IMG/VR virus record: IMGVR_UViG_3300046804_003469
Location: 1-64,000 of that record
Reading direction: 5' to 3' (one strand)
DNA: 64,000 nucleotides
Part shown: positions 1 to 64,000 of the stretch, one piece after another
How the letters are laid out: each line of letters begins with the position of its first letter
How positions within the stretch are numbered: the first letter of the stretch is position 1
Notes under the pieces: model-generated
Database searches by the model: none
The model's input: only the letters and a program-made list of their open reading frames with translations
Told to the model about the DNA's origin: nothing
Made by a program: the position numbers and the translations under genes

Positions 1-1
1 T

Positions 2-328
2 TTTAGACCTAAAGAATATGAAAATTTAGGTCCAGAAAAATATTCATATTGTCAACCTTATTCTGAAAAAATTGAAATTATTAATTCTTTATATGATGAT
101 GGGTATAAAATTTTAATTTATACTGCAAGAGGGATGCATCAATTTGATGGCAATATTATTGAAATTTATAATAAGTTATATAATAAAACAAATGATCAAT
201 TAAAATCCTGGGGATTAAAGTATCATAAACTTATAATGGGTAAAATATACTACGATCTTTTAATTGATGATAAAGCATTGAACTCTAAAAATATTGATAA
301 AGATACCATTCGAGAATTTTTAAAATAA
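2..328 (+). CDS. HAD-family phosphatase, capsule-biosynthesis (EcbF/BcbF) type; 5' truncated by window
   Basis: Frame is open from position 2 (..IINSLYDDGYKILIYTARGM..); C-terminal GKxxYDLLIDDK HAD motif. Confidence 0.7.
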   Translation, partial: FRPKEYENLGPEKYSYCQPYSEKIEIINSLYDDGYKILIYTARGMHQFDGNIIEIYNKLYNKTNDQLKSWGLKYHKLIMGKIYYDLLIDDKALNSKNIDKDTIREFLK

Positions 329-336
329 CCAATTAT

Positions 337-348
337 TGTGCTATAATA
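337..348 (+). promoter_or_regulatory. Extended -10 promoter TGTGCTATAATA
   Basis: TGnTATAAT in the gap before ORF 373; near-identical motifs at 6412 and 11120. Confidence 0.6.
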
Positions 349-372
349 TATACTAAGAGTTTTTATTCATCT

Positions 373-1440
373 ATGAGTGATTATAAGAAGACAGCACTTG
401 TTCTTGGTGCTGGTGGTTTTATTGGAAGCCACATGGTAAAAAGACTGCGAGCAGAAGGTTATTGGGTTCGTGGTGTAGATCTTAAGAAACCAGAATTTTC
501 TCCGTCTGAAGCGAACGAATTTATTATTGGAGATCTTCGTGATGTTACTTTTGTTGAAAGAGTAATTCAATTTAAAGGTTATTCTGGAAACTTTTATCAT
601 TTTGTTGCTTCTCAGTATCTCCAACCATTTGATGAAATCTACCAGTTTGCTGCCGATATGGGTGGAGCAGGATTCGTTTTCACTGGAGAAAACGATGCAG
701 ACATTATGCACAATTCAGTGTCTATTAATCTAAATGTTCTTGAATCTGTAAGACAATTCAATAATTACAAAGGAGAAAACAAAACTAAAATTTTCTATTC
801 TGGATCTGCTTGCATGTATCCAGAGCACAACCAATTAGATCCTGATAATCCCGATTGCCGTGAAGAATCCGCATATCCAGCAAACCCAGACTCAGAATAT
901 GGTTGGGAGAAACTTTTCTCCGAACGTTTATACTTTGCTTACAACCGTAATTATGACATCCCTGTTAGGGTTGCTCGTTACCATAATATTTTTGGCCCTG
1001 AAGGAACCTGGGAAGGTGGAAGGGAAAAGGCACCCGCAGCGATCTGTCGTAAAGTTGCTTATTTACCATCAGAAGGCGGAACTGTAGAAGTATGGGGTGA
1101 CGGTAAACAGACTCGTTCATTCCTTTATATTGATGAGTGTATTGAAGCCACTCGTCGTATGATGGATTCTGATTTTATGGGACCAGTTAATATTGGTTCG
1201 GAAGAGATGGTAACAATTAATCAACTTGTTGATATTGCAGCAAAAGTTGCTGGTAAAACTGTGCATAAAATGCATAAGTTAGATGCTCCTTTGGGAGTTC
1301 GTGGACGTAATTCTAATAATGATTTAATTCGTGAAAAACTTGGATGGGATTATTCTCAACCTCTTGAAGAAGGGATTCGTAAAACATATGAATGGATTTA
1401 CTCTAGAATAAATCAAACAATCATGTATCACCCTGTTTGA
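373..1440 (+). CDS. GDP-mannose 3',5'-epimerase-like extended SDR
   Basis: GAGGFIG, AADMGGAGF, SSACxY-like SGSACMY, YGWEK, GGREKAPAA, WGDGKQTRSF. Confidence 0.85.
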   Translation: MSDYKKTALVLGAGGFIGSHMVKRLRAEGYWVRGVDLKKPEFSPSEANEFIIGDLRDVTFVERVIQFKGYSGNFYHFVASQYLQPFDEIYQFAADMGGAGFVFTGENDADIMHNSVSINLNVLESVRQFNNYKGENKTKIFYSGSACMYPEHNQLDPDNPDCREESAYPANPDSEYGWEKLFSERLYFAYNRNYDIPVRVARYHNIFGPEGTWEGGREKAPAAICRKVAYLPSEGGTVEVWGDGKQTRSFLYIDECIEATRRMMDSDFMGPVNIGSEEMVTINQLVDIAAKVAGKTVHKMHKLDAPLGVRGRNSNNDLIREKLGWDYSQPLEEGIRKTYEWIYSRINQTIMYHPV

Positions 1441-1449
1441 GGTAACAAT

Positions 1450-2238
1450 ATGAATATTGGTATTATTGGTGTAGGTGTAGTTGGAAGCGCAATCAAATTA
1501 GGATTTGAAAGATTGGGGCATGATGTATTTTTTCATGATGTTAAACATAATACATCAATAACTGATGTACTTAATACTGAAGTATGTTATATCTGCGTAC
1601 CAACACCAGAAAATGAAGATGGTAGTTGTAATACTGTAATTGTTGAAAACGTAATTGATGAATTAGTTCAAAATAATTACAATGGTATTATTGCTATTAA
1701 ATCTACTGTAGTACCTGGAACAACAGAGAATCTTTTATCCAAATATGAAAAACTTGCTTTTGTTCCAGAGTTCTTGAGAGAAAGATGTGCTATATCTGAC
1801 TTTATACAAAACCATGAAGTCTGTGTTATTGGTACACATTCTGATGAGATTTATGAAGTAATCAAATCCAGTCATGGAAATTTCCCACAAGAATTTGTAA
1901 AATGTACTCCAACAGAAGCAGAATTTAGTAAGTATTTTCATAATGTTCATAACGCTATGCAAATTATATTTGCAAATAGTTTTTATGAAGTCTGCACTAA
2001 AATGGGAGTCAGTTATGACAATGTGAAAAATTCTCTCAAAAATAGAACAAATATTAATTTTAATTATTTGAACTGTAATAAAAACTTCAGAGGATTTGGT
2101 GGTGTATGTCTGCCTAAAGATACTGCAGCAATGGATTATCTTTGTAAAAAATTAAATTTAGATGTAGAGTTTTTTCAGAACATATTAGATGAAAATTCTA
2201 AGTATGTAACGACTGTCCCAGATGGAATGAGATTATGA
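1450..2238 (+). CDS. UDP-glucose/GDP-mannose 6-dehydrogenase, short form lacking the C-terminal domain
   Basis: GVGVVG, ICVPTP, KSTVVPGT, PEFLRE, GFGGVCLPKD; 262 aa. Confidence 0.85.
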   Translation: MNIGIIGVGVVGSAIKLGFERLGHDVFFHDVKHNTSITDVLNTEVCYICVPTPENEDGSCNTVIVENVIDELVQNNYNGIIAIKSTVVPGTTENLLSKYEKLAFVPEFLRERCAISDFIQNHEVCVIGTHSDEIYEVIKSSHGNFPQEFVKCTPTEAEFSKYFHNVHNAMQIIFANSFYEVCTKMGVSYDNVKNSLKNRTNINFNYLNCNKNFRGFGGVCLPKDTAAMDYLCKKLNLDVEFFQNILDENSKYVTTVPDGMRL

Positions 2239-3170
2239 AAAGAGTTTTAGTAACAGGTGGATGTGGATTTATAGGTCATCACCTTGTAATGAAACTTCTA
2301 AAAGAAGGATATGAAGTAACTGTTTTTGATAATCAACAGAGAGGAAATATTGGTCTTTTAGAATCTGTAAAAGATAAGATTAATTATTATAATGGTGACA
2401 TCAGACAACTTGATGATCTTGTAAATGCATCTGTAAATATTGATGTAATTATTCATTTAGCATTTGTAAACGGAACAAAAAACTTTTATTCAATACCTAG
2501 TTCAATTATAGATATTGGAATTCGTGGATTAATGAATGTTTATGATGCTGCAAAAATTAATAATATCAAAGAATTGTTTTTAGCATCATCTTCAGAAACA
2601 TATCAAACTCCTCCAATTACTCCTACACCAGAAGATGTTCCTTTGATTATTCCTGATGTAACAAATCCAAGGTATTCATATGGAGGAACAAAAATCTTAT
2701 ATGAGTTAGTTGGTCAACACTATAGGAGTGATGAGTTTGATAGAGTTATTACTTTTAGACCTCATAATGTTTATGGAACAAACATGGGTAAAGATCATGT
2801 TATTCCAGAATTAATTGAAAAAATTAAAAAGGGATATGATTCTGGTGAAATAACTTTATTAGGTGATGGAACCCAAACAAGATCTTTTTGCCATATTGAT
2901 GATTTTTGTGATGGAATTTTAACTCTATTAATTTCTGGGAAGCATAAAGAAATTTATCACATTGGAAATGATGAAGAAGTTACAATAGAAGAACTTTGTA
3001 AAAAAATATTTAATACGATGAATGTAAATCTGAAGATTAAATATTCAGAAGCACCTAGGGGAGAAACAAATCGTAGAATCCCTGACATTTCTAAATTAAA
3101 ATCATTAGGATATAATCCTAAAATAAATCTTGATGAAGGATTAGTACAAATATTAAATGAGGAAAAATGA
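2235..3170 (+). CDS. NAD-dependent NDP-sugar epimerase/dehydratase/decarboxylase
   Basis: TGGCGFIG, ASSSETY, YGGTK (YxxxK), NVYG, GDGTQTRSF. Confidence 0.85.
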   Translation: MKRVLVTGGCGFIGHHLVMKLLKEGYEVTVFDNQQRGNIGLLESVKDKINYYNGDIRQLDDLVNASVNIDVIIHLAFVNGTKNFYSIPSSIIDIGIRGLMNVYDAAKINNIKELFLASSSETYQTPPITPTPEDVPLIIPDVTNPRYSYGGTKILYELVGQHYRSDEFDRVITFRPHNVYGTNMGKDHVIPELIEKIKKGYDSGEITLLGDGTQTRSFCHIDDFCDGILTLLISGKHKEIYHIGNDEEVTIEELCKKIFNTMNVNLKIKYSEAPRGETNRRIPDISKLKSLGYNPKINLDEGLVQILNEEK

Positions 3171-3595
3171 AATTAATTTATTCTAAAGTAGAACCAGAAA
3201 AACTACTCCACATTGTTTACAGATATTCCGAAATTAACGAAAGGACTGATATTGCTCCAGAGAATCAATTCTTGCAATTATCTAGTATTAAACAGAATAA
3301 GGGTAAAAAATATAGAGCACATGAGCATATTTGGAAAGAACCAAAATACGAAAAAGTAATAGCACAAGAATCTTGGGTTGTAATCGATGGATCTGTAAAG
3401 GTTTACATGTATGACTTAGATGGATCTCTTTTAAATGAGGATATTATTACTAGAGGAGATTGTTCTGTTACTTTTGAAGCGGGTCATAACTATGAAATAA
3501 TGGAAGACAATACGATTGTTTATGAATATAAAACTGGACCTTATGAAGGTGTTAAAAATGACAAAGTGTTTTTCGATGAAAAGTATAGGGACTGA
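3167..3595 (+). CDS. WbuC-like cupin protein
   Basis: AHEH..QESWVVIDG..GHNYE..YEYKTGPY cupin pattern; context. Confidence 0.65.
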   Translation: MKLIYSKVEPEKLLHIVYRYSEINERTDIAPENQFLQLSSIKQNKGKKYRAHEHIWKEPKYEKVIAQESWVVIDGSVKVYMYDLDGSLLNEDIITRGDCSVTFEAGHNYEIMEDNTIVYEYKTGPYEGVKNDKVFFDEKYRD

Positions 3596-4106
3596 TGTTT
3601 GTATTGATAAATTTGTAAGGATAACTCGACCAAATTTAGTTGAAATTGGAAATCATGTAGCAATTGATTTTGGATTTACCTGCACAACACAATTAAAAGT
3701 TGGTGATTATGTGCATATATCTCCTCATGTTTCTGTTATAGGTGGGGAACAAGGAAGATTAGAAATAGATGATTTTTGTTTCATATCTACAGGAGCAAGA
3801 GTTATATGTTCGTCTGAAAAATTTATGGGAGATGGATTAGTCGGTCCTTTTATTCCTAAAGAATATCGAGATACAGTTCTTAAAGGTACAGTTAAATTTG
3901 AAAGATTTTCTGGCATGTGTGCAAATTCTATAATTATGCCAGGAGTTACAATGGCAGAAGGATCCGTACTTGGTGCTAATTCTTTTCTTAAAGAATCTAC
4001 AGAACCTTGGGGGATCTATGCTGGAAGTCCTGCAAGGTTGATAAAGAAAAGAAGGAGTGATATAATTTACAATAACGCAAAAGAAATGGGTTACGTCTAT
4101 GAGTAA
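3576..4106 (+). CDS. Hexapeptide-repeat (left-handed beta-helix) sugar acetyltransferase
   Basis: IGNHVAID, VGDYVHI, MPGVTMAEGSVLGANS, YAGSPAR; start moved to ATG 3576. Confidence 0.8.
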   Translation: MKSIGTDVCIDKFVRITRPNLVEIGNHVAIDFGFTCTTQLKVGDYVHISPHVSVIGGEQGRLEIDDFCFISTGARVICSSEKFMGDGLVGPFIPKEYRDTVLKGTVKFERFSGMCANSIIMPGVTMAEGSVLGANSFLKESTEPWGIYAGSPARLIKKRRSDIIYNNAKEMGYVYE

Positions 4107-4704
4107 TTTTGATGTAGTTACAGAACTAGAAAACAAAGTTGCAGAATTTTTTGGATCTCCATATGCAATCGCTGTAGATTGCTGTACACATGGAGTTGAA
4201 TTATGTCTGAGGTATGAGAACGTAAAAAAGATTACAGTCCCAACCAGAACTTATATTTCTATTCCTTTCCTAGCAAAAAAATTAAATCTTGAATGGGAAT
4301 GGGAAGATAAAGTGTGGAATGATTACTATCATCTTGGAGATACTAATATTATTGATGCTGCAGTTTTATGGGAAAGAAATAGTTACATCCCTGGAACATA
4401 TATGTGTCTTAGTTTTCAATTTCAAAAACACTTAAGTCTTGGTAGGGGAGGAATGATTCTTCTTGATAATCCAGTCGCTAGAGATCATCTTAAAAAGATG
4501 TCTTATGATGGTAGAGAACACGGTATTCCTTGGAGAACTCAAAACATCAGTAGTATGGGATATCATTATTATATGACTCCAGAAACTGCTCAATTAGGAT
4601 TAGATAAATTACCTAAAGCAATTGAATCAACACCTAGGAAATGGGTAGTTACTGATTGGCCAGATCTGAGAGAAATGGATGTTTTTAAAGAGGATGTAAA
4701 ATGA
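4099..4704 (+). CDS. DegT/DnrJ/EryC1/StrS-family PLP aminotransferase, compact 201 aa
   Basis: AIAVDCCTHG, IDAA, SFQFQKHL (PLP lysine), GRGGMIL, GYHYYM. Confidence 0.8.
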   Translation: MSNFDVVTELENKVAEFFGSPYAIAVDCCTHGVELCLRYENVKKITVPTRTYISIPFLAKKLNLEWEWEDKVWNDYYHLGDTNIIDAAVLWERNSYIPGTYMCLSFQFQKHLSLGRGGMILLDNPVARDHLKKMSYDGREHGIPWRTQNISSMGYHYYMTPETAQLGLDKLPKAIESTPRKWVVTDWPDLREMDVFKEDVK

Positions 4705-5564
4705 TAGGATTTAATGAACTTGGAAGAAAGGGATGGTTGGGAAATCAAATGTTTCAGTATGCCTCACTGAGAGGAATTGCTGCAAATAGGGGATATGATT
4801 TTTGTATTCCTCCTAATGATAATACAAGAATTCATAACTATTCTCTCTTTGAATGTTTTGAATTAACTAACTGCGAAAGAGTTGGATATATTAATGCTGA
4901 AACTTATTATGCGGACACTACGGATCTACCGCATTCTTGTTGTTTTGAGTTTAGTGAAAAGTTATTCAATGAATGCCCAGACAATGTTAACATCAATGGG
5001 TTTTTTCAGACTGAAAAATACTTTAAACATATTGAAGAAAGTATAAGAGAAGATTTTACTTTTAAAAAAGATTACTTGGAACCATGCCAAGAATTTATTT
5101 CTCAATTTGATAAAACTCCGTTATTTTTACATGTACGCAGAAATGATTATGTAAAACATCCTGATCATCATTTCAATCAACCGATTGAATATTACATGAG
5201 ATCTTTAAAATATTTTGATGATGATTTAGATGTTTTGATTTTTTCTGATGATATTGAATGGTGTAAACAGCAAGAATTCTTTAATGGAGATAGATTCCAT
5301 TTTTCAGAATCAAAAGATAGATTTAATACTGTTGTTCCAGATTCTGGACACACTCAACCAGCATTAGTTCCATTTGTTGATTTGTGTTTGATGTCACTCT
5401 GTAATGGTGCTATTATTCCTAATAGTACATTAGGATGGTGGGGTGCTTGGTTGCAAAAAAATAGAGATAGGAGTATTATTTGTCCTACTTCTGATAGATG
5501 GTTTGGTCCCGCATATCCAGTGAACACTAAAGATATTTGCCCAGAAACTTGGATTAGAGGTTAG
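4701..5564 (+). CDS. GT11 alpha-1,2-fucosyltransferase-like
   Basis: GWLGNQMFQYA, GFFQTEKYF, HVRRNDY, FSDD, NSTLGWWGAW. Confidence 0.9.
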   Translation: MIGFNELGRKGWLGNQMFQYASLRGIAANRGYDFCIPPNDNTRIHNYSLFECFELTNCERVGYINAETYYADTTDLPHSCCFEFSEKLFNECPDNVNINGFFQTEKYFKHIEESIREDFTFKKDYLEPCQEFISQFDKTPLFLHVRRNDYVKHPDHHFNQPIEYYMRSLKYFDDDLDVLIFSDDIEWCKQQEFFNGDRFHFSESKDRFNTVVPDSGHTQPALVPFVDLCLMSLCNGAIIPNSTLGWWGAWLQKNRDRSIICPTSDRWFGPAYPVNTKDICPETWIRG

Positions 5565-5570
5565 TTTACT

Positions 5571-6410
5571 ATGATTACATTTTTAGAATTAGGTCAATAT
5601 GGAAGACTTGGAAACCAGTTATTCCAATACGCTGCTTTAAAATCTTTATCAGTTTCTAAAGGATATCAAATAAAACTTCCTGGTAATCTTTATGATAGAG
5701 TGTGGCATAGTCAAAAATGTCTGTTATCTAAATTTAATATAAAGTTTGATAATTTAGAAAGCAGTGATTTATATAATGTAAAGACATATGATCAATATCA
5801 AATAACTGGAAGTGCTCAAGCATATGATCCAAATTTCTTTGATGTAGAAGATAATACAAATCTTTCTGGGTATTATCAAAATCTTAAATATTTTCATCAT
5901 CATTCTGAAGTCATCAAAGAAGATTTTAAAATTGATGAAAGTATTCAAAAAGAATCTATCAAATACCTAGAAGATAAAATTGGATTTGAAAAACCTATTG
6001 TCAGTGTACACATTCGAAGAGGAGATTATGCTCCTCATTCTGATCAAGAATTAATTAAAAATCATATCGAACAGTGTATAAAGTTTTTCAATGATGAAGT
6101 TAACTTCTTGCTTTTTACTGGTGGATCTACAGGAGTAGGAGAAAATAATATTGATGATGTCCAATATTTGAAATCAAATTTTAAAGATAGTAATTTTTAT
6201 TATAGTGAAACAAATAATCCTATTCAAGATTTTTGTTTGATGAGTAACTGTAATCATAATATTATTTCTCACGGTAGCACCTTTAGTTGGTGGGCTGCTT
6301 ATTTAAATTCCAATCAAGATAGAAAAGTCCTTGCTCCTAAAAATCCAGATAGTGTAGATCAAAGTGTAGTATATGATTGCTTCTATCCAGAAGATTGGAT
6401 TTTAATGTAG
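5571..6410 (+). CDS. GT11 alpha-1,2-fucosyltransferase-like
   Basis: GRLGNQLFQYA, HIRRGDY, STFSWWAAYL. Confidence 0.9.
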   Translation: MITFLELGQYGRLGNQLFQYAALKSLSVSKGYQIKLPGNLYDRVWHSQKCLLSKFNIKFDNLESSDLYNVKTYDQYQITGSAQAYDPNFFDVEDNTNLSGYYQNLKYFHHHSEVIKEDFKIDESIQKESIKYLEDKIGFEKPIVSVHIRRGDYAPHSDQELIKNHIEQCIKFFNDEVNFLLFTGGSTGVGENNIDDVQYLKSNFKDSNFYYSETNNPIQDFCLMSNCNHNIISHGSTFSWWAAYLNSNQDRKVLAPKNPDSVDQSVVYDCFYPEDWILM

Positions 6411-6411
6411 T

Positions 6412-6426
6412 TGATGTGGTATAATA
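6412..6426 (+). promoter_or_regulatory. Extended -10 promoter TGATGTGGTATAATA
   Basis: Exact 15-nt copy at 11120-11134; intergenic. Confidence 0.55.
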
Positions 6427-6429
6427 AAG

Positions 6430-7107
6430 ATGGAAAACACTAACAAATGCGGTATGTTTGAAAACATTGAAATACCTTCTAATATTGAGAGAATCTATAT
6501 TGATGTAGGTTTAGCAGCAGATGCTCCACATTCTTTGGAATGGTTATCTTCAGATCCAAATTGTTTTGTATTTGGATTTGAACCAGTTAAAGAAAATTGT
6601 GAACGAGTTTTGGAAAAAATAAAAGAACGTGGATATGAAGATAGGTATAAACTATATGAATGTGCAGTAGACAATGTAGTTGGGCAGCAAGTTAAAGATT
6701 TTTATGTAACTTGTAATTCTGAAGTTGATAGAGATCATGGTCAATCTAGTCTATTCAAATTGAAAGATGAATTGAAGCATTCTGAAGGTACAAAATATTG
6801 GGTTGAAAAGGTTGTCCCTACAGTCTGTATTAATTTGGCAGATTTTTTAATTAAAATTGATTGGGAAAGATTTAAAAATATTTCTTGTCTTAAGACAGAT
6901 ACTCAAGGAAATGATATGAATATACTCAATTCTATCGAATCTTTCTTTGATAGAATCCCATTAATCTTTTGTGAGTCGCATGTTCATGGACAATATCAGA
7001 AGGACGATGATAATCCAAATATTGTATACAATTATATGACAAGTAAAGGATATCAACTTGTAAACTGCAGTATTGATAATGCAGATCATTATTACCAAAG
7101 AGTTTAA
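6430..7107 (+). CDS. FkbM-family methyltransferase
   Basis: IDVG, GFEP, LKTDTQGND. Confidence 0.75.
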   Translation: MENTNKCGMFENIEIPSNIERIYIDVGLAADAPHSLEWLSSDPNCFVFGFEPVKENCERVLEKIKERGYEDRYKLYECAVDNVVGQQVKDFYVTCNSEVDRDHGQSSLFKLKDELKHSEGTKYWVEKVVPTVCINLADFLIKIDWERFKNISCLKTDTQGNDMNILNSIESFFDRIPLIFCESHVHGQYQKDDDNPNIVYNYMTSKGYQLVNCSIDNADHYYQRV

Positions 7108-7112
7108 ATCGT

Positions 7113-8069
7113 ATGAGAGTTGTAACAGATGGATCTGGTGATTACCCAGATGGACCTACAGTAAAAATCAATCTAACTAGATTTGATGAACCTGATAATG
7201 ATACGGTTCTTTTTTATGGATACAATTCTGTCTTCAATCAAGAACTCCGCGAAGAATATAAAAATTATAAAAACAAAATTTTATTGAATCTTTGGATGCC
7301 AACAGAGTTTAATGGTAATCCTCCTTTTCCATCTGGTATGACAGATTATCAACCAGATGGAAAATTCATGGAATATTTTGATACCATTTATACTATTTGT
7401 CCATATACAATTGATTGGATAAAGGAAATGACTGGAGATGAAAGATATAAATTTATCTGGCATCCGTTTGCTTCTCCAAGAGATTATAATGGATCTGATT
7501 TATCATATGAAAAGAAATATGATATGTGTTATTTTGGTGGCATCCATGGAAAGTATCATGAAGATATTGCCAGGGTAGTTAGAGAATATAATGGTAGAAT
7601 TTCTTACATCTATCCCAATCAATATACAACTGATATTGCATTGAGTCATCATCAAAAAATGCAACTTGCTTGTAATTCTAAAATTACAGTGGTAATCAAT
7701 CAATGCCCATTAACTACTAATCATATTAATTCTATTAAGAGATATAAGAATTGGGATAAAAATGAAGCATTTGTTGGGGTAAATTTTGATATTCCTACTG
7801 TTCCTCAATACAAATGTAGAACTGCTGAAGCAGCATTTGCTCGTAGTGTTATTCTTGTAAAACGTGATCGTTGGAATATCATCGAAAATTTCTTTGAAAC
7901 AGATGAGTTTGTCTACTTTGATGATATTAATGATATGAAAGAAAAGATAAATCATATTCTAACTAAATATGAGGAATATCAACCAATGCTTGAAAAGGCA
8001 TATTTAAGATCATTACAAATGGATGGACAAGGAACATTTATGAAAATTAAGGAGAATGAAAATGTTTGA
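7113..8069 (+). CDS. Putative GT-B glycosyltransferase (CgeB/Glyco_trans_1_2-like C-terminus)
   Basis: KYDMCYFGG, KCRTAEAAF, EFVYFDD..KINHIL; context. Confidence 0.55.
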   Translation: MRVVTDGSGDYPDGPTVKINLTRFDEPDNDTVLFYGYNSVFNQELREEYKNYKNKILLNLWMPTEFNGNPPFPSGMTDYQPDGKFMEYFDTIYTICPYTIDWIKEMTGDERYKFIWHPFASPRDYNGSDLSYEKKYDMCYFGGIHGKYHEDIARVVREYNGRISYIYPNQYTTDIALSHHQKMQLACNSKITVVINQCPLTTNHINSIKRYKNWDKNEAFVGVNFDIPTVPQYKCRTAEAAFARSVILVKRDRWNIIENFFETDEFVYFDDINDMKEKINHILTKYEEYQPMLEKAYLRSLQMDGQGTFMKIKENENV

Positions 8070-8604
8070 TACCTCATCAAGAAAAAAATTCGTAGCATCT
8101 TTCCCAGAATCTTTTACTGTCGGAGCAGAAGTAGGGGTATCAAGTGGAGATTTTGCAAAGAACATTCTTACAGTAACAAAGAATGTAAAACTATATTGTG
8201 TAGATATTTGGGAACAAAATTATCAACTTCCAGATCCAGAAAGATCATATAAAGAAACATTCAATAATCTTATTCCTTTTGGTGCTGAAAGATTTGAATT
8301 AGTTCGTGAAGGATCACCAAAATCAGCATTAAGATTTGAAGATGAATTCTTTGATTTTGTTTACATCGATGCAGATCATCATTACGAACCAGTTCTTGAG
8401 GATCTGAAAGCATGGTATCCAAAAGTTAAGAGTGGTGGAGTATTCTTCGGTCACGATTATAATCAACCTTGGGATGGTGTAGTTAATGCAGTTAATGAAT
8501 TCTTTGCTGAAAAAGGATATGAAGTTGGAGTTATTTCTTCTGTTGGATATGCTGATGGCGACCAAGATGGAGGATCTCAAAGTTGGTATGTGATTAAAAA
8601 ATGA
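8062..8604 (+). CDS. Class I SAM-dependent methyltransferase (Methyltransf_24-like)
   Basis: GAEVGV, VDIW, FDFVYIDADH.YE..DL..W..KVKSGG..GHDY; AAGGAG RBS fits ATG 8062. Confidence 0.85.
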   Translation: MFDTSSRKKFVASFPESFTVGAEVGVSSGDFAKNILTVTKNVKLYCVDIWEQNYQLPDPERSYKETFNNLIPFGAERFELVREGSPKSALRFEDEFFDFVYIDADHHYEPVLEDLKAWYPKVKSGGVFFGHDYNQPWDGVVNAVNEFFAEKGYEVGVISSVGYADGDQDGGSQSWYVIKK

Positions 8605-8614
8605 TCTAACCTTT

Positions 8615-9268
8615 ATGAAAAAAATTGCAATTCTTTATAAAGGAATTTTTGGATTGAAAAGAATTAATTCCAAAGGTCTAAAGGATCAAGTTCTTTTGGA
8701 TGCAAAGGAAAATCTTAATGATCATAAAATCAAAATTTTTAATCAAATAAAAGATCTTGGATATGACATTGACTTTTATATGAGCACATATAATGTCAAT
8801 GATGAATTGAATAAAATTTATTTGGAAGAATTGAATCCCAAATTTTATTCTTATCTTCCAAATGAATACTTGAAAAATTATTCAACTTGGCAATGTCAGT
8901 TGATGCATTATAAAAATTTAATTTTAGAATTAAAGAATCAAAACATTTCTTATGATTTTTTAATCTTTACCCGTCCAGACTTGAAATTCCTTCAAGACTT
9001 CAGTACAATTAATTTAAATTTGGATCTATCTAAATTTAATTTACCAGTACAACATTTGTCTGGAAATTGTGATGATAATTTGTTTATCTTTCCGAGTAAT
9101 TTTCTAAATCAATTTGAAAATATTATTGACACTTTGATTAGGAGAAACGGAATAACACATGAAATAAATCATTTATTAGAAGAACAATGTGTCCCAATTA
9201 ATTGGATGAGTTCTTATGTTCATGAAAATGATGAATTTGGGCACAATATATTTTGCTGTTTCCGTTAA
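8615..9268 (+). CDS. Hypothetical glycan-island protein, possibly glycosyltransferase-like
   Basis: KKIAILYKG, YDFLIFTRPDL, CDDNLF; very AT-rich. Confidence 0.5.
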   Translation: MKKIAILYKGIFGLKRINSKGLKDQVLLDAKENLNDHKIKIFNQIKDLGYDIDFYMSTYNVNDELNKIYLEELNPKFYSYLPNEYLKNYSTWQCQLMHYKNLILELKNQNISYDFLIFTRPDLKFLQDFSTINLNLDLSKFNLPVQHLSGNCDDNLFIFPSNFLNQFENIIDTLIRRNGITHEINHLLEEQCVPINWMSSYVHENDEFGHNIFCCFR

Positions 9269-9280
9269 TTAAAAACTATT

Positions 9281-10084
9281 ATGATTGAACATAATTATTC
9301 AAAAGATTTTGACAATCTGAAAACCAAACTATTAGAAGGAGAAAACTTTGCCTTTTTAAGATTTTCTGATGGTGAGGGATATATTCTTTATAATCAATAC
9401 TTAGAATTGAATGATAAAGGATATAACCTGGATGGATCTACTGGATACGCTTACTATGGTAAAGAAGAGCAAAAATTATTTGATCCAGAAAAACATTCCT
9501 TTTATAGAGAAAGACTCATTGAATCCTTAGAATACGTTGCTGACAATTATTATAAAGGTCTTCCAATGAGATATGATTGTGAAGCATGTGGTTTTATCTT
9601 TGATGAATTGATTGAAAATGCTGGAGGAGATAGTGAATATCTAACTTTTGCTAACTTATGGAATAATGCAAATTATCCAAGGTTCGTTGAAGAAATTGTT
9701 CCAATTTTTTCTGATAAGAAAATTGTTATGGTTGTAAATGAATGTGCAAATATTGATAAACTACCTTTCAAAGTAGAAAAAGATTTTAGAGTTGGAACTA
9801 ACTGTTTTATCAATAACTATGATATAATTGAAGAGATCAAGGCATACATAACTGATAATTCAATTCAAGATCATGTGTTCTTAATTTCTGCATCTAGTTT
9901 AAGTAATTTAATCGTTCATCAATTATACGAGATGAACAAGAATAATACTTATATTGATATTGGAAGCACGTTAAATCCTTTAATGGATATGACTGGTTGG
10001 ACAGGAACTAGAACATACTTGTCGCAATATTGGAATTCAGAATCATCTAAAGCACAACTTGAACTAGTTGATACCTGGGTATAA
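9281..10084 (+). CDS. GT-D-fold-like glycosyltransferase
   Basis: FAFLRFSDGE and IDIGS motifs resemble GT-D/DUF1792. Confidence 0.55.
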   Translation: MIEHNYSKDFDNLKTKLLEGENFAFLRFSDGEGYILYNQYLELNDKGYNLDGSTGYAYYGKEEQKLFDPEKHSFYRERLIESLEYVADNYYKGLPMRYDCEACGFIFDELIENAGGDSEYLTFANLWNNANYPRFVEEIVPIFSDKKIVMVVNECANIDKLPFKVEKDFRVGTNCFINNYDIIEEIKAYITDNSIQDHVFLISASSLSNLIVHQLYEMNKNNTYIDIGSTLNPLMDMTGWTGTRTYLSQYWNSESSKAQLELVDTWV

Positions 10085-10088
10085 ATTT

Positions 10089-11132
10089 ATGAACGAACTA
10101 AAACTAATTCCCAATGAACAAAAATATTGGGAGTTTATTCGGGAATTGAGATTTCATCCAAATAATCTTTCGGGATTTGTTATTTCTGAAGAAGTAACAA
10201 CTGAACAACAAATTGAATACATGAAAAAATATAATGATACTTATTTTATTTGTTTGGATGAATCTGAAAATCCTGTAGGATTTATTGGTGAAGTTGATAA
10301 TGATATTCGTTTAGCAGTACATCCAGATTCCAAAGGAAAAGGAATTGGTAAGTACATGTTAAATGAATTCATGAAGACTCATCCTTTTGCCACTGCTAAA
10401 ATCTTATCAGATAATACAGCAAGTCTTAAAACCTTTTATTCATGTGGATTTATCTCACATAAGTTTGATGGAAAGTTTTTCTATCTTACAAAAACTGAAC
10501 ACGGATATTATAAGATCAAACATAATCCATACAAAATTGTGAGAATGTTTGAAGAATCAATTGCAGATTACACTGGTGCTCCTTATGCAATTTCTGTAGA
10601 TAGTTGTACCAATGCTTTGTTTTTATGTTGTAAATATCTGGAAGTTAAAGATGTAATGATTCCATCAAAGACTTATCTTTCTGTTCCAGAATCAATTATG
10701 CAAGCAGGAGGAAATGTAATCTTTGATACTGAAAGAAATAATTGGACTGGAACATATCAATTGAAACCGTATCCAATATGGGATTCTGCTAAAAGATTAA
10801 CTTCGAATATGTACATTCCAGGATCTTTCATGTGCTTATCTTTCCACATCAAAAAAACTTTAAAGATTGGTAAAGGTGGAATAATTTTAACTGATGATGA
10901 AAATGCTGTAGAATGGTTTAAAAAAGCAAGATACGAAGGAAGAAGCGAAAAATTATACAAAGAAGATAACATTCAGACCGAAGGGTGGAATATGTATATG
11001 ACACCTCAACAAGCAGCACACGGTCTTTGTCTATTACAAAACTACCCACTTCATGTACCAGATCTAGGTGAAGAGAACGGATATTCTGATCTTCGTCAAT
11101 TTGATTTATTTTCTAAATGTGATGTGGTATAA
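10089..11132 (+). CDS. GNAT acetyltransferase fused to a DegT-family aminotransferase
   Basis: N-terminal VHPDSKGKGIG and NTASLKTF GNAT motifs; C-terminal VDSCTNAL, DSA, SFHIKK, GKGGIIL. Confidence 0.8.
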   Translation: MNELKLIPNEQKYWEFIRELRFHPNNLSGFVISEEVTTEQQIEYMKKYNDTYFICLDESENPVGFIGEVDNDIRLAVHPDSKGKGIGKYMLNEFMKTHPFATAKILSDNTASLKTFYSCGFISHKFDGKFFYLTKTEHGYYKIKHNPYKIVRMFEESIADYTGAPYAISVDSCTNALFLCCKYLEVKDVMIPSKTYLSVPESIMQAGGNVIFDTERNNWTGTYQLKPYPIWDSAKRLTSNMYIPGSFMCLSFHIKKTLKIGKGGIILTDDENAVEWFKKARYEGRSEKLYKEDNIQTEGWNMYMTPQQAAHGLCLLQNYPLHVPDLGEENGYSDLRQFDLFSKCDVV

Positions 11133-11134
11133 TA
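11120..11134 (+). promoter_or_regulatory. Extended -10 promoter TGATGTGGTATAATA
   Basis: Identical to 6412-6426; about 25 nt before ORF 11159. Confidence 0.6.
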
Positions 11135-11158
11135 TACGAAAACTTTATTAAGAGAATT

Positions 11159-11911
11159 ATGAGCAAAAGTATTACAGTTATTTTAAATGGTTACAAAAGA
11201 AATAATCTGAAAGAACAAGTAGAAGCAATTAGAAATCAAACAGTTCCTGTCCAAGAAATTTTTTATTGGCAAAACACTGTACCTGGATTCTCTTATGATG
11301 AAGATACTTATTCTGAATTAAATTCTGCCCTTAGTAACTATAATTATGGTGTTTGGGCAAGATTTGCATATGCATTGAATGCAAGGACTGATTATGTTTG
11401 TGTATTTGATGATGATACTATTCCTGGAAATAAGTGGCTAGAGAATTGTTTAAACACTTATGAAACACATCCTGGTCTTTTGGGTGGAATTGGTCTCTGG
11501 TTTAAAAATAAAAACTATGAGTTAGAGACTCTTGAAGATGGACAACCTGCCAGATTTGGGTGGCATGTTAATAATAACGCTACAGTTCAAGTTGATATTG
11601 TTGGTCATTCTTGGTTTTTCTCTAGAGATCTTCTTTCAGTATTTTGGAGAGAAATGCCTGAGAAACATTGGACAATGTTGTGTGGAGAAGATATTCATTT
11701 CTCGCATATGATTCAAAAATACACTGATCTTAAAACATGGGTTCCTCCACATCCTTCAAATGATACTTCTATGTGGAGTAGTTTAAAGGCACTTCAATAT
11801 GGTGGAGATCATTTGGCAACAGCAAATATTACAGTTCAAACTGGTGAGATGGCTCAATATCTTTCTTATTGTGTTGATAATGGATTTAAACTTCTTAAAG
11901 ATTTAAAATGA
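11159..11911 (+). CDS. GT-A fold (GT2-like) glycosyltransferase
   Basis: ITVILNGYKR, VCVFDDDTIPG, GEDIHFS. Confidence 0.7.
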   Translation: MSKSITVILNGYKRNNLKEQVEAIRNQTVPVQEIFYWQNTVPGFSYDEDTYSELNSALSNYNYGVWARFAYALNARTDYVCVFDDDTIPGNKWLENCLNTYETHPGLLGGIGLWFKNKNYELETLEDGQPARFGWHVNNNATVQVDIVGHSWFFSRDLLSVFWREMPEKHWTMLCGEDIHFSHMIQKYTDLKTWVPPHPSNDTSMWSSLKALQYGGDHLATANITVQTGEMAQYLSYCVDNGFKLLKDLK

Positions 11912-12783
11912 TTAATATTTTTTATTCTGATTCATATTTTGGATATACAAATAGAATGTGTGGTCCAAAAAAAGTTGTTTGTAATTTAATTGAATCTTTA
12001 GAACAGGAAAAAGTACCTTATTCAATTAATGAAGATGTTTATGATTATAATTTCTTACTTCAATATGATGCAATAGGTTATCAAAAACATGAAAATTTAG
12101 AGCATGAAAGTTGTGTTATAGGACCACAATTCTGGCCTTTTGATGGAGATATCTATGGTAATTTTCTAATTGATAACCCACAATACTATAAAAAGTTAAT
12201 TGCTCCATCTTATTGGGTCAAAGATTTATTGGTAGATAAGTTTAAATTACCAGAAAATAAAGTTTCTATTTGGCCAGTTGGAATCAAAGATCTTTCTGGA
12301 ATTAAAAATGAGACAAGTACAACTGATTGTTTAATCTATTTCAAATCTCGTTCAGAAGAGGATCTTGAATTTGTTAAGAACTTTTTAAACTATAAGAGAA
12401 TTACCTATAAAGTAATCGGGTATGGATCTTATTCTGAGGAGGAATTTTATGAAGAACTTTCAAAAGTAAAATTTTGTTTTATCTTAAATCATACTGAAAG
12501 TCAAGGTATTGCAATTCAGGAAATGATGTCAGCAAATATTCCTCTTCTTGTTTGGGATGTTCCATATTGGGATCACAAAGGAGAAGAATATAAACTTCCA
12601 TCTAGTTCTGTTCCTTATTGGAATTCCGAATGTGGAGAAAAGTTTTATACTGCCTTTGACATTGAATCGACTTTTGAAAAATTCTATGATAAAATGGAAC
12701 AGTACAGTTCTAGAAAAATATACGATACTGAGTTATCTTATAAAGTTACTGTTGAAAAAATATTAAAAATTTTTGAAGAATGA
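11908..12783 (+). CDS. GT-B fold (GT4-like) glycosyltransferase
   Basis: ESQGIAIQEMMS (Ex7E motif), IAPSYWV. Confidence 0.7.
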   Translation: MINIFYSDSYFGYTNRMCGPKKVVCNLIESLEQEKVPYSINEDVYDYNFLLQYDAIGYQKHENLEHESCVIGPQFWPFDGDIYGNFLIDNPQYYKKLIAPSYWVKDLLVDKFKLPENKVSIWPVGIKDLSGIKNETSTTDCLIYFKSRSEEDLEFVKNFLNYKRITYKVIGYGSYSEEEFYEELSKVKFCFILNHTESQGIAIQEMMSANIPLLVWDVPYWDHKGEEYKLPSSSVPYWNSECGEKFYTAFDIESTFEKFYDKMEQYSSRKIYDTELSYKVTVEKILKIFEE

Positions 12784-13469
12784 AAATTTGTATTCTCACG
12801 ATTGCTACTAATAAGTATCTTCAATTTGTAGAAAAACTCTATGATAATATTGAAGAAAGATTTTTAAATGGACATGAAATTAGTTGCTTGTTATTTACAG
12901 ATCATGAAGTAGAAACTTCAGAAAATATCAAAGTACATTATATTGATCATGAACCTTGGCCTATGCCAACACTTAAAAGATATAATTACTTTTTAAAGGA
13001 AAAGGATTTTATTCTTCAGCATGATTATTGTTTTTATTTCGATGCAGATATGAGGATTGATAATCCTGTTGGAGATGAAATTCTTGGTGATTTAGTAGGT
13101 ACTAAACATCCATATCAATCCTTTCATAAACTTGATGAAATGTCTTATGAGAGGAGACCAGAATCTTTAGCATATGTTCCTTATGGTGAAGGTGAAACTT
13201 ATTATGCTGGAGGATTTAATGGTGGAAAAACAACAAGATTCTTGGAGATGGCAGAAGTAATTGCCAATAATGTAAATAGGGATCTTGAGAACAATATAGT
13301 TGCAGTATGGCATGATGAAAGTCATATGAATAGATATATGATTGATAATCCACCAACCTTAAGTTTAACTCCATCGTATTGTTATGCTGAAGAATTTTAT
13401 GGAACGGATTATCCATATGAACCAAAAATTATTGCATTAAAGAAGAATCACAATGAACTTAGATCTTAG
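12780..13469 (+). CDS. GT6 (ABO-type alpha-1,3-Gal/GalNAc transferase family)
   Basis: IATNKY, WPMPTLKRY, FDADM, YYAGGFNGG, WHDESHMNRY. Confidence 0.9.
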   Translation: MKICILTIATNKYLQFVEKLYDNIEERFLNGHEISCLLFTDHEVETSENIKVHYIDHEPWPMPTLKRYNYFLKEKDFILQHDYCFYFDADMRIDNPVGDEILGDLVGTKHPYQSFHKLDEMSYERRPESLAYVPYGEGETYYAGGFNGGKTTRFLEMAEVIANNVNRDLENNIVAVWHDESHMNRYMIDNPPTLSLTPSYCYAEEFYGTDYPYEPKIIALKKNHNELRS

Positions 13470-14097
13470 AGAAATTCCTGCTGTTTATTTAAATCTTGAA
13501 AAGCATACTGAAAAAAATGAAAGTATGCAAAATCTTCTTAAAGAATGTGGATTTAAAAATATTATTCGGGTAGAGGGAGTTGCAAGACCAGATAACACTG
13601 TTGCTGGATGTTCTGCTGCTCATTATAAAGGACTTGGTGAAATTGATCCTCCATTTATTCTTTTTGAGGATGATTGTGTAATTAAAAATTTTAGACCAGT
13701 AATTGAGATCCCAGATGATGCTGATGCAGTTTATCTTGGAATTTCATCATGGGGTAGAATGAATGGTCATTCGGGACCTTACCTTCAATATAAACATATT
13801 AAAGATGATTTATACCAAGTTTATAATATGCTTGGTGGTCATGCGATCTTGTATTTAACTGAAGATTATGTTAAAATGTGCCAGAGAATTACATATCATG
13901 CTGGTTATATAATCGAAGATTATCAAGATATTGGATTTGCTGAAGTTCAGCGTTGGTTTAATGTTTATACGTTTGATGATCCATTCTTTTTCCAAACAAG
14001 TGGATACCATGGAACTGTAAATCCACTTACAAGTTATCCTACAGAAGAATGTTTCAAATATGATAAAAACTATTTCTTACCTGAGAGAGTTGTATGA
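13453..14097 (+). CDS. GT25-like glycosyltransferase
   Basis: VYLNL, GCSAAH, ILFEDD, DAVYLG, GHAILY. Confidence 0.65.
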   Translation: MNLDLREIPAVYLNLEKHTEKNESMQNLLKECGFKNIIRVEGVARPDNTVAGCSAAHYKGLGEIDPPFILFEDDCVIKNFRPVIEIPDDADAVYLGISSWGRMNGHSGPYLQYKHIKDDLYQVYNMLGGHAILYLTEDYVKMCQRITYHAGYIIEDYQDIGFAEVQRWFNVYTFDDPFFFQTSGYHGTVNPLTSYPTEECFKYDKNYFLPERVV

Positions 14098-14993
14098 TTA
14101 AAAGTTTAGTTACTGGTGGTGCTGGATTTATTGGTTCAAACCTCGTAGACCGTTTACTTGAAATGGGACACGAGGTTGTTGTAATTGATAATGAGTACTC
14201 TGATGCTCATGATCAATTTTATTGGAATGATAAAGCACAAAACTATAAGTATGATATTCGTGATTATAAAAATACTCGACCTTTGTATGATGGAGTAGAT
14301 TATGTATTTCATATTGCAGCAGAGGCACGTATTCAACCAGCAATTTTAAATCCTATTGAAGCAGTAAGTATTAATTCTGTTGGAACTTGTACTGTTCTTC
14401 AGTGTGCTCGTGAAGCAGGCGTTAAACGTGTAATGTATTCTTCTACATCTTCTGCATATGGAACTAACCAACCTCCAAATGTGGAAACTCAACCAGACGA
14501 TTGTTTAAATCCTTATTCAGTTTCTAAGGTGAATGGTGAAAAACTATGTAAGATGTATACAGATCTCTTTGGATTACCTACAGTTATCTTTAGGTATTTC
14601 AATGTATATGGTGAAAGGCAACCTTTAAGAGGTCAATATGCTCCTGTAATTGGTATTTTCCTCCGTCAACGTGCTGCTGGAGAACCTTTAACTATTGTTG
14701 GTGATGGAGAACAACGTAGAGATTTTACTTACGTTGGAGATGTTGTAAATGCTAATGTTATGGCAGCAATTTCAAATCCAGATCCAGAAGCATTTGGACA
14801 AGTTTATAATGTAGGAACTAATAATAATTATTCAATCAATCAAATTGCAAGAATGTTTGATCATCAAACTGTAAATATTGCTCCTAGACCTGGAGAAACT
14901 AAATTAAGTCTTGCAAACAACCAAAAAATTAAAAAAACATTTGGTTGGCAACCAACTGTAAAACTTGAAAATTGGATACAAGAAAACTTATGA
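14094..14993 (+). CDS. NAD-dependent NDP-sugar 4-epimerase (GalE/WbpP-like)
   Basis: TGGAGFIGS, SSTSSAYG, YSVSK, RYFNVYG, GDGEQRRDF. Confidence 0.9.
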   Translation: MIKSLVTGGAGFIGSNLVDRLLEMGHEVVVIDNEYSDAHDQFYWNDKAQNYKYDIRDYKNTRPLYDGVDYVFHIAAEARIQPAILNPIEAVSINSVGTCTVLQCAREAGVKRVMYSSTSSAYGTNQPPNVETQPDDCLNPYSVSKVNGEKLCKMYTDLFGLPTVIFRYFNVYGERQPLRGQYAPVIGIFLRQRAAGEPLTIVGDGEQRRDFTYVGDVVNANVMAAISNPDPEAFGQVYNVGTNNNYSINQIARMFDHQTVNIAPRPGETKLSLANNQKIKKTFGWQPTVKLENWIQENL

Positions 14994-15745
14994 ATCGTAT
15001 TACTGATTATTCTGAATTGCAAAATAATATTGTAACTTGGATTAAAGAATATGCTAATTCTAATGGCATTGAATCTCTTGTAGTGGGAATTTCTGGAGGA
15101 ATCGATTCTTCAGTTGTTTCCACTCTTTGTGCTGAGACAGGACTTCCTACTTATGCTTTGTCTATGCCTTTGATGCAAATTTCATCTCAATCTGAATTAT
15201 CTAATACACACCGAGAATTTCTTTCAAAGAAATATAATAATGTAATTTCACTCAAAATTGATTTATCAACAACCTACAATCAGTTTTTAACAGCATCTAG
15301 ATTTTGGTTAGGTGAAGATATGGTCTCCAATAATTTAGCATTGGCAAATACAAAATCTCGTCTTCGTATGGTGACTCTTTATCAAGTTGCTGGATCCGTT
15401 AAGGGTATTGTTGTTGGTACTGGTAATAAAGTCGAAGATTATGGTGTAGGATTCTATACTAAATATGGTGACGGAGGAGTTGACATTGCTCCTATTGCTG
15501 ATCTTTATAAAACTGAAGTATGGGAACTTGGAAAGCATCTTGGTGTAGATCAACGTATTATTGATGCACAACCTACAGATGGTCTCTGGGAAGACGGAAG
15601 AACCGATGAAAATCAAATCGGTGCTTCCTATGCTGAACTTGAAGAAGCAATGGAAAATGGAACTGGTCCTGCAGTTGAAATACTTAAAAAATTCAACGCA
15701 CAAAATAAACACAAAATGATTTCTATTCCTACATTTAAACTATGA
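14990..15745 (+). CDS. nadE: NH3-dependent NAD+ synthetase
   Basis: GISGGIDS PP-loop, NTKSRLRM, GTGNKVE, GFYTKYGDG, PIADLYKTEV, PTDGLW..TDE. Confidence 0.9.
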   Translation: MNRITDYSELQNNIVTWIKEYANSNGIESLVVGISGGIDSSVVSTLCAETGLPTYALSMPLMQISSQSELSNTHREFLSKKYNNVISLKIDLSTTYNQFLTASRFWLGEDMVSNNLALANTKSRLRMVTLYQVAGSVKGIVVGTGNKVEDYGVGFYTKYGDGGVDIAPIADLYKTEVWELGKHLGVDQRIIDAQPTDGLWEDGRTDENQIGASYAELEEAMENGTGPAVEILKKFNAQNKHKMISIPTFKL

Positions 15746-16893
15746 AGATTGGAGTTATCGGAGCAGGAAGACTTGGCATTTGCTTTGCTCTTCTAATGGA
15801 AAAAGCAGGATACGATATATTGGTATCTGATATTCGTGAGAATTATGTTAATGATCTAAACAATAAAAAGATCATAACAAATGAACCTCATGTCCAAGAA
15901 CTGCTGTCAAATTCTAAAAAAATTGTGGCAACTACGGACAATAAAAAAGTAATTGAAGAGTGTGATATTATTTTTACTTTAGTTGCTACACCTTCTCTTC
16001 CTGATGGCAGTTACGATGTAAGTTCCGTTTGGGAAGTTATTGACGACATTCAAAATTCTGAAAAGTCGAGAAATAAATTATTTGTTGTTGGTTGTACAAC
16101 AAATCCAGGAGACTGTGAGAAGTTCCAGGAAGAACTTTTACCTTATAGTGTTGATGTATTATATAATCCAGAATTTATTGCACAAGGATCTATTATCAAT
16201 GATCTTGAAAATGCAGACATGGTTTTGATTGGTGGTAATAATCCTTCCAACATTGAAAAGATTAAAGAAATTTATTATAAGATTCAAATCAACAAACCAA
16301 ATATTTGTACAATGTCTCCTAAGGCAGGTGAAATTACAAAAATTGCTATCAACTGCTTCTTAACTTCAAAGATTAGTTTTGCCAATATGATTGGTGAAGT
16401 GATGTGTTTATCTGGAATGGAAGATGAAGTATCTGACGTTCTAACTGCAATTGGAAGTGATACAAGAATAGGAGGAAAATATCTGAAATATGGATATGGA
16501 TTTGGTGGTCCATGTTTCCCTAGAGATAATAGATCCTTTGCTTCTTATGCTGAAAGCGTTGGATGTCAATTTAATATTGGAAGAACTACTGATAATTTTA
16601 ATAAAAAGCATGTAGAGTTTTTAAAAAATTATTTTATAAACAAAAACTCAAATAATGAACCATATTACTTTGATTATATTTCTTATAAGAAGGGAACTGA
16701 TATACTGATAGAAAGTCAACAATATCAATTGTGTTTAGAATTATTGAATTCTGGATATGTAGTTTATGTAAATGATATAGAATCTGTTGTTGAACAAGTT
16801 AAAGAATCGTTAGAAAATAAATTTTATGATAGAATTAGATTTGTCAAAGATGAATCTGAGTTACCAGAAAAAATTTTAAAAATTAAATTTTAA
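15742..16893 (+). CDS. ugd: UDP-glucose 6-dehydrogenase family protein
   Basis: GAGRLG, VATPS, NPEFIAQG, KISFAN, GFGGPCFPRD. Confidence 0.8.
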   Translation: MKIGVIGAGRLGICFALLMEKAGYDILVSDIRENYVNDLNNKKIITNEPHVQELLSNSKKIVATTDNKKVIEECDIIFTLVATPSLPDGSYDVSSVWEVIDDIQNSEKSRNKLFVVGCTTNPGDCEKFQEELLPYSVDVLYNPEFIAQGSIINDLENADMVLIGGNNPSNIEKIKEIYYKIQINKPNICTMSPKAGEITKIAINCFLTSKISFANMIGEVMCLSGMEDEVSDVLTAIGSDTRIGGKYLKYGYGFGGPCFPRDNRSFASYAESVGCQFNIGRTTDNFNKKHVEFLKNYFINKNSNNEPYYFDYISYKKGTDILIESQQYQLCLELLNSGYVVYVNDIESVVEQVKESLENKFYDRIRFVKDESELPEKILKIKF

Positions 16894-16898
16894 GACTT

Positions 16899-17750
16899 AT
16901 GAAAATAACTATACTTGGTTCTAGTGGTCAAATTGGAACTTACCTTACAGAATATTTGCGTGAAAAGGGTCACTATGTTTACGAGTTTGATGTTGTAAAC
17001 AATCCTCATGAGGATATGACTCAGATTCCAAATCCTCTTTTGGAAGAAAGAATTGCAGATTCTGATTTTGTATTCTTCCTTGCATTTGATGTTGGTGGAT
17101 CTCGTTATCTTAAAAAGTACCAACATACTTTCCAATTTATTAATAATAATTGCCGTTTGATGGCAAATGCTTTTACTATACTTCAGAAGTATAATAAGAG
17201 ATTTATTTTTGCTTCGTCTCAGATGAGCAATATGAGTTATTCTCCTTATGGAGTTCTTAAGAACGTTGGAGAACTTTATACTAAATCCTTGAATGGTTTG
17301 ATTGTAAAGTTTTGGAATGTCTATGGTATTGAAAAGGATCATGAAAAAGCACATGTCATCACAGACTTTATTCGTAAAGGATTTGAGACTGGTGTGATTG
17401 ATATGATGACTGATGGTGAAGAAGAAAGAGATTTTCTTTATGCTGAAGACTGCTGTGAAGCATTAGAAATAGTGATGGAAAAATATACTGAATTTACATA
17501 TGAAGATGATCTTCATATTACAAGTTTCAAAAACACTAAAATTAGAGATGTTGCCAGTATTATATCTGGACAGTTTAATTTGATTGGAATGCATGACGTA
17601 AAAGTTCAACCATCAGAAGAAAAAGATAGTGTTCAATTAGATAAAAGAAATCAAGCGAGTACTTTTATTACAAAATGGTGGATTCCAAAGACAACAATTG
17701 ATCAAGGTATTGCAAAAGTATTTGAGGAAATGAAGAATGATCGGAAATAA
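16899..17750 (+). CDS. NAD-dependent epimerase/dehydratase
   Basis: LGSSGQIG, FASSQ, YGVLK, NVYG, DGEEERDFLY. Confidence 0.8.
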   Translation: MKITILGSSGQIGTYLTEYLREKGHYVYEFDVVNNPHEDMTQIPNPLLEERIADSDFVFFLAFDVGGSRYLKKYQHTFQFINNNCRLMANAFTILQKYNKRFIFASSQMSNMSYSPYGVLKNVGELYTKSLNGLIVKFWNVYGIEKDHEKAHVITDFIRKGFETGVIDMMTDGEEERDFLYAEDCCEALEIVMEKYTEFTYEDDLHITSFKNTKIRDVASIISGQFNLIGMHDVKVQPSEEKDSVQLDKRNQASTFITKWWIPKTTIDQGIAKVFEEMKNDRK

Positions 17751-18591
17751 TACTATTGGTACAATGGGACGTTTGGGAAATCAAATGTTTCAGTATGCAT
17801 CATTAAAGGGAATTGCTGTCAATAATGGATTTGAGTATACAATACCGCCACAAAATCCTCAGATTCAAATTGATAATTATGGTCTTTTAGAGGCATTTGA
17901 ATTATCCACCAATAAAAATATTGGTTGGAGTGAATCTGAGTTTGGAATACAGGAAAGGTTCTTTCATTTCGATGAAGAACTTTTTAACAATTGTAGGGAT
18001 GATGTAAATTTGGTCGGATTTTTTCAATCTGAAAAGTACTTTAAACATATTGAAAAAGAACTTCGTCAGGATTTTACTTTTAAATCGGATTGGTTAACTC
18101 CATGTCTTGAATTTAGAAAAGAATTTGAAAATCAAGAAGTTTTGTTTCTTCATGTTCGTAGGGGAGATCCAAATCTTTCTGATAAACGTGGGTTTAAATG
18201 GGCGTATGTGAATCTTCAGGATCAACATCCTGTTCAATCTTTAGAATATTATGAACAGGCATTGAAAGAATTTCCTGAAGATATGCCAGTGATTGTTTTT
18301 TCTGATTCAATTGAATGGTGTAAAGAGCAAGAAATTTTTAAACCAGATAGGTTTATGTTCTCTGAACCTGAGCATAAACATTCTGATGGTGCTTTAGTTC
18401 CTTACACTGATTTATGCTTGATGTCTTTATGTGATCATGCTATAATTGCGAATAGTTCTATGAGTTGGTGGGGTGCCTGGTTAATTAAAAATCCAAATAA
18501 AAAAGTAATTGCACCAAAAACTTGGTTTGGATCTGCCTATGCAGATAAAGATACTAAAGATCTTTATTGTGAAAATTGGATAGTACTATGA
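17737..18591 (+). CDS. GT11 alpha-1,2-fucosyltransferase-like
   Basis: GRLGNQMFQYA, GFFQSEKYF, HVRRGD, NSSMSWWGAW. Confidence 0.9.
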   Translation: MIGNNTIGTMGRLGNQMFQYASLKGIAVNNGFEYTIPPQNPQIQIDNYGLLEAFELSTNKNIGWSESEFGIQERFFHFDEELFNNCRDDVNLVGFFQSEKYFKHIEKELRQDFTFKSDWLTPCLEFRKEFENQEVLFLHVRRGDPNLSDKRGFKWAYVNLQDQHPVQSLEYYEQALKEFPEDMPVIVFSDSIEWCKEQEIFKPDRFMFSEPEHKHSDGALVPYTDLCLMSLCDHAIIANSSMSWWGAWLIKNPNKKVIAPKTWFGSAYADKDTKDLYCENWIVL

Positions 18592-18601
18592 AAATCTGAA
18601 G

Positions 18602-18865
18602 ATGATTAGAAAAATAAGAGTATTTTTATGGAGTATAGCTTTTGAATTAGAAAATATACTATACCCATATAGTGCATTTTCTGAAGAAGACTATTATATT
18701 AAAGTAAAAAATGATGAGACTGGTGAAAACTATTTGATTATAGATTGGATCAAAGCACACAAAGAACAAATAGAAAGATTACAAGAAGAAATGATATGGG
18801 TAAAATCTGAGTTGAATAGAATTCAAGAATCAATCAAAAATCATGACGATTATGGACAAAAATAA
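18602..18865 (+). CDS. Hypothetical protein with coiled-coil C-terminus
   Basis: Fills the operon gap; heptad pattern. Confidence 0.55.
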   Translation: MIRKIRVFLWSIAFELENILYPYSAFSEEDYYIKVKNDETGENYLIIDWIKAHKEQIERLQEEMIWVKSELNRIQESIKNHDDYGQK

Positions 18866-19658
18866 ATCAGCATACAAACTTAAAAATTTTGGGCCAGTAT
18901 ATTACCTAAATCTGGATGGTCAACCAGAAAGGGCACAATATATGGAGGATCAATTTAAGTATTGGGAAGTTGAAAACTACACTCGTATTTCTGCCTATGA
19001 TGGTAGAGAAGATGATTTGGGTGATATTATTAAAGGTAAATATCCAGATATGATGACATCTGGAGAAGTTGGATGCGTTACATCACACCTTAAAGCAATT
19101 AAGCATTGGTATGAAACTTCAGATAGTCCTTATGCGATTATTATGGAAGATGATTGTAATTTAGATCCAGTAAGATTTTGGAATTTTACTTGGGATGATT
19201 TTATTTGTAGAGTACCATATGATTGGGATGTAGTTCAAATTGCAATCATTTGTACTGGAGATATTCACGTAAGACTTCATAAGAGGTTTGTGAATGATTT
19301 CTCCACTGCTTGTTATATTATAAATCGTCATCATGCTGAAAAACTTTTAAAACATCATATTCGTGGTGACAAATATAAACTTGATAATGGTGTAAAACCT
19401 CGTCCTGTTGCTGATGATTTGATCTATAATTCTGGAAATACCTATAGCATTCCTCTACTTTTATATAAAATTGAATTGGGTTCTTCAATTCATCCTGAAC
19501 ATATTGACATTTTCCACAGAGCAAGTCATGATGGACTTGTCAATTTCTGGACTCAAAATGGAGCACAGTTTGCTATTGAATCTTTAATGGATTATGATCC
19601 ATATTTGGGGAGAGTTGTTGAAAATACCGCTGCTCAACAAGCACAACAACCCTCTTGA
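18843..19658 (+). CDS. GT25 (LPS-biosynthesis) glycosyltransferase
   Basis: YYLNLD..ER, RISAYDG, GEVGCVTSHL, IMEDD, STACYII. Confidence 0.85.
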   Translation: MTIMDKNKSAYKLKNFGPVYYLNLDGQPERAQYMEDQFKYWEVENYTRISAYDGREDDLGDIIKGKYPDMMTSGEVGCVTSHLKAIKHWYETSDSPYAIIMEDDCNLDPVRFWNFTWDDFICRVPYDWDVVQIAIICTGDIHVRLHKRFVNDFSTACYIINRHHAEKLLKHHIRGDKYKLDNGVKPRPVADDLIYNSGNTYSIPLLLYKIELGSSIHPEHIDIFHRASHDGLVNFWTQNGAQFAIESLMDYDPYLGRVVENTAAQQAQQPS

Positions 19659-19712
19659 CATGATTGAAAAAGTAGTTTAGGATATAAACCAATCTTAATA
19701 TTTAATTAAGAC
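19655..19712 (+). promoter_or_regulatory. Sigma70-type promoter TTGACA-17-TAGGAT followed by degenerate Pho-box-like repeats
   Basis: TTGACA 19655, TAGGAT 19678; CTTAATAT 19694 and ATTAAGAC 19705 are 11 nt apart. Confidence 0.5.
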
Positions 19713-19781
19713 TCCTAAATAACGAAGACTTCTTTTTGTAAGAATTCTTTACATTTGTCGTTTAGTACACAAAACAAATTT

Positions 19782-21263
19782 ATGAAACTCAAACAACTGA
19801 TGCTTGCGCCTGTTGCTCTGGGAATGGTTGCTCCTGTTGCTGCGAATGCTGCAGATCTCAATATGGTAGCAGTCAACCAATATTCCTCGGAACAGGTTAC
19901 AAGCGTTTCACAACTGTCTGATGTGCAACCTACCGATTGGGCATATCAAGCACTTAGCAATCTTGTAGAGCGTTATGGTTGCGTCGCTGGTTATCCCAAC
20001 GGCACTTTTGGTGGTGGTCGTGCAATGACTCGTTATGAGGCAGCAGCACTTTTGAATGCTTGTCTGGATCGTGTAACTGAAGTTACCGATGAATTGAAGC
20101 GTCTTACTAATGAATTTGCTTCTGAACTTGCTGTTCTCCGTGGTCGTGTAGATAAACTGGAAGCACAAGTTGGTCAACTTGAAGCAACTCAATTTTCTAC
20201 CACCACAAAACTGCGTGGTGAAGCAACCTTTGTTCTCGGTGGTGTAGATGGTGCTCAACTCTCTAACGGAACTAATGTTGGAAATACTGCTTTCAACTAT
20301 GATCTCCGTCTGAATTTTGACACTTCGTTCACTGGTAAAGACCTGCTCCGTACTCGTCTGCGTTCGGGTAATTTCTCCAGTCAACCCTTTGGTTCTAGTT
20401 CGTCACTCTTCAAACTGGATAAGGCAGAAAGCACTGCTAACAGTGTTATTCTTGATCGTCTGTACTATCAGTTCCCCGCTCTCACTAAAGGTCTGACTCT
20501 GACTGCTGGTGCTCTGGTTCGTAACACCGAAATGGCGTGGGTTCCTACTGCATATAAGTCTGATATTCTGGACTTCTTTGCTGTTGCTGGTGCTCCTGGT
20601 GTTTATAACAAAGCAACTGGTGCTGGTTTTGGTGCCCAATGGGCACAATCTGGTAAGAAAGGTTTCGTTGCTGGTGTGAACTATGTTGCCCAAAATGGCA
20701 ATGATTCCACCAAAGGTGAATTTAACTCTACTGGTGCTCTGAATACTCTGGCACAGATTGGTTATCGTGCTCCTCAGTATGGTATTGCTTTTGGTTACCG
20801 TTATGGTACTGAAGGAACCCGTGTTCGTACTTTTAATGCTATTGATGGTGGTTCTGGTGTTCTTGCTCCTGGACAAACCTCTAACGGTTATGCTATCAAT
20901 GCTTATTGGCAACCAAAGACCTCTGGCATTATTCCTTCCATCAGTGCTGCTTATGGATGGAACAATGTGAGTGGTGCAACAACTCCTAATGGTGCTACTA
21001 ACTCTCAAACCTGGATGGCAGGTGTTCAGTGGAGTGATGTATTTGCTAAGGGTAATGCTGCTGGTTTTGCTATTGGTGCTCCTGGAAATGCTGCTTCTCT
21101 GGATTCTGATCAGAAAGCAATCATGTGGGAAACTTTCTATCGTTATAAAGTCAGTGACAACATCAGTATTACTCCTGCTGTGTTCTATGTTTCTAACAAC
21201 CAATCGTTTAGTGGTGCTTCCTCTAACTATGGTGGTGTGATTCAGACTAAGTTCACTTTCTGA
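19782..21263 (+). CDS. som: Cyanobacterial Som/OprB-type outer-membrane porin with SLH domain
   Basis: Signal peptide, SDVQPTDWAYQAL..LVERYGC SLH domain, coiled coil, FSTTTKL, beta-barrel ending in TKFTF. Confidence 0.9.
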   Translation: MKLKQLMLAPVALGMVAPVAANAADLNMVAVNQYSSEQVTSVSQLSDVQPTDWAYQALSNLVERYGCVAGYPNGTFGGGRAMTRYEAAALLNACLDRVTEVTDELKRLTNEFASELAVLRGRVDKLEAQVGQLEATQFSTTTKLRGEATFVLGGVDGAQLSNGTNVGNTAFNYDLRLNFDTSFTGKDLLRTRLRSGNFSSQPFGSSSSLFKLDKAESTANSVILDRLYYQFPALTKGLTLTAGALVRNTEMAWVPTAYKSDILDFFAVAGAPGVYNKATGAGFGAQWAQSGKKGFVAGVNYVAQNGNDSTKGEFNSTGALNTLAQIGYRAPQYGIAFGYRYGTEGTRVRTFNAIDGGSGVLAPGQTSNGYAINAYWQPKTSGIIPSISAAYGWNNVSGATTPNGATNSQTWMAGVQWSDVFAKGNAAGFAIGAPGNAASLDSDQKAIMWETFYRYKVSDNISITPAVFYVSNNQSFSGASSNYGGVIQTKFTF

Positions 21264-21286
21264 TAAACTACTCACATTTTGAGTTG

Positions 21287-21314
21287 AACCACCCCAGAAA
21301 GGGGTGGTTTTTTT
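21287..21314 (+). terminator. Rho-independent terminator
   Basis: AACCACCCC-agaaa-GGGGTGGTT plus T run. Confidence 0.85.
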
Positions 21315-21352
21315 AATTAAAATCTTAACCAAATCTTAGTTGACCTTAAGAT
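21312..21352 (+). promoter_or_regulatory. Pho-box-like direct repeats upstream of pstS
   Basis: CTTAACCA (21324), CTTAGTTG (21335), CTTAAGAT (21345); resembles the cyanobacterial PyTTAAPyPy(T/A) repeat with about 11-nt period. Confidence 0.65.
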
Positions 21353-21403
21353 TGTCCTCTAGTATTATTACTTATGAAGTCAATTTACTTCTAAAAACTT
21401 TTT

Positions 21404-22369
21404 ATGAAACTTAAAAATTTTATTGCTATTGGTCTGGTTACTGCTCCTGTTGCTGCACTTGCTGGATCTTCTCTGAATGGTGCTGGTGCCACCTTCCCAT
21501 CACCAATTTATCAACGTTGGTTCCAAGATTATGCACGAACTTCTGGGAGTAGGGTTAATTATCAGTCCGTTGGTTCTGGTGCTGGTGTTCGCCAATTCCT
21601 TGCGGGAACAGTTGATTTCGCAGCAAGCGATGAACCAATCAAACCCGCAGAGGCAGCAAAAGTGAAACGTGGTGTCGTTCAAATTCCTATGGTAGGTGGA
21701 ACGATTGCTATTGCCTATAATAAAACTGGATGTACTCTGAAACTCTCTCAGAAACAAACTGTGGATATTTTTGCTGGACGTATTAAGGATTGGAAACAAC
21801 TTCCTAACTGTGGTAATGGTACTATTCGTGTGGTACATCGTGCTGATGCTTCTGGTACTACCTTTGCTTTCACTAACTCTCTTGAATCATTTGGTGGTTG
21901 GACTTATGGTGTTGCTAAATCCGTAAACTGGCCTACTGGTATTGCTTCTAAGGGTAACGAAGGTGTTGCTGGTACGATCAAAAACACTCCTGGTTCTATC
22001 GGTTATGTAAATACTGGATTTGTTCGTGCCAACAAACTCCAAGCAGCAGCAATTCAAAACAAGGCAGGTAAGTTCATTCTTCCTTCTGCTTCCACTGGTT
22101 CTGCTGCTCTGAATAGTATTACTCTAGATACAAACCTTGCAGGTGAAAATCCTAATCCTTCTGGTGTAAATGCATATCCCATTTCTACTCTGACATGGAT
22201 TCTTGCCTATAAGACTGGTAATGGTTCTAAGGCAGGTGATATTCGCTCTGCTCTAAACTATGCTCTAAGTTCTAAGGCACAGATGATTGCTGATGACCTT
22301 GGATATGTTCCTCTTGCTGGAAGTGTTCTAAACAAAGCACGTCTTGCAGTTGGTCGTATCGGTCAGTAA
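21404..22369 (+). CDS. pstS: Phosphate ABC transporter periplasmic binding protein
   Basis: GAGATFP, YQSVGSGAG, DFAASD, RADASGTT, KGNEGV, YPISTLTW. Confidence 0.95.
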   Translation: MKLKNFIAIGLVTAPVAALAGSSLNGAGATFPSPIYQRWFQDYARTSGSRVNYQSVGSGAGVRQFLAGTVDFAASDEPIKPAEAAKVKRGVVQIPMVGGTIAIAYNKTGCTLKLSQKQTVDIFAGRIKDWKQLPNCGNGTIRVVHRADASGTTFAFTNSLESFGGWTYGVAKSVNWPTGIASKGNEGVAGTIKNTPGSIGYVNTGFVRANKLQAAAIQNKAGKFILPSASTGSAALNSITLDTNLAGENPNPSGVNAYPISTLTWILAYKTGNGSKAGDIRSALNYALSSKAQMIADDLGYVPLAGSVLNKARLAVGRIGQ

Positions 22370-22399
22370 ATTCCGACAAAATAAGTATCAGATAATACC

Positions 22400-22437
22400 A
22401 AGGGGTGCTTGACACCTCTTTATTTTTCCTATATAAT
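22400..22437 (+). promoter_or_regulatory. Terminator hairpin overlapping a consensus sigma70 promoter for hli
   Basis: AAGGGGTG-cttga-CACCTCTT plus T-rich tail; TTGACA 22409, 17 nt, TATAAT 22432. Confidence 0.8.
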
Positions 22438-22464
22438 TGTGTAACAATTCGTAATAAAACGAAA

Positions 22465-22674
22465 ATGACTGTAACAAAAAATGAATTTGGACAAATGAAT
22501 ATGTGGGCAAAAGAACCTTCGATGTATATGACGAAGGAAGATCTTGAACGTTATGGTATTGAACCTTATGCAGAAAAAGCGGAGAAAATGAATGGACGTT
22601 GGGCAATGCTCGGCATTATTGCTGGTGCTATTTCTTATGCTCTCACTGGTAAACTTTTCTTCGGAGTCTTCTGA
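22465..22674 (+). CDS. hli: High-light inducible protein with N-terminal extension
   Basis: AEKMNGRWAMLG chlorophyll-binding helix. Confidence 0.9.
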   Translation: MTVTKNEFGQMNMWAKEPSMYMTKEDLERYGIEPYAEKAEKMNGRWAMLGIIAGAISYALTGKLFFGVF

Positions 22675-22679
22675 TTGAT

Positions 22680-22844
22680 ATGAGTGCTGGAATGCTCGGG
22701 CAATTTAATCTTGCCCTTCAAGAACTTGTAGAATCAGGTGCCTGGGATAAAGATGATGAACTTAAAGTTTGCATCGCAGGCACCTTACCTAAAGATAAAT
22801 TTATTGTCATTCAAAACATTACTAAAAGAGGAGAAAAAAAATGA
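22680..22844 (+). CDS. Hypothetical 54-aa protein between the two hli genes (not in ORF track)
   Basis: MSAGMLGQFNLALQELVESGAWDKDDELKVCIAG..; ATGA overlap with next gene. Confidence 0.65.
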   Translation: MSAGMLGQFNLALQELVESGAWDKDDELKVCIAGTLPKDKFIVIQNITKRGEKK

Positions 22845-22960
22845 AAAATCTTTTTACTGAGAAAGCAGAACGTATTAATGGTTGGGCTGCTATGATTGGA
22901 ATTATTGCTGGTATGGGTTCTTATCTTGCCACTGGTCAACTGATTCCTGGTGTATTCTGA
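22841..22960 (+). CDS. hli: High-light inducible protein, 39 aa (not in ORF track)
   Basis: MKNLFTEKAERINGWAAMIGIIAGMGSYLATGQLIPGVF; GAGGAG RBS. Confidence 0.9.
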   Translation: MKNLFTEKAERINGWAAMIGIIAGMGSYLATGQLIPGVF

Positions 22961-22971
22961 TGGAGGTTACT

Positions 22972-23496
22972 ATGCGTAAAGAAGGTTATCAAATTGCTCA
23001 AGTTGAATTTGTATTTCGTGAATCTGGCGAGTTTGTAACTCGTACAACTGAAGATCTTTTCAATGGAAAACGTGTTGTCATTTTTAGCCTGCCTGGTGCT
23101 TTCACTCCTACTTGCAGTGCCTATCAGTTACCTGGATTCGAAGAGAAATACAACGACTTTCTTGGTCTCGGCATCGACGATATTTATTGCGTCTCTGTTA
23201 ATGACGGGTTTGTGATGAACGCCTGGGCACAAGATCAAAACATTAAAAACGTAAAACTTATTCCCGATGGAAATGCTTATTTCACCCGTTCGATGGGTAT
23301 GCTCGTTCGTAAATCAAACCTTGGGTTCGGTGAGCGCAGTTGGCGTTACGCTGCTGTGGTGAATAACGGAATCATCGAAAAACTTTTTGTTGAGGATGGA
23401 CAACGTGATAATGCAGATTCTGATCCATATGAGGTAACAACTCCAGAAAATGTTTTAAATTATCTAACACTTTCACAAAAACCTGTTGCAGTTTAA
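22972..23496 (+). CDS. Type II (Prx5-like) peroxiredoxin
   Basis: LPGAFTPTCS, SVNDGFVMNAW, DGNAYFT, RSWRYA; GGAGG RBS before ATG 22972. Confidence 0.9.
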   Translation: MRKEGYQIAQVEFVFRESGEFVTRTTEDLFNGKRVVIFSLPGAFTPTCSAYQLPGFEEKYNDFLGLGIDDIYCVSVNDGFVMNAWAQDQNIKNVKLIPDGNAYFTRSMGMLVRKSNLGFGERSWRYAAVVNNGIIEKLFVEDGQRDNADSDPYEVTTPENVLNYLTLSQKPVAV

Positions 23497-23502
23497 ATTT
23501 AT

Positions 23503-23529
23503 TCCCCCTTCTACAAGGGGGATTTTTTT
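23503..23529 (+). terminator. Rho-independent terminator
   Basis: TCCCCCTT-ctac-AAGGGGGA plus T7. Confidence 0.85.
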
Positions 23530-23536
23530 ATAAATA
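23529..23536 (+). promoter_or_regulatory. T4-type late promoter TATAAATA
   Basis: Exact consensus directly after the terminator and before the hydrolase genes. Confidence 0.8.
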
Positions 23537-23561
23537 TCTCAGTGTCGCAAAAATATTTCAA

Positions 23562-24233
23562 ATGACATTAGATCTTCATAACTTTTTTAAGTATTATGAT
23601 GATAGTAATTCAAACCATGTAGCAGCAGTTCAATGGTTAGAGGATAATCTTCCTGCTGAATATATGGATGACTCTGAAACTGAATGGGTTAGAATTTTTA
23701 GAACTAAACCTCCAACTCCAGCAGTATTAGATGTTCCCTACTTTAATCAAGTAGATAACTATAGAGATGCACATAGAACTTGTAACTCTTCATCGTGTGC
23801 TATGTGTCTTGCTTTCCTGAAACCAGGAAGCATCAAAGGTGATGATGAATATATTAAAAAAGTGTTCGCAATTGGAGATACTACTGACCATGCTGTACAG
23901 ACAAAAGTTCTGGCAGGTTATGGTGTTAAGTCACACTTTAGTTACAATCTTTCTTTTGCTGATATTGATAAGAGTCTTGATGCTGGGAAACCTGTCGTTA
24001 TTGGCATCTTACACAGGGGTCCTCTTTCTGCTCCTACTGGCGGTCACATGGTTGTAGTGATTGGTAAGACACCAGATGGTAAAGGTTATTACTGTAATGA
24101 TCCATATGGTTCATGTAATGATAATTACACTGGCCCAGTAACAAACGGTAAGAAAACCGTTTATACCAAAGCAATGCTCAAGTATCGTTGGTGCCCAGGT
24201 GGCAATGACGGTTGGGGTAGAATTTTCGACTGA
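23562..24233 (+). CDS. C39-like cysteine peptidase with an N-terminal domain shared with the next gene; probable cell-wall hydrolase
   Basis: VPYFNQ, CNSSSCAM, GHMVVVIG, NDPYG (Cys-His-Asp). Confidence 0.8.
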   Translation: MTLDLHNFFKYYDDSNSNHVAAVQWLEDNLPAEYMDDSETEWVRIFRTKPPTPAVLDVPYFNQVDNYRDAHRTCNSSSCAMCLAFLKPGSIKGDDEYIKKVFAIGDTTDHAVQTKVLAGYGVKSHFSYNLSFADIDKSLDAGKPVVIGILHRGPLSAPTGGHMVVVIGKTPDGKGYYCNDPYGSCNDNYTGPVTNGKKTVYTKAMLKYRWCPGGNDGWGRIFD

Positions 24234-24246
24234 TAGGAGAACAATC

Positions 24247-24915
24247 ATGGCAAAGGTAGATTTACACAACTTTTTTAAATATTATGATGACAAAAATCCT
24301 AATCATGTAAAGGCGGTTCAATGGATGGAAGATCATCTTCCCATCAAATACTTAGAAGATAACTCTGAATGGGCAGAAATTTTTAGAGGAAAAAAGACTA
24401 GTGCTGCACCAGCCCCTGCCGCTGCTGCAGCTCCAGTCGTAGGTGGTGATGATGTACCTATGATGGGCATCAAATTAATCAAAGAGTTTGAAGGATGTAG
24501 ATTAAATGCTTATCCTGATCCTCTTTCTGGTGGACTTCCTATTACAATTGGGTGGGGTTGTACTCGTAAGAAGGATGGATCTCCATTCCATCTTGGAGAT
24601 ACAATCACTCAAGCAGAAGCAGACGAACTTTTAATTGAAGAATGCAAACATAATTTCCTTCCATCACTCCGTAAAATTCCACATTGGAATGAAATGAGTG
24701 ATGGTAAAAGAGGGGCCCTATTATCTTTTGCATATAATTTGGGTGCTGGATTTTACGGTGGTGATAATTTTAATACTATTACTAAACGTTTGAAAAATAA
24801 AGAGTGGGATTTAGTTCCCGATGCATTGTATCTCTACAGAAATCCTGGTTCAAATGTAGAAGCAGGACTTGCACGTAGAAGAAAGGCTGAAGGTGAATCT
24901 TGGAAAAAAGGTTAA
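24247..24915 (+). CDS. GH24 lysozyme/endolysin with shared N-terminal domain and Ala/Pro linker
   Basis: IKEFEG..AYPD..TIGWG, SFAYNLG, GLARRR.AE; AGGAG RBS before ATG 24247. Confidence 0.9.
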   Translation: MAKVDLHNFFKYYDDKNPNHVKAVQWMEDHLPIKYLEDNSEWAEIFRGKKTSAAPAPAAAAAPVVGGDDVPMMGIKLIKEFEGCRLNAYPDPLSGGLPITIGWGCTRKKDGSPFHLGDTITQAEADELLIEECKHNFLPSLRKIPHWNEMSDGKRGALLSFAYNLGAGFYGGDNFNTITKRLKNKEWDLVPDALYLYRNPGSNVEAGLARRRKAEGESWKKG

Positions 24916-24933
24916 ACTTTCACACAAACTAAA

Positions 24934-25272
24934 ATGGAAAACGACAAAAAGGCAAAATGTATGAGTACTGTTATTCGTGTCGCTATTCTTAGTTGGTCTG
25001 CTGCTCTTCTTACAGCATCATATGCGGGTCTTCTTTCAAAGATGGATCCTACCTTTATTGCAACTGTTTTCACTGCTTCCGCTGCTACCTTTGGTATTAA
25101 CACAATGAAAAAAGGTGGAGATGATGATGAGAAAAAAGTAGAACCACGTAGAGAAGAAGTAGTTGTAGAAGCACCTCCAGAACCACCAGCTCCAGAAACT
25201 CTTGAAGCAAGAGTAGAAGCATTGGAGGAAAAGGTTGAAGAGGGTGAAGGATTTGTTCAACCTCGTACATGA
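24934..25272 (+). CDS. Two-TM membrane protein with charged tail; holin candidate
   Basis: Two hydrophobic segments, acidic Pro-rich tail, directly after endolysin. Confidence 0.5.
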   Translation: MENDKKAKCMSTVIRVAILSWSAALLTASYAGLLSKMDPTFIATVFTASAATFGINTMKKGGDDDEKKVEPRREEVVVEAPPEPPAPETLEARVEALEEKVEEGEGFVQPRT

Positions 25273-25276
25273 TAAA

Positions 25277-25489
25277 ATGAAGTATATAACTTTAACATTT
25301 TCTGTGATAAGTTTGGGCATCAGTACCGCTATAGGTATTGGTGCCTATGTAACTTATCAGAAAGCACAAAAGATTCTTGATAATCCAGAAGCATTTGTTG
25401 GTGCCGTTGTAGAAAAGCAAGTTAACAAAGCATTTGAAAAATTACCAGTTCCAAAACTAAATACCAAAGAGTTCAAATTACCTTTCTAA
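25277..25489 (+). CDS. Single-TM small protein
   Basis: MKYITLTFSVISLGISTAIGIGAYV followed by a helical region. Confidence 0.6.
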   Translation: MKYITLTFSVISLGISTAIGIGAYVTYQKAQKILDNPEAFVGAVVEKQVNKAFEKLPVPKLNTKEFKLPF

Positions 25490-25902
25490 TGGCAGATAAA
25501 GATCCTTACATTTACAGAATCCGTGAGATTCATAAAGTAGTTGATGGAGATACTATTGATGCTGACATTGATTTGGGTTTTGATATTTCTCTCACTAAGC
25601 GAATTCGCCTTGCTGGGGTTGATACTCCTGAGTCACGCACTGCAGATGCGAATGAAAAGAAATATGGACTTGAAGCGAAAGAATGGTTGAAGCACCGTTG
25701 TGAAGGTGCTAAGGACATTCTGATCAAGACTGAACTTCCAGACTCCACAGAGAAGTATGGTCGTATTATTGGTCATTTATTCATTAATGGCGAAACAACA
25801 TCCCTCAACAATCAAATGATTACTGAGGGATATGCTTGGAACTATGACGGTGGAACTAAAGTTAAGAATTTTGCCGAATTAGATTCTAAGAGGAAAAAAT
25901 GA
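25489..25902 (+). CDS. Thermonuclease (SNase)-like nuclease
   Basis: VVDGDT, RIRLAGVDTPE, KYGR. Confidence 0.85.
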   Translation: MADKDPYIYRIREIHKVVDGDTIDADIDLGFDISLTKRIRLAGVDTPESRTADANEKKYGLEAKEWLKHRCEGAKDILIKTELPDSTEKYGRIIGHLFINGETTSLNNQMITEGYAWNYDGGTKVKNFAELDSKRKK

Positions 25903-26642
25903 AAAAATTTTTTTCAATTTTATCTGTTGCATTATTATCCTTACCAGTCAGTGCTGAATCATTAACTAAAACACAACCAACTGTAAAACCATATAGTTTA
26001 TCAGCAATGGGTTGTATGATTCTTTTGGAATGTACAGAAGGAGTTGAAAAACTTACATCAGATTCTGAATTTTTGAAAGGATCTGAATTTGATCCTTTTA
26101 GAGAAGAAATTAAAAGTATTCTTACAGGTCTCGATAAACTTAATGTTCCCGTTTATGTTGCCCCAGAAAGATATTTCACACCAAGAACCGTAGGATTATA
26201 TAAACCAGAATATAATCGATTTTTTGTGAATGAAATTCTTCTTAAAGATCCAAGAGAATTCTTGGGAACAATGAGACATGAGGGATGGCATACAGTTCAA
26301 GATTGTATGGGTGGTGGATTGAATACTGCATTTATGGCACAAGTACATCAAGATTCCGAAATACCTTCTTGGGTAATGAAGATGACTAAACTTTCTTATG
26401 AAAGTATGGGCCAAGGTCGTGCTGTGCCTTGGGAAGCAGATGCTAACTGGGCAGAAGAACAATCCAATACAACTGCACAAAAACTTGAAATGTGTGCAAA
26501 AGGTCCATTGTGGGAACAGATTCGTCCAACACCAATGACTATGGAATGGTTAATTGGGTGTGGATGGATGAAACCACAAGAAGGTTTATATCCATATAAT
26601 CCAAATAAAAAATCAGAATATTGTGTAGAGGGAAAATACTAA
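25899..26642 (+). CDS. Exported zincin-like metallopeptidase
   Basis: Signal peptide (VSA/E), HEGWH motif, downstream WEADA glutamate. Confidence 0.7.
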   Translation: MKKFFSILSVALLSLPVSAESLTKTQPTVKPYSLSAMGCMILLECTEGVEKLTSDSEFLKGSEFDPFREEIKSILTGLDKLNVPVYVAPERYFTPRTVGLYKPEYNRFFVNEILLKDPREFLGTMRHEGWHTVQDCMGGGLNTAFMAQVHQDSEIPSWVMKMTKLSYESMGQGRAVPWEADANWAEEQSNTTAQKLEMCAKGPLWEQIRPTPMTMEWLIGCGWMKPQEGLYPYNPNKKSEYCVEGKY

Positions 26643-26643
26643 T

Positions 26644-26859
26644 ATGGTTTATTTTAATATTGTGAGGGTATTCATTATTGTTTGGGCAGCAGTTATGATT
26701 TCTGCTGTGGAATCAGTTGGAATTCGTTCTAATGGTATGGTGGAATTGGAAAATAAAGCAAGACAAGATACCTACGCCAAAGTTCTTATACTTGCTGTAG
26801 GATCTTTTCTTGGTGACGCTGCATTCAATTTAAAAAGAAAAAAAGATAAATCAGAATGA
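26644..26859 (+). CDS. Small two-TM membrane protein
   Basis: Two hydrophobic segments, basic C-terminus. Confidence 0.55.
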   Translation: MVYFNIVRVFIIVWAAVMISAVESVGIRSNGMVELENKARQDTYAKVLILAVGSFLGDAAFNLKRKKDKSE

Positions 26860-27669
26860 CAGTCTAGCAGAAAGTTTTTTTGCAACTTTTTTAGCAGGGG
26901 CAAATAGAGATTTGAATCTCTTTTGTCCCTCTTTTGTAAATTTATCTAATATTACATCATCGATAATAATTTTATTTTCAATTTCATATAAAGAATTACT
27001 ATCTACTTGATCTCTAATATATTGTTCTATATTATCAACTTGATCTACTAAACGAGTTCCTTCAGAAGAGTATTCAAAAATATCAACATGTCCTTCCTCT
27101 GCTAAAACATAATGTAATACAGGTTTAACTTGTTTAATTTTAATTTTAAATTTATTTTTTGCTGCTTGTCTAATCATAGGTTCTGCAGCATTTTTTAATG
27201 TATTGAAAATAGCAGTTGATGCTACAGTTGCAGCAGTAGTTACTACTGCAACTGCCCCTGCTGTAGCGACTATTGATGGATCTGGTAAATCGAGATTTAA
27301 ACCAGCAATTGTGATACTAGGTTTATCTGCTGGTATTTCAGCAACTGGAGTTTGAAGGGGAGGGGTTTGAGCAATTTGAGGCAGATTAGGTGGGGAGGTA
27401 TCTGGTAATCCTCTATTTTTTTCTGGTTGTTCTTCTTGCTTTTTTTGATCTGCTTTTACAGCAGCATCAAATTCTTCTTGTGTCGGTACGTTAATTGTTG
27501 GATAATTTATTTTAGGATCTGGTATATTTACAACAGGAAGTTCCAGACCACGAATGACTGGAACTTCCATTGATTTAACAACAGGTGGATCTATAGTTGG
27601 AATAATACTGGGTCCATTGATTCCAACCTTAGGAACATTATTGTTTCCTATCGTTGGTATCTCGTTCAT
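26851..27669 (-). CDS. Pro-rich membrane-anchored hypothetical protein
   Basis: Pro-rich N-terminal ~130 aa, Ala/Val/Thr TM-like segment, basic stretch, C-terminal globular domain. Confidence 0.7.
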   Translation of the reverse strand: MNEIPTIGNNNVPKVGINGPSIIPTIDPPVVKSMEVPVIRGLELPVVNIPDPKINYPTINVPTQEEFDAAVKADQKKQEEQPEKNRGLPDTSPPNLPQIAQTPPLQTPVAEIPADKPSITIAGLNLDLPDPSIVATAGAVAVVTTAATVASTAIFNTLKNAAEPMIRQAAKNKFKIKIKQVKPVLHYVLAEEGHVDIFEYSSEGTRLVDQVDNIEQYIRDQVDSNSLYEIENKIIIDDVILDKFTKEGQKRFKSLFAPAKKVAKKLSARLSF

Positions 27670-28205
27670 TTTCTTACTACAACATCAGCACAGATTTTTG
27701 AATATGGTGAGTCAGGATGAAACATGACTCCATTTTTATATGCTTCACCACATTTTAATAATCTAACTAATTCAAAATCTAATCTTGCTTTGTCTGCTTC
27801 TGCTTGTTGTCTTGATATTTCTACTCTTACTCTTGATTTGCACAATTCTTGTAAAGAATTATCCAAAGGTAGATTAAATCCAATAGATAATCCAGCATTA
27901 CCAGTATAAGATTGATAAGTTTCTGGATCTCTACTTGCATTAGTATTCCCCACTAAAAATGGTGAAATACTTAGTGTCGGACCCTGACAACTAACCCCTC
28001 CTCCGTAGGTATTAACTGCGAACGGACCTTGTAAGACTTGTACTGCTTGGTTAGTAACATTGCCTGTAGCAGAAGCACTGGGACCAGCAATATTAGTATT
28101 ACTAGGAGCTGTTTGAGCCCACATGGGCGATACATATAAACTTATTGAGTAAAGACAGATACCGAGTTTGTAGTAGATTGTTGTTCTGTGGTGCGATCTA
28201 TCCAT
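27666..28205 (-). CDS. Exported hypothetical protein: beta-hairpin plus coiled coil, Cys-rich
   Basis: Signal-like segment ending MWA/Q; GLSIGFNLPLD then long helix; start uncertain. Confidence 0.7.
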   Translation of the reverse strand: MDRSHHRTTIYYKLGICLYSISLYVSPMWAQTAPSNTNIAGPSASATGNVTNQAVQVLQGPFAVNTYGGGVSCQGPTLSISPFLVGNTNASRDPETYQSYTGNAGLSIGFNLPLDNSLQELCKSRVRVEISRQQAEADKARLDFELVRLLKCGEAYKNGVMFHPDSPYSKICADVVVRK

Positions 28206-28507
28206 GTTTCTTTTGCCACTCCAGGACCTAGATAAGTTTCCGAGAACTGGAACGGAGCACCTTGAGTTTGAATAGTGTAATTTGCTCCCTGTTGAGGAGT
28301 GCCAGGAATGTTTATATTTGTTCCAGTCACTGTGTATGATGTGCCAGTTGTATATTCAACTTGACGAATCGTTTCTACAATTTTTGTAGTGGTTTCTGTT
28401 GTTGCATTTATAGTGCCACGAGTAAAATTGGGCACAACTTGCTCAGCATAAACGGGAGTACAAACGACTCCCGCTGCTAAAAGCAAAGCGGGAGTTATGT
28501 ATCTCAT
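28142..28507 (-). CDS. Exported Thr-rich beta-strand protein
   Basis: Signal peptide (VYA/E); GTNI, FQFSE and C-terminal SVF motifs. Confidence 0.75.
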   Translation of the reverse strand: MRYITPALLLAAGVVCTPVYAEQVVPNFTRGTINATTETTTKIVETIRQVEYTTGTSYTVTGTNINIPGTPQQGANYTIQTQGAPFQFSETYLGPGVAKETWIDRTTEQQSTTNSVSVFTQ

Positions 28508-28965
28508 TTGAATACGCTTAACTCAACACTACGTTGTGCAGTGGCAGTACTTCCAGGACCGCCAGCAGTAACGGTAGGAACACCAGTAGGTGATAATGTA
28601 CCAGCGAGAGAACCCTTGTCCCCTGCTAATTGTGTAACACTATCCCCATAAAGGTTGGGAGAAGCAATAACTCCACCAGAGACCGATTGAACGGTGACTG
28701 GTGTATCAGCAGAAACGAAACTTTCTGAAAAACTAAATGCTTGCCCCGCATTATCAATTGAATAAGTTCCAGCACCACCTACACCACCAAATGAAGTTGC
28801 TTGGATATTTGTACCTGAGGCAGAATATGATGCCCCTATTCTTGTTGATTGAACCGCTGCGCCCTGAACACCAAGTTGAACAGAATCAGTAATCTTTGAT
28901 GTAATTTCAGCAGCACTTACAGGAGTGATTAAGAATAACGAAGAGATTAAAAGTAATCTTTTCAT
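28504..28965 (-). CDS. Exported Gly/Ser-rich beta-strand protein
   Basis: Signal peptide (VSA/A); GTNI, FSFSE and C-terminal SVF motifs. Confidence 0.75.
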   Translation of the reverse strand: MKRLLLISSLFLITPVSAAEITSKITDSVQLGVQGAAVQSTRIGASYSASGTNIQATSFGGVGGAGTYSIDNAGQAFSFSESFVSADTPVTVQSVSGGVIASPNLYGDSVTQLAGDKGSLAGTLSPTGVPTVTAGGPGSTATAQRSVELSVFK

Positions 28966-28996
28966 TTTTCTTATTATTGTGAGTAAACACTAAAAG

Positions 28997-29011
28997 TATT
29001 TATCATAAATA
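28997..29011. promoter_or_regulatory. Back-to-back late promoters TATTTAT-C-ATAAATA
   Basis: Perfect palindrome between divergent ORFs; ATAAATA on both strands. Confidence 0.7.
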
Positions 29012-29034
29012 TTGTTACACTCACTTTCAGAAAA

Positions 29035-29430
29035 ATGAAACGCCAAAGATCCTCTGAGGATACTTTGACGTTGGGACAGAATATTGCTGATCGGTGTTCA
29101 AGTGCTGTCGGTTCTTGGAAGTTCATAATAATCCAGTCAGTAATTTTAATATTCTGGATTATTCTCAACGTCTCATTACCTAATAGTAAAAAGTGGGATT
29201 CATATCCCTTTATACTTTTAAATTTAATGCTTTCTTTCCAAGCAGCATATACTGGTCCAGTTCTTTTAATGGCAGCAAATCGTCAATCTGAAATTGATAG
29301 AAATAGAGCAATAGAAAATCTTGAACTAGTTCAAAATAATTATAAACAACTTGCAGAATTAATAGAAAATATTAATAAACATTTTCATGAGTTGAATGAA
29401 AAAATCGACAAAAATAATGATAGTAAATGA
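29035..29430 (+). CDS. DUF1003 membrane protein
   Basis: ADR..VGSWKFII, DSYPFILLNLMLSFQAAYTGPVLLMAANRQ. Confidence 0.85.
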   Translation: MKRQRSSEDTLTLGQNIADRCSSAVGSWKFIIIQSVILIFWIILNVSLPNSKKWDSYPFILLNLMLSFQAAYTGPVLLMAANRQSEIDRNRAIENLELVQNNYKQLAELIENINKHFHELNEKIDKNNDSK

Positions 29431-29532
29431 TTATTCTTCGTATGCTTCTTTGAGAATAGAATAAATCACCCAGGCAGTTCCTACTAGTCCAATACTGAGT
29501 AAAATAATTATACTCCAAACCACATCGGTCAT
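29431..29532 (-). CDS. 33-aa single-TM microprotein (not in ORF track)
   Basis: MTDVVWSIIILLSIGLVGTAWVIYSILKEAYEE. Confidence 0.6.
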   Translation of the reverse strand: MTDVVWSIIILLSIGLVGTAWVIYSILKEAYEE

Positions 29533-29553
29533 TTTTATTTCTCTGAGTATAAA

Positions 29554-29664
29554 CTACTTTTTCTTACCACCGTTCTTTGCTTTTTTAGCAGTAGCATTAC
29601 CCTGATTTTGTTTTGGTTTATTTGCTTTCTTATTTGCTGCGCCTTTGTTTTTTGCTTTGGACAT
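29554..29664 (-). CDS. 36-aa Lys/Ala/Asn-rich basic microprotein (not in ORF track)
   Basis: MSKAKNKGAANKKANKPKQNQGNATAKKAKNGGKKK; AGAGGA RBS; minus-strand ATAAATA at 29690-29696. Confidence 0.65.
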   Translation of the reverse strand: MSKAKNKGAANKKANKPKQNQGNATAKKAKNGGKKK

Positions 29665-29725
29665 GTCTTTGTCCTCTAAGGTAACTCACTATTTATTAAT
29701 CTAAATAGTTAAAAAAACAAAGGCA

Positions 29726-30061
29726 ATGGCAGTTTTTGCGGCAAATTTAGTAATACCACAAGGAACTGATTTCGAACAATCATTTAATCTTTTTAATGAA
29801 GATGGTAGTCATTTAGTACTTACTGGATGCGCTGTTACAGCAAAACTCCGTAAGTATTATGGATCTGTAGGAGTAACTACCTTTACTTCATCTATTGTAA
29901 ATCCAACTCAAGGTGGAATTAAAATATCATTAAATGAAACACAAACTGCAAATTTGACAGTGGGTAGACATTACTATGATGTTCTGGTAACGTCTGGATC
30001 AAGCATTACTTCAAAGGTTATTGAAGGAATGATTCTAGTAGAAGGAACTGCATCTTTATAA
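29726..30061 (+). CDS. Small Ig-like/BppU-like virion-associated protein
   Basis: NLVIPQGTDF, GRHYYDVLV, KVIEG pattern common in cyanomyoviruses. Confidence 0.6.
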   Translation: MAVFAANLVIPQGTDFEQSFNLFNEDGSHLVLTGCAVTAKLRKYYGSVGVTTFTSSIVNPTQGGIKISLNETQTANLTVGRHYYDVLVTSGSSITSKVIEGMILVEGTASL

Positions 30062-30062
30062 A

Positions 30063-30170
30063 ATGAAAGTAACTCTATCCACAAATCAAATAATTGTAAA
30101 ATCGGATTTAGAAAAAAGAATAACGGTAGGTATTAGTTCTTCTAATGTTATTCAAGTTAAACAAAAATAA
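30063..30170 (+). CDS. 35-aa hypothetical peptide
   Basis: ATG 1 nt after previous stop; MKVTLSTNQIIVKSDLEKRITVGISSSNVIQVKQK. Confidence 0.4.
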   Translation: MKVTLSTNQIIVKSDLEKRITVGISSSNVIQVKQK

Positions 30171-30188
30171 ATTAAATCATTCTGGCAG

Positions 30189-30222
30189 TTGACGGGAATG
30201 ACTGTCAGTGTTATGATAAATA
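30189..30222 (+). promoter_or_regulatory. psbA promoter TTGACG-17-TATGAT with overlapping late-type ATAAATA
   Basis: Hexamers at 30189 and 30212; ATAAATA 30216-30222. Confidence 0.75.
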
Positions 30223-30231
30223 CAACAACAC

Positions 30232-30390
30232 GTTAAGGAATGTAACAAATCCTTAACAATTGTTCTTGCTGAAACGGGTCTAACCACCTTACTGAGACTA
30301 GGCAAGTAAAAGATGTCTCTCATACCCACAGTGGAGGGTGCTGTGGGAAATAATGTAACATCCAGAACCCCCTGGACTTTTACTTACCCT
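30232..30390 (+). ncRNA. Structured psbA 5' leader, probably PhotoRC-II-type cis-regulatory RNA
   Basis: Helices GTTAAGGA/TCCTTAAC, CTTGC/GCAAG, CCCACAG/CTGTGGG, TCCAG/CTGGA, GTAAAAG/CTTTTAC; family assigned from position only. Confidence 0.6.
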
Positions 30391-30400
30391 TTAACGAAAA

Positions 30401-31480
30401 ATGACTGCTTCAATTGCTCAACAACGTTCTAATTCCACCTGGGAGTCTTTCTGCCAGTGGGTTACTTCAACCGATAATCGTCTTTATGTAGGTTGGTTTG
30501 GAACTCTTATGATTCCTTGCCTGCTTGCTGCTACTATTTGTTTCATCATTGCATTCATCGGTGCTCCTCCTGTAGACATTGATGGTATCCGTGAACCCGT
30601 TGCTGGTTCACTCATGTACGGAAACAACATCATCTCTGGTGCTGTAATTCCTTCGTCAAATGCTATTGGACTGCACTTTTACCCCATCTGGGAAGCTGCT
30701 TCCCTAGATGAGTGGCTCTACAACGGTGGTCCTTTCCAACTGGTTGTGTTCCACTTCCTCATCGGCATCTATGCTTATATGGGTCGTGAATGGGAACTCT
30801 CTTATCGTCTGGGTATGCGCCCTTGGATCTGTGTCGCTTATTCGGCACCTGTTGCTGCTGCATCTGCAGTGTTCCTGGTCTATCCTTTCGGTCAAGGTTC
30901 TTTCTCTGATGCGATGCCTCTGGGTATCTCTGGTACGTTTAACTACATGCTTGTGTTCCAGGCAGAACACAACATTCTGATGCACCCCTTCCATATGCTT
31001 GGAGTTGCTGGTGTCTTCGGTGGTTCTCTGTTCAGTGCGATGCACGGTTCTCTGGTTACTTCCTCGCTGGTTCGTGAAACCACCGAGAATGAGTCGCAGA
31101 ACTATGGTTACAAGTTCGGTCAAGAAGAAGAGACCTACAACATTGTTGCTGCTCACGGTTACTTTGGTCGTCTGATCTTCCAATACGCTTCGTTCAACAA
31201 CTCTCGGTCACTTCACTTCTTCCTTGCTGCATGGCCTGTTGTTGGTATCTGGTTCACCGCTCTTGGTGTTTCCACGATGGCGTTCAACCTGAACGGATTC
31301 AACTTCAACCAGTCTATCGTTGATAGTCAGGGTAAAGTGATCAACACTTGGGCAGATGTCCTCAACCGTGCTGGACTCGGGATGGAGGTAATGCACGAGC
31401 GCAACGCCCACAACTTCCCTCTTGATCTTGCTGCTGTTGAGAACACTCCTGTTGCTCTCACTGCACCTGCAATTGGTTGA
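30401..31480 (+). CDS. psbA: Photosystem II D1 protein, no intron
   Basis: Full-length D1: [44 protein letters not shown]. Confidence 0.99.
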
Positions 31481-31506
31481 TAAAAAAACTGAATAACTGA
31501 TATAAT

Positions 31507-31532
31507 AAGAGGGTGTAATAACCCTCTTTTTT
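31507..31532 (+). terminator. Rho-independent terminator after psbA
   Basis: AAGAGGGT-gtaata-ACCCTCTT plus T run. Confidence 0.8.
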
Positions 31533-31655
31533 ATGTCTCACAATCACAACTACGAACCTATGCCTGACTGGGTTATCTTGGCAGGTATAGGTATTATGGT
31601 ATTTACAGTTCTTGTTTTTCTTTTATTTACCCTTGGAGTCATTTATTGGGGTTGA
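31533..31655 (+). CDS. 40-aa single-TM microprotein between psbA and psbD (not in ORF track)
   Basis: MSHNHNYEPMPDWVILAGIGIMVFTVLVFLLFTLGVIYWG; upstream TTGATA-18-TATAAT. Confidence 0.65.
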   Translation: MSHNHNYEPMPDWVILAGIGIMVFTVLVFLLFTLGVIYWG

Positions 31656-31685
31656 CCTCTTTGTTAACTTATGTTAAGATAAATA
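31652..31685 (+). promoter_or_regulatory. psbD promoter TTGACC-17-TAAGAT with overlapping ATAAATA
   Basis: Hexamers at 31652 and 31675; ATAAATA 31679-31685; AGGAGG RBS downstream. Confidence 0.7.
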
Positions 31686-31706
31686 TGAGAAATGATATAG
31701 GAGGTT

Positions 31707-32768
31707 ATGACTTCATCTACACTTTCACAACCAATTTCACAAAGAGGATGGTTCGATGTACTCGATGACTGGCTTAAGAGAGACCGTTTCGTTTTTGTTG
31801 GCTGGTCTGGACTTCTTCTTTTTCCCACTGCTTATCTTGCTCTTGGTGGTTGGCTTACTGGGACAACTTTCGTTACGAGTTGGTATACTCACGGACTTGC
31901 GAGTTCCTATCTTGAGGGTGCAAACTTTCTTACTGCAGCAGTTAGCACTCCAGCAGATTCTATGGGTCATTCTCTTCTTCTTCTCTGGGGTCCTGAAGCT
32001 CAAGGGGATATCGTCCGCTGGTTCCAACTTGGGGGACTCTGGACTTTTGTGGCGCTCCACGGCGCCTTTAGTTTGATTGGTTTTATGCTTCGCCAGTTTG
32101 AAATTGCTCGATTAGTAGGCATTAGACCTTACAATGCAATCGCATTCTCTGGTCCTATCGCAGTATTCGTTTCTGTATTCCTGATGTATCCATTGGGACA
32201 ATCCAGTTGGTTCTTCGCACCTTCCTTTGGTGTTGCTGCTATCTTCAGGTTCCTTCTGTTTCTTCAGGGTTTCCACAACTGGACTCTCAACCCCTTCCAT
32301 ATGATGGGAGTTGCTGGTATACTGGGAGGTGCTTTACTTTGTGCAATTCATGGTGCAACAGTTGAAAACACCCTCTTTGAAGACGGGGACAAAGCAAACA
32401 CCTTCAAAGCCTTTGAACCTACACAGGAAGAGGAAACTTATTCAATGGTTACTGCGAACCGATTCTGGTCACAGATATTTGGTATTGCTTTTAGTAACAA
32501 GCGTTGGCTTCACTTCTTCATGTTATTTGTTCCTGTCATGGGTCTGTGGACTTCCAGCATTGGTATCATTGGTCTTGCCCTTAATTTACGTGCTTATGAC
32601 TTTGTGAGTCAGGAAATTCGAGCAGCAGAAGATCCAGAATTTGAAACCTTTTACACCAAAAATATTCTTCTAAACGAAGGTCTTCGTGCTTGGATGGCAC
32701 CTACTGATCAACCTCATGAGAACTTTGTGTTCCCAGAAGAGGTTCTTCCGAGAGGTAATGCTCTTTGA
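31707..32768 (+). CDS. psbD: Photosystem II D2 protein
   Basis: [33 protein letters not shown]. Confidence 0.99.
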
Positions 32769-32774
32769 TTTTAT

Positions 32775-32796
32775 GAGACCCGAAAGGGTCTTTTTT
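32775..32796 (+). terminator. Rho-independent terminator after psbD
   Basis: GAGACCC-gaaa-GGGTCTT plus T run. Confidence 0.85.
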
Positions 32797-32829
32797 ATTC
32801 TTTATAAGTAATATGGAAGCAAATAAAAT

Positions 32830-33381
32830 ATGAAAAAAGTAGCAATTTTCGGTTCAGCAAGAACAAATCCAAAATCAGGTCTTTACAGTGCTGTAGAAAA
32901 ACTTGGAAAAAATATTGCTGAACAAGGATGGATTGTGGTTACGGGCGGAGGTCCAGGAACCATGGAAGCAGCAAATAAAGGTGCAATGAGTATTTGTGGT
33001 GATGAAAGACTTTGTTCAGTCGCAGAGGCGATTTATCTGCCCTTTGAGGAAGGTGTAAATGCTTATGTGCAGGAATATGAAAAGCATCAGACGTTCTATT
33101 CAAGATTAAAAACTTTTGCAGAATGTGATGCTTTTGTAGTTACTCCTGGTGGGATTGGAACTCTTCTTGAAATGGCAATGATCTATCAATTAGTTCAAGT
33201 AAATCATATTGATAAAAAACCAATTATTTGTGTTGGAAGAATGTGGAGAACACTTAAGCATTGGATTGAGGAAGAAATGTTAGATAATGGTTTTTTGAGT
33301 CATGATGATATGGATTTAATACATTATGTTGATAGATTTTCAGAAGCAAAACATTTACTTAAAGGTCTTCTTACAGAATGA
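32830..33381 (+). CDS. LOG-family (SLOG) nucleotide phosphoribohydrolase
   Basis: VAIFGSAR, TGGGPGTMEAANKGA, LPFEE, PGGIGTLLE. Confidence 0.9.
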   Translation: MKKVAIFGSARTNPKSGLYSAVEKLGKNIAEQGWIVVTGGGPGTMEAANKGAMSICGDERLCSVAEAIYLPFEEGVNAYVQEYEKHQTFYSRLKTFAECDAFVVTPGGIGTLLEMAMIYQLVQVNHIDKKPIICVGRMWRTLKHWIEEEMLDNGFLSHDDMDLIHYVDRFSEAKHLLKGLLTE

Positions 33382-33524
33382 TAACATCGGAAACTCCATA
33401 TAAACTGGCAGAAATTATTAGAGATACTTGGCCTAATCTTTATAGATATGAATCACCGAAAACACAAGCAAATACAAAACTTACGCAAACCAAAAAAGGA
33501 ACAATACAATCCTTATGCAAATGA
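33378..33524 (+). CDS. 48-aa hypothetical protein (not in ORF track)
   Basis: MITSETPYKLAEIIRDTWPNLY..; ATGA overlap with the LOG stop. Confidence 0.5.
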   Translation: MITSETPYKLAEIIRDTWPNLYRYESPKTQANTKLTQTKKGTIQSLCK

Positions 33525-33642
33525 TCCACCAGATGCTAAGTGTCCTTATTGTGGAGAGAGTGGAAAGATCTGTTCGTATATTAATAGTGTAAGTCGTGGA
33601 TGGGGAAGGGGTGCTTGCAAGATAAAACACAATAACCTATAA
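33448..33642 (+). CDS. Small Cys-rich hypothetical protein
   Basis: CPYC..C..C; overlaps previous ORF. Confidence 0.45.
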   Translation: MNHRKHKQIQNLRKPKKEQYNPYANDPPDAKCPYCGESGKICSYINSVSRGWGRGACKIKHNNL

Positions 33643-33663
33643 TTCCTAAAAGGCATTAAACAT

Positions 33664-33948
33664 ATGAATGATTATTGGGTAGTGACAGATAAAAACACAG
33701 GTAGGATTATCGCTCACTGTGGCGAAGAAATAGATGCCTTGATGATGATTAGTTTTGATCCAAATAAAAGAACTTATAGAAAACAAAAGTTTATTTTAGA
33801 TCAAGTTATTACAATCTCATCAACAACAGATAAACAACTTCCTGGTCAACAAGGTTTACCTGCAGCAAAAGAAGTACTTCCTCATATAGAATTACAACAG
33901 CAAGTATGGTTACCTGAAGGACAAGGAATTCCTTTAAACACTAAATAA
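33664..33948 (+). CDS. Hypothetical protein
   Basis: Uninterrupted ORF in co-oriented block. Confidence 0.6.
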   Translation: MNDYWVVTDKNTGRIIAHCGEEIDALMMISFDPNKRTYRKQKFILDQVITISSTTDKQLPGQQGLPAAKEVLPHIELQQQVWLPEGQGIPLNTK

Positions 33949-33968
33949 TTTTCAGTTTATTAATAATC

Positions 33969-34208
33969 ATGAAGTTTACAATTTATTCGAAAGACGGATG
34001 CCCTTATTGCAGCAAAATACAACAAGTGTTAGAATTATCTGAACTTGAACATGTTGTTTACAAACTCAATGAGCATTTTACTAAAGAACAATTTTATTCG
34101 GAGTTTGGACAAGGATCCACATTTCCTCAAGTAATTTTAAACGACCAAGAACATCTTGGTGGATGTACAGATACCGTTCAATATCTTAAGGAGAAAAATT
34201 TATTTTAA
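33969..34208 (+). CDS. Glutaredoxin
   Basis: YSKDGCPYC, TFPQV, LGGCTD. Confidence 0.9.
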   Translation: MKFTIYSKDGCPYCSKIQQVLELSELEHVVYKLNEHFTKEQFYSEFGQGSTFPQVILNDQEHLGGCTDTVQYLKEKNLF

Positions 34209-34567
34209 TGGAAACAGCAATTCACGAAGTTTATGGTGATGTAGAAAAAGCAATTGATTTTGCTTTTAATGGACAATTCGTTTTGAAATTTTATGATTAT
34301 TTAAAAATTCGTGGAACAAAAAGATTTGAAGTTGAAGAATTCATTGCAAGTGCCACAGCAAATGAAATTAATAATCTTATAATGGATTTGGATGATTATC
34401 TGGAAGGTGGTGCTGATGAGATTCATAAACAACTTCGTGAGGGATATGGTCACATTCCTAAACCTCAAGCAAGGAAAATAAGAAATTACCTATATGGTAT
34501 TCTTGAAGATGCCTGGAGATATAATAATGACAAAAAACCAGGAAGGAGAAAGAAACAAACTAAATAA
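34208..34567 (+). CDS. Conserved cyanomyovirus hypothetical protein
   Basis: LREGYGHIPKPQARKI; usual position after glutaredoxin. Confidence 0.75.
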   Translation: METAIHEVYGDVEKAIDFAFNGQFVLKFYDYLKIRGTKRFEVEEFIASATANEINNLIMDLDDYLEGGADEIHKQLREGYGHIPKPQARKIRNYLYGILEDAWRYNNDKKPGRRKKQTK

Positions 34568-34730
34568 TTCTGAACTCGATATTAATCGAGGATTTGAACT
34601 GTTACTTAGGAATAGGAGGAGAAAGGATCAAAAGCCAAAAACTTTCCAAATGAGATTTGGCAAAATGATTTCTCTCTTCCGACGAGAGATACACTTTTAT
34701 TTTGAATTTCATTTGGACGTAAAGAAGTAA
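34527..34730 (+). CDS. Hypothetical basic protein
   Basis: INRGFELLLR..; start uncertain. Confidence 0.55.
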   Translation: MTKNQEGERNKLNNSELDINRGFELLLRNRRRKDQKPKTFQMRFGKMISLFRREIHFYFEFHLDVKK

Positions 34731-34747
34731 CTCTCGGAGAACCTAAA

Positions 34748-34975
34748 ATGTTAGCAGTAACTCTCACCATCACAACATTAGTATCAATAATGTTTTTGAT
34801 TGTTGGTTGTATGTTAGGATGGATAGCAAAGCAGCATTTTTATGAAAGAAGTTATTTTTCTTCTATGCATCCAGAAATGTTTGACCACAATGGAAATATA
34901 ATTCCAGACGAAATTTTAGCAGTGAGATTTGAAAACGATTATGACACAAACTACGACGAAGAAGAAGACGACTAG
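34748..34975 (+). CDS. Single-TM conserved hypothetical protein
   Basis: N-terminal TM, HPEMFD..DEILAVRFE, acidic tail; GGAG RBS. Confidence 0.7.
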   Translation: MLAVTLTITTLVSIMFLIVGCMLGWIAKQHFYERSYFSSMHPEMFDHNGNIIPDEILAVRFENDYDTNYDEEEDD

Positions 34976-35522
34976 TAATAGATCTACAACTACTAGTATA
35001 GAACTTCCAACTAACCCCTTTGTATTTGAAATTCTTGAATTAGCATCAAAGCAAAAAACAAACGTAAAAAAAGTAGAAGTTCTTCAAAAATATGAACATG
35101 ATTCTTTAAAGAGTGTTCTGATTTGGAATTTTGATCAATCTATCATTTCTCTTCTTCCTGAAGGTGAGGTTCCTTATGGTGATATTAATGATCAATCAGT
35201 TTATTCTGGGACTCTTTCAAATAATCTTTCCATGGAAGCAAGAGGTGGTGAATCTGCCACTGGACAAGATTTAGATGGAAGAGGAAGAACTTCTTTAAGA
35301 AGGGAATATCAAAACCTCTATCATTATGTAAAAGGTGGTAATAATACTCTTTCGAGTATTCGTAGAGAAATGATGTTTATTAACTTACTGCAAGGACTGC
35401 ATCCCCGTGAGGCAGAAGTTCTTTGTCTTGTTAAGGATAAAAAGTTAAGCGATAAATATAATATCTCATTTGAAAATGTTAAAACTGCTTATCCCGATAT
35501 TACTTGGGGTGGTCGTTCATGA
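34941..35522 (+). CDS. Conserved T4-like hypothetical protein
   Basis: WNFD..LPEGEVPY, RREMMFINLLQGLHPREAE. Confidence 0.75.
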   Translation: MTQTTTKKKTTSNRSTTTSIELPTNPFVFEILELASKQKTNVKKVEVLQKYEHDSLKSVLIWNFDQSIISLLPEGEVPYGDINDQSVYSGTLSNNLSMEARGGESATGQDLDGRGRTSLRREYQNLYHYVKGGNNTLSSIRREMMFINLLQGLHPREAEVLCLVKDKKLSDKYNISFENVKTAYPDITWGGRS

Positions 35523-35851
35523 ATTCTACTATGGAGAAAGAGATGGCAGATTGGACTAAACAAGAAAAAGAAGAATTGCCATCTCAATATGGATGTGAAT
35601 TAATTTACGAAAGGGCAACTTTAGAATTAGCAAAGGATAAGTCTTTACCTAATGATGCTTATCTTGTATTTTATGAAGTTGACAATAACATGAGAATGGA
35701 CGTTTGTAGAGGAAGTAGAAGAGTAGATATCTTTGATCTTTATTACGATAAATTTGGTCCAGGATCTGTTAAAAAAATTACCTGGGGTTATGGCAGGAAA
35801 AATCCAAAACTCTGGGGTTATAAAGCACCTGAGAAAAAGAAAAGATCATGA
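35519..35851 (+). CDS. Conserved hypothetical protein
   Basis: LPNDAYLV, IFDLYYD, GRKNPKLWG. Confidence 0.7.
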   Translation: MNSTMEKEMADWTKQEKEELPSQYGCELIYERATLELAKDKSLPNDAYLVFYEVDNNMRMDVCRGSRRVDIFDLYYDKFGPGSVKKITWGYGRKNPKLWGYKAPEKKKRS

Positions 35852-36054
35852 GTGAAGGATTTAGTGAAGAAAAACTTGAAGTAGCGATTAATAAAGATGA
35901 AGTTGATAAATTGCTGAAGCAATATAAAAAAATTAAAAAATATATGAAATCTTCTTTATATACAATCAAAACTCTTGATGGAAATGAAAAAATTGTAAAC
36001 GATTTATTAAAAGAACTGGAAGACGAATCTGATGGGAAAGCATTATCTACTTAA
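35848..36054 (+). CDS. Hypothetical protein
   Basis: ATGA-coupled ORF. Confidence 0.6.
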   Translation: MSEGFSEEKLEVAINKDEVDKLLKQYKKIKKYMKSSLYTIKTLDGNEKIVNDLLKELEDESDGKALST

Positions 36055-36358
36055 TCTATTTGGTTGTTCGTTTGTTTTATTAGATGATGAACAATGTCTT
36101 ATAGACTTATTGGAAAATGCTGCCGCAGCAAGTGGAGCAACAGTTGTTCAAACGATCTCAAAAAAGTTTGAACCTCAAGGAGTAACTGTAATATGCTTAC
36201 TGTCAGAAAGTCATATAAGTATCCATACTTGGCCTGAAGAAGGTAAAGCAGCAGTTGATGTATATACTTGTGGAGATTGTAATCCAAAGATTGGATGTGA
36301 TATAATTATTCAACAACTCTACGCTACTGATCATACATTGAGTTATATAGAACGATGA
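36032..36358 (+). CDS. speD: Pyruvoyl-dependent S-adenosylmethionine decarboxylase family proenzyme
   Basis: GKH, FEPQGVT, LSESHISIHTWPE, DVYTCG. Confidence 0.9.
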   Translation: MGKHYLLNLFGCSFVLLDDEQCLIDLLENAAAASGATVVQTISKKFEPQGVTVICLLSESHISIHTWPEEGKAAVDVYTCGDCNPKIGCDIIIQQLYATDHTLSYIER

Positions 36359-36363
36359 TACTT

Positions 36364-36399
36364 GGGAGGATTGACAACCTCCCTTTTTTTATGTAAAAT
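36364..36399 (+). promoter_or_regulatory. Terminator with the -35 box in its loop; promoter TTGACA-17-TAAAAT
   Basis: GGGAGG-aTTGACAa-CCTCCC plus T7; TAAAAT at 36394. Confidence 0.8.
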
Positions 36400-36421
36400 G
36401 TATTTGTGATATCATATATCA

Positions 36422-36589
36422 ATGGACAAGAAAAAACTAGAACTAATCATCTCAAATTTAGAATATTCAATTCAATCTTTAAAAGAAGAACTTCAACTTG
36501 AAGATAAGCAAGAATATTCTTATGAAGAAATTACATCTCATGTTGATGACTATGATGAAATTTTTGATGATGAAGCATATTCAGATTGA
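36422..36589 (+). CDS. 55-aa acidic hypothetical protein (not in ORF track)
   Basis: MDKKKLELIISNLE..DDYDEIFDDEAYSD. Confidence 0.7.
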   Translation: MDKKKLELIISNLEYSIQSLKEELQLEDKQEYSYEEITSHVDDYDEIFDDEAYSD

Positions 36590-36598
36590 GGAGTATAA

Positions 36599-37288
36599 AT
36601 GAAACCAACCGTTAAATTAATTTCTGCTACGCCTGATGCCGAAAAGCATATTGCTTATTGTGCTAGGGTAAGTAATCCAAAGAATCAAGAAAACTCTAAT
36701 TTTGAAGGATTGCTTAAATATTGCATTAAACATCAACATTGGAGCATCTTTGAACATGCTTTCCTTACTGTTGAAATTAATACATCGTTGGCAATTGCCA
36801 CTCAAATACTTCGACATCGTTCATTTACATATCAGCAATTCTCGCAAAGATATGCGGACAGTACTGAACTTCAAGTTGAACTTTCTACGCCTGAACTTCG
36901 ACGCCAAGATACAAAGAATCGTCAAAATTCTACAGATGATCTTGATCCTGCTTTGAAGGAAACAATGGAAATGCTAATTAAAAAGCATTTTGATGAAGGA
37001 CTTAACATTTATAATCTCCTTCTTGCTCAAGGAGTTGCAAAGGAATGTGCAAGGTTTGTACTCCCACAAGCAACACAAACAAGATTGTATATGTCTGGCT
37101 CTGTAAGATCGTGGATCCATTATATTGATCTTCGTTCTGCTCATGGAACTCAAAAAGAACACATGGAGGTAGCAGAAGCAATTCGATGCATTTTTACTTG
37201 TCAGTTTCCCACAATTTCTTCAGCACTTGGGTGGACTAGAGAAAACTGTCCAGAATGTGTTGATGCTCCATCTATTACTATGGAATAA
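36599..37288 (+). CDS. thyX: Flavin-dependent thymidylate synthase
   Basis: ARVS, HWSIFEH, RHRSFTYQQFSQRY, KECARFVLP. Confidence 0.95.
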   Translation: MKPTVKLISATPDAEKHIAYCARVSNPKNQENSNFEGLLKYCIKHQHWSIFEHAFLTVEINTSLAIATQILRHRSFTYQQFSQRYADSTELQVELSTPELRRQDTKNRQNSTDDLDPALKETMEMLIKKHFDEGLNIYNLLLAQGVAKECARFVLPQATQTRLYMSGSVRSWIHYIDLRSAHGTQKEHMEVAEAIRCIFTCQFPTISSALGWTRENCPECVDAPSITME

Positions 37289-37313
37289 ATAAATTATCTT
37301 GATTTTATAACAC

Positions 37314-37562
37314 ATGGCGACGTATCCCGTTATTAATAAAAACACTGGTGAACAAAAAGAAGTGGAAATGAGTGTCCACGCCTGGGACCAGTGGAAGAAA
37401 GAAAATCCAGATTGGGACAGAGATTGGTCTGACCCATCAACTTGTCCTGGTGCTGGAGAAGTTGGTGAATGGAGAGATAAACTCATCCAGAAAAACCCAG
37501 GTTGGAATGATGTTTTACATAGGGCATCTAAAATGCCTGGTTCTAAAGTCAAAAAACTCTAA
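37314..37562 (+). CDS. Conserved small protein upstream of phoH
   Basis: MATYPVINKNTGE, GWNDVL..PGS. Confidence 0.75.
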   Translation: MATYPVINKNTGEQKEVEMSVHAWDQWKKENPDWDRDWSDPSTCPGAGEVGEWRDKLIQKNPGWNDVLHRASKMPGSKVKKL

Positions 37563-37568
37563 AAAAAT

Positions 37569-38330
37569 ATGGCAAGAAGCAGAAGAAAAGGTGGTGAACA
37601 ACCAATTGGTGTTGGGATGACTACCAGAGCAATGAGGAAAAATAAAAAGGCGATCAATTCTGATCTTCTTCTTGATATCGATCCTCTTACAGAAAATCAA
37701 GAACGACTTTTTCAATCTTATAAGGATGGAAAAAATTTAGTTGCATATGGTGCCGCTGGAACAGGAAAAACTTTTATTACATTGTATAATGCAATAAAAG
37801 ATGTTCTTGATGAACGTAGTCCATATGACAAGATCTACATTGTAAGATCTCTTGTTGCCACTCGTGAGATTGGTTTTCTTCCTGGAGATCATGAAGATAA
37901 ATCATCTCTTTATCAAATTCCATACAAGAACATGGTAAAATACATGTTCCAAATGCCAGATGACGCATCGTTCGAAATGCTCTATGGAAACTTAAAAAAT
38001 CAAGGAACAATTTCTTTCTGGTCTACTTCATTCATTCGCGGAACCACTTTGGACAATGCAATTATCATTGTAGATGAGTTTCAGAATTTAAACTTCCACG
38101 AACTTGATTCAATCATTACTCGTGTTGGTGAAAATACTAAGATTTGTTTCTGTGGTGATGCAACTCAATCAGATCTTGTTAAAACAAATGAGAAGAATGG
38201 TATCATTGATTTTATGCAAATTCTTCGTGTAATGCCATCATTTGATATTATTGAATTTGGTATTCCTGATATTGTTAGATCTGGACTTTGCAAAGAGTAT
38301 ATTGTAGCAAAAACTCAATTAGGATTTTAA
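37569..38330 (+). CDS. phoH: PhoH-family ATPase
   Basis: GAAGTGKT, IGFLPGD, FIRGTTL, DEFQN, TRVG, GDATQSD, VRSG. Confidence 0.95.
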   Translation: MARSRRKGGEQPIGVGMTTRAMRKNKKAINSDLLLDIDPLTENQERLFQSYKDGKNLVAYGAAGTGKTFITLYNAIKDVLDERSPYDKIYIVRSLVATREIGFLPGDHEDKSSLYQIPYKNMVKYMFQMPDDASFEMLYGNLKNQGTISFWSTSFIRGTTLDNAIIIVDEFQNLNFHELDSIITRVGENTKICFCGDATQSDLVKTNEKNGIIDFMQILRVMPSFDIIEFGIPDIVRSGLCKEYIVAKTQLGF

Positions 38331-38336
38331 TTTGTT

Positions 38337-39008
38337 ATGTTTAATCATGTAGATATTGAACTCCCAAAGTTAGTTCGTGAAACTATTGATGGTGTTCGTT
38401 GGTATAGAAAAGAACATGAGACGGATTTAAAAAAGTTCGTCTCTATTACTTCTGTGACTAGCAACTATAAAAAAGAGTTCTTCAATCAGTGGAGACAAAA
38501 AGTTGGTGTAGAAGAAGCAGATAGAATTACTAGAAAAGCAACAAGTAGAGGTACTGATGCTCATACTTTAATTGAACATCATCTAAAAAACCAAGAACTT
38601 CCAAAAGTTCAACCACTTTCTGAAATGTTATTTCAGATTGCTAAACCATCTTTAAATCGTATAAATAATATCTACGCATTAGAAGGATCTCTCTATAGTG
38701 AGTTTCTAGGAATTGCTGGAACTGTAGATTGTATTGCTGAGTTTGATGGAGAACTTTCAATTATAGATTTTAAAACATCTGCCAAGCCAAAACCAAGGGA
38801 ATGGATTGAAGGTTATTTTGTTCAATGTTGTGCGTATGCATGTATGTTACATGAATTAACTGGACTATCAGTTAAGAAATTTGTAATTATCATGTCTTGT
38901 GAAAATGGAGAAGTTGAAGTTTATGAAGAATATGACAAGGCAAAATACATTAAATTACTTACACGTTACATTAAAAAGTTTTTAAAAGACAAACTTGAGA
39001 TGTCTTGA
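38337..39008 (+). CDS. PD-(D/E)xK exonuclease
   Basis: SITSV, RGTDAH, AGTVDC, IIDFKTS, QCCAYA. Confidence 0.85.
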   Translation: MFNHVDIELPKLVRETIDGVRWYRKEHETDLKKFVSITSVTSNYKKEFFNQWRQKVGVEEADRITRKATSRGTDAHTLIEHHLKNQELPKVQPLSEMLFQIAKPSLNRINNIYALEGSLYSEFLGIAGTVDCIAEFDGELSIIDFKTSAKPKPREWIEGYFVQCCAYACMLHELTGLSVKKFVIIMSCENGEVEVYEEYDKAKYIKLLTRYIKKFLKDKLEMS

Positions 39009-39033
39009 CTCGTTTATAATTTTATCTTATAAT
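39005..39033 (+). promoter_or_regulatory. Sigma70-type promoter TTGACT-17-TATAAT
   Basis: Intergenic, upstream of gp33. Confidence 0.75.
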
Positions 39034-39085
39034 AGACAACAGTATTATGGTGTAAAAAAAATTGTACATAACAGTGTTAGATCGA

Positions 39086-39343
39086 ATGGAAAATGAAGTA
39101 GAAAAGGCATTTCAAGATAAATTTTTTTGTCCTTCACGATTTGCACAGGAAATTGAATCTCTTGTGCAAATTAATAAGGAGATGAATTACATTGATGCAA
39201 TTGTTCATTTTTGTGAAAAAAATAATATTGATTTAGAATCAGTACCAAAACTAATCTCTAAACCATTGAAAGAAAAAATTAAGTATGAAGCAATGGAGTT
39301 AAACTTTTTAAAGAAAACTTCCAGAGCAAAATTGGTATTTTGA
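39086..39343 (+). CDS. gp33: Late-promoter transcription co-activator
   Basis: FAQEIE, YIDAIVHFCE, LISKPLKEKIKYEA..LNFL; synteny. Confidence 0.9.
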   Translation: MENEVEKAFQDKFFCPSRFAQEIESLVQINKEMNYIDAIVHFCEKNNIDLESVPKLISKPLKEKIKYEAMELNFLKKTSRAKLVF

Positions 39344-39346
39344 TGA

Positions 39347-39946
39347 ATGGTTCCTTTTGATACTTACAAAACTTATATTTCAATTAAAAATCATTTTACA
39401 AATAAAAAATACGATTATCATAAGTACGCTGGAAAAAATAAAGCGTCATTAGAATCTTTCTATAAAAGAAAGGATAGATATTGGTTTGAAAAATTATCAA
39501 GGCAAAAAGAAGATAAGGATGTGATAAATTTCTTTGTTGCTAATTTTGTTTCATCTACAGATCCAGGACAACTGTGGATGGGAAATTTAATTAAGGAAGG
39601 TGAAAAAACTTATGTAGAGTGGAAAAGAAAAATCGAATCACTCTCTTATGTTTTTAAACAAGAATCAATAGATTTATTTTCTGAGTATAAATTTCAAGAT
39701 GTATTCTCATGTAAGAATGGATCTCACCCAATAGTATTAAAAAAGTTTTTAAGTGGGAAGATCAGTCTTGAAACTATGGTAATCTATGATAGAATATTCT
39801 CGTACTCCAAAAATTTCGACAAACAACTCAAGGATCCAATTTGGGAAATGGTTAGTTTAAAACTAAACAAGTATTCTTCTTTTCTAAATATCGATGTATT
39901 CCATTATAAAAAAATTCTGAAGGAAATAGTAATAGGAGGAAAATGA
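39347..39946 (+). CDS. gp59: Helicase loader
   Basis: KNHFT..YDYHKY.GK, FYKRKDRYWFEKL, ISLET. Confidence 0.9.
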   Translation: MVPFDTYKTYISIKNHFTNKKYDYHKYAGKNKASLESFYKRKDRYWFEKLSRQKEDKDVINFFVANFVSSTDPGQLWMGNLIKEGEKTYVEWKRKIESLSYVFKQESIDLFSEYKFQDVFSCKNGSHPIVLKKFLSGKISLETMVIYDRIFSYSKNFDKQLKDPIWEMVSLKLNKYSSFLNIDVFHYKKILKEIVIGGK

Positions 39947-40287
39947 ACTTTTTTGATTCAGAGGTTGTTAGATCTGAAATGGCAGAAATTGCAGAACTTC
40001 AAGAAGAAATTTATAAAAATATTTTTAAATTTTCTTTTATGGGAAAAGATGATAAGATCTACCATGTCAATCTCCTCCAAAAACTTTTAGATAAACAACA
40101 AGTTCTTTATACGAGACTGAGTTTATCTGATGATCCCGAAGCAAAAGAAATGAAAGAAAAAATTACAGAATCTGCTTCTATGATGGGACTTCCTCCAAAT
40201 ATGGACATGAATATTATTTTTAATAATATGAATAAGTTGATCGATGCAATGAAAGAACAGATTGACAAAGCAGGATCCGACCTGTAG
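39943..40287 (+). CDS. DUF1825-like conserved protein
   Basis: FFDSEVV, RLSLSDDPEA. Confidence 0.75.
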   Translation: MNFFDSEVVRSEMAEIAELQEEIYKNIFKFSFMGKDDKIYHVNLLQKLLDKQQVLYTRLSLSDDPEAKEMKEKITESASMMGLPPNMDMNIIFNNMNKLIDAMKEQIDKAGSDL

Positions 40288-40290
40288 AAT
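40262..40290 (+). promoter_or_regulatory. Sigma70-type promoter TTGACA-17-TAGAAT for gp32
   Basis: Hexamers at 40262 and 40285. Confidence 0.75.
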
Positions 40291-40335
40291 GATGGAGTAC
40301 ACAAAGGCCAAATCCAATTAATACGAGGTACACAA

Positions 40336-41298
40336 ATGTCTTTTGCTGATCTTAAAAAGCAGTCTTCACTTGGTTCACTTACTGAAAAACTTGTGAAGCA
40401 AGTTGAAAAAATGAATAATGTATCTGGTTCAGTCGATGATCGCTTCTGGAAACCAGAAATGGATAAGACTGGAGTAGGTTCTGCAATCATCCGTTTTCTT
40501 CCCGCACCTGAAGGGGAAGATATGCCATGGGTTAAAATTTATTCTCATGCATTCCAAGGTCCTGGTGGTTGGTATATCGAAAATTCTCTAACTACAATTG
40601 GTCAAAAAGATCCTGTTTCTGATCATAACCGTGAACTTTGGAATACTGGTAACGAAAAGGATAAAGAAACCGTGCGTAAACAAAAGCGCAAACTGACTTT
40701 CTATAGCAACATTTACGTTATCAAAGATCCCGCAAATCCCCAAAACGAAGGAAAAGTATTTCTCTTTAAGTTTGGTAAGAAAATCTTTGATAAGATTACC
40801 GCTGCAATGCAACCTGAATTCGAGGATGAAGAACCTATCAATCCTTTTGATTTCTGGAATGGTGCAAACTTCCGTCTGAAGATCCGTAAGGTTGAAGGAT
40901 ATTGGAACTACGATAAGTCTGAGTTTGATAGTCCTTCTCCTCTTCTGAATGATGATGATGCTCTTGAGCAACTCTGGAAGAAACAATATTCTCTTTCTGC
41001 AATCGTTGCTCCCGATCAATTCAAGTCTTATGAAGATCTTGAAAAGCGTCTGAACAATGCTCTTGGTAAGAAAGGTGCTTCTCGTGCTCAACAGCAACAG
41101 GAAGAAGTATATGAGTCTTACACTCAACCTAAGAGTAGGGAAGATGCTGTGATGGAAGAACTGGAAGAATCTTATGCAAAAAGCAAAGCAAGTCCAGTTC
41201 CTGATAATCTCAAACAAGAATTGAATCGCCTCTCTTCAATCGATGATGAAGACGAAGATGAAAGTCTTGCTTACTTTCAAAAACTTGTGGATGAATGA
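40336..41298 (+). CDS. gp32: Single-stranded DNA-binding protein
   Basis: DDRFWKP, IRFLP, HAFQGPGGWYIEN, KFGKKIFDK, NYDKSEF, acidic tail. Confidence 0.95.
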   Translation: MSFADLKKQSSLGSLTEKLVKQVEKMNNVSGSVDDRFWKPEMDKTGVGSAIIRFLPAPEGEDMPWVKIYSHAFQGPGGWYIENSLTTIGQKDPVSDHNRELWNTGNEKDKETVRKQKRKLTFYSNIYVIKDPANPQNEGKVFLFKFGKKIFDKITAAMQPEFEDEEPINPFDFWNGANFRLKIRKVEGYWNYDKSEFDSPSPLLNDDDALEQLWKKQYSLSAIVAPDQFKSYEDLEKRLNNALGKKGASRAQQQQEEVYESYTQPKSREDAVMEELEESYAKSKASPVPDNLKQELNRLSSIDDEDEDESLAYFQKLVDE

Positions 41299-42324
41299 TT
41301 AGTCGTAAAGTCTAATATTATCTCCCCTCTTCATGGTGCTGCTCACGTATTGAGTAGCACCTTCTTTGTAAGGCATAACCTTATCAATATCATTGAATAT
41401 AACATTTAGATAAATTGGTTTTAGTATATAAATTCCTCTTTTTTCATTTTCTAATCTCATTTCATACTCATAGTTAGTAACAGGATTTAGGAATGAAGAT
41501 GATGATACTGTTACATAGTATCCATAGTTATCATCATAATACTCATAATAATAAGAATTGCCAGTTAAAGTAGGGTCTGTAATAATAAATGAAACAGTCT
41601 CAGAACGATTGTCACTAAGATATGGTTGTACGACATCTGGAACAGTGTCTAATTCATATGTAAATCTTTGAATAACACCATCGCTAAAGGGACTATTTAC
41701 ACTAGTTACAGTAAATCTTCCATTGTAAATATTTTCAGATACGTTATCAACTTGTACTTGATTTCCTACTTGTAATCCAGAAATACCATCATTAAGAACT
41801 ACAGTAACTGTAGTAGATGTATTAATACCATCTCCAGAAAATATTGCATTTATAGAATGATTAATTATTTCTACAAAGTTTCCATTTGTTTTCCAAGTTT
41901 TGGGCATAACACGACCCTCTGGAATTAAAACTTTTCCAGTAGAATCAGTCAGTTCTATAGTTTCATAATGATGAATTCCAGCGTATAATTCATCATAAGA
42001 TCCATATCTTTCAAGCATTACCTTATCAAATGTAGACTGAGATAAAGGCCATTCATCATAAACATTTAGAATATTATTTGCTAGTAAAATAATCCAATCT
42101 AGTGATGGGTCATTATAAAATTTTTGAGCAACATTATCGGGTCTTTCATCACCAATAATTTGATACTTTTCAAAAAATTGAAGATCTGAAAATATATCTT
42201 CTCTAAGTTTTCCACGTTTAAAAAGATTTTTTACCTCAATATAATTTGAAATAGTCTTCTCATTTTTATTTCTATTAGTGTATAAAAAGTTTGGGAGATT
42301 TCTGAAGTACTGATTTTCTGCCAT
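41299..42324 (-). CDS. gp53: Baseplate wedge protein with an inserted beta domain
   Basis: YFRNLPN, ERPDNVA, WIILLANNI, HHYET, VTNYEYE..NEKR.I.ILKP. Confidence 0.85.
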   Translation of the reverse strand: MAENQYFRNLPNFLYTNRNKNEKTISNYIEVKNLFKRGKLREDIFSDLQFFEKYQIIGDERPDNVAQKFYNDPSLDWIILLANNILNVYDEWPLSQSTFDKVMLERYGSYDELYAGIHHYETIELTDSTGKVLIPEGRVMPKTWKTNGNFVEIINHSINAIFSGDGINTSTTVTVVLNDGISGLQVGNQVQVDNVSENIYNGRFTVTSVNSPFSDGVIQRFTYELDTVPDVVQPYLSDNRSETVSFIITDPTLTGNSYYYEYYDDNYGYYVTVSSSSFLNPVTNYEYEMRLENEKRGIYILKPIYLNVIFNDIDKVMPYKEGATQYVSSTMKRGDNIRLYD

Positions 42325-42325
42325 T

Positions 42326-43681
42326 TTAGTATCCTATTACATTTTCTGGCATTGTATATTCATCATTATAAACTGGTTCTAATTCTTGGAATTGTAAAGT
42401 CAATTTATAAGTTACCATTGTACCATCTTCGTTAAATGTCATGTAACTTCCTTCTGGAGTATAATCCACATTAAAACTAAGAAGGGCACAATCCTTAATC
42501 AAATTTAGTCCAGCAGCACCTTTTCCTTTATATGCAATTTTAAAAATATTTGGTGCCTTTAAAAACAAATCTGTTTTTGATCTTTGCACTGCCATATTTT
42601 GTTTAAAAAATCTAATAATCTTTTTCACATTTGTTGCTTCGGGAGCACTTCTGGGAGACATTTGAAATGTAAAATTAAAAGGTCTTAATGTAGGACCTTG
42701 GAAAAGAAGTTCAAAATTTGGATTTACAATTGCTCCCGTTAAACGTGGTAACAAACCTTTAGTTGATGCTGCCTCTTGTGCTAACCAAGTTTGAATTGCA
42801 GTGTTGATATTACCACCTTCTTGTTTATATGTATTTGCAGTTCTATCAACTGGACTCTTTCCTTGAGCAAGTGTAGCACTCAAGTCCACTAAAGCTTGAT
42901 CAAGAGCATTCATTTCCATTCCTTGCCAATTTACTGAATTGTAATCAGCAATTGATGGTTGTATTCCAATTAAACATTTACCTTTAGAACTTCCTTGTGA
43001 TCTACCACTAAATCCCAATGTAGTTTCATTGATTGTTTTTTTACCATATTCAAAAGCTTCAAATAAAACCATATCCATTGATTTATTCATTTTTAATGGA
43101 TATTGTAAGTCTCCTCCACCCACAGCAACATTTGATGTTTTTGATTGAATGGATATACTATTAAAATCATTAATTGTTGCTGAAGGATTAGCACCTCCAG
43201 AATTAGCACCTCCAGGGGGAGTACCTCCAGGTGGAGTAGCAGCAGGAGCAGCATTGTTTCTACTAGAAGCAACTTTTCCCATTTGTGCTGGAGTTACACC
43301 AGCTGATGTTGCAGTTTTTATAATTTGTGCCTGAGTATTTTTATAAAGAGCACTATTTGTATCATTTAAATCTTTTAATGCACCAGTACCTAATATTGGA
43401 TCTCCTGCTTTTGCGTATTGAGCAATTCCTAAATTGAAAATTGTAGCGGCATCATATTTTGCTACTGTCCAACTTCCAGGTTTTCCTCCTTGAGTTGATG
43501 ATGCTGCAAGAATGTAATTTCCATTTCCAACAGGATCATATAAGATATTAGTTGTCGAAGAAATTACATTTCCTTGACTATCTTTTGTATATGATACTAC
43601 AGCTTTTGTATATAATGGATTGCTAGAACCTGTCGTTTTAGTTCCAGCTGGTTGACTTGTACGAGTAATTGTATCTGCCAT
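42326..43681 (-). CDS. gp48: Baseplate tail-tube cap
   Basis: LQYP, NPNFELLFQGPTLRPFNFTF, IIRFFK, VDYTPEG, LQFQELEP. Confidence 0.85.
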   Translation of the reverse strand: MADTITRTSQPAGTKTTGSSNPLYTKAVVSYTKDSQGNVISSTTNILYDPVGNGNYILAASSTQGGKPGSWTVAKYDAATIFNLGIAQYAKAGDPILGTGALKDLNDTNSALYKNTQAQIIKTATSAGVTPAQMGKVASSRNNAAPAATPPGGTPPGGANSGGANPSATINDFNSISIQSKTSNVAVGGGDLQYPLKMNKSMDMVLFEAFEYGKKTINETTLGFSGRSQGSSKGKCLIGIQPSIADYNSVNWQGMEMNALDQALVDLSATLAQGKSPVDRTANTYKQEGGNINTAIQTWLAQEAASTKGLLPRLTGAIVNPNFELLFQGPTLRPFNFTFQMSPRSAPEATNVKKIIRFFKQNMAVQRSKTDLFLKAPNIFKIAYKGKGAAGLNLIKDCALLSFNVDYTPEGSYMTFNEDGTMVTYKLTLQFQELEPVYNDEYTMPENVIGY

Positions 43682-43754
43682 CAGAAATTACTCCCGCATC
43701 CAATCCGTATCAATTTTTGAATAGAGATTAACATCTATTTATTTTTTTAATTAT

Positions 43755-44330
43755 TTATGGCACTCTTAAAAATTTTGCATAGGGAATATTTTTCATATCA
43801 TTAATCTCATCATTATTAATAACATGATATAAACTTCCCACTTCTGCCCAAGTGTAATTTCTTTGAGTTCCCCAATGAAAATTAATTCCTTTAAATCCCC
43901 ATTCCTCTGTAGATAAAACTGCAACTAAAGGATGTTGATCATATAAAAGTTTTGGAGTTTTTGCATTATAAACAAATGTGAAATAATTTCCAGGTTGCGG
44001 AAAAGAACTGGTTTCACTGAAAACTTTCATAATAATATCCATGATTAATGTAGGATCATCAATTCCTCTTATTTTTTGTTGAAGAATTTTAACTCTATTT
44101 TGTTCAGTCTTTACATCCTGATCAATTTTTTTGCTTATCTTTTTTTGCTTATAATCAGGATCATTAGAAATGATACTAATTAATTCTAACTTTGTTAGAC
44201 TATTATAATTTCCTATCCTACCTTGACCACTTTTAGTAGTATAATAAACTGAATAGTTTTGTGCGATTTGAATTAATTCACTTCTCGAAAATTGAGATAA
44301 TGGTCTTTCGTAACCAGTTAAAAATGCCAT
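43755..44330 (-). CDS. gp2: DNA end protector-like protein with N-terminal extension
   Basis: FVYNAKTP..YDQHPLV, GINFHW, RNYTW; synteny with gp4. Confidence 0.6.
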   Translation of the reverse strand: MAFLTGYERPLSQFSRSELIQIAQNYSVYYTTKSGQGRIGNYNSLTKLELISIISNDPDYKQKKISKKIDQDVKTEQNRVKILQQKIRGIDDPTLIMDIIMKVFSETSSFPQPGNYFTFVYNAKTPKLLYDQHPLVAVLSTEEWGFKGINFHWGTQRNYTWAEVGSLYHVINNDEINDMKNIPYAKFLRVP

Positions 44331-44773
44331 TACTTAATACCTAATTCGTTTTCTGTAATGATTTTAAATTCAAGCATATTATCTTTACAAAATTCTTCTG
44401 CTGCTTTCCACTTTGCTTGATTTGTTGCGTAAGTATAAACCTCATTCAAATATGATCTAGTCACTTTTGATTTTTGTTTAGGAGGCATTGTTTGACGTTG
44501 AGGTTTAATCTCTACAATATATTTTTTAATTTCCCCAGTGCTTTCTTTAACTTTCATAATAAAATCTGGATAATAAGTTCTTACTCTTTTTCTTACAGGA
44601 TCATAGTATTTTATTCTTATTTCTTCAGATCCCCAAGCAAGAATGTTTTCATTTAGATCACACCATCTACAGAACTTTCTTTCCCAACTACTTCTGCAAA
44701 TAATATTATTAGGATTACCAATATATTTTTCTGGATAAGATGGTTTGTATATGCTTTTAATACTTTCTGCCAT
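44330..44773 (-). CDS. gp4: Head completion nuclease (TnsA-like)
   Basis: PEKYIGN, RSSWE, WGSEE, YYPDF, EIKP, NQAKWKAA, ITE. Confidence 0.9.
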   Translation of the reverse strand: MAESIKSIYKPSYPEKYIGNPNNIICRSSWERKFCRWCDLNENILAWGSEEIRIKYYDPVRKRVRTYYPDFIMKVKESTGEIKKYIVEIKPQRQTMPPKQKSKVTRSYLNEVYTYATNQAKWKAAEEFCKDNMLEFKIITENELGIK

Positions 44774-44803
44774 AATCTTACCTACATAATATATCAATAA
44801 ATG

Positions 44804-44811
44804 TATTTATA
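44804..44811 (-). promoter_or_regulatory. T4-type late promoter TATAAATA for gp4-gp2
   Basis: TATTTATA on the plus strand in the divergent gap. Confidence 0.75.
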
Positions 44812-44812
44812 G

Positions 44813-45655
44813 ATGGGCGCTTCACTTATAAAAACAGATTTTATAAAGGAAAAAATATTACGTCCTTCTTTAACGTCTCATTTTGTTTGTGATTTTACTC
44901 CACCTTCAAATATTCAAGATAAAATGAAATTATGGGGAGTAACTAATAGTCCAGTCAATAATAATGATAATCTTTCTTTGTTATGTGCTGAAGCATCTCT
45001 ACCAGGATCATCAGTAGCGACTGTTGACATTGAAAATGATTTTCATGGAGTTTCTGAAAAACATGCTTACAGAAGATTATATGATGATCGAGCAGATTTT
45101 ACATTTTATGTAAGTATAAGAGAAAAAAATGAATATTATGCAATTAAATTTTTTGAGGCGTGGATATCACTAGTCGTAAATGAACAATACGATGCTGGTC
45201 CAGTTCCTATTCAAAATTCAGAATATTATTATCGTGTAAGTTATCCAGAAAGTTATTATGCAAAAGATTTAAGTATTACAAAATTTGAAAGAGATTTTTC
45301 ACTAGGAAATTCTTCGTTATTGACATACAAATTTGTAAATGCATATCCAATTAGTATTAATTCAATGCCAGTTACATATGAACAATCTGAATTATTAAAG
45401 TGTACTGTATCTTTCTTCTATAGTAGATATTATATTACATCTACAGGATCTCAAACACCAACATCAGTTAAAAATGTAAATGCTCCAGGAGTGCCAGAAT
45501 TAAATCGTTCTTATAGTTCTCCATTACCACCTTCAGTGATCTCTCAATATTTGGGAGATCCTACAGGAGCATTTTTAAATGCTAGTCAGACATCAAATTA
45601 TTTTGATCAATCATCAGTATCAAAGTTAGGAACTCGCCAAACTATCAGTAGATAA
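44813..45655 (+). CDS. Tail tube-like protein (gp19/gp54 family)
   Basis: LLCAEASLPG, FTFYV, FFEAW, ITKFE, AYPISI, CTVSF.Y. Confidence 0.75.
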   Translation: MGASLIKTDFIKEKILRPSLTSHFVCDFTPPSNIQDKMKLWGVTNSPVNNNDNLSLLCAEASLPGSSVATVDIENDFHGVSEKHAYRRLYDDRADFTFYVSIREKNEYYAIKFFEAWISLVVNEQYDAGPVPIQNSEYYYRVSYPESYYAKDLSITKFERDFSLGNSSLLTYKFVNAYPISINSMPVTYEQSELLKCTVSFFYSRYYITSTGSQTPTSVKNVNAPGVPELNRSYSSPLPPSVISQYLGDPTGAFLNASQTSNYFDQSSVSKLGTRQTISR

Positions 45656-45696
45656 CCAGAATAAATAAACACATCTGAAATATTCTATAAGAGATT

Positions 45697-46413
45697 ATGC
45701 CTTTACCAAAGATTTCTACACCAACTTATGAGTTGGAATTGCCTTCGACTGGACAATCAATTAAGTATCGTCCATTTTTAGTTAAAGAAGAAAAACTTTT
45801 AGTTCTTGCTTTAGAATCTGAAGATACAAAACAAATTACTAATGCTATTAAAACGGTAATTAAAAATTGTATCGAAACTAAAGGAATTAAAGTAGAACTA
45901 CTTCCCACGTTTGACATCGAATATCTTTTCTTAAATATTCGCGGCAAATCTGTAGGAGAAGAGATCGAAGTTAATATTATTTGTCCCGATGATGAAACAA
46001 CTACAGTTCCTGTAAAAATTAATATTGATGATATCAACGTAGAAAAGAAAGAAACACACGATAAGCATATTAAAGTTGATGATTCTATTATGATGGAAAT
46101 GAAATATCCATCATTAGATCAGTTTATTAAAAATAATTTTGATGTTTCATCGAGTAATATGGAACAATCATTTGATCTAATAGCATCATGCATTGATAAA
46201 ATTTACACTGATGATGAAGTGTGGGTTGCTGCGGATGTTACGAAAAAAGAATTGAGTGAATTCTTAGAACAAATGAATTCAGCACAGTTTAAAAAGATTG
46301 AAGAATTTTTTGAGACCATGCCAAAATTATCACATAAAGTAAAAGTTATAAATCCAAATACAGAAGTAGAAAATGAAGTTGTTCTTGAAGGGTTATCGAG
46401 TTTTTTCGTATAG
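45697..46413 (+). CDS. gp26: Baseplate hub assembly protein
   Basis: MPLPKI, YRPFLVKEEK.L, FDIEYLFLNIRGKSVGE, FFETMP, LEGL..FF. Confidence 0.9.
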   Translation: MPLPKISTPTYELELPSTGQSIKYRPFLVKEEKLLVLALESEDTKQITNAIKTVIKNCIETKGIKVELLPTFDIEYLFLNIRGKSVGEEIEVNIICPDDETTTVPVKINIDDINVEKKETHDKHIKVDDSIMMEMKYPSLDQFIKNNFDVSSSNMEQSFDLIASCIDKIYTDDEVWVAADVTKKELSEFLEQMNSAQFKKIEEFFETMPKLSHKVKVINPNTEVENEVVLEGLSSFFV

Positions 46414-46415
46414 GA

Positions 46416-46595
46416 ATGATCCATATGGATCTTGAAAATTATTTTAAATTAAATTTTTCCTTAATGCAGTATCATAAATACTCATTAACGGAGATTGAAA
46501 ATATGATTCCTTGGGAAAGGGATATCTATGTTGAACTTTTAAAACAGCATCTGGAAGACGAAAAACTCAAGCAGCAACAGCAAAATGCCAGATAA
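46416..46595 (+). CDS. gp51: Baseplate hub assembly catalyst (not in ORF track)
   Basis: LENYFKLNFSLMQYHKYSLTEIENMIPWERDIYV. Confidence 0.85.
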   Translation: MIHMDLENYFKLNFSLMQYHKYSLTEIENMIPWERDIYVELLKQHLEDEKLKQQQQNAR

Positions 46596-49152
46596 TATTA
46601 ATGTTAATTCAGAAGAACTCAATGAAGTAATACTTCGTTCATTAAAATTATCTGCTAATGCTGTATTATCATATCAACAATATTTTAATATTCTTAAAAA
46701 GAAAATTTCAATGTCAAATATGGCAGGCGGAAGTCTGCCAAGAGAAGAAGAAGAAATTTTAAGACAAGAATTATTAAGAGTTTTTAAACTTGGTACTGAA
46801 GGTAGAAAAAAGAAATTTAAAATTAAATCTAAAAAAGTAAAAGTTAGTAATAAAAAAACTAAAGAAAAGGCACCAACAAAAGAAGATCAGAAACAAAGAA
46901 GAACTGATGGTGGAGGAGCACTGGTAAAATCTGAAAAGAAACCTGCTTTTGTACAAAAATTTGTACCTACTAAAAAAGAAGATGATGCAGTTAAGCAATC
47001 ATTAGATGATATTCAAAGTTCATTAGATTCTATTGCAAATATATTATCTAAGGAATATAAGAATCAAAGAAAAATTGATGAATTGGGTAGAAGAAAAAAG
47101 GAAAACGAAAGAAGAAAGAAAAAAGAAGAATTACTTGAAGGTGCAACAAAACCAGTTATTAATGCTGTTAAAAGATTCTTATCTCCACTAAAATCATTCT
47201 GGGATAAATTAATTAATTTTATTACATACACTCTATTGGGAAGAGCATTTAATATGTTCTTGGAGTGGTCATCTAAACCAGAAAATAAAGAGAAATTAAA
47301 ATCTTTAGGTAACTTCTTAAAGACATGGTGGCCTACTCTTCTTGGCGCTTTTGTATTATTTGCAACTCCTCTGGGTGGATTTATTAGATCCGTTGTAGGA
47401 ACTGTAGCAAAATTAACGTTACAATTATCTAAATTTGCTATACCAAAATTACTGAGATTTATGACAAGTCCTGCTGGAATAGCATTAGGACTTGCAACTG
47501 CTGGCGCATGGGTTCCTGCAGTTGCACCACAAACTGTCAATGAGCAAGAAAGAAGAACTGATACTGCAAAGGGAAGTAAAGAAGATAAGATTAAACAATT
47601 AGAAACTCAAAAATCAAATTTAAATTGGTTCGAAAAACTTCAAGGAAAAGGTTCTGAAATTGATGAGCAACTTTATCATTTAAAAACTGGTAAAACAAAA
47701 TCATATGGTGGATTGTTTGGTCATGCATTTGGTGGAACTTTAGGATGGTATAGTGGATATAAGAAAGGTGGAATACCATCTTTCAGTGGTGTTGTAAATC
47801 ATAAAACAGGAAAAACAGTATCTGGTGCAGGACCTGATACACAAATGTTGCCGATGCAAGATGGTGGAGCAGTTGTTCTTCAAAGAGGAGAAACAGTTCT
47901 TCAAGTTGGTGCTCGTGAAAAAATTATAAAAGAAAAAGGATTTGATCCTTTAGAATATAATGTTGGAACAAATGCAAATAAACCAAGAAAAATATCCAGC
48001 AAAATCTTTAAGGCATCTGGAGGTGGTATATTAGGTTATGCTAATGGTGGAGTTATTGGTGGTAAACCAGACTTTTGGAAACTTGCTGCCTTAGCATCTA
48101 AAGAAGATAGTTTACATCCACAAGGACAAGCAGATGTAGCACAAGCAATTTATAATCGATCTGTTGCTGGTTCTTATCCTGGAGGAAAATCTATTGGTAA
48201 TATTGTTACAGCACCTGGACAATTTGCACCAACTTTTGGAAATCCTAGTGTGTGGAAATCAATTGTAGATAAGAGTTCAGCAATTGCTGCAGTAGGAAAT
48301 GCTGACAAACTTAACATGGCAGTTAAAAGTATAACTAATCCATCTTTGCAGCAAAATGCTAAATCCTTTGTTGGTGGAAGAACTGATTTTATGGGAGAAA
48401 GTCAGAAACCTTATATGAAACCAGGAGATGTTACAAGAGGAAGAGGATATAATTTCCATGGTTGGTTTTATGATACAAAATTAAAAAACCCAGCACCAAT
48501 TCCTGATATTATTAAATCACAACAAAAAACAACAGATTCAAAACCAAAACCAAAACAAGAACAAGAACCAAATATATTCCAAAAAATTTCTTCTGGTATT
48601 CAATCCATGTTTGGTGGGCAGAAAAAGAAGGATGGTGGATTGGTTGGAAATTCGGCAAAATTTTTGTCAGACATTGGAACATCGAAAGGAATGCAATGGA
48701 AGGGGCAAGAAAGTGCAATACAAAAACTTCTGGGTATTTCAATTCCTAAGTCAAATGGTAAATCATTTTCTGGATTGATTAAAGAAAATAGTGGAATGGA
48801 TATTCCAGGTGCTGGTAGAGATAGACAGCATCTTGATGGTGAACCTGGAGAATATGTATTAACGAAAAGAGTTGTTGATGAAATTGGAGTTAATAATCTA
48901 GATAGATTAGTTGCAATGATCGACAAAAATTCAAGTGCTGCTAAAAGAGGAAAAACAATTCCTGGACCACCAGTTGAAGATAATATGAGCAATAATATTA
49001 TTACTTTACCTCCTATTGTTAGATCATCTGCTGATATGTCAGTAAAATCTTCTAGAGATAGACGTGCTCCTCGTTTTTCTGCAACTTCTGGTATTAGAGA
49101 TAGAGTTAAAAAAGATATCGCTAATAGGTACGGTATAGTACACACATTCTAA
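46585..49152 (+). CDS. Tape-measure/hub-like protein with SleB-type cell-wall hydrolase domain
   Basis: Coiled coil, hydrophobic helices, Gly-rich segments; KE..QADVAQAIYNR..IVTAPGQF; follows gp26/gp51. Confidence 0.65.
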   Translation: MPDNINVNSEELNEVILRSLKLSANAVLSYQQYFNILKKKISMSNMAGGSLPREEEEILRQELLRVFKLGTEGRKKKFKIKSKKVKVSNKKTKEKAPTKEDQKQRRTDGGGALVKSEKKPAFVQKFVPTKKEDDAVKQSLDDIQSSLDSIANILSKEYKNQRKIDELGRRKKENERRKKKEELLEGATKPVINAVKRFLSPLKSFWDKLINFITYTLLGRAFNMFLEWSSKPENKEKLKSLGNFLKTWWPTLLGAFVLFATPLGGFIRSVVGTVAKLTLQLSKFAIPKLLRFMTSPAGIALGLATAGAWVPAVAPQTVNEQERRTDTAKGSKEDKIKQLETQKSNLNWFEKLQGKGSEIDEQLYHLKTGKTKSYGGLFGHAFGGTLGWYSGYKKGGIPSFSGVVNHKTGKTVSGAGPDTQMLPMQDGGAVVLQRGETVLQVGAREKIIKEKGFDPLEYNVGTNANKPRKISSKIFKASGGGILGYANGGVIGGKPDFWKLAALASKEDSLHPQGQADVAQAIYNRSVAGSYPGGKSIGNIVTAPGQFAPTFGNPSVWKSIVDKSSAIAAVGNADKLNMAVKSITNPSLQQNAKSFVGGRTDFMGESQKPYMKPGDVTRGRGYNFHGWFYDTKLKNPAPIPDIIKSQQKTTDSKPKPKQEQEPNIFQKISSGIQSMFGGQKKKDGGLVGNSAKFLSDIGTSKGMQWKGQESAIQKLLGISIPKSNGKSFSGLIKENSGMDIPGAGRDRQHLDGEPGEYVLTKRVVDEIGVNNLDRLVAMIDKNSSAAKRGKTIPGPPVEDNMSNNIITLPPIVRSSADMSVKSSRDRRAPRFSATSGIRDRVKKDIANRYGIVHTF

Positions 49153-49161
49153 AATAAGTAA

Positions 49162-51966
49162 ATGGCACCAAAACTTTTACCATCATCAAAATCATCTTCA
49201 ATTATTAAATCTAAAAAAGTTTCCGCGTCAAAATTCATGGGAACTGGTAAAAGTTCTGGTGCATTAATCAAATCAGATAAAGGTAGTTCGTTAGTTCAAG
49301 GTATTATTGGCGTAAAAGTCAAAGTTATCAATGTTGAAAAATTAATTCAAAATAAACTTTTATTAGAATCTAAAGAAAGAAAAGATAAAAGGAAAGAAGA
49401 TGAGAATAACAAAAGAGAAGAAAACAAAAAGAAATTAAAAAAGAAAAAAACACAATTCAAATCTTCTATACTTGGATCAGTATTATCAAAGATTACATTA
49501 ATCGATGAAATTAATAGGTTTATACTTTTCACACTTTTGGGATTTATTTACAATAATATTAAAGGATTTATTCCGCAACTTATACAATTTACAAAATACC
49601 TTGCTCCAGTAGGAAAATTTTTTGAATTTTTAGTTGGTAATTTCTTTGAAAATATTGTCAATTTAATTGATTTTGGAGACAAAGCCTATAAACGAATTAG
49701 AGATATATCAAAAGGAATTGGTGGAGAACCTTTCGCAAAAGGATTTGATGATTTTACAAGTAATCTAACTAAATTTGTTAATCTTGCTCTCATTGTTGGA
49801 ATGGCAACGATGGGTGGTCCTAATGTTAAAAAGCAAGGATCAACTACAACAGGAGGAGTTAGATTAAAACCTGGAGAAGGTGGAAGACCAAGAGTTACTA
49901 AAAGTGGTGGTGGTCGTGCTGGTGGTATTGATATTAGAAATCCTTTTAGAGAAAGACCAAAAGTATCTACAAGTGGTGGTAGAACTGCTGGGGAATTTGA
50001 GTTTAGAAATCCATTAAGACAAAGACCAAAAATAACTGGAGATGTTGCCGAAGGAATTGGTGGAAGAATTGCTAAAGGTGCTGGAAGATTTAGTAAAATA
50101 GGAACTAAAGGTATTCCTTTAATAGGACCTCTAATTGATATTGCAATTCGTACATTAATATTCCATGAACCACTTGGAAAAGCAGCAGCAGGTGCTGCAG
50201 GTGCTGCTGTAGGACAAGCAATTGGTGGATGGGTTGGTGGCACAATTGGTGGAATTGCTGGATCAGTTGTACCAATTATTGGTAATATACTTGGAGGTGC
50301 TGCTGGAGTAACTGTAGGTCAATTGCTTGGGGGATTATTAGGAGATCAATTAGGTGTAGCTTTGTATGATACAATTATGTATTATGCAAATAAATCAGGT
50401 AAAAATGTTACTGGACATGCTGGAGGTGGAAAAGTATCTACAAGAAAAGGACAAATTGTTGGTGGAGAAATAAAAAGAAGTCTGAAAAAAACTTCTAGAA
50501 AAAAAGTTACCCCACCAGCACCACAGAAAACTATTCCAGGAAAAGATATTGGTGGATTTAGAGAAATAGAAAAAATATTTCCATATCCTCCAGAGAGTCA
50601 AAAGATAGTTAGTCCTTTAGGGACAATTATAAAATCTTCAAAAACAGTTAAAGAGATTCCACTTGTTGGTGGAATTATGGGTATTGCTTTGGATCTCGTC
50701 ATGGGTCAAAAACCAGACAGGGTTTCATATGAAAATTTTGGTGTATCTATTGGAAATTTAATTGGGCAACTTGTCAATAAAGATATTAGACTAACATTTA
50801 ATGATATAAGAAAATCTATTATTGGAATGGCAAACGGTGGAGAATTAGATATAAATCTTGAAGATCAATCATACATGATTGGAGAAACAATAGGAAATAT
50901 GATAAGTTCCGTAATTGGAAGATTAATAGATGATAGAATTACTGATATTATCAAAAATATATCTTTAGAATTATCCAAAAAACCACTTAAACTTGAGAAC
51001 GAACAACTGAGAACTGGAGGAGAACAGGGAGCGGGACCAGAAGGACCTGCAGATTTTAGTGGTTCTTCAGGTGCAGAAAAGGCAATGCATTATTTGATGT
51101 CTCAAGGTTTATCTGCTGCCGCTGCTGCTGGAATTGCAGGAAACTTAATGCAAGAATCTGGATTTAATCCAGCAGCAGATAATGGTGGTCACCATGGAAT
51201 AGCGCAGTGGGATAAATCAGTTAGATGGCCAAGAGTTTCTGCTTATATTCGTTCTGTTGGTATGAATCCAGAATCTTTAGAAGGACAATTAGTTGGATTA
51301 AAATGGGAAGCACAAGGTCCAGAAAAACCTTCTTGGACTAGTGTTTCTAATGCAAGCACTGCAGAACAAGCTGCCGCTATTTGGTTAAAAGTTTTTGAAA
51401 GATCTGGCGAGAAACCAGGCATGAGAGGATATGATAATAGAATAATCCATGCGAAAGACTTATTCTCAAAATATGGAAGTTATACTCCAAAAGGTGGATA
51501 TGATTTAAAAGGAACTGGTGTACAAAAAATTATAGATCTTGGTAAAAGACTTCTCACACAAGGATACTATGTTGGTTATAATAAATTCTTTGATGGTTAC
51601 AGATATGTTCCTCAAGGAACCGCATATGTTGGAACACATACTCCAGGAAGTTTGCATTATTCTGCTCGTGCTTTGGATATATCTGGAGTTGGTGCTGAAA
51701 AATTAGATCAACTTTACTCTCAATTAAAAGGAACAAATCCAACACAATTGATATGGAGAGCTCCAGGACATTATGATCACTTACATATTGCATATAAAGA
51801 TGGTGGTTTAATTGCAGATACTAAAAAGAAAGATTATAGTTCACTTCAAATGAACACTTCTTATGAAAAATCTTCTAAAGTAAAATATGTGATTACTCCA
51901 ATAATATATGAAAAACAAATTAAAGTTTCTGCAAATAAAAGCAGAGTTTTAGATTTTGGTGATTAA
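49162..51966 (+). CDS. Second tape-measure-like protein with tail-lysozyme domain and His-rich peptidase-like domain
   Basis: Glycine zipper; AAAGIAGNLMQESGFNP..GIAQW..FERSG; SLHYSARALD..HYDHLHIA. Confidence 0.65.
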   Translation: MAPKLLPSSKSSSIIKSKKVSASKFMGTGKSSGALIKSDKGSSLVQGIIGVKVKVINVEKLIQNKLLLESKERKDKRKEDENNKREENKKKLKKKKTQFKSSILGSVLSKITLIDEINRFILFTLLGFIYNNIKGFIPQLIQFTKYLAPVGKFFEFLVGNFFENIVNLIDFGDKAYKRIRDISKGIGGEPFAKGFDDFTSNLTKFVNLALIVGMATMGGPNVKKQGSTTTGGVRLKPGEGGRPRVTKSGGGRAGGIDIRNPFRERPKVSTSGGRTAGEFEFRNPLRQRPKITGDVAEGIGGRIAKGAGRFSKIGTKGIPLIGPLIDIAIRTLIFHEPLGKAAAGAAGAAVGQAIGGWVGGTIGGIAGSVVPIIGNILGGAAGVTVGQLLGGLLGDQLGVALYDTIMYYANKSGKNVTGHAGGGKVSTRKGQIVGGEIKRSLKKTSRKKVTPPAPQKTIPGKDIGGFREIEKIFPYPPESQKIVSPLGTIIKSSKTVKEIPLVGGIMGIALDLVMGQKPDRVSYENFGVSIGNLIGQLVNKDIRLTFNDIRKSIIGMANGGELDINLEDQSYMIGETIGNMISSVIGRLIDDRITDIIKNISLELSKKPLKLENEQLRTGGEQGAGPEGPADFSGSSGAEKAMHYLMSQGLSAAAAAGIAGNLMQESGFNPAADNGGHHGIAQWDKSVRWPRVSAYIRSVGMNPESLEGQLVGLKWEAQGPEKPSWTSVSNASTAEQAAAIWLKVFERSGEKPGMRGYDNRIIHAKDLFSKYGSYTPKGGYDLKGTGVQKIIDLGKRLLTQGYYVGYNKFFDGYRYVPQGTAYVGTHTPGSLHYSARALDISGVGAEKLDQLYSQLKGTNPTQLIWRAPGHYDHLHIAYKDGGLIADTKKKDYSSLQMNTSYEKSSKVKYVITPIIYEKQIKVSANKSRVLDFGD

Positions 51967-51992
51967 ATAATAATATCTAACTTGTAAAAATA

Positions 51993-53333
51993 ATGGGTGC
52001 TAATAAGGCTGCCGAATCTTCTAATATAACTTTGTTTGATGTTTATTCAAACTATGGGAAAAAGATCTCAGTATTAGGAGGAGTAAGTGAATTATATTAT
52101 CATGAAAGTATATTAGATCATACTGTTATTGTTCACGCTACTATAACAGATAGTGGACATAGAGAGAGTGGATCTGGTTATGCTATGATGGAAAAGAAAG
52201 ATGTTAATTTAACCGCTGGTGAAAAAGTAGAATTACAATTAGTTGATAACTACAATCAAAAGTTAACTCTTACTGGAAATCATCATCTAAGAATTTTACA
52301 AACCAGGAATGTTTTAGAGCACGGAAGAAAAGCATCTTATACTCTTGATCTCTATTCAAAAGAAGCGATGGATCATCATCTTTTAGAGACTAGAGTTACA
52401 AAAAGATATGATGGAAAAATTCCAGATTCAGTTTATAAAATTCTAAAACAAGATTGCTTAAAGACTCCAAAACCAGTTGAAGTTGATCCAGGATTAAATG
52501 AATTTAATTTTCTTGGGCATGTTGAAAAACCATTTGATGTCATTCATTCTTTAGCACCAAAATGTGTACCTGATGGAATGCCAAATGCACTTGGAAATCT
52601 TGCAGGTTATTTCTTTTATGAAACTGGTGGAACATCGGGTGGATTTAAATTTAAATCAATTGATAAATTATTTTCTAAAAAAGCAGCAAGAAAATTAATT
52701 AGCAATAATACAACTGGATTACCACCTGGATATAATGCAAAAATATTAGATTACTTTTTCGATAGCACTTTCAATATGCAACATCAGTTACTAACTGGTG
52801 GATTGTTTCAAACTGAACTGAGAACTTTTGATCCATATTATCATAAGTATGAAGGAGACAAAGAGAAAGCATTTAATTACAAGTCTCAGTTGACTTCAAA
52901 AAATATAGGTGGAACAGAAACTCCCAAACTTGCATCAGATCTTAGTTATCAAAGCAAATCAACAAGAACATCAACTAAATTTAAAGATACTGGTGTTCTT
53001 CCCAAAGGAAAAAATCTCAAAGAACAATTAAAAAAGTCTAAGGAAGTAAACTTTGATATTGACAAAATTGTTAGACAATCTTATATGAGATATAATAATC
53101 TGTACTCAGTAAAACTTTCTATTACAATTCCTGGAGATTTTGGATTGCATGTTGGTGACTTAGTTCATTGTGATTTTCAAGAAATATCTGATGCACAAGA
53201 ACCATCTTATAGTGACAAGAAAAGTGGTCTATATATGATAGTAGATTTATGTCACCTCATACGATCATTCCCTGGTCAAAGTTACACTAGATTAAATTTA
53301 GTGAGAGAATCTATCGGCAGGAAATCATTCTAA
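51993..53333 (+). CDS. Baseplate hub-like (gp27-type) structural protein
   Basis: YHESI, GYFFYET, FKSID.L, IPGDFGLHVGD, SGLYMI..LCH; precedes gp5. Confidence 0.6.
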   Translation: MGANKAAESSNITLFDVYSNYGKKISVLGGVSELYYHESILDHTVIVHATITDSGHRESGSGYAMMEKKDVNLTAGEKVELQLVDNYNQKLTLTGNHHLRILQTRNVLEHGRKASYTLDLYSKEAMDHHLLETRVTKRYDGKIPDSVYKILKQDCLKTPKPVEVDPGLNEFNFLGHVEKPFDVIHSLAPKCVPDGMPNALGNLAGYFFYETGGTSGGFKFKSIDKLFSKKAARKLISNNTTGLPPGYNAKILDYFFDSTFNMQHQLLTGGLFQTELRTFDPYYHKYEGDKEKAFNYKSQLTSKNIGGTETPKLASDLSYQSKSTRTSTKFKDTGVLPKGKNLKEQLKKSKEVNFDIDKIVRQSYMRYNNLYSVKLSITIPGDFGLHVGDLVHCDFQEISDAQEPSYSDKKSGLYMIVDLCHLIRSFPGQSYTRLNLVRESIGRKSF

Positions 53334-53335
53334 CT

Positions 53336-53551
53336 ATGGAAAAATCAATTCAGCAACACATCAATGATGATAAGGATCAATTAGATGATCCAAATACTAG
53401 TTCTCAACGTCGTCGTCATTTAGAAGATGAACTTGATGCATTAGAAAAGTATCAAGTTAATCATCCAGATGATGATCATGATCCAACAGGATTGGAATTA
53501 TATTGTGATGCACATCCAGATGCCCTTGAATGTAGAGTATACGAAGATTAA
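53336..53551 (+). CDS. cp12: CP12 Calvin-cycle regulator, phage type
   Basis: LELYCDAHPDALECRVYED C-terminus. Confidence 0.9.
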   Translation: MEKSIQQHINDDKDQLDDPNTSSQRRRHLEDELDALEKYQVNHPDDDHDPTGLELYCDAHPDALECRVYED

Positions 53552-55788
53552 TGTTTTATCAAGAAAGTTCCAGTTTTAATTCTCAAAATATTGCTGACAA
53601 TCCAATCTGGGTTGGACAAATTGTTAATGATATAACTTGGAAAGATAATGAAAAAAGAGAAAAATGGGATACTCCTCAGGATATCCCAGGTTTTGGATCC
53701 AGATATAAAGTAGCAATTATTGGAAGACATGATCCAGGTAAAGCAGTTCCAGACGATCAACTGGAAATGTCTGAAGTTTGTTATCCAGTAACTGCAGGAT
53801 CTGGTCATGCTGGAAGTCATCAAACATCTAATTTGAGAGCAGGAACTTTTGTAATTGGAACATATAAAGATTGGCCTGAAAAAAGAGAACCTATTATCAT
53901 AGGATGTTTAGGTAACAATGATCAAACCAGATTAGCATCTAAAGATCCACCCAAATCTTTTACACCTTTTAGTGCTTATCTTGTTAGTGGATTACCAGTG
54001 GCATGTTATTCAATGCCAACTTATAATGCTCCACCAAAAGAAGGTGGCACAGGTTCAAATGCACTCGGTAATACTGAGGCAGATAAACAACAATTAAAAG
54101 ATGGACAAACAAAAACAGGATTGGATAATCCATCAAGATGTGAAGCAACTCCACTTCGAGGAATACAATTAAAGATACAAAATTTAATTAAAGATTTAGA
54201 AAAAGTAAAAGGAAAACTGAATAGTTGGGAAACTGCTGCATTAAAACCGATTATGTTCCGTGGACAACAAATGAGTCCACAAGAATATATTCAACAAAAA
54301 ATTGCTGATGCATCCAAAGATATTGCTTGTTTTGTAAAAACGATTATTGATTGGGTTAGAGATTATGTAATTAGAAAAGTAAATAATACACTTAAAGATA
54401 CTTATTATTTGTTCATGCCTAATGAAAGGCCTGCTGTGAAGAAAGCGCAAAACAAAGCATTAGAACTTTTGTCTTGTCTTTTTAATAAAATCATTTCTAA
54501 TCTTCTACAAATGATTGGAAAGTTTCTTCTCCAATGCGTAGATAGATTTATTAATACACCATTATGTGCGGTTGAAAATTTTATTGGTGGACTTCTTGGA
54601 AAACTTGGAGGATTAATTAGTGGATTTGTAGATTCTATTTTAGGTCCAATTCAATCTTTGGTTGGTTCTGCATTCAGTTTAGCGGGACAAATTATTGGGT
54701 TCTTACAACAGATCCTTGGATTCTTCCTTTGTGAAGAGACACCAGCATGTGCAGAAGTTAAAGAGTGGAGTATTTGGGATGGTGCTGGAACAAATTCATC
54801 AGGTTTATCACTCAATTTAGATAATGTTTTTAATGCTGCCAAAGATCTTGGAGCAAACATTGCAAAAGTATCTGATCCAAATAACTATGACTTTGGAGGT
54901 ATGGATTTTAGTGATGTATTTAAAGATACTTGTAATGTTGGTCCAGTTCTTTGCGGACCTCCCACAGTTTCTTTCTTTGGTGGTGGAGGATCTGGAGCAG
55001 CAGGTAATGCAATTATTGGTGCTGCTGGTCAAATATTGGGGGTTGACATTACTGCATATGGACAAAATTATACAAGTGCTCCAACAGTCGCATTTTTTGA
55101 TAGTTGTGGCAAGGGACAAGGTGCAGTTGGGACGGTAAATATAGGAACTGTTCCTGTACCTGGCGCTGGAACTGGCGGTGGAACAGATGGTGGAACAGGT
55201 GATACTACGACTGGTGTTGTTGGTGTCACAATTATAGAACCTGGAACTGGATATATACCATCACCAGATGGAAGTTTGGGAGGAGATGGTAGAACTTGGG
55301 CAGAACCTGGAGATACGGTAGTTAAACATGAAGATGGAACTTATGATCCTCCATACAAACCAGGAGACATCATAAATACAGTACCTGGAGATGAAGTAAC
55401 AGAAGTAGGAATCAATACATACAGAGGAGATCAACCAGGACTTGGAGATGGGTCATATCCTGTTCTTTTACAAGTGTGTAAGATTTCTGTCATTAATCCT
55501 GGAGTTAGATATAGTGCTTCAGATAAGGTTATCGTGACACCAAATAATGGAATTGAGGCATCTTTAGTGATTGGATCTCAAGGAACAATTGATTCAATTA
55601 AAGTTACGAATTGTGGAGTAGGTTATACAGAATATCCAGAAATAACAATAGAAACTGAAACTGGATATAACGGAAAACTTATACCAGAAATAGATATTAT
55701 TAGAGTTGGTGATAATCCTAGAATACCAGAAACTGTTCCATCTCCAGATCAAATCATTCACGTTATAGATTGTGTAGGTAGAATCTAA
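53551..55788 (+). CDS. gp5: Baseplate spike gp5 N-terminal OB-fold protein
   Basis: WVGQI, RYKVAIIGRH, V.G..PIIIG.LG; no lysozyme motif seen. Confidence 0.65.
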   Translation: MFYQESSSFNSQNIADNPIWVGQIVNDITWKDNEKREKWDTPQDIPGFGSRYKVAIIGRHDPGKAVPDDQLEMSEVCYPVTAGSGHAGSHQTSNLRAGTFVIGTYKDWPEKREPIIIGCLGNNDQTRLASKDPPKSFTPFSAYLVSGLPVACYSMPTYNAPPKEGGTGSNALGNTEADKQQLKDGQTKTGLDNPSRCEATPLRGIQLKIQNLIKDLEKVKGKLNSWETAALKPIMFRGQQMSPQEYIQQKIADASKDIACFVKTIIDWVRDYVIRKVNNTLKDTYYLFMPNERPAVKKAQNKALELLSCLFNKIISNLLQMIGKFLLQCVDRFINTPLCAVENFIGGLLGKLGGLISGFVDSILGPIQSLVGSAFSLAGQIIGFLQQILGFFLCEETPACAEVKEWSIWDGAGTNSSGLSLNLDNVFNAAKDLGANIAKVSDPNNYDFGGMDFSDVFKDTCNVGPVLCGPPTVSFFGGGGSGAAGNAIIGAAGQILGVDITAYGQNYTSAPTVAFFDSCGKGQGAVGTVNIGTVPVPGAGTGGGTDGGTGDTTTGVVGVTIIEPGTGYIPSPDGSLGGDGRTWAEPGDTVVKHEDGTYDPPYKPGDIINTVPGDEVTEVGINTYRGDQPGLGDGSYPVLLQVCKISVINPGVRYSASDKVIVTPNNGIEASLVIGSQGTIDSIKVTNCGVGYTEYPEITIETETGYNGKLIPEIDIIRVGDNPRIPETVPSPDQIIHVIDCVGRI

Positions 55789-56369
55789 TGCCAAAGAAAA
55801 AAAATTATGAAACCATAAGATATGGTAATAAAGATGGTGAAATTAAATTTGGACACATTCATAATGATGAAGTTTTATCTGCATACATGGTAAGAAGTGG
55901 GTATGATTTTAGACATTACACTACCATGGATGCCGATGGTAAAAGAAAAGGATGGACAACTAATAAATGTCCAGCAGTTTATCAAATAGAATGTGGAGAA
56001 GATGTAGATTCTAAAAAAGTATCTCTTTATATACATGCAATTAAAGGAGATATTGTATTAAAAGCATCTGATGGAAACATTAGACTTCAAGCAGCTGGTA
56101 ATATTGATATACTTGCGAATGGACATGATAATAAAAATGGTAATATTACAATAGAATCAAACGAAAAGGTAGAAATTAAATCAAAAAATATTGAATGTAC
56201 TGCAACTTCTGTAGCAAAGTTTTTTTCTTCTGGAACATGCAAAGTAGTTGGTGATTCAATGTTGGATATATATGGTGGTCTTGCTGCTTGTGCAACAGGA
56301 GCATCTAAGTTAAATAAATCTAAATATTCGACTGAACCAGAAAAAGAAAATAATTCATTCTTAGCATAG
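55788..56369 (+). CDS. gp5 C-terminal-like beta-helix protein
   Basis: Repeats GDIVLKA, GNIRLQA, GNIDILA, GNITIES. Confidence 0.55.
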   Translation: MPKKKNYETIRYGNKDGEIKFGHIHNDEVLSAYMVRSGYDFRHYTTMDADGKRKGWTTNKCPAVYQIECGEDVDSKKVSLYIHAIKGDIVLKASDGNIRLQAAGNIDILANGHDNKNGNITIESNEKVEIKSKNIECTATSVAKFFSSGTCKVVGDSMLDIYGGLAACATGASKLNKSKYSTEPEKENNSFLA

Positions 56370-56378
56370 GAGAAAAAT

Positions 56379-57047
56379 ATGTTATTTGATGATCTTGCAG
56401 TAGGAAAAAGACTGTTTGTAGGAAATGGTAAACCAGAAATTCTTGGAAGAGGACCTTTGGAAGTTCGTGGTTCTGCCTATATTGAAGGTCCAGAAATTGT
56501 AGGTAATCCTAACCAATTTAAAACTCCTTCTCCAACTGAATTGGGAACTTTGATGTGTGGTCAGACGACAAACGTTGAAATGAAACCAATTCCTTTTTAT
56601 TCATTGTTTGTGAGAACTTTTGCCAGAATTAAAAGTTTTCTAAAAGTTGATACACTTTTGACCGTTGAACTTATCAACGCAAAAATAGTACATACAGAAG
56701 TTCTTATGGCAAAAACTAAGAACTTTATAATTGATCATCCAACAAAAAATGATAAAAAGTTAATTCATGCATGTTTAGAAGGTGCAGAAAATGGTGTTTA
56801 TGTAAGAGGAAGACTGACAAATTCAGATGAAATTAAATTGCCATATTACTGGTGCAAATTAGTAGATCCTGCATCAATTACTATATCCTTGACACCTATT
56901 GGATCACACCAAGATCTTTGTATTAAAAGATTAACATCAGATTCAGTTATCATTCAATCCAGACCAGGACAAATAATTGATTGCTTCTATCACATTTTTG
57001 CAGAAAGAGTAGATGTAGAAAAACTAACAACGGAGATTGATTCATGA
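56379..57047 (+). CDS. Tail-associated protein with chaperone-like C-terminal domain
   Basis: KNFIIDHPTK..LIHACLEGAE.GVYVRG..LP.YW..AER.D. Confidence 0.6.
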   Translation: MLFDDLAVGKRLFVGNGKPEILGRGPLEVRGSAYIEGPEIVGNPNQFKTPSPTELGTLMCGQTTNVEMKPIPFYSLFVRTFARIKSFLKVDTLLTVELINAKIVHTEVLMAKTKNFIIDHPTKNDKKLIHACLEGAENGVYVRGRLTNSDEIKLPYYWCKLVDPASITISLTPIGSHQDLCIKRLTSDSVIIQSRPGQIIDCFYHIFAERVDVEKLTTEIDS

Positions 57048-57880
57048 CATTTACTTTTAAACATTATGGTACTTTTACTGGACCAAATAGTATAAACGGC
57101 GATTATCTTTATGATACTATATCACAAGAAGGAACGTGGCAAAATTTTCTACCAAATGATCCATCATTTAAACTAACTGATATTGCGGTAGTTTTATACA
57201 ATAATCAGGCAGATTATTGTGGAATGTATGTGAACGGTATTTCTTGCAGTACTTTAAATATTGCAAAAAACACTGGAAATTTATCACTTCTCAATATTAT
57301 GTCCAGTAATACAATATTCGCTGGAAGAACTATTACAAATGGAAATGTTTTAATTAATGGTGCTACTATTATTAATGGATCTCTTGTAGTAAATGGAGGT
57401 ATTAGTGGACCTACAATTACCAGTATTTACGCACAAATCGCATCAAAAAAATCTTTTGATATCCCACATCCTACTAAAAAGAATTATCGTTTAAGATATA
57501 TTTGTTTAGAAGGACCAGATGCTGAAGTTTATATAAGAGGGAAATTAGAAAATAAAAATATTATTGAACTTCCAGAATATTGGAAAAAATTAGTTCATGA
57601 GGAGACCATTGGTGTTTCTTTAACACCAATCGGTTATCATCAAGAATTATATGTAGAAAGAATTGAAGACGGTACGAAAATTTTTATTAAAAATAATAAA
57701 GAAGAAAATATTAATTGCACATACGTTGTCTATGGTGAAAGAAAAGATTGTAGTAAAAATATTTCTGAGTATAAAGGAACTTCTGCAGAAAATTATCCAG
57801 GTAACAATAATGAATATGTAATTAATGGTGGTTTAAGGAGAAATATCTTCAATATTACTTCTTTACCATCAAATAAATAA
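57044..57880 (+). CDS. Tail-associated protein, paralogous C-terminal domain
   Basis: KSFDIPHPTK..LRYICLEGPD.EVYIRG..LPEYW..GERKD. Confidence 0.6.
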   Translation: MTFTFKHYGTFTGPNSINGDYLYDTISQEGTWQNFLPNDPSFKLTDIAVVLYNNQADYCGMYVNGISCSTLNIAKNTGNLSLLNIMSSNTIFAGRTITNGNVLINGATIINGSLVVNGGISGPTITSIYAQIASKKSFDIPHPTKKNYRLRYICLEGPDAEVYIRGKLENKNIIELPEYWKKLVHEETIGVSLTPIGYHQELYVERIEDGTKIFIKNNKEENINCTYVVYGERKDCSKNISEYKGTSAENYPGNNNEYVINGGLRRNIFNITSLPSNK

Positions 57881-57905
57881 AGATTAAAGGTATACAATCG
57901 TTATT

Positions 57906-58727
57906 ATGGCTGATTTTTTACCAGCACAAGGAGTGCTAACAATATTAGCGAATCAAAAATTAACATTAGCATCTGCTAATAGTGACGGAATAGGTCCAAA
58001 TCTTACATTGGCATCAAATAATGTATCAGAATATAAAACTTATGCATCTCAACTTGATTCAAAAATACTTCCGTTAATCAATGAGATTAATGCAAAAAAA
58101 CAACAAATTGTAAGTATTTGTGCATTAGCAGGAGCATCAGTTGGAGGAGGAAAAAATCCACCACTTTGCGGACTTTCAACAATTGCATCTAGTATTACAA
58201 CTCAATATTCTGGAATTGCAACTAGTCCTGTAATTACTGGTTTTGGAACAGCAAAAGGAGATACCGTTGGATTAGGAACTACTGCAGTAATTGCTTATGG
58301 AACAATATATCAAGATACTTTACAAGGATATTATTTTCCAAATTTAGAGAATGGAGTTTACAATACCACAAATCCATTAGAGAATCCTGCTTATGCTAGA
58401 ATTACATCATCATCAAATTTAGGAATAGGTCAAAGTACTAATTTATTCATTAATGATTCTGGGGGTAGTTTTCTTGGTTATTGTTATGCGTTTAGTGGAC
58501 CTGCTGGAACATGTGCTGGATATGCGTCTTCAATTTCAACTCTTATTTCTCAAATTACTGCCATAAGATCTAATATTATTTCGAATTATTTAAATAATCC
58601 AACTACAATAAAGGGTTATAAACATTCATCACAATTGCAAGTATGGTCTTTGAATAATGTTAAACTTGATAATACATCTAGTTCATCTGCAATTGATAAT
58701 GTTACAAATATTATCAAGAATATTTGA
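57906..58727 (+). CDS. Hypothetical virion protein
   Basis: Ser/Thr/Gly-rich with G(L/I)GT motifs; TAAATA upstream. Confidence 0.6.
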   Translation: MADFLPAQGVLTILANQKLTLASANSDGIGPNLTLASNNVSEYKTYASQLDSKILPLINEINAKKQQIVSICALAGASVGGGKNPPLCGLSTIASSITTQYSGIATSPVITGFGTAKGDTVGLGTTAVIAYGTIYQDTLQGYYFPNLENGVYNTTNPLENPAYARITSSSNLGIGQSTNLFINDSGGSFLGYCYAFSGPAGTCAGYASSISTLISQITAIRSNIISNYLNNPTTIKGYKHSSQLQVWSLNNVKLDNTSSSSAIDNVTNIIKNI

Positions 58728-58737
58728 TAGGTATCAC

Positions 58738-58766
58738 TTGACAACCACGACCATCCGTGATATGAT
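58738..58766 (+). promoter_or_regulatory. Sigma70-type promoter TTGACA-17-TATGAT
   Basis: Hexamers at 58738 and 58761. Confidence 0.8.
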
Positions 58767-58792
58767 AGTGAGGTAATCAAATCAATGAGTAA

Positions 58793-58990
58793 ATGACCTC
58801 AGAAATTGAACAGGAAGAATATCTGTCTCGTTGTGTTGTAGACACAAGTAGTCGGACTTTTAATCTTTATTCCAGTCTTGGTAATGAAAAGGTCGTAACT
58901 TGTGATACTATGGATGAGTTCATGAACGTTCTTATGTTTGTTCGCAACACAGTTCACGAAGATGAATTAGTCTACGCAAGTCCCCTCTAA
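58793..58990 (+). CDS. Conserved small hypothetical protein
   Basis: CVVD..RTFNLYS..CDTMDEFMNVL. Confidence 0.7.
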   Translation: MTSEIEQEEYLSRCVVDTSSRTFNLYSSLGNEKVVTCDTMDEFMNVLMFVRNTVHEDELVYASPL

Positions 58991-58996
58991 AAACAC

Positions 58997-59025
58997 TTGA
59001 CAGAGTAATATACATATGTTATTCT
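58997..59025 (+). promoter_or_regulatory. Sigma70-type promoter for the tRNA, TTGACA-17-TATTCT
   Basis: Ends 9 nt before tRNA-Gly. Confidence 0.75.
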
Positions 59026-59034
59026 GTTATACAT

Positions 59035-59106
59035 GCGGATGTAACTCAACGGTAGAGTGCCATCCTTCCAAGTTGGAAGTTGCGGGTTCGAATCCCGTCA
59101 TCCGCT
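59035..59106 (+). tRNA. trnG: tRNA-Gly(TCC)
   Basis: GCGGATG/CATCCGC acceptor stem, loop CT-TCC-AA, GCGGG-TTCGAAT-CCCGT; no encoded CCA. Confidence 0.9.
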
Positions 59107-59216
59107 TACCAAAATTGAATTTTATTTTCATTTTTGGTCGAAAAATTTTCCAGGAATTTTTTTCTATATTAGATTTTTGAAAATTTTTCTAAATAAACAA
59201 AAGTAGGAATTATCCT

Positions 59217-59486
59217 ATGAAGTACAGGATTGATGCCAGATATGTATGGTATAATCAAGGATCTCAAATAGTCCTAATGTACTTTATTCAAAATATTCCA
59301 TTTACTTTTGATGAACTTCCAGATACTGCCAAACAGGATTTGGAATTAATTCATTTGGCAGATCAAGAAAAACGTTGGGATCCTGAAGACTTATATCAAG
59401 CATCTTTTTATCTTATAGATGAAGAGTGTCATCCAATGCTTTTCGAATTGGACTTAGAAAATCCAGAAATACTGCCTTGTGATTAA
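59217..59486 (+). CDS. Conserved hypothetical protein
   Basis: IVLMYFI..PFTFDELP, YLIDEECHP. Confidence 0.7.
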   Translation: MKYRIDARYVWYNQGSQIVLMYFIQNIPFTFDELPDTAKQDLELIHLADQEKRWDPEDLYQASFYLIDEECHPMLFELDLENPEILPCD

Positions 59487-59487
59487 T

Positions 59488-59561
59488 GCCTTTGTAGCTC
59501 AGTTGGATAGAGCAGGGCTTTTGTAAAGCTCAGGTCGCAAGTTCAAGTCTTGTCAGGGGCT
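59488..59561 (+). tRNA. trnT: tRNA-Thr(TGT)
   Basis: GCCTTTG/CAGGGGC acceptor stem, GGGCT-TTTGTAA-AGCTC, GCAAG-TTCAAGT-CTTGT. Confidence 0.9.
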
Positions 59562-59580
59562 TAAGTTTATAAAAACTTAT

Positions 59581-59751
59581 ATGAAAATCAATCTCTGGTA
59601 TTGCAAAGATATGAAACAATGGCGCTGGACATTGTGTGATGATTCTCGTCCTATTGTTAAGCAAGAATCAGGTCAACAACCAGATTTAAGAGATGCCATG
59701 AACGATGTTGCGAGTACCGTTGAATATATACTTGACAAACAACATAATTGA
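59581..59751 (+). CDS. 56-aa hypothetical protein (not in ORF track)
   Basis: MKINLWYCKDMKQWRWTL..QESG..LRDAMNDVASTVEY. Confidence 0.7.
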   Translation: MKINLWYCKDMKQWRWTLCDDSRPIVKQESGQQPDLRDAMNDVASTVEYILDKQHN

Positions 59752-59766
59752 TGGGATAATATATAA

Positions 59767-59836
59767 GGTGATACTGAACCAAAATCCCTTCCGTGTGACT
59801 TCTAAAACCTCCAAGAAATTGGAGGTTTTGTTGTTT
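59767..59836 (+). ncRNA. Candidate ~70-nt small RNA
   Basis: TTGACA(59732)-17-GATAAT promoter, no ATG-initiated ORF, ends in AAAACCTCCAA-gaaa-TTGGAGGTTTT hairpin. Confidence 0.5.
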
Positions 59837-59873
59837 GATAAATAATCCATAACGGAACTTACATAGAAATAAA

Positions 59874-62800
59874 ATGGGTCTTTCCAGATTAGATAATTTT
59901 CTGAAGTCAACCAGAGGTACAGTTTTATATGTTGACCCTAATAGTCTTGATGCTACAGATAGCATTGAAAATTTAGGAAACTCTTTAACTAGACCATTTA
60001 AGACTATTCAAAGAGCCCTGATCGAAGCAGCAAGATTTTCATATCAACAAGGATTTAATAATGATAGATTTGGTAAGACCACTATCATGTTATATCCAGG
60101 AGAACATATTGTAGATAATAGACCTGGATGGATACCAAATGCTTCTTCTTTTGTGTTGAGAGATGGTACAACCTCAACAGATTTTACTGCGTGGAATAAT
60201 ATTACAAATTTTGATTTAACAACATCAAATAATGCCCTTTATAAACTAAACAGTATTCATGGTGGTGTAATTATACCAAGAGGTTGTTCTATTGTTGGTA
60301 TGGATCTTAGAAAAACTAAGATTCGTCCAACTTATGTTCCAAACCCAGCAAATGATTCCATTGAAAGATCCGCAATTTTCAGAGTAACTGGTGGTTGCTA
60401 TTTCTGGCAGTTTAGTATTTTTGATGCAGATCCAAACTCAATCTGTTTTAAAGATTATACATCTAATACTTTCTTACCTAATTTTTCTCACCATAAACTT
60501 TCCGTATTTGAATATGCGGATGGATATAATCCTGTTTATATTGCTGATGACTTTTTAGCATATTCAGATACCCGCACTGATCTGGATATGTATTATGAAA
60601 AAGTTGGTATCGTTTATGGACAAGCAACAGGAAGAGCAATTACTCCAGATTATCCTTCCACTCTTGTTGATATTCAACCAGTTATTGATGAATATCAAAT
60701 TGTTGGTTCTAGAGGATCTACTGTAGGAATTACCAGTATAATCTCTGGCGATGGAGTAAATGCTACCACAACAATTACAGTAACGACAGATACAGCATTA
60801 CCTGCAATTAATGTCGATACGCCAATTCAAATACTGGGTGTTGGATCTCCTGGTTATGATGGTCAATATGTTATAAATCAAGTTGTAAATCCATATACCA
60901 TAAAATACTTAGTTCCAACAGTTCCAACTGTAGCAAGACCAAGTTCTTTAGGGGCAACTCTTAATATTGCTGTAGATACAGTAAATTCTTCATCTCCATA
61001 TATTTTCAACGTTTCATTAAGATCTGTCTATGGAATGTGTGGAATAAATGCAGATGGCAGCAAAGCCACTGGATTTAAGAGTATGGTTGTTGCTCAATTC
61101 ACTGGAATTGGACTACAAAAAGATGATAATGCCTTTGTTCGATACAATTATTCTACAGGACAATATGAAGATTCTACATCAATAGTTAATCTTCATAGCG
61201 ATTCAAAGGCAGTATTTAAACCATCATATGAAAATTTCCATATTAAAGCATCTAATAATGCATATTTACAGTTAGTTTCTGTATTTGCTATTGGTTTTGC
61301 AAATCACTTTGTTGTTGAATCTGGTGGTGATTTTTCAATTAATAATTCAAACTCTAACTTTGGTTCTAAATCTTTAGTAGCATCTGGATTTAGAGATAAT
61401 TCATTTCCTCAAGATGATATTGGATATGTAACCCATATTATTCCACCAAAACAAATTGAAGCATCGGAAGTTAATTTAGAATATGACGCAATTGATGTAG
61501 CACTTACTGTAGGTGTTGGTAATACTAGTAGATTATATCTTTATGGGGAAAATAATTTTGGTGATCCACCACCAGCAGTTATTGATGGTTATAGAATCGG
61601 TGCAAGGTCTAATGAAAAAATTTATGTGCAAGTTTCGCAAGGAGGTGAAACTCAAACATATTCATCACGCATTATCATGCCAGATACTGCGTTTACATAT
61701 GTTCAAACATCATCTCAAAAAATTGCATTTGTAAACAAACAAAGTGTTACAAATCTTGTTGGACTTGGAAATAGCATTTCTAATAATGTTATTACTTTTT
61801 CATATCCACACCAATTTTTAAATGGCGAATCAATTCGTATTTTAAGTGATGATGGTCACTTACCAGATGGCATAACTCCAAATGAAGTATATTATGCAAT
61901 TACAACTGGATTAAATATTGATCAGATTAAAGTCGCTCAAACTTTAAGTGATGCTATTAATGGTCAAGCAATTGACATTAATGCTCAAGGAGGTAATTTA
62001 TACGTTGTAAGTAGAGTATCTGATAAAAATTCTGGAGATTATGGTCATCCAGTTCAATGGGATGCTACAAATAACAACTGGTACATTAATGTAAGTACTG
62101 TTGCGGAAAATGAAATTTATTCCTTAATCACTAATTTGGGAGTTGCAAACTTAGGTAACGCAACACCTAGAACTTATATTAAAAGAGTACCTGATAGTAG
62201 AGGATTAATTGATACAATTTATAGATTGAGATATGTTATACCAAAAGATTCTTCGGTAACTGCAAGACCACCTCTTGATGGATATATCTTACAGGTATCT
62301 AATAATGTTATTGGTGCTGGCACGTCAGAAATACAAAAATATTTTAATCCAAATAATGCAACATTATCTAGATCAACAGACTTAAGAAATCCTAGTTTTA
62401 TTTCTGGAGCATTCTGGTATGGTGGTTATGCATTTATCAATACAGAGTTACCACATAGATTATCATTAGGATCTATTGTTCAGATATCAAATGTAAAGAG
62501 TACAGGAAATCCAACTGGAACTTATGGTCTTGGTTTTAATAATGTATTCCAAGTTGTTCAAATTTCAAACGCTAAGCAATTTACAGTTATTCTTACGATA
62601 CCTCCAGGTACTTTTACAAATAATACTTCTTCTAGAGATTCAAGTCTTCCATATTTCCAGAGAAAATCAACTTATGGAACTTATCAAATTTATAGAAGTT
62701 CTGAAATTAAAAAATATATTCCTTCCATTCAAGATGGTGTTTATCATTTAATTATTACAAATTCTTCAAACTCACCAACTGTTACACCATTCAATAACTT

Positions 62801-64000
62801 AAAATTCTCACAACCAATTCAAAATCTTTATCCACAAACAAATAGAGATAATCCATCATCAGATCCAAATCCATCACAATGTTATGCAGTATCTGATCAA
62901 ATTGGTAGAGTTGTTATTAATGATCCTCAAAATAGCATCAGTAAGGAATCTCTTGCAAGAGGATTATATGATGTAAATGTTGCTTTTGCTATCACGGACA
63001 TTTCCACAAAAACCACATATAATGATCATATATTTTACACAGCGATTGATCATGGACTTTCTGGTATTACATCAGTAAGTATTTTATCTGGAGGAAGTAG
63101 TTATGTTCCAGGAACTTATTATAATGCAAGCCTTGTTGGTATTGGAACTTCTGTAACTGGCTCAAATGCATCTGCATTAGTTGTAGTTAATGCTTCTGGA
63201 AATGTTTCAAACGTCCAAATTATGGATGGTGGTAGTGCTTATGGCATAGGAAATACTTTATCAGTTACAGGTATAGGAACTGCAGGTTCTCCAGGATCTG
63301 GTGCAGTTGTACAAGTAACTAGTATTATAGATCCAACTAATGATACCTTGTCCATTCTTGGTATTAGTAGTTTTGCATTCTTAAATTATAATACTCTGTA
63401 TAGAATTACAGGAGTAGATGTTGGAAAACCAAAAGAAATTAATGTAAAATCATCTGAAATAATTACTGGAATTACGACTTTAGTTCTTGGTACTGGAGTT
63501 GTACAAACTGCGGGTGTTTCTAATGCTGGAAAATCCATAGGAGTATCTTCATTAACTTATGATAGAATAACAGGAATTTCTACATTAAACTTTACAAATG
63601 CTCATGGATTTAAAGTTGATAATAAGATTAGACTTTCTGGATGTGATGATACATTCTTTGAGTCTAAAGATTATATTGTTAAGAGAGTAAATAATTTATC
63701 ATCTATTTCTATTAATACTGGTATTACTACAGTTGCAGTTTCTACTGGTGGAACTTCAATTTATGCTTTAAGACATTCATTCTCATCGTATGGAGGTGAT
63801 GTTGATACTGATAATGAAAATACTTCTGGTCGTATTATTCCTGCATATGGTGGATCTACAACATTATTAACTCAAACAGTTCTTTCGACAACATCAGATA
63901 GCGTTGCATTTGTAATTACTGATGCTGTACAATCAGGATTAAAAATTGGTGATTATCTATCAATTAATGATGAAATTGTTAGAATTAGACAAAACGTTAC
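59874..64000 (+). CDS. Very large virion structural/fibre protein, runs off the window
   Basis: MGLSRLDNFLKS..YVDP..RPFKTIQRALIEAARFSY..; absent from the ORF track, consistent with no stop in the window; ATAAATA at 59838. Confidence 0.85.
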   Translation, partial: MGLSRLDNFLKSTRGTVLYVDPNSLDATDSIENLGNSLTRPFKTIQRALIEAARFSYQQGFNNDRFGKTTIMLYPGEHIVDNRPGWIPNASSFVLRDGTTSTDFTAWNNITNFDLTTSNNALYKLNSIHGGVIIPRGCSIVGMDLRKTKIRPTYVPNPANDSIERSAIFRVTGGCYFWQFSIFDADPNSICFKDYTSNTFLPNFSHHKLSVFEYADGYNPVYIADDFLAYSDTRTDLDMYYEKVGIVYGQATGRAITPDYPSTLVDIQPVIDEYQIVGSRGSTVGITSIISGDGVNATTTITVTTDTALPAINVDTPIQILGVGSPGYDGQYVINQVVNPYTIKYLVPTVPTVARPSSLGATLNIAVDTVNSSSPYIFNVSLRSVYGMCGINADGSKATGFKSMVVAQFTGIGLQKDDNAFVRYNYSTGQYEDSTSIVNLHSDSKAVFKPSYENFHIKASNNAYLQLVSVFAIGFANHFVVESGGDFSINNSNSNFGSKSLVASGFRDNSFPQDDIGYVTHIIPPKQIEASEVNLEYDAIDVALTVGVGNTSRLYLYGENNFGDPPPAVIDGYRIGARSNEKIYVQVSQGGETQTYSSRIIMPDTAFTYVQTSSQKIAFVNKQSVTNLVGLGNSISNNVITFSYPHQFLNGESIRILSDDGHLPDGITPNEVYYAITTGLNIDQIKVAQTLSDAINGQAIDINAQGGNLYVVSRVSDKNSGDYGHPVQWDATNNNWYINVSTVAENEIYSLITNLGVANLGNATPRTYIKRVPDSRGLIDTIYRLRYVIPKDSSVTARPPLDGYILQVSNNVIGAGTSEIQKYFNPNNATLSRSTDLRNPSFISGAFWYGGYAFINTELPHRLSLGSIVQISNVKSTGNPTGTYGLGFNNVFQVVQISNAKQFTVILTIPPGTFTNNTSSRDSSLPYFQRKSTYGTYQIYRSSEIKKYIPSIQDGVYHLIITNSSNSPTVTPFNNLKFSQPIQNLYPQTNRDNPSSDPNPSQCYAVSDQIGRVVINDPQNSISKESLARGLYDVNVAFAITDISTKTTYNDHIFYTAIDHGLSGITSVSILSGGSSYVPGTYYNASLVGIGTSVTGSNASALVVVNASGNVSNVQIMDGGSAYGIGNTLSVTGIGTAGSPGSGAVVQVTSIIDPTNDTLSILGISSFAFLNYNTLYRITGVDVGKPKEINVKSSEIITGITTLVLGTGVVQTAGVSNAGKSIGVSSLTYDRITGISTLNFTNAHGFKVDNKIRLSGCDDTFFESKDYIVKRVNNLSSISINTGITTVAVSTGGTSIYALRHSFSSYGGDVDTDNENTSGRIIPAYGGSTTLLTQTVLSTTSDSVAFVITDAVQSGLKIGDYLSINDEIVRIRQNV

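Follow-up and report, generated by a model that had tools for sequence, protein, structure and literature searches.

A lysozyme (endolysin) gene of a T4-like cyanophage carries what looks like a genuine -1 ribosomal frameshift signal of the E. coli dnaX kind, which should release the 51-residue N-terminal domain as a separate protein alongside the full enzyme, and related phages use the same device in mirror-image gene layouts. Considered in this one sequence the signal is weak evidence, since the slippery heptamer occurs at chance frequency and the hairpin that follows it is unremarkable for its composition. Comparison with relatives, however, makes the evidence strong. Although this evidence is comparative and does not extend to the proteins themselves, the reading that the cassette is functional is favored with a probability of about 0.8.

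The endolysin gene and its predicted frameshift signal

The gene lies within a window of 64,000 nucleotides (IMG/VR record IMGVR_UViG_3300046804_003469, positions 1 to 64,000), which is part of a 215-kb contig of a T4-like cyanophage (family Kyanoviridae). The nearest named relatives are the metagenome-assembled Synechococcus phages DSL-LC02 and DSL-LC03, at about 80% nt identity. Host-like genes (pstS, hli and peroxiredoxin), two lysis enzymes in tandem, a two-segment membrane protein and a nuclease are present around the site. The features of the locus are given in Table 1.

Table 1. Features of the endolysin locus; positions are those of the window.
Position	Strand	Feature	Basis
23562-24233	+	Adjacent paralogous lysis enzyme: the same N-domain fused to a C39-like cysteine peptidase; no slippery site (boundary reads ...FRTKPPT)	Pfam PF13529, E 3e-15; conserved upstream of the lysozyme gene in relatives
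24247-24915	+	Endolysin gene; 0-frame product of 222 aa (24.8 kDa): N-domain, linker, GH24 lysozyme	ORF list; Pfam PF00959 over residues 79-215, E 7e-22 (78.5 bits against a cutoff of 22.3); AlphaFold mean pLDDT 87
24247-24390	+	Coding region of the N-terminal domain (residues 1-48), a predicted small helical bundle; 64% identity with the domain of the adjacent C39-like peptidase	AlphaFold model of the domain alone, pLDDT 92, three helices; alignments
24390-24396	+	Slippery heptamer A_AAA_AAG, from 0-frame codons 48-50 (GGA AAA AAG)	Sequence, in the X_XXY_YYZ register
24396-24401	+	-1 frame codon GAC and stop TAG, ending the shifted product at 51 aa (6.26 kDa; ...RGKKD)	Sequence
24397-24402	+	6-nt spacer between heptamer and hairpin	Length constant in type I, I', II and III relatives
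24397-24453	+	Coding region of the Ala/Pro-rich disordered linker (residues 51-69)	pLDDT below 50 for residues 53-67; variable length and sequence in homologues
24403-24431	+	Putative stimulatory hairpin: 6-bp outer stem, C-C mismatch, 4-bp inner stem, 7-nt loop	-14.6 kcal/mol alone; -21.6 for the 66-nt context
24454-24912	+	GH24 (T4/lambda-type) lysozyme catalytic domain	Pfam PF00959; confident model from about residue 70
24934-25272	+	DUF6450 protein with two hydrophobic segments; candidate holin (inferred)	Pfam PF20048, E 2e-18; conserved downstream of the enzyme gene in type I, II and III loci

The heptamer, hairpin and -1 stop described in a first-pass annotation of the sequence are all present as it described them. 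In the AlphaFold model the folded N-domain ends at about residue 48, and the site is therefore exactly at the domain boundary. In the single sequence, the signal barely exceeds chance. AAAAAAG occurs 47 times in the window against 46 expected. The fold has z = -1.06 against dinucleotide shuffles, with 24 of 200 shuffles folding as well, and for this sequence p = 0.23 against synonymous recodes and 0.035 against codon permutation. Even so, among the 12 in-frame A_AAA_AAG sites in long open frames of the window, this is the only one with a stable downstream structure (-17.4 against 0 to -6.3 kcal/mol). Two further elements were sought. Pairing of the hairpin loop with a downstream GTAGG, suggested in the first-pass annotation, would form a pseudoknot and can be drawn in this sequence, but GTAGG is present in only 1 of 59 homologues, and the pseudoknot is not supported. 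Likewise, no conserved Shine-Dalgarno-like enhancer or internal ribosome-binding site was found upstream of the heptamer; AGAGGA is not conserved because the Arg codon varies (AGA, AGG, CGC, CGT and CGG), and no start codon follows.

Conservation in close homologues

A scan of IMG/VR returned 80 loci containing 59 distinct gene sequences (type I) at 76-84% nt identity to the window gene. Within these, GGA is kept in 59/59, AAA in 59/59 and AAG in 56/59. On a maximum-likelihood tree (total length 5.0) the three codons show no synonymous change at all, while neighboring codons changed 4-20 times; the adjacent Arg codon changed synonymously 14 times among five codons, other conserved Gly codons 2-20 times and other Lys codons 2-15 times. 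Only 8 of 157 conserved degenerate codon columns are frozen, and three of these are the consecutive codons of the heptamer. The only departures are three non-synonymous ones, AGG twice and GAG once, and the three sequences that carry them fall in the one clade whose hairpin has decayed. The -1 stop lies one codon after the heptamer in 50 of 59 sequences, although the two residues encoded there vary (TS, SS, GN, TN, HS, NS, SN), and within 9-15 codons in the rest.

A 6-bp stem at a spacer of 5-7 nt is found in 49 of 59 homologues, against 28 expected under synonymous recoding. The outer stem varies in a compensatory way, with the variants GCUGCA/UGCAGC, GCGGCA/UGCCGC, GCGGCA/UGUCGC and GCGGUAAC/GUUGCCGC, and, in one homologue, GCUGGA/UCCAGC, which was produced by two amino-acid changes. 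RNAalifold on MAFFT alignments of the type I and type III sites gave no or poor consensus because the 3' arms shift with linker indels; per-sequence folds, a count of the named structure and recoding controls were used instead. On a structure-blind alignment the named helix is 84% paired, with a covariation score of 0.143 against 0.086 for shuffles (0 of 500) and at most 0.067 for slid controls. However, this covariation rests on only about three independent compensatory events, and GCN repeats also pair when slid by 3 nt (67-68% paired). The caution in the first-pass annotation that Ala/Pro linker codons form GC hairpins easily is also fair, since synonymously recoded linkers still form a 6-bp stem at the right spacing 47% of the time, against 83% observed, and the mean gain in stability over recodes is modest (-14.8 against -11.5 kcal/mol).

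Relatives with split genes

An initial search of 5.8 billion proteins with the full-length query returned only relatives at 84% identity or more. A representative library and a search with the 50-residue N-domain alone, which could return only proteins of similar length, were needed to reach the informative relatives. The latter search found short stand-alone N-domain proteins (49 aa ending ...RKK, and 69-83 aa) that are common in metagenomes. Their loci have the same neighbors, the C39-like peptidase upstream and DUF6450 downstream, and show two further layouts in which the free N-domain is the 0-frame product.

In type II relatives (10 sequences), the 49-aa N-domain ORF ends AGA AAA AAG TAA or TAG, that is, the same heptamer at the same boundary with the 0-frame stop immediately after it. 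The -1 frame is open for 189-190 codons encoding a Ser/Ala/Gly/Pro-rich linker and a complete GH19-type endolysin. This enzyme matches solved endolysins (PDB 9ms7, E 1e-31; 4ok7, E 8e-14) from residue 16 of the -1 frame, well upstream of the only start codon, which gene callers use to call a truncated 149-aa ORF. The frame is under clear purifying selection, with differences by codon position of 406/249/1974 and 1787 synonymous against 452 non-synonymous codon differences. A complete enzyme can therefore be made only by a -1 shift on A_AAA_AAG. Sister sequences (type I', 7 sequences) have the GH19 enzyme fused in frame, keep the heptamer, and have a -1 stop (TAG or TGA) one codon later, just as in the window. 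On a tree of the enzyme domain, split and fused forms are interleaved, implying at least three switches.

In type III relatives (22 sequences), the 0-frame ORF (69-83 aa) consists of the N-domain, a linker and a conserved CPHCGK(P/S)LGK tail, and it ends (C/T)TG GGA AAG TAA/TAG. This is the lambda G/GT heptamer, G_GGA_AAG, followed directly by a stop; the heptamer is invariant and the Leu codon before it is always G-ending. The GH24 lysozyme continues in the -1 frame for 166-172 codons, and a hairpin of -18 to -30 kcal/mol, with several different stem sequences, starts about 6 nt downstream. These hairpins are much more stable than synonymous recodes (-20.5 against -13.8, median p 0.005); for type II the values are -21.6 against -14.8. 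No alternative start codon for the lysozyme is conserved, and in 8 of 19 sequences the -1 frame is closed four codons upstream of the shift site, although some sequences do have an ATG, a GTG or an internal Met-Met, so that independent initiation is not excluded for every member. The type III genes also provide an internal control. Their N-domain boundary still often reads Arg-Gly-Lys-Lys, but it is spelled GGT/GGC AAG AAA and similar, or replaced by GNK, GKG or SKS, and never GGA AAA AAG. The first-pass annotation had held that Lys-Lys encoded by other codons in homologues would count against its reading. Such codons do occur, but only in the lineage that has moved the frameshift site downstream to G_GGA_AAG, so they corroborate the reading.

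The N-terminal domain

The N-domain is attached to three kinds of wall-degrading enzyme and occurs in tandem in one relative. Searches for its function were uninformative: Pfam gave no hit, PHROGs gave only endolysin or unknown families, the ESM Atlas gave only lysozyme clusters with scores of 0.72 or less, and Foldseek found nothing in PDB and only cyanophage lysozymes in BFVD. N-domain-lysozyme fusions at 40-50% identity never had the heptamer and, as noted above, three of the 59 close relatives have lost it. The free domain is therefore not universally required.

Proposed mechanism

These comparisons support the core reading of the first-pass annotation, a dnaX-type cassette that frees the N-terminal domain beside the full lysozyme. 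In this model, a fraction of the ribosomes decoding AAA AAG (24391-24396) are held up by the hairpin, both Lys-tRNAs slip back one base onto A AAA AA, and these ribosomes read GAC and terminate at TAG, releasing the N-terminal helical domain on its own. The remaining ribosomes make the full N-domain-linker-GH24 lysozyme. The gene would thus deliver two products in a ratio set by the RNA signal. That shifting occurs in this gene is an inference, and the shiftiness of A_AAA_AAG is governed by the tRNA-Lys set of the host; the window itself encodes only tRNA-Gly(UCC) and tRNA-Thr(UGU). The free N-domain most likely works as a partner or competitor of the N-domains carried by the lysozyme and by the neighboring C39-like peptidase, which could mean assembly of a multi-subunit lysin or control of its targeting; this role is likewise inferred, and the scaffold or lysis timer proposed in the first-pass annotation remains a hypothesis.

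Taken together, this phage group repeatedly couples a free N-domain and an N-domain-enzyme fusion through a -1 frameshift, in both possible polarities, with two heptamers and with two enzyme families. By inference, repeated switching between polarities is easiest to understand if the shift is fairly efficient, and the weaker hairpin in type I and the stronger ones in types II and III fit different required efficiencies.

Alternative explanations

The rival that survives best, though it is unlikely, is that the conserved A-run and hairpin form a translational pause or mRNA element, for example to aid co-translational folding or to control mRNA stability, with any frameshifting an unselected leak and the short product without a role. 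The position of the site exactly between a folded domain and a disordered linker, and the modest advantage of the type I hairpin over recodes, would fit this idea. However, a pause element needs neither the precise X_XXY_YYZ register nor an A in the third position of the preceding codon, which is GGA in 59/59 and AGA in 16/16 where Arg precedes. Nor does it need a nearby -1 stop. In addition, relatives express the free N-domain as their main 0-frame product, so the short protein is evidently useful.

Slightly less likely is coincidence, in which a Lys-Lys pair next to an Ala/Pro linker happens to give a slippery-looking heptamer, a GC hairpin and an out-of-frame stop, and only the full-length lysozyme is made in meaningful amounts. 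The chance frequency of the heptamer, the fold z-score and the behavior of recoded linkers are in its favor, and out-of-frame stops are frequent in this AT-rich genome. Nevertheless, coincidence cannot explain the absence of synonymous change at three consecutive codons, the avoidance of exactly these codons for the same amino acids in type III genes, or split genes that need the shift at the same heptamer.

RNA polymerase slippage on the A6 run is very doubtful as the source of the second product. Homopolymeric A runs can support transcriptional slippage, and Thermus dnaX uses it (PMC5009743), but six A's is short for efficient slippage, the conserved hairpin at a 6-nt spacing is a ribosomal feature, and type III relatives use G_GGA_AAG, which has no homopolymer run. 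No insertion or deletion at the heptamer was listed in contigs of two RNA libraries, but because assembled contigs of mixed populations drop rare variants this shows nothing for or against slippage. Finally, although the split genes are known only from metagenome assemblies, in which indels at A-runs are common errors, it is equally improbable that they are pseudogenes or assembly errors, since they recur in many samples with different stop codons (TAA, TAG) and diverged flanks, differ from fused forms after the A-run and not within it, show strong purifying selection in the downstream frame with indels in multiples of three, and in type III have no homopolymer.

Comparison with known systems

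The mechanism is classical. E. coli dnaX (tau/gamma) uses the identical heptamer, a stem-loop about 6 nt downstream and a -1 stop one codon after the shift, and its shifted product is a truncated protein lacking the C-terminal domains, while the 0-frame gives the full-length protein (PMC5009743). The phage gene differs in having no conserved Shine-Dalgarno-like enhancer upstream, in encoding a lysis enzyme from which a 51-aa N-terminal module is released, and in having close relatives with the opposite layout, where the shift extends the product. In E. coli copA [CopA(Z)], a -1 shift followed by early termination also releases a small stand-alone N-terminal domain of a larger protein, a 70-aa product (PMC5009743), but the heptamer and stimulator differ, the gene is that of a cellular transporter, and the released domain has a known ligand (copper). 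The phage lambda G/GT tail assembly chaperone and IS3/IS911 OrfA/OrfAB are of the extension type, in which a -1 shift at G_GGA_AAG (lambda) or A_AAA_AAG (IS911) fuses a short 0-frame product to a downstream domain at a fixed ratio. This is exactly the layout of the type III and type II relatives, although the lambda and IS proteins are chaperones or transposases and the window gene itself is of the truncation type.

The closest functional analogy is the set of two-polypeptide endolysins made from one gene by internal translation starts (CTP1L, CD27L, LysIME-EF1/Lys170, phi2638A), in which the full-length enzyme and a free copy of its non-catalytic module associate (PMC4777826, PMC7098653, PMC12203907, PMC9430671). 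There the module is C-terminal, is made by an in-frame internal start, and occurs in phages of Gram-positive hosts. An N-terminal module cannot be freed that way; early termination by frameshift can do it.

A more tentative possibility, less likely than not, is that the lysis locus of these freshwater T4-like cyanophages works as a frameshift "toggle". In this case the shift would be efficient enough (tens of percent, perhaps near 1:1 as in dnaX) that single indels could flip the gene between full-length in frame 0 and full-length in frame -1 without loss of function. The free N-domain would be an obligatory subunit, assembling the glycosidase and the C39-like peptidase into a multi-enzyme lysin, a Gram-negative, frameshift-based counterpart of the multimeric endolysins of Gram-positive phages.

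Implications for phage lysis

Programmed frameshifting in double-stranded DNA phages is known mainly from tail chaperones and capsid genes, and no report of it in an endolysin gene was found in full-text literature searches or in a comprehensive 2016 review (PMC5009743). Type II and III genes are currently called as a tiny hypothetical ORF plus a 5'-truncated or separate enzyme gene. If confirmed, the finding provides a rare natural series in which the same locus occurs in truncating and extending frameshift layouts, with two heptamers and two enzyme families, and thus a ready-made test of how recoding signals evolve and how indels at shifty sites are tolerated. It would also show that phages of Gram-negative-type hosts make two-component endolysins, by a different route from the internal starts used in Gram-positive phages, and would point to a small, abundant and uncharacterized N-terminal domain as a key player in cyanophage lysis.

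Layout of the lysis genes in related phages

In the type II layout, which is present in locus L088 and in L089-L091, L095, L099, L101, L102, L104, L106 and L108, a 49-aa N-domain ORF ends AGA AAA AAG TAA/TAG, and a complete GH19-type endolysin is readable only in the -1 frame. Gene callers instead annotate a truncated 149-aa ORF, which starts at an internal ATG. In the type III layout, present in locus L092 and also in L093, L094 and L175-L248, the N-domain protein carries a conserved CPHCGK(P/S)LGK tail and ends in G_GGA_AAG plus a stop. A strong hairpin follows, and the GH24 lysozyme lies in the -1 frame. The CxxC tail might bind metal. In type II and III loci, a small 45-48-aa ORF overlaps both the end of the C39-like peptidase gene and the start of the N-domain gene; this ORF has no family match and has no counterpart in the window.

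Other arrangements of these domains are also present. P0123, a relative of 271 aa from the representative library, contains two tandem copies of the N-domain in front of the lysozyme domain. In other cyanophages (S-CREM1, ACG-2014f and S-CRM01), the C39-like peptidase and the lysozyme are fused in one ORF, in either order. In S-CRM01 the lysozyme match falls in two pieces across two abutting genes, which may represent another recoding or annotation problem. In the case of S-PM2, the "putative lysin" is annotated as 72 aa, but an open frame of 136 aa that begins at an upstream TTG covers the whole lysozyme domain; the annotated start is probably wrong.

Coordinates of features in the window and in the loci of related phages
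Sequence	Position	Feature
L088	1852-2567	Type II layout
L088	1728-1865	Small overlapping ORF
L092	2501-3216	Type III layout
L092	2368-2514	Small overlapping ORF
L005 (S-CREM1)	1473-2654	Peptidase-lysozyme fusion (either order)
L006 (ACG-2014f)	1289-2506	Peptidase-lysozyme fusion (either order)
L087 (S-CRM01)	1387-2696	Peptidase-lysozyme fusion (either order); lysozyme match in two pieces across abutting genes 1387-1944 and 1944-2696
L003 (S-PM2)	2284-2694	Open frame from the TTG at 2284; annotated "putative lysin" 2476-2694
Window	21404-23496	Host-like auxiliary genes
Window	24855-24912	Last 20 or so codons of the lysozyme gene (alignment columns 203-221)
Window	24934-25272	DUF6450 protein
Window	25274-25489	Small single-pass membrane protein
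Window	59035-59106 and 59488-59561	tRNA-Gly(UCC) and tRNA-Thr(UGU)

Genomic context of the endolysin gene

Just upstream of the lysis genes in the window lies a block of host-like auxiliary genes, which encode the phosphate-binding protein PstS, two high-light-inducible proteins, and a peroxiredoxin. The phage also encodes two tRNAs, tRNA-Gly(UCC) and tRNA-Thr(UGU). Of these, tRNA-Gly(UCC) reads GGA, the codon that supplies the first A of the heptamer in the window gene and that is the P-site codon of G_GGA_AAG in the type III relatives.

Within the 59 homologues, the 3' end of the lysozyme gene has unusually few synonymous changes. This may reflect the presence of a ribosome-binding site or promoter for the downstream DUF6450 gene, or an RNA element. 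The DUF6450 protein itself has two hydrophobic segments and a charged tail, and its gene is followed by that of a small single-pass membrane protein. Both lie directly after the endolysin gene and are candidates for a holin and a lysis accessory protein.

Follow-up and report, generated by a model that had tools for sequence, protein, structure and literature searches.

Gene Organization of the Locus

The window, i.e., the whole 64,000-nucleotide stretch that was analysed, derives from a T4-like freshwater cyanophage, and the metagenomes holding the record are freshwater DNA metagenomes only. Four overlapping open reading frames are found on the minus strand at positions 26851-28965. The first of these, g1 (D1, 28504-28965), encodes an exported, Ser/Thr/Gly-rich beta protein of 153 amino acids, while g2 (D2, 28142-28507) encodes an exported protein of 121 amino acids belonging to DUF6322. 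g3 (27666-28205) encodes an exported protein of 179 amino acids for which an amphipathic β-hairpin and a long helix are predicted, and g4 (26851-27669) a protein of 272 amino acids that is rich in proline in its N-terminal half and has a single membrane segment, with a basic stretch on the C-terminal side. The overlaps at g1/g2 and at g3/g4 comprise 4 nt (ATGA), while g2 and g3 overlap by 64 nt in different frames, the start codon of g3 lying inside g2. A late-promoter-like ATAAATA is found at 28997-29003 on the same strand, 32 nt upstream of the ATG of g1. A sequence-only reading of this DNA had described four overlapping minus-strand genes under one ATAAATA, and both the reading frames and the motif were confirmed.

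The genes g4-g3-g2-g1 are convergent to a plus-strand group that starts with two endolysin-type genes sharing an N-terminal domain, one encoding a C39-like peptidase (Peptidase_C39_2, 23562-24233) and one a GH24 lysozyme (Phage_lysozyme, 24199-24915). This gene pair has its own ATAAATA at 23530-23536, and it is regarded as context outside the conserved core. Only 19 nt past the lysozyme gene starts a gene encoding a holin-like DUF6450 protein with two transmembrane (TM) segments (24934-25272, T4-GC 218, phrog_721); with it the conserved module counts five members. The distance from g1-g4 to the endolysin and holin-like genes is 1.6-3.3 kb in the window. The plus-strand genes in between encode a single-TM protein of 84 amino acids (25235-25489), an SNase nuclease (25489-25902), an exported HExxH protein (phrog_591, 25899-26642) and a 2-TM protein of 71 amino acids (26644-26859), the gene for the last of these overlapping g4 by 9 nt at their 3' ends. 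All four are recurrent neighbours, and their membership in the module is uncertain.

The Exported Proteins

Both g1 and g2 encode classic Sec signal peptides, as had been proposed from the sequence. The leader of g1 is MKRLLLISSLFLITPVSA, with a predicted cleavage before AE, while that of g2 is MRYITPALLLAAGVVCTPVYA, with a predicted cleavage before EQ, and both leaders are conserved among orthologs. The two proteins were also suggested to be paralogous, and this was confirmed. They share the motifs SY.(A/V)(S/T)GTNI and F.FSE as well as SVF near the C-terminus, they match each other by BLASTP (E = 3e-6), their families merge under iterated HMMs, and an alignment of the D1 and D2 profiles using hhalign gives a probability of 96.4% and E = 1e-9. 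g2 is a member of Pfam DUF6322 (PF19847), scoring 52.0 bits (E = 1.1e-13) with a gathering cut-off of 30.6 bits. g1 obtains 14.7 bits and thus falls under this threshold, and on the basis of the profile alignment and the merging of the HMMs it is considered a distant DUF6322 paralog. The orthologs in phage Syn9 are gp167 for g1 (T4-GC 237, phrog_564) and gp166 for g2 (T4-GC 236, phrog_650). Some GenBank records label D1 orthologs as 'OMP1 protein.'

The N- and C-terminal strands are conserved in both of these Thr/Ser/Gly-rich beta subunits. The two AlphaFold monomer models, of g3 and g2, have pLDDT values of 60 and 76 and a pTM of about 0.3. The low-confidence model of g2, the mature form of which is about 100 amino acids, displays a hairpin whose two strands each comprise about 24 residues. 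Among solved structures, hairpins of this shape are found only in oligomeric tubes and pore stems. The g2 strands are Ser/Thr-rich and polar on both faces, without a membrane-amphipathic pattern. A Foldseek search of the PDB with this model gave no significant match (best E 5e-3, TM at most 0.3).

The ortholog of g3 in Syn9 is gp165 (T4-GC 235, phrog_848 and phrog_1755). In the window the leader of g3 is rather weak, but a basic n-region and a hydrophobic stretch were found in each of the 83 homologs tested, along with an AxA-like site some 20 residues ahead of an invariant GNVTNQA, and the earlier view of g3 as exported is supported. Other invariant features are the GNVTNQAVQVLQGP motif and four cysteines. 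Hydrophobic residues alternate in a conserved manner along the strand GLSIGFNLPL, and a helix is predicted to follow at residues 116-157; the proposed succession of an amphipathic strand and a long helix is thus borne out.

It had further been suggested that g3 is reminiscent of one repeat of the TolC family. The low-confidence g3 model does display an amphipathic β-hairpin followed directly by a long helix, as in TolC-family proteins, and TolC, OprM, MtrE, SilC, and CmeC dominate its list of non-significant Foldseek matches. However, g3 has no Pfam match, a profile search of the PDB was empty, and the TolC-family chains appear in the PDB search at E of at least 0.17 and TM of at most 0.29, the best match to TolC itself having E = 0.29 and TM = 0.24. 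While TolC-family proteins are about 430-500 amino acids long and contain two repeats, mature g3 is about 150 amino acids long and has one hairpin and one helix. With its 179 residues and neither sequence nor fold significance, g3 was rejected as a TolC or outer-membrane factor (OEP) protein, so that only the hairpin-plus-helix shape remains of the likeness.

For g2, the comparable analogy is with β-tube stems. The long-strand, Ser/Thr-rich hairpin of the model is similar to the stems of anthrax PA, CDTb, iota Ib, lysenin, and aerolysin, and long-strand hairpins within oligomeric β-tubes are also found in the tail knobs of phi29, Andhra, and P68. Unlike the pore formers, g2 has no head or receptor domains, and its strands are not membrane-amphipathic. 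The toxin-stem matches of the g2 model have E of at least 0.02 and TM of at most 0.24 in Foldseek. Membership in a pore-forming toxin family (aerolysin/ETX-MTX2 or binary-toxin B) was rejected, since there is no sequence match in Pfam or the PDB and the strands are polar on both faces. As neither model gave a significant Foldseek match, the TolC and pore-toxin assignments are discarded while the analogies in shape are kept.

The Membrane Proteins and the Linked Endolysin and Holin-Like Genes

The proline-rich region, the TM-like segment and the basic stretch that had been noted in g4 are all found. Among the first 135 residues 24 are prolines; a hydrophobic, Ala/Thr/Gly-rich segment follows at about 133-155, succeeded by a Lys/Arg-rich stretch and, at the C-terminus, by a domain of about 100 amino acids that is specific to the clade. 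The family comprises Syn9 gp164 (T4-GC 234, phrog_570) and P-SSP7 gp42 (phrog_9426). Among the homologs the membrane segment has its median start at residue 153, and Lys and Arg are in excess on its C-terminal side in 81 of 81, which predicts an N-out/C-in topology. This topology requires that 130-190 residues are exported without a signal peptide, which is unusual. The 20 marine homologs contain four cysteines in the N-terminal part. With the conserved leaders of g1-g3 and the membrane segment of g4, all four proteins are either exported or membrane-anchored, as the earlier reading had it.

The DUF6450 protein is 112 amino acids long, with two hydrophobic segments and an acidic/basic C-terminal tail. 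Being small, membrane-spanning, charged at the C-terminus and encoded next to an endolysin gene, it has the features expected of a holin, and is similar to class II holins, which are also small proteins with two hydrophobic segments, a highly charged C-terminus and a gene placed after the endolysins. It differs from these in that DUF6450 does not belong to any named holin family, and its hole formation is putative. We regard the protein as a candidate holin. An endolysin gene is found directly upstream of the DUF6450 gene in 17 of the 31 loci having both.

The genomic context differs between phage groups. The module of P-SSP7 consists of genes 042-045 and is found between the tail-fibre genes and TerS. 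On the T7 map this position is occupied by the holin gene 17.5. In marine T4-like cyanophages the module is surrounded by replication genes (regA, gp44/62, hsp20, gp43), in most cases with no endolysin gene beside it, and the DUF6450 gene is often apart from the endolysin.

Phage T4 has a periplasmic antiholin, RI. In a similar way, g4 and the periplasmic proteins of the module might be antiholin-like or sensor partners of the DUF6450 protein and control the timing of lysis, functionally like the RI/RIII-holin system of T4. Cyanomyoviruses do not have the r genes of T4 (Clokie et al., 2010, PMC2984593), and g4 adjoins the DUF6450 gene in 20 loci, often with an overlap. A regulator should, however, hardly need as many as three abundant exported proteins that are rich in beta structure, with very long strands and an amphipathic hairpin among them, and conservation is strongest in g3 and the D proteins and less in the membrane proteins. 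We consider timing control quite improbable as the main role.

Late-Type Promoters

ATAAATA is under-represented in the window, with 18 copies compared to 36 expected. In 54 of 63 related loci [AC]TAAATA occurs in the 60 nt preceding the g1 ortholog (chance expectation 0.016), typically with a spacing of about 24 nt, while it precedes the g2 ortholog in none of 76 loci and the g3 ortholog in none of 83. The DUF6450 gene is preceded by the late-type motif in 35 of 70 loci, with 0.016 expected by chance. As in a T4-type late unit, a TATAAATA-like promoter motif is thus found 5' of the first gene and none internally. The module genes carry a conserved late-type promoter motif, and late expression is predicted from it. 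The same motif is also found upstream of non-lysis genes, such as those for a porin-like protein and the SNase. In the published supplementary tables Syn9 gp163-167 appear in ortholog lists only, and no expression class was found there.

Conservation, Distribution and Origin

g3 is found in 460 cyanophage records, among T4-like and T7-like phages alike, and g2 in 371. The order D-D-g3 and the long gene overlaps are invariant over 85 loci. g4 is found in 82 of these and the DUF6450 gene in 73, never more than 5 kb away from g3. In most relatives these two genes form a separate, convergent operon, and the conserved unit is larger than the four genes. The module consists of five genes in two units, D1-D2-g3 and the DUF6450 gene plus g4, and the module genes are kept together in nearly all Synechococcus and Prochlorococcus myo- and podoviruses. 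The co-occurrence implied by the sequence-only reading is thereby supported, and so is its late-type promoter, while the four-gene operon of the window is a local rearrangement and not the conserved unit.

It could be argued that these are real but functionally unrelated neighbours that have ended up together by an accident of gene order. The strand and position of g4 do differ between clades, and the neighbours of the module vary. Against this stand the invariant D-D-g3 order with its long overlaps, and the finding that in both myoviruses and podoviruses g4 and the DUF6450 gene are no more than a few kb away from g3 despite rearrangements. An accidental cluster is hardly credible.

None of the families (T4-GC 218 and 234-237) is present in the virion proteomes of S-SM1, S-PM2, and Syn9 (Sullivan, 2010, PMC3037559, Table S8). 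These published proteomes rule out virion structural proteins, in agreement with the earlier argument that the proteins are not ordinary virion components. A scan for a host origin using one genome per species (185,579 species) gave only 26 matches, mostly in metagenome-assembled genomes or single-cell assemblies, several of them labelled non-cyanobacterial. Two of the matches are on isolate-labelled contigs, one being 188 kb and thus phage-sized, the other a 423-bp fragment. The 26 matches are read as cyanophage DNA, and a host-derived auxiliary gene was rejected. The cyanopodovirus core gene 'gp47' (PMC4646655) was considered as a counterpart of g3 and discarded, since RefSeq annotates gene 047 as the small terminase.

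Database searches give few clues to function. PHROGs matches are only to families without an assigned function; Pfam, NCBIfam, and PADLOC return nothing besides DUF6322 and DUF6450; profile searches of the PDB with g3, D2, and g4 are empty or noise; and the ESM Atlas holds unnamed viral clusters or DUF6322 only. No functional study of DUF6322, DUF6450, a cyanophage spanin or holin, or OMP1 was found in the literature.

Proteins that are exported or membrane-bound and absent from virions might remodel the envelope of the infected cell. By coating or plugging outer-membrane structures they would mask receptors or exclude superinfection, and thereby block the injection by other phages or the adsorption of progeny to debris, in analogy with lambda Lom, T5 Llp, and T4 Imm/Sp. 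Outer-membrane proteins of large phages with such roles have been discussed (bioRxiv 10.64898/2026.10.24.761521), and the 'OMP1 protein' label of some D1 orthologs points in the same direction. Exclusion genes are, however, usually early, variable and receptor-specific, while the module has late-type promoters, is near-universal, and is common to T4-like and T7-like phages despite their different adsorption machineries. There is also no PADLOC match, and a linkage to endolysin and holin-like genes would be unexpected. Envelope remodelling is therefore regarded as improbable.

Comparison with Known Envelope Systems

The two-component spanins (lambda Rz/Rz1, T7 gp18.5/18.7, T4 PseT.3/PseT.2) display several similarities to the module. 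They are late proteins that span from the inner membrane through the periplasm to the outer membrane, they have proline-rich and coiled-coil or helical periplasmic parts with conserved periplasmic cysteines, and their genes have unusually long out-of-frame overlaps, as seen here where g3 starts 64 nt inside g2. Both are linked to holin and endolysin genes, although this linkage is not universal in phages having the module. There is no sequence similarity, and the module has four or five components including beta-rich periplasmic subunits, while spanins have two. The o-spanin lipobox pattern [LVI][ASTVI][GAS]C is found in the leader of none of 66 D1, none of 79 D2, and two of 85 g3 homologs, and AxA-type cleavage sites are found instead; an Rz1-like identity was rejected on these grounds. 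Nor is g4 an Rz-like i-spanin, as its anchor is on the C-terminal side and predicted N-out, while i-spanins are anchored as N-terminal type II proteins. Both g4 and its P-SSP7 homolog share a C-side membrane segment with unimolecular spanins such as T1 gp11, but lack an N-terminal signal or lipobox, and this identity was rejected as well.

Curli (CsgA/B/G) and Fap resemble the module in having two paralogous secreted beta subunits encoded beside an exported, putative outer-membrane partner. Accordingly, it might be a small secretion or fibre system, where g3 is an outer-membrane channel that exports g1 and g2 to form a surface fibre or an amyloid-like coat serving in aggregation, adhesion or protection of the infected cell. 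The conserved N- and C-terminal strands of the two subunits would fit such a system, as would the hairpin and helix of a third exported protein and the isolated long hairpin modelled for g2, which would be stable only if oligomeric. However, there is no homology, the module lacks imperfect-repeat amyloid units, and it is found among phage lysis genes, not in a biofilm operon of a bacterium. No CsgA/B/G or FapB/C/F match was found for g1-g4 in Pfam, NCBIfam, or the PDB, and curli or Fap membership was rejected. A late surface fibre would moreover be of no obvious benefit to a lytic phage, and would leave the lysis-gene context unexplained. A fibre system is thus very improbable.

A Possible Role in Lysis

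The best explanation is that g1-g4 and the DUF6450 gene constitute a phage-specific, late-type envelope module of picocyanobacterial T4-like and T7-like phages. We infer further where the proteins are localized, that they assemble into a complex, and that they have a role in lysis. Judged from the context, the topology and the low-confidence monomer models, the module may encode a lysis-linked trans-envelope complex doing the job of spanins, a tentative reading that we hold with somewhat less than even confidence. Against it stand the placement of the module among replication genes in marine T4-like cyanophages, the occurrence of the late-type motif before non-lysis genes, the unusual export that g4 would need and the absence of a lipobox. 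Of the roles proposed earlier, disruption of the outer membrane fits best due to the linked holin-like and endolysin genes and the position in podoviruses corresponding to the T7 lysis cassette, while nothing specific speaks for surface fibres or superinfection exclusion.

In such a complex g4 would reside in the cytoplasmic membrane with its basic C-terminal side inside and its proline-rich N-terminal arm extended in the periplasm. g1 and g2 would be exported via Sec, and their long polar β-hairpins might oligomerize to an elongated periplasmic tube or fibre. Exported and disulfide-bonded g3 could associate with, or insert into, the outer membrane by its amphipathic hairpin, with its long helix directed toward the periplasm. 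The holin-like protein and the endolysins would first breach the inner membrane and the peptidoglycan; the trans-envelope assembly would then disrupt or perforate the outer membrane, corresponding to the spanin step of other phages infecting Gram-negative bacteria, for which these cyanophages have no recognisable gene.

In a survey of spanins, P-SSP7, Syn9, S-ShM2, P-SSM2, and other cyanophages were listed as spanin-less (Kongari et al., 2018, PMC6139136). The authors suggested that C-terminally anchored N-out/C-in inner-membrane proteins together with outer-membrane proteins might substitute for spanins, but also that the hosts of cyanophages may require no disruption of the outer membrane whatever. 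A bolder version of the lysis reading is that all T4-like and T7-like picocyanobacterial phages share a five-protein trans-envelope machine unrelated to spanins and disruptins. It would comprise the holin-like 2-TM protein, a proline-rich arm anchored on its C-terminal side, two paralogous subunits whose long hairpins build a periplasmic β-tube, and a disulfide-bonded hairpin-helix subunit in the outer membrane. At lysis this machine would fuse the outer membrane or perforate it. In this complete form the proposal is rather unlikely.

If true, it would represent a third class of systems by which phages disrupt the outer membrane, one with a new structure, and would supply the lysis step that is missing for some of the ocean's most abundant viruses. 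Much of the carbon fixed in the ocean is set free when these phages lyse Prochlorococcus and Synechococcus, yet the lysis genes of cyanophages are essentially uncharacterized, and the survey calls the phages spanin-less (PMC6139136). A near-universal five-gene candidate with predicted protein locations makes the question of how the cyanobacterial outer membrane is passed a testable one. Should the role be a different one, the module would still have few equals in conservation among the cyanophage-specific gene sets to which no function is assigned.

Gene organization and late promoter

The four overlapping minus-strand ORFs described in the sequence-only reading are all present. They encode proteins of 153 (g1, 28504-28965), 121 (g2, 28142-28507), 179 (g3, 27666-28205) and 272 amino acids (g4, 26851-27669). 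ATGA overlaps join g1 to g2 and g3 to g4, and the start codon of g3 lies 64 nt into g2 in a different frame. An ATAAATA motif is found on the same strand at 28997-29003, 32 nt 5' of the g1 ATG. The window contains 18 copies of this motif against 36 expected, a depletion that fits a functional signal. In 54 of 63 related loci [AC]TAAATA precedes the g1 ortholog by about 24 nt (chance expectation 0.016); it is found in front of none of 76 g2 orthologs and none of 83 g3 orthologs. Thus, conservation of the motif gives good support to a single late-type transcription unit predicted to start at g1.

Two ATAAATA copies on opposite strands stand back to back at 28997-29011 (TATTTATGATAAATA), one directed toward g1 and the other toward a DUF1003 gene (29035-29430), 24 nt from the ATG of the latter. 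They resemble a compact, bidirectional pair of late promoters. A 111-aa protein encoded just upstream of psbA (29726-30061) has its own ATAAATA-type motif and weakly matches an LtfC-like beta-sandwich (phrog_3304, L-shaped tail fibre assembly).

Properties of the encoded proteins

Both g1 and g2 have textbook Sec leaders that are conserved across all orthologs. The mature proteins begin with the conserved sequences EITSKITDSVQL... and VVPNFTxG..., and end with ELSVFK and S(V/I)F(T/S)Q. Their suspected paralogy holds: BLASTP gives E = 3e-6, iterated HMMs merge the two families, and hhalign reports 96.4% probability. The g2 protein is a bona fide member of DUF6322. Its AlphaFold2 model (pLDDT 76, pTM 0.32) has two strands of around 24 residues and two short ones; the strands are rich in Thr, and both of their faces are polar. 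Foldseek returned no significant match to this model, and the top of the list, none of it significant, consists of long hairpins from oligomeric tubes, namely phi29-like tail knobs and the anthrax PA, CDTb, iota, lysenin and aerolysin pores.

In the window the g3 leader shows only moderate hydrophobicity, and it is missing from the public gene call, a 152-aa protein beginning at Met28. Nevertheless, a basic n-region, a hydrophobic stretch and an AxA-like site are found in all 83 homologs tested, with a median 11-residue hydropathy of 2.14 versus 0.86 in cytoplasmic controls, and the mature protein begins with an invariant ATGNVTNQAVQVLQGP segment. The true start of g3 is inside the preceding gene. 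Public calls at internal Met codons have cost g3 its signal peptide (window 27666-28205; locus L112, 2784-3239), as is similarly the case for gene 045 of P-SSP7. The same kind of start-annotation error has been reported for spanin genes. The four invariant cysteines of g3 do not form a CxxC pattern, which would fit disulfide bonds outside the cytoplasm. The g3 model is poor (pLDDT 60); it displays a hairpin (77-89/99-111) with a conserved alternating hydrophobic pattern, followed by a confident helix (116-157). In marine homologs the tip of the hairpin is extended by an insertion of 34 residues. TolC-family proteins, to which a likeness had been noted from the sequence, predominate in the Foldseek list, but only with E >= 0.17 and TM <= 0.29.

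The g4 protein has, as first described, a Pro-rich region (24 prolines within the first 135 residues) and a hydrophobic Ala/Thr/Gly-rich membrane segment followed by a Lys/Arg-rich stretch. Basic residues are found on the C-side of this segment in 81 of 81 family members (median 3 vs 0), which predicts an N-out/C-in topology. Such a topology would require a long N-terminal arm to be exported with no leader, an unusual feature that counts against it. The 20 marine members have four cysteines in the N-terminal part, and the window's clade has an extra C-terminal domain of about 100 residues.

Source and distribution

The window encodes psbA (30401-31480) and hli-like, PstS-like and porin-like genes. 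Among isolates it is closest to DSL-LC03 and DSL-LC02, freshwater Synechococcus myoviruses of the Kyanoviridae, which are about 82% identical in nucleotides across the four-gene block; the only public runs containing its sequence are freshwater DNA metagenomes, and the public record of its g3 protein comes from a 215-kb contig. The window therefore derives from a T4-like freshwater cyanophage. At 19755-22369 it encodes an SLH + OprB porin homolog (502 aa, signal peptide, late motif in front) and then a PstS-like phosphate-binding protein; the equivalent site in DSL-LC03 holds an 'autotransporter beta-barrel' protein.

Homologs of g3 are found in 460 phage records, all from Synechococcus or Prochlorococcus phages or marine uncultured viruses, including the T7-like podoviruses P-SSP7, S-TIP37, S-RIP2, NATL1A-7 and P-SSP10. 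The g2 gene is found in 371 records and the two-TM DUF6450 gene (24934-25272, plus strand) in 430. The Syn9 counterparts of these five genes, gp167/166/165/164/163, correspond to T4-GC 237/236/235/234/218, which occur in nearly all of 16 cyanomyoviruses (Sullivan et al., 2010, PMC3037559). S-TIM5, a myovirus that is neither T4- nor T7-like, is listed in the ortholog group of Syn9 gp166 (PMC7238727 supplement), and the module may therefore extend to a third cyanophage lineage.

A scan of one genome per species for 185,579 bacterial and archaeal species gave only 26 loci, mostly in MAGs or single-cell assemblies, several with non-cyanobacterial taxon labels. Two are on isolate-labelled contigs, one phage-sized (188 kb, Nonlabens) and one a 423-bp fragment. 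Among the compared loci, module-bearing cyanophage contigs carry MAG labels such as Formosa, Lewinella, Euryarchaeota and Neomarinimicrobiota (L088-L091, L097 and others). These labels, like that of Nonlabens, probably reflect contamination or mis-binning. With the 26 loci read as cyanophage DNA, the family looks phage-specific.

In 85 loci compared for synteny, 80 of them from IMG/VR, the order of two g1/g2-type genes followed by g3 is invariant, with a single such gene in podoviruses. The g4 gene adjoins g3 in 82 loci; it shares the strand of g3 in the window's clade, whereas in the other loci the two are convergent. The DUF6450 gene is found in 73, always less than 5 kb from g3 and often overlapping g4. 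The four-gene operon is therefore one local form of a module that comprises five genes in two units, and the genes are very unlikely to be unrelated neighbours.

Putative lysis genes next to the module

A plus-strand run preceded by ATAAATA (23530-23536) converges on g4. Genes for a Peptidase_C39_2 protein and a GH24 phage lysozyme come first, followed in turn by those for the DUF6450 protein, a single-TM protein of 84 aa, an SNase, an exported 247-aa HExxH protein (HEGWH; phrog_591; 25899-26642) and a 71-aa two-TM protein. An endolysin gene lies directly 5' of the DUF6450 gene in 17 of 31 loci holding both. This gene context suggests a link to lysis. Control of lysis timing by the module is quite unlikely.

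The tandem Peptidase_C39_2 and lysozyme genes (23562-24915) have an N-terminal domain in common, about 50 residues long (DLHNFFKYYDD..NHV.AVQW.ED.LP), that matched no family and may serve in cell-wall binding or targeting. The HExxH protein, 'Gp219 family' in the ESM Atlas, weakly resembles zincin-like metallopeptidases at the fold level and neighbours the module in 35 loci. The 3' ends of g4 and the 71-aa gene overlap by 9 nt (26851-26859), and the junction of these two late operons showed no terminator-like hairpin.

The P-SSP7 module, consisting of 042 (one TM), 043 (two TM), 044 (SignalP signal) and 045, is flanked by the tail-fibre genes on one side and the small terminase on the other. 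On the T7 map this position is taken by holin gene 17.5, close to the spanins 18.5 and 18.7. In the podovirus S-TIP37 an 84-aa ORF (locus L003, 4494-4748; phrog_12220) overlaps the g3 3' end by 86 nt. Its product combines a TM segment at the N-terminus with a tail resembling a coiled coil, an i-spanin-like topology, and weakly matches phrog_462 'lipoprotein'.

Possible function

The module families are catalogued as DUF6322, DUF6450 and PHROGs 564, 650, 848, 1755, 570, 9426 and 721; a literature search found no functional study of them. The sequence-only reading had taken the four proteins for a small trans-envelope secretion, fibre or pore system. Its observations stand and its interpretation is partly borne out: the proteins carry signals for export or membrane anchoring, but none could be assigned to the TolC family, the pore toxins or curli/Fap, and a curli-like secretion and fibre system is very unlikely. 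Spanins are the closest known system to the possible mode of action of the module. The defining spanin features that could be tested are absent: the module proteins have neither a lipobox nor an N-terminal type II anchor and show no homology to spanins.

Phages such as P-SSP7 and Syn9 have been listed as spanin-less, and a membrane protein with a C-terminal anchor and N-out/C-in topology, paired with an outer-membrane protein, has been proposed as a substitute (Kongari et al., 2018, PMC6139136). We tentatively propose that the module forms a lysis-linked trans-envelope assembly. The g4 protein would sit in the cytoplasmic membrane with its proline-rich arm extended in the periplasm, where g1 and g2 would oligomerise via their long hairpins, and g3 would be attached to the outer membrane or inserted into it. 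Action of the holin-like protein and the endolysins would come first, and the assembly would then breach the outer membrane. What the analysis demonstrates is the gene anatomy, the topology signals, the synteny, the restriction to phages and the promoter motif; where the proteins sit, that they form a complex and what they do are inferred.

Besides the unusual export of the g4 arm, three points weaken this proposal: the structural models behind it are low-confidence monomers, the late motif is also found in front of genes unrelated to lysis, and marine myoviruses have the module among their replication genes, usually with no endolysin gene beside it. Superinfection exclusion or receptor masking, as alternative tasks for an envelope module, are unlikely. 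The five T4-GCs (218, 234-237) are not among the virion proteins of S-SM1, S-PM2 and Syn9 (PMC3037559, Table S8).

The g1-g4 and DUF6450 genes are a real, strongly conserved and phage-specific envelope module, and the best current reading would make it a novel type of apparatus with which cyanophages disrupt the outer membrane at lysis.

Follow-up and report, generated by a model that had tools for sequence, protein, structure and literature searches.

Long-tailed phages commonly make two tail assembly chaperones from one gene by a programmed -1 frameshift, the best described case being gpG and gpGT of phage lambda (Levin 1993; Xu, Hendrix and Duda 2004; reviewed in PMC5009743). [quoted passage not shown] The contractile-tailed phages P2 (gpE/E+E') and Mu (gp41/42) appear to use a similar -1 shift upstream of the tape measure gene (Xu 2004), with proteins of recognised tail assembly chaperone (TAC) families encoded directly between the tube and tape-measure genes. 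Bacterial-type -1 slips on homopolymeric heptamers are also known from E. coli dnaX (gamma/tau) and from IS3-family elements, some IS elements using U_UU.U_UU.C, with possible upstream SD-like and downstream hairpin stimulators (PMC4066793). In phage T4, by contrast, the hub assembly chaperones gp26 and gp51 are encoded by separate, divergently transcribed paralogous genes with no frameshift, and gp51 is absent from the particle (Leiman 2010; PMC3004832).

We examined the end of gene 26 in a 64,000-nucleotide stretch of DNA from a T4-like cyanophage (hereafter the window). A first-pass annotation had proposed that a -1 shift at the end of this gene fuses gp26 to the following small ORF, labelled gp51, and all of its sequence statements proved correct (Table 1). 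Gene 26 ends AGT TTT TTC GTA TAG, and the small ORF lies in the -1 frame. Since this frame is closed by a TGA at 46386-46388 and is open only from 46389, the only place where the two frames can be joined is a 25-nt overlap that contains the heptamer. A slip would give residues 1-237 of gp26 followed by the -1-frame codons, 299 residues in all, with the junction SSFF-RIGM. The gene pair lies in the baseplate hub module, with gp53, gp48, gp2 and gp4 on one side and a tube-like gene, two large hydrolase-bearing proteins, a phrog_350 tail protein and gp5 on the other.

Table 1. Features at the gene 26 junction and its neighbours (all on the + strand; positions are those of the window).
Feature	Coordinates	Observations
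Upstream gene, tail-tube-fold protein, positional counterpart of the gp54 baseplate-tail tube initiator	44813..45655	PF23849 Phage_TTP_2, E 1.6e-12; phrog_45 tail tube, E 3e-33; same position annotated as gp54, tube initiator or tail tube in KVP40-like, S13, Mosig, phiM7 and AS-sw
Gene 26, short form made by standard decoding, hub assembly chaperone of the PF12322 (T4_baseplate) family, 238 aa	45697..46413	PF12322, E 4e-77, profile positions 2-218 of 219; phrog_150 positions 5-232 of 282; AF2 model pLDDT 84.7
SD-like GAAGGG, possible stimulator, unproven	46387..46392	Ends 8 nt upstream of the heptamer; encodes the conserved Glu-Gly
Slippery heptamer T_TTT_TTC, proposed -1 shift site	46401..46407	In phase with gene 26
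-1-frame extension read after the slip, 62 codons plus stop	46407..46595	blastp to T4 gp51 residues 211-246, E 1.6e-5; hhalign to the T4 gp51 family, probability 90%, E 1.6e-6; phrog_634; phrog_150 positions 241-281
0-frame stop TAG of gene 26	46411..46413	One codon after the heptamer; 0-2 codons after it in most relatives
59-codon ORF as usually annotated ('gp51, baseplate hub assembly catalyst')	46416..46595	ATG not conserved
Small hairpin GATCC-ATAT-GGATC, possible weak stimulator	46418..46431	Starts 10 nt after the heptamer; -6.3 kcal/mol
Next gene, 855 aa, candidate tape measure or hub protein, unproven	46585..49152	Overlaps the end of the extension; weak Hydrolase_2 hit; phrog_35029 of unknown function; poorly conserved and never annotated as a tape measure
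934-aa protein with a phage tail lysozyme domain, alternative tape-measure candidate	49162..51966	PF18013, E 2e-26; tape-measure hits phrog_9570 (through the lysozyme domain) and phrog_973

In this one AT-rich genome the heptamer alone is not remarkable, as there are 147 in-phase X_XXY_YYZ motifs in 17,516 codons and 7 of 64 genes have one within 30 nt of their stop, although T_TTT_TTC in phase occurs only here. To determine whether the site is conserved, we compared 175 unique metagenomic loci and 15 isolates from six or more families or genera. The heptamer was invariant at the nucleotide level in 81/81 close relatives, and T_TTT_TTY was present in 175/175 unique junctions from three cyanophage and pelagiphage clades (159 T_TTT_TTC, 14 T_TTT_TTT). 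The small ORF was at -1 in all 173 loci where it could be scored, with no stop between the heptamer and the ORF. The same holds in isolates P-SSM2, S-PRM1, Syn9, S-CRM01, Mosig, Ochrobactrum OC, Sinorhizobium phiM7, Stenotrophomonas Mendera, Delftia PhiW-14, Acinetobacter SH-Ab15599, Aeromonas AS-sw, the KVP40-like R10Z and Cronobacter S13. The 233 metagenomic loci are phylogenetically related, so that these counts are not independent events, and Ackermannviridae relatives (Vi01, phiMAM1, K369, VAP7, 207E48.1) keep the -1 ORF but have only an in-phase U_UUY tetramer rather than a heptamer. An alignment-based search across the whole PF12322 family yielded no stretch that was conserved enough, single-protein searches with KVP40-like, AS-sw and phiMAM1 gp26 found only near-identical contigs, and a homologue search with the window gp26 returned only close relatives at 81-86% identity.

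We next asked whether the constraint on the site goes beyond the protein. Of 125 conserved degenerate codon columns in gene 26, only four have zero third-position entropy, and three of them are the consecutive codons of the heptamer, while flanking codons vary freely at synonymous sites. Other Phe columns mix TTT and TTC (for example 58/22 and 46/34), and the codon preceding the Phe pair is AGT, TCT, GAT, AAT, GCT or GGT, always ending in T. Phe-Phe alone does not explain the fixed TTT TTC order or the invariant T before it. The small ORF is itself under clear purifying selection, with 1036 representative homologues. It is therefore very unlikely that there is no recoding, with the heptamer a by-product of a conserved S-F-F C-terminus and the small ORF a degenerate remnant, although the abundance of in-phase heptamers in this genome would be compatible with such a view.

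A further possibility is that there are two ordinary genes, the 59-aa ORF being translated on its own by initiation at ATG 46416 or at a conserved second ATG at 46425, or by termination-reinitiation after the TAG, and the U-run being conserved as Phe-Phe codons and perhaps as a U-rich translation enhancer. Indeed, the window and 97/173 relatives have an ATG within 12 codons of the site, the stop and ATG are 2 nt apart in the window, and all database records examined annotate two genes. However, 72/173 loci (about 42%) have no ATG, GTG or TTG in the first 12 codons after the shift site, the -1 ORF of SH-Ab15599 has no Met at all, and in AS-sw, S13, Vi01 and phiMAM1 the ORF is unannotated. Moreover, the periodicity of variation changes from frame 0 to frame -1 exactly at the heptamer, upstream of any start, and does so even where the 0-frame stop lies 8 codons further on and no start codon exists. 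In one case, L098, the -1 frame opens exactly at the heptamer. We consider separate translation as the full explanation unlikely, although a free 59-aa peptide may also be made in this phage. Two metagenomic proteins (P0127, P0128) read through the junction in frame, but these may be homopolymer sequencing errors and were not used as evidence.

Comparison with T4 further strengthened the case. T4 gp51 is not the counterpart of the 59-aa ORF but a full gp26 paralogue, consisting of a PF12322 domain (residues 1-201, E 4e-52) and a C-terminal tail homologous to the small ORF, which makes the case stronger than was recognised in the first-pass annotation. The window gp26 aligns end to end with T4 gp26, including the G-L-x-x-F-F C-terminus, whereas the -1 extension aligns with the last ~45 residues of T4 gp51, and the AF2 model of T4 gp51 shows the gp26 fold plus three C-terminal helices. 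Thus, T4 gp51 is the in-frame equivalent of the predicted fusion. A natural control is provided by six genera that encode gp51 separately, which have no slippery heptamer in gene 26 (FF is TTC TTT, as in T4, or is lost) and in which gene 25 follows instead of a -1 ORF. The heptamer thus disappears exactly where a separate gp51 exists, which argues against both two ordinary genes and an absence of recoding.

The motif U_UU.U_UU.C is among the efficient -1 motifs in E. coli (PMC4066793). As a run of 6-7 T is present in every locus, and T7 in 14/173, the long form could instead arise by transcriptional slippage, RNA polymerase adding one extra U and the edited mRNA being read in frame to give the same protein. 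Runs of 6 are probably short for efficient slippage by bacterial polymerase, U7 or A7 runs being noted as avoided for this reason (PMC4066793), and selection keeps C at position 7 in 159/173 loci rather than lengthening the run. The run is also always in the X_XXY_YYZ phase, which only ribosomal slippage requires, though conserved Phe-Phe would also fix the phase. This mechanism thus appears improbable.

The first-pass annotation had also pointed to the SD-like motif and the hairpin, both of which are only weakly supported as stimulators. Both third positions of the SD-like motif vary (GAR GGN), so that no constraint beyond the conserved Glu-Gly codons is visible. The hairpin is weak in this window (z -0.19 for the 53-nt context), although its five pairs are kept in 62-78 of 79 relatives with covariation at two pairs, and downstream structure is enriched family-wide (40-nt z of -1.83 against -0.31 in controls). 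Rfam, terminator and promoter scans of the junction found nothing above background.

The suggestion that the two forms are G/GT equivalents is a reasonable functional analogy, resting on short and long chaperone forms and on a position between a tube-fold gene and large hub or tape-measure candidates, but homology is not established. Gp26 belongs to a different protein family, about 240 aa against about 140 aa for gpG, its extension is only about 60 aa, and its heptamer is U_UUU_UUC. No Pfam TAC hit was obtained, a profile search against PDB sequences found nothing, and a Foldseek hit of the gp26 model to the HK97 chaperone 2ob9 was weak (probability 0.69, E about 1) and was not reproduced with the gp51 model. 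A BFVD search returned only gp26-family and unnamed myovirus proteins, and homology of gp26 to the P2 and Mu chaperones was not detected. The next gene, described in the first-pass annotation as tape-measure-like, is not demonstrably a tape measure. In the KVP40-like phage the downstream 657-aa protein weakly hits the tape-measure family phrog_58 (E 6e-6) and is followed by gp3. The locus also differs from dnaX, in which the shift truncates the protein, as here it would extend it.

Taken together, the comparative evidence strongly supports a programmed -1 frameshift by which gene 26 and the small ORF form one recoded gene, and we hold this view with high confidence, although in the absence of protein, ribosome-profiling or reporter data the slip itself and its efficiency remain inferred. 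In this model most ribosomes terminate at the TAG and make gp26, while a minority slip back one base, with tRNA-Phe in both the P and A sites, and make a long form whose N-terminal part is gp26 and whose C-terminal part is a roughly 55-residue helical tail. The long form would be the orthologue-in-function of T4 gp51, and the short form would correspond to T4 gp26, both products being assembly factors rather than virion parts by analogy with T4 gp51. The frameshift would set a fixed low ratio of long to short form, as in lambda G/GT, a device that the T4 lineage would have replaced with a gene duplication. Such tail-chaperone frameshifts are well known, but we found no published report of this one in the literature searched, from which most subscription journals were missing.

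A broader reading, which we regard as only slightly more likely than not, is that the whole T4 superfamily outside the T-even and pseudo-T-even core makes its hub and tape-measure chaperone pair from one gene by a universally conserved U_UUU_UUY -1 frameshift. This would cover cyanomyoviruses, pelagimyoviruses, KVP40-like and other 'schizo' T-evens, and rhizobial, Stenotrophomonas and Delftia myoviruses. The essential T4 genes 26 and 51 would then be the products of a later duplication that replaced the frameshift, and gp26/gp51 would be the long-missing T4 counterparts of lambda G/GT. Our gp26/gp51 tree places T4 gp26 and gp51 on one side of a 95/95 branch, but with three clans an unrooted tree cannot prove that they are sisters without the assumption that the root lies among the non-T4 lineages. 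On this reading, a programmed frameshift has been evolutionarily exchanged for two genes.

If the slip occurs, it would explain the long-puzzling 59-codon 'gp51' gene and would correct the annotation of thousands of T4-like phage genomes, in which a 'gp51' of about 55-60 aa, variably started, truncated or missed, is really the tail of a ~300-aa trans-frame protein. Gp51 would be the long form of a two-form chaperone whose dose matters. The finding would extend the rule that tailed phages make two tail chaperones by frameshift (Xu, Hendrix and Duda 2004) to the one major myovirus group for which we found no reported case. It also offers a natural experiment in the evolution of recoding, with a frameshift in some lineages against duplicated genes in others and the slippery site lost exactly where it is no longer needed. 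As these phages are among the most abundant marine viruses, the site is also a clean, testable case of recoding on cyanobacterial and SAR11 ribosomes.

The window is part of a T4-like cyanomyovirus, and 373 Synechococcus and Prochlorococcus phage records match the region at 60-80% DNA identity. The 238-aa protein encoded by gene 26 is a full-length member of Pfam PF12322 'T4_baseplate' (E 4e-77) and of phrog_150 'baseplate hub'. The gene ends AGT TTT TTC GTA TAG, which gives an in-phase X_XXY_YYZ heptamer one codon before the stop. The next ORF is in the -1 frame, and the limits of that frame are such that the two frames can be joined only inside a 25-nt window that contains the heptamer. A slip there gives 237 + 62 = 299 residues. 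The SD-like GAAGGG 8 nt upstream of the heptamer and the GATCC-ATAT-GGATC hairpin 10 nt downstream of it, both noted in the first-pass annotation, were found at those positions.

Coordinates of the features discussed in the text
Sequence	Position	Strand	Feature
Window	45697-46413	+	Gene 26, 238 aa
Window	46386-46388		TGA closing the -1 frame, which is open from 46389
Window	46401-46407		In-phase heptamer T_TTT_TTC
Window	46416-46595	+	Small ORF in the -1 frame, 59 codons
Window	46416 and 46425		ATG codons of the small ORF
Window	46585-49152	+	855-aa protein
Window	49162-51966	+	934-aa protein
Window	56379-57047 and 57044-57880	+	Tandem paralogue pair of unknown function
Window	25899-26642	+	Gene with G_GGA_AAA at or within 9 nt of its stop codon
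Window	11159-11911	+	Gene with T_TTA_AAA at or within 9 nt of its stop codon
Window	15742-16893	+	Gene with T_TTA_AAA at or within 9 nt of its stop codon
T4	2803-3090 of locus L089		Gene 26', 95 aa, sharing the stop of gene 26

Taken alone, the heptamer is not more than chance would give, since this AT-rich window has 147 in-phase slippery heptamers in 17,516 codons and 7 of 64 genes have one within 30 nt of the stop. Three other genes carry such a heptamer at or very near their stop codon, and in this AT-rich genome these may well be chance. To determine whether the site at the end of gene 26 is different, we examined its conservation. In 80 IMG/VR loci whose gp26 is 72-83% identical, the heptamer is identical in all and the small ORF is always at -1, while the flanking codons vary freely at synonymous sites (GTT/GTG/GTA, CTT/CTA/CTG/TTA/TTG, GAA/GAG and GGN). 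Per-position entropy shows the usual third-position variability in frame 0 up to the heptamer, then three consecutive frozen third positions, and after that variability in the third positions of frame -1. Of 125 conserved degenerate codon columns in gene 26, only four show no synonymous variation, and three of these are the heptamer codons; other conserved Phe columns mix TTT and TTC (58/22, 46/34, 50/30, 20/59). Two further searches, seeded with Syn9 and pelagiphage Mosig gp26, brought the total to 233 loci and 175 unique junctions. All 173 with a scorable small ORF have it at -1, and all carry T_TTT_TTC (159) or T_TTT_TTT (14) in the overlap; the two unscorable loci are truncated contigs that also have the heptamer. 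The preceding codon is AGT, TCT, GAT, AAT, GCT or GGT, that is, five different amino acids, always with T in the third position.

The same arrangement, gp26 followed by a small ORF at -1 with T_TTT_TTY in the overlap, was found in a wide range of isolates beyond the metagenomic loci. These comprise P-SSM2, S-PRM1, Syn9, S-CRM01 and Pelagibacter phage Mosig; Ochrobactrum phage OC and Sinorhizobium phiM7; Stenotrophomonas Mendera, Delftia PhiW-14 and Acinetobacter SH-Ab15599; and three non-T-even Straboviridae, Aeromonas AS-sw, the KVP40-like R10Z and Cronobacter S13. In a relative of AS-sw the -1 frame opens exactly at the heptamer, which pins the shift site. Ackermannviridae (Vi01, phiMAM1, K369, VAP7, 207E48.1) are a genuine limit of the pattern: they keep a homologous 57-68-codon -1 ORF after gp26 but have only an in-phase U_UUY tetramer, so they may use a weaker tetramer slip or another route.

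We next considered whether the small ORF could instead be translated by separate initiation. This is possible in the window, which has two ATG codons, but it cannot be the general route. In 72 of 173 loci there is no ATG, GTG or TTG within 12 codons after the site, and the -1 ORF of SH-Ab15599 contains no Met at all. In Syn9, Mosig and OC the annotators used an internal Met and so truncated the conserved domain, whereas in AS-sw, S13, Vi01 and phiMAM1 the ORF is not annotated; in Vi01 and phiMAM1 it lacks a start codon. Among 150 representative homologues of the 59-aa ORF, many begin at query residue 17 or carry 20-40 extra N-terminal residues, which shows that gene callers find no consistent start. 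In the pelagiphage-like clade the -1 peptide FFRIALSHDSLENYF is conserved, with variation at -1-frame third positions directly after the heptamer, while the 0-frame stop wanders between one and eight codons downstream.

Comparison with T4 clarified the relation between the two ORFs. T4 gp51 (249 aa) is itself a PF12322 protein over residues 1-201 (E 4e-52) and matches phrog_150 over its whole length. Its last ~45 residues align with the small ORF of the window, both by blastp (E 1.6e-5) and by hhalign to a nine-member gp51 alignment (probability 90%, E 1.6e-6). In a family alignment all gp26 proteins end at the invariant ..F-F motif, where T4 gp51 simply continues. The AF2 models show the same strand and helix order in the window's gp26 (pLDDT 84.7) and in a T4-type gp51 (pLDDT 87.8), and the gp51 model adds three C-terminal helices. 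The cyanophage 'gp51' is therefore only the tail of T4 gp51, and the full equivalent of T4 gp51 here is the predicted trans-frame fusion.

Lineages that encode gp51 separately served as a natural control. T4 gene 26 lies on the opposite strand from gene 51 and is followed by gene 25; T4 also annotates an internal in-frame product of gene 26 (26'), and thus already makes two nested products from this gene by another route. Six genera encode gp51 separately: Tequatrovirus, Mosigvirus, Dhakavirus, an Acinetobacter T4-like phage, Krischvirus and Biquartavirus. In all six, the 3' end of gene 26 has no slippery heptamer (Phe-Phe is TTC TTT, or the motif is changed) and no small -1 ORF follows. The heptamer is thus present where the long form has no gene of its own, and absent where it has one. 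Together with the synonymous-site data, this control excludes a coincidental heptamer. Long in-frame gp51 occurs in 1380 phage records of the T-even and pseudo-T-even groups. A maximum-likelihood tree places T4-type gp26 and gp51 together on one side of a 95/95 branch, away from all frameshift-type genes; if the root lies among the latter, the duplication is derived, although the unrooted tree alone cannot prove this.

The mechanism we propose is a simultaneous -1 slip of two tRNA-Phe on U_UUU_UUC. In E. coli, H_HH.U_UU.Y heptamers are among the most efficient, U_UU.U_UU.C is used by IS elements, and U_UU.C is the second-best tetramer (PMC4066793). Transcriptional slippage on U6 would give the same protein, but it is disfavoured by the short run and by selection for C at position 7. 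The stimulators are uncertain. The local hairpin is -6.3 kcal/mol and its 53-nt context is not unusual (z -0.19); its five pairs are kept in 62-78 of 79 relatives, with covariation at two of them. Over 173 loci the 40 nt downstream are more structured than internal controls (mean z -1.83 against -0.31, and 57% against 14% below -1.5). The SD-like GARGGN encodes the conserved Glu-Gly and shows no extra constraint.

To assess the possible function of the two forms, we examined their neighbours. The gene order here is gp53, gp48, gp2 and gp4 on the minus strand, followed on the plus strand by a tube-fold protein, gp26 with its extension, two large, fast-evolving proteins, a phrog_350 tail protein and gp5. 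Of the two large proteins, the 855-aa protein has a weak SleB-type Hydrolase_2 hit and the 934-aa protein has a phage tail lysozyme domain and tape-measure PHROG hits; one of them is presumably the gp29 (tape measure) analogue that cyanophage annotations lack, although we could not show that the 855-aa protein is a tape measure. Downstream of gp5, two adjacent genes both match phrog_17490 and phrog_28536. In the KVP40-like phage and S13 the order is gp4, gp2, gp54, gp26, the small ORF, a 610-657-aa protein and then gp3, and the 657-aa protein weakly matches a tape-measure family. This resembles the lambda order V, G/GT, H. The T4 tail review lists gp26 and gp51 as hub assembly chaperones (PMC3004832), and one GenBank record, Acinetobacter phage Octan (MT409116.1), already labels its T4-type gp51 a 'tape measure protein assembly chaperone', the only record seen that makes the chaperone link explicit. 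However, we could not show that gp26 is homologous to known tail assembly chaperones. The first-pass annotation had proposed gp26 and a gp26-gp51 fusion as the G/GT equivalents; that reading is therefore a functional analogy, which we consider about as likely to hold as not.

None of the annotated records examined joins the two ORFs. Two metagenomic database proteins (P0127 and P0128) read straight through the junction in frame (..FFRISMAHEDL.., ..CFFQSRYGSH..), and these are either genuine in-frame fusions in some cyanophages or one-base homopolymer errors in the T-run. The shared Pfam domain of T4 gp26 and gp51 is implicit in the databases. Full-text searches, a comprehensive recoding review and the PRFect paper mention no such case; as far as we could find, both the frameshift and its relation to T4 gp51 are unreported, although earlier mention cannot be excluded because most subscription journals fell outside the searches. 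Taken together, our results show a real, deeply conserved recoding signal, related by analogy to the known tail-chaperone frameshift but lying in a gene whose homology to those chaperones could not be shown. A low, unstimulated or weakly stimulated rate of slippage would suit a factor needed in small amounts. We conclude that, pending protein-level confirmation, the signal very probably makes a long form of gp26 equivalent to T4 gp51.
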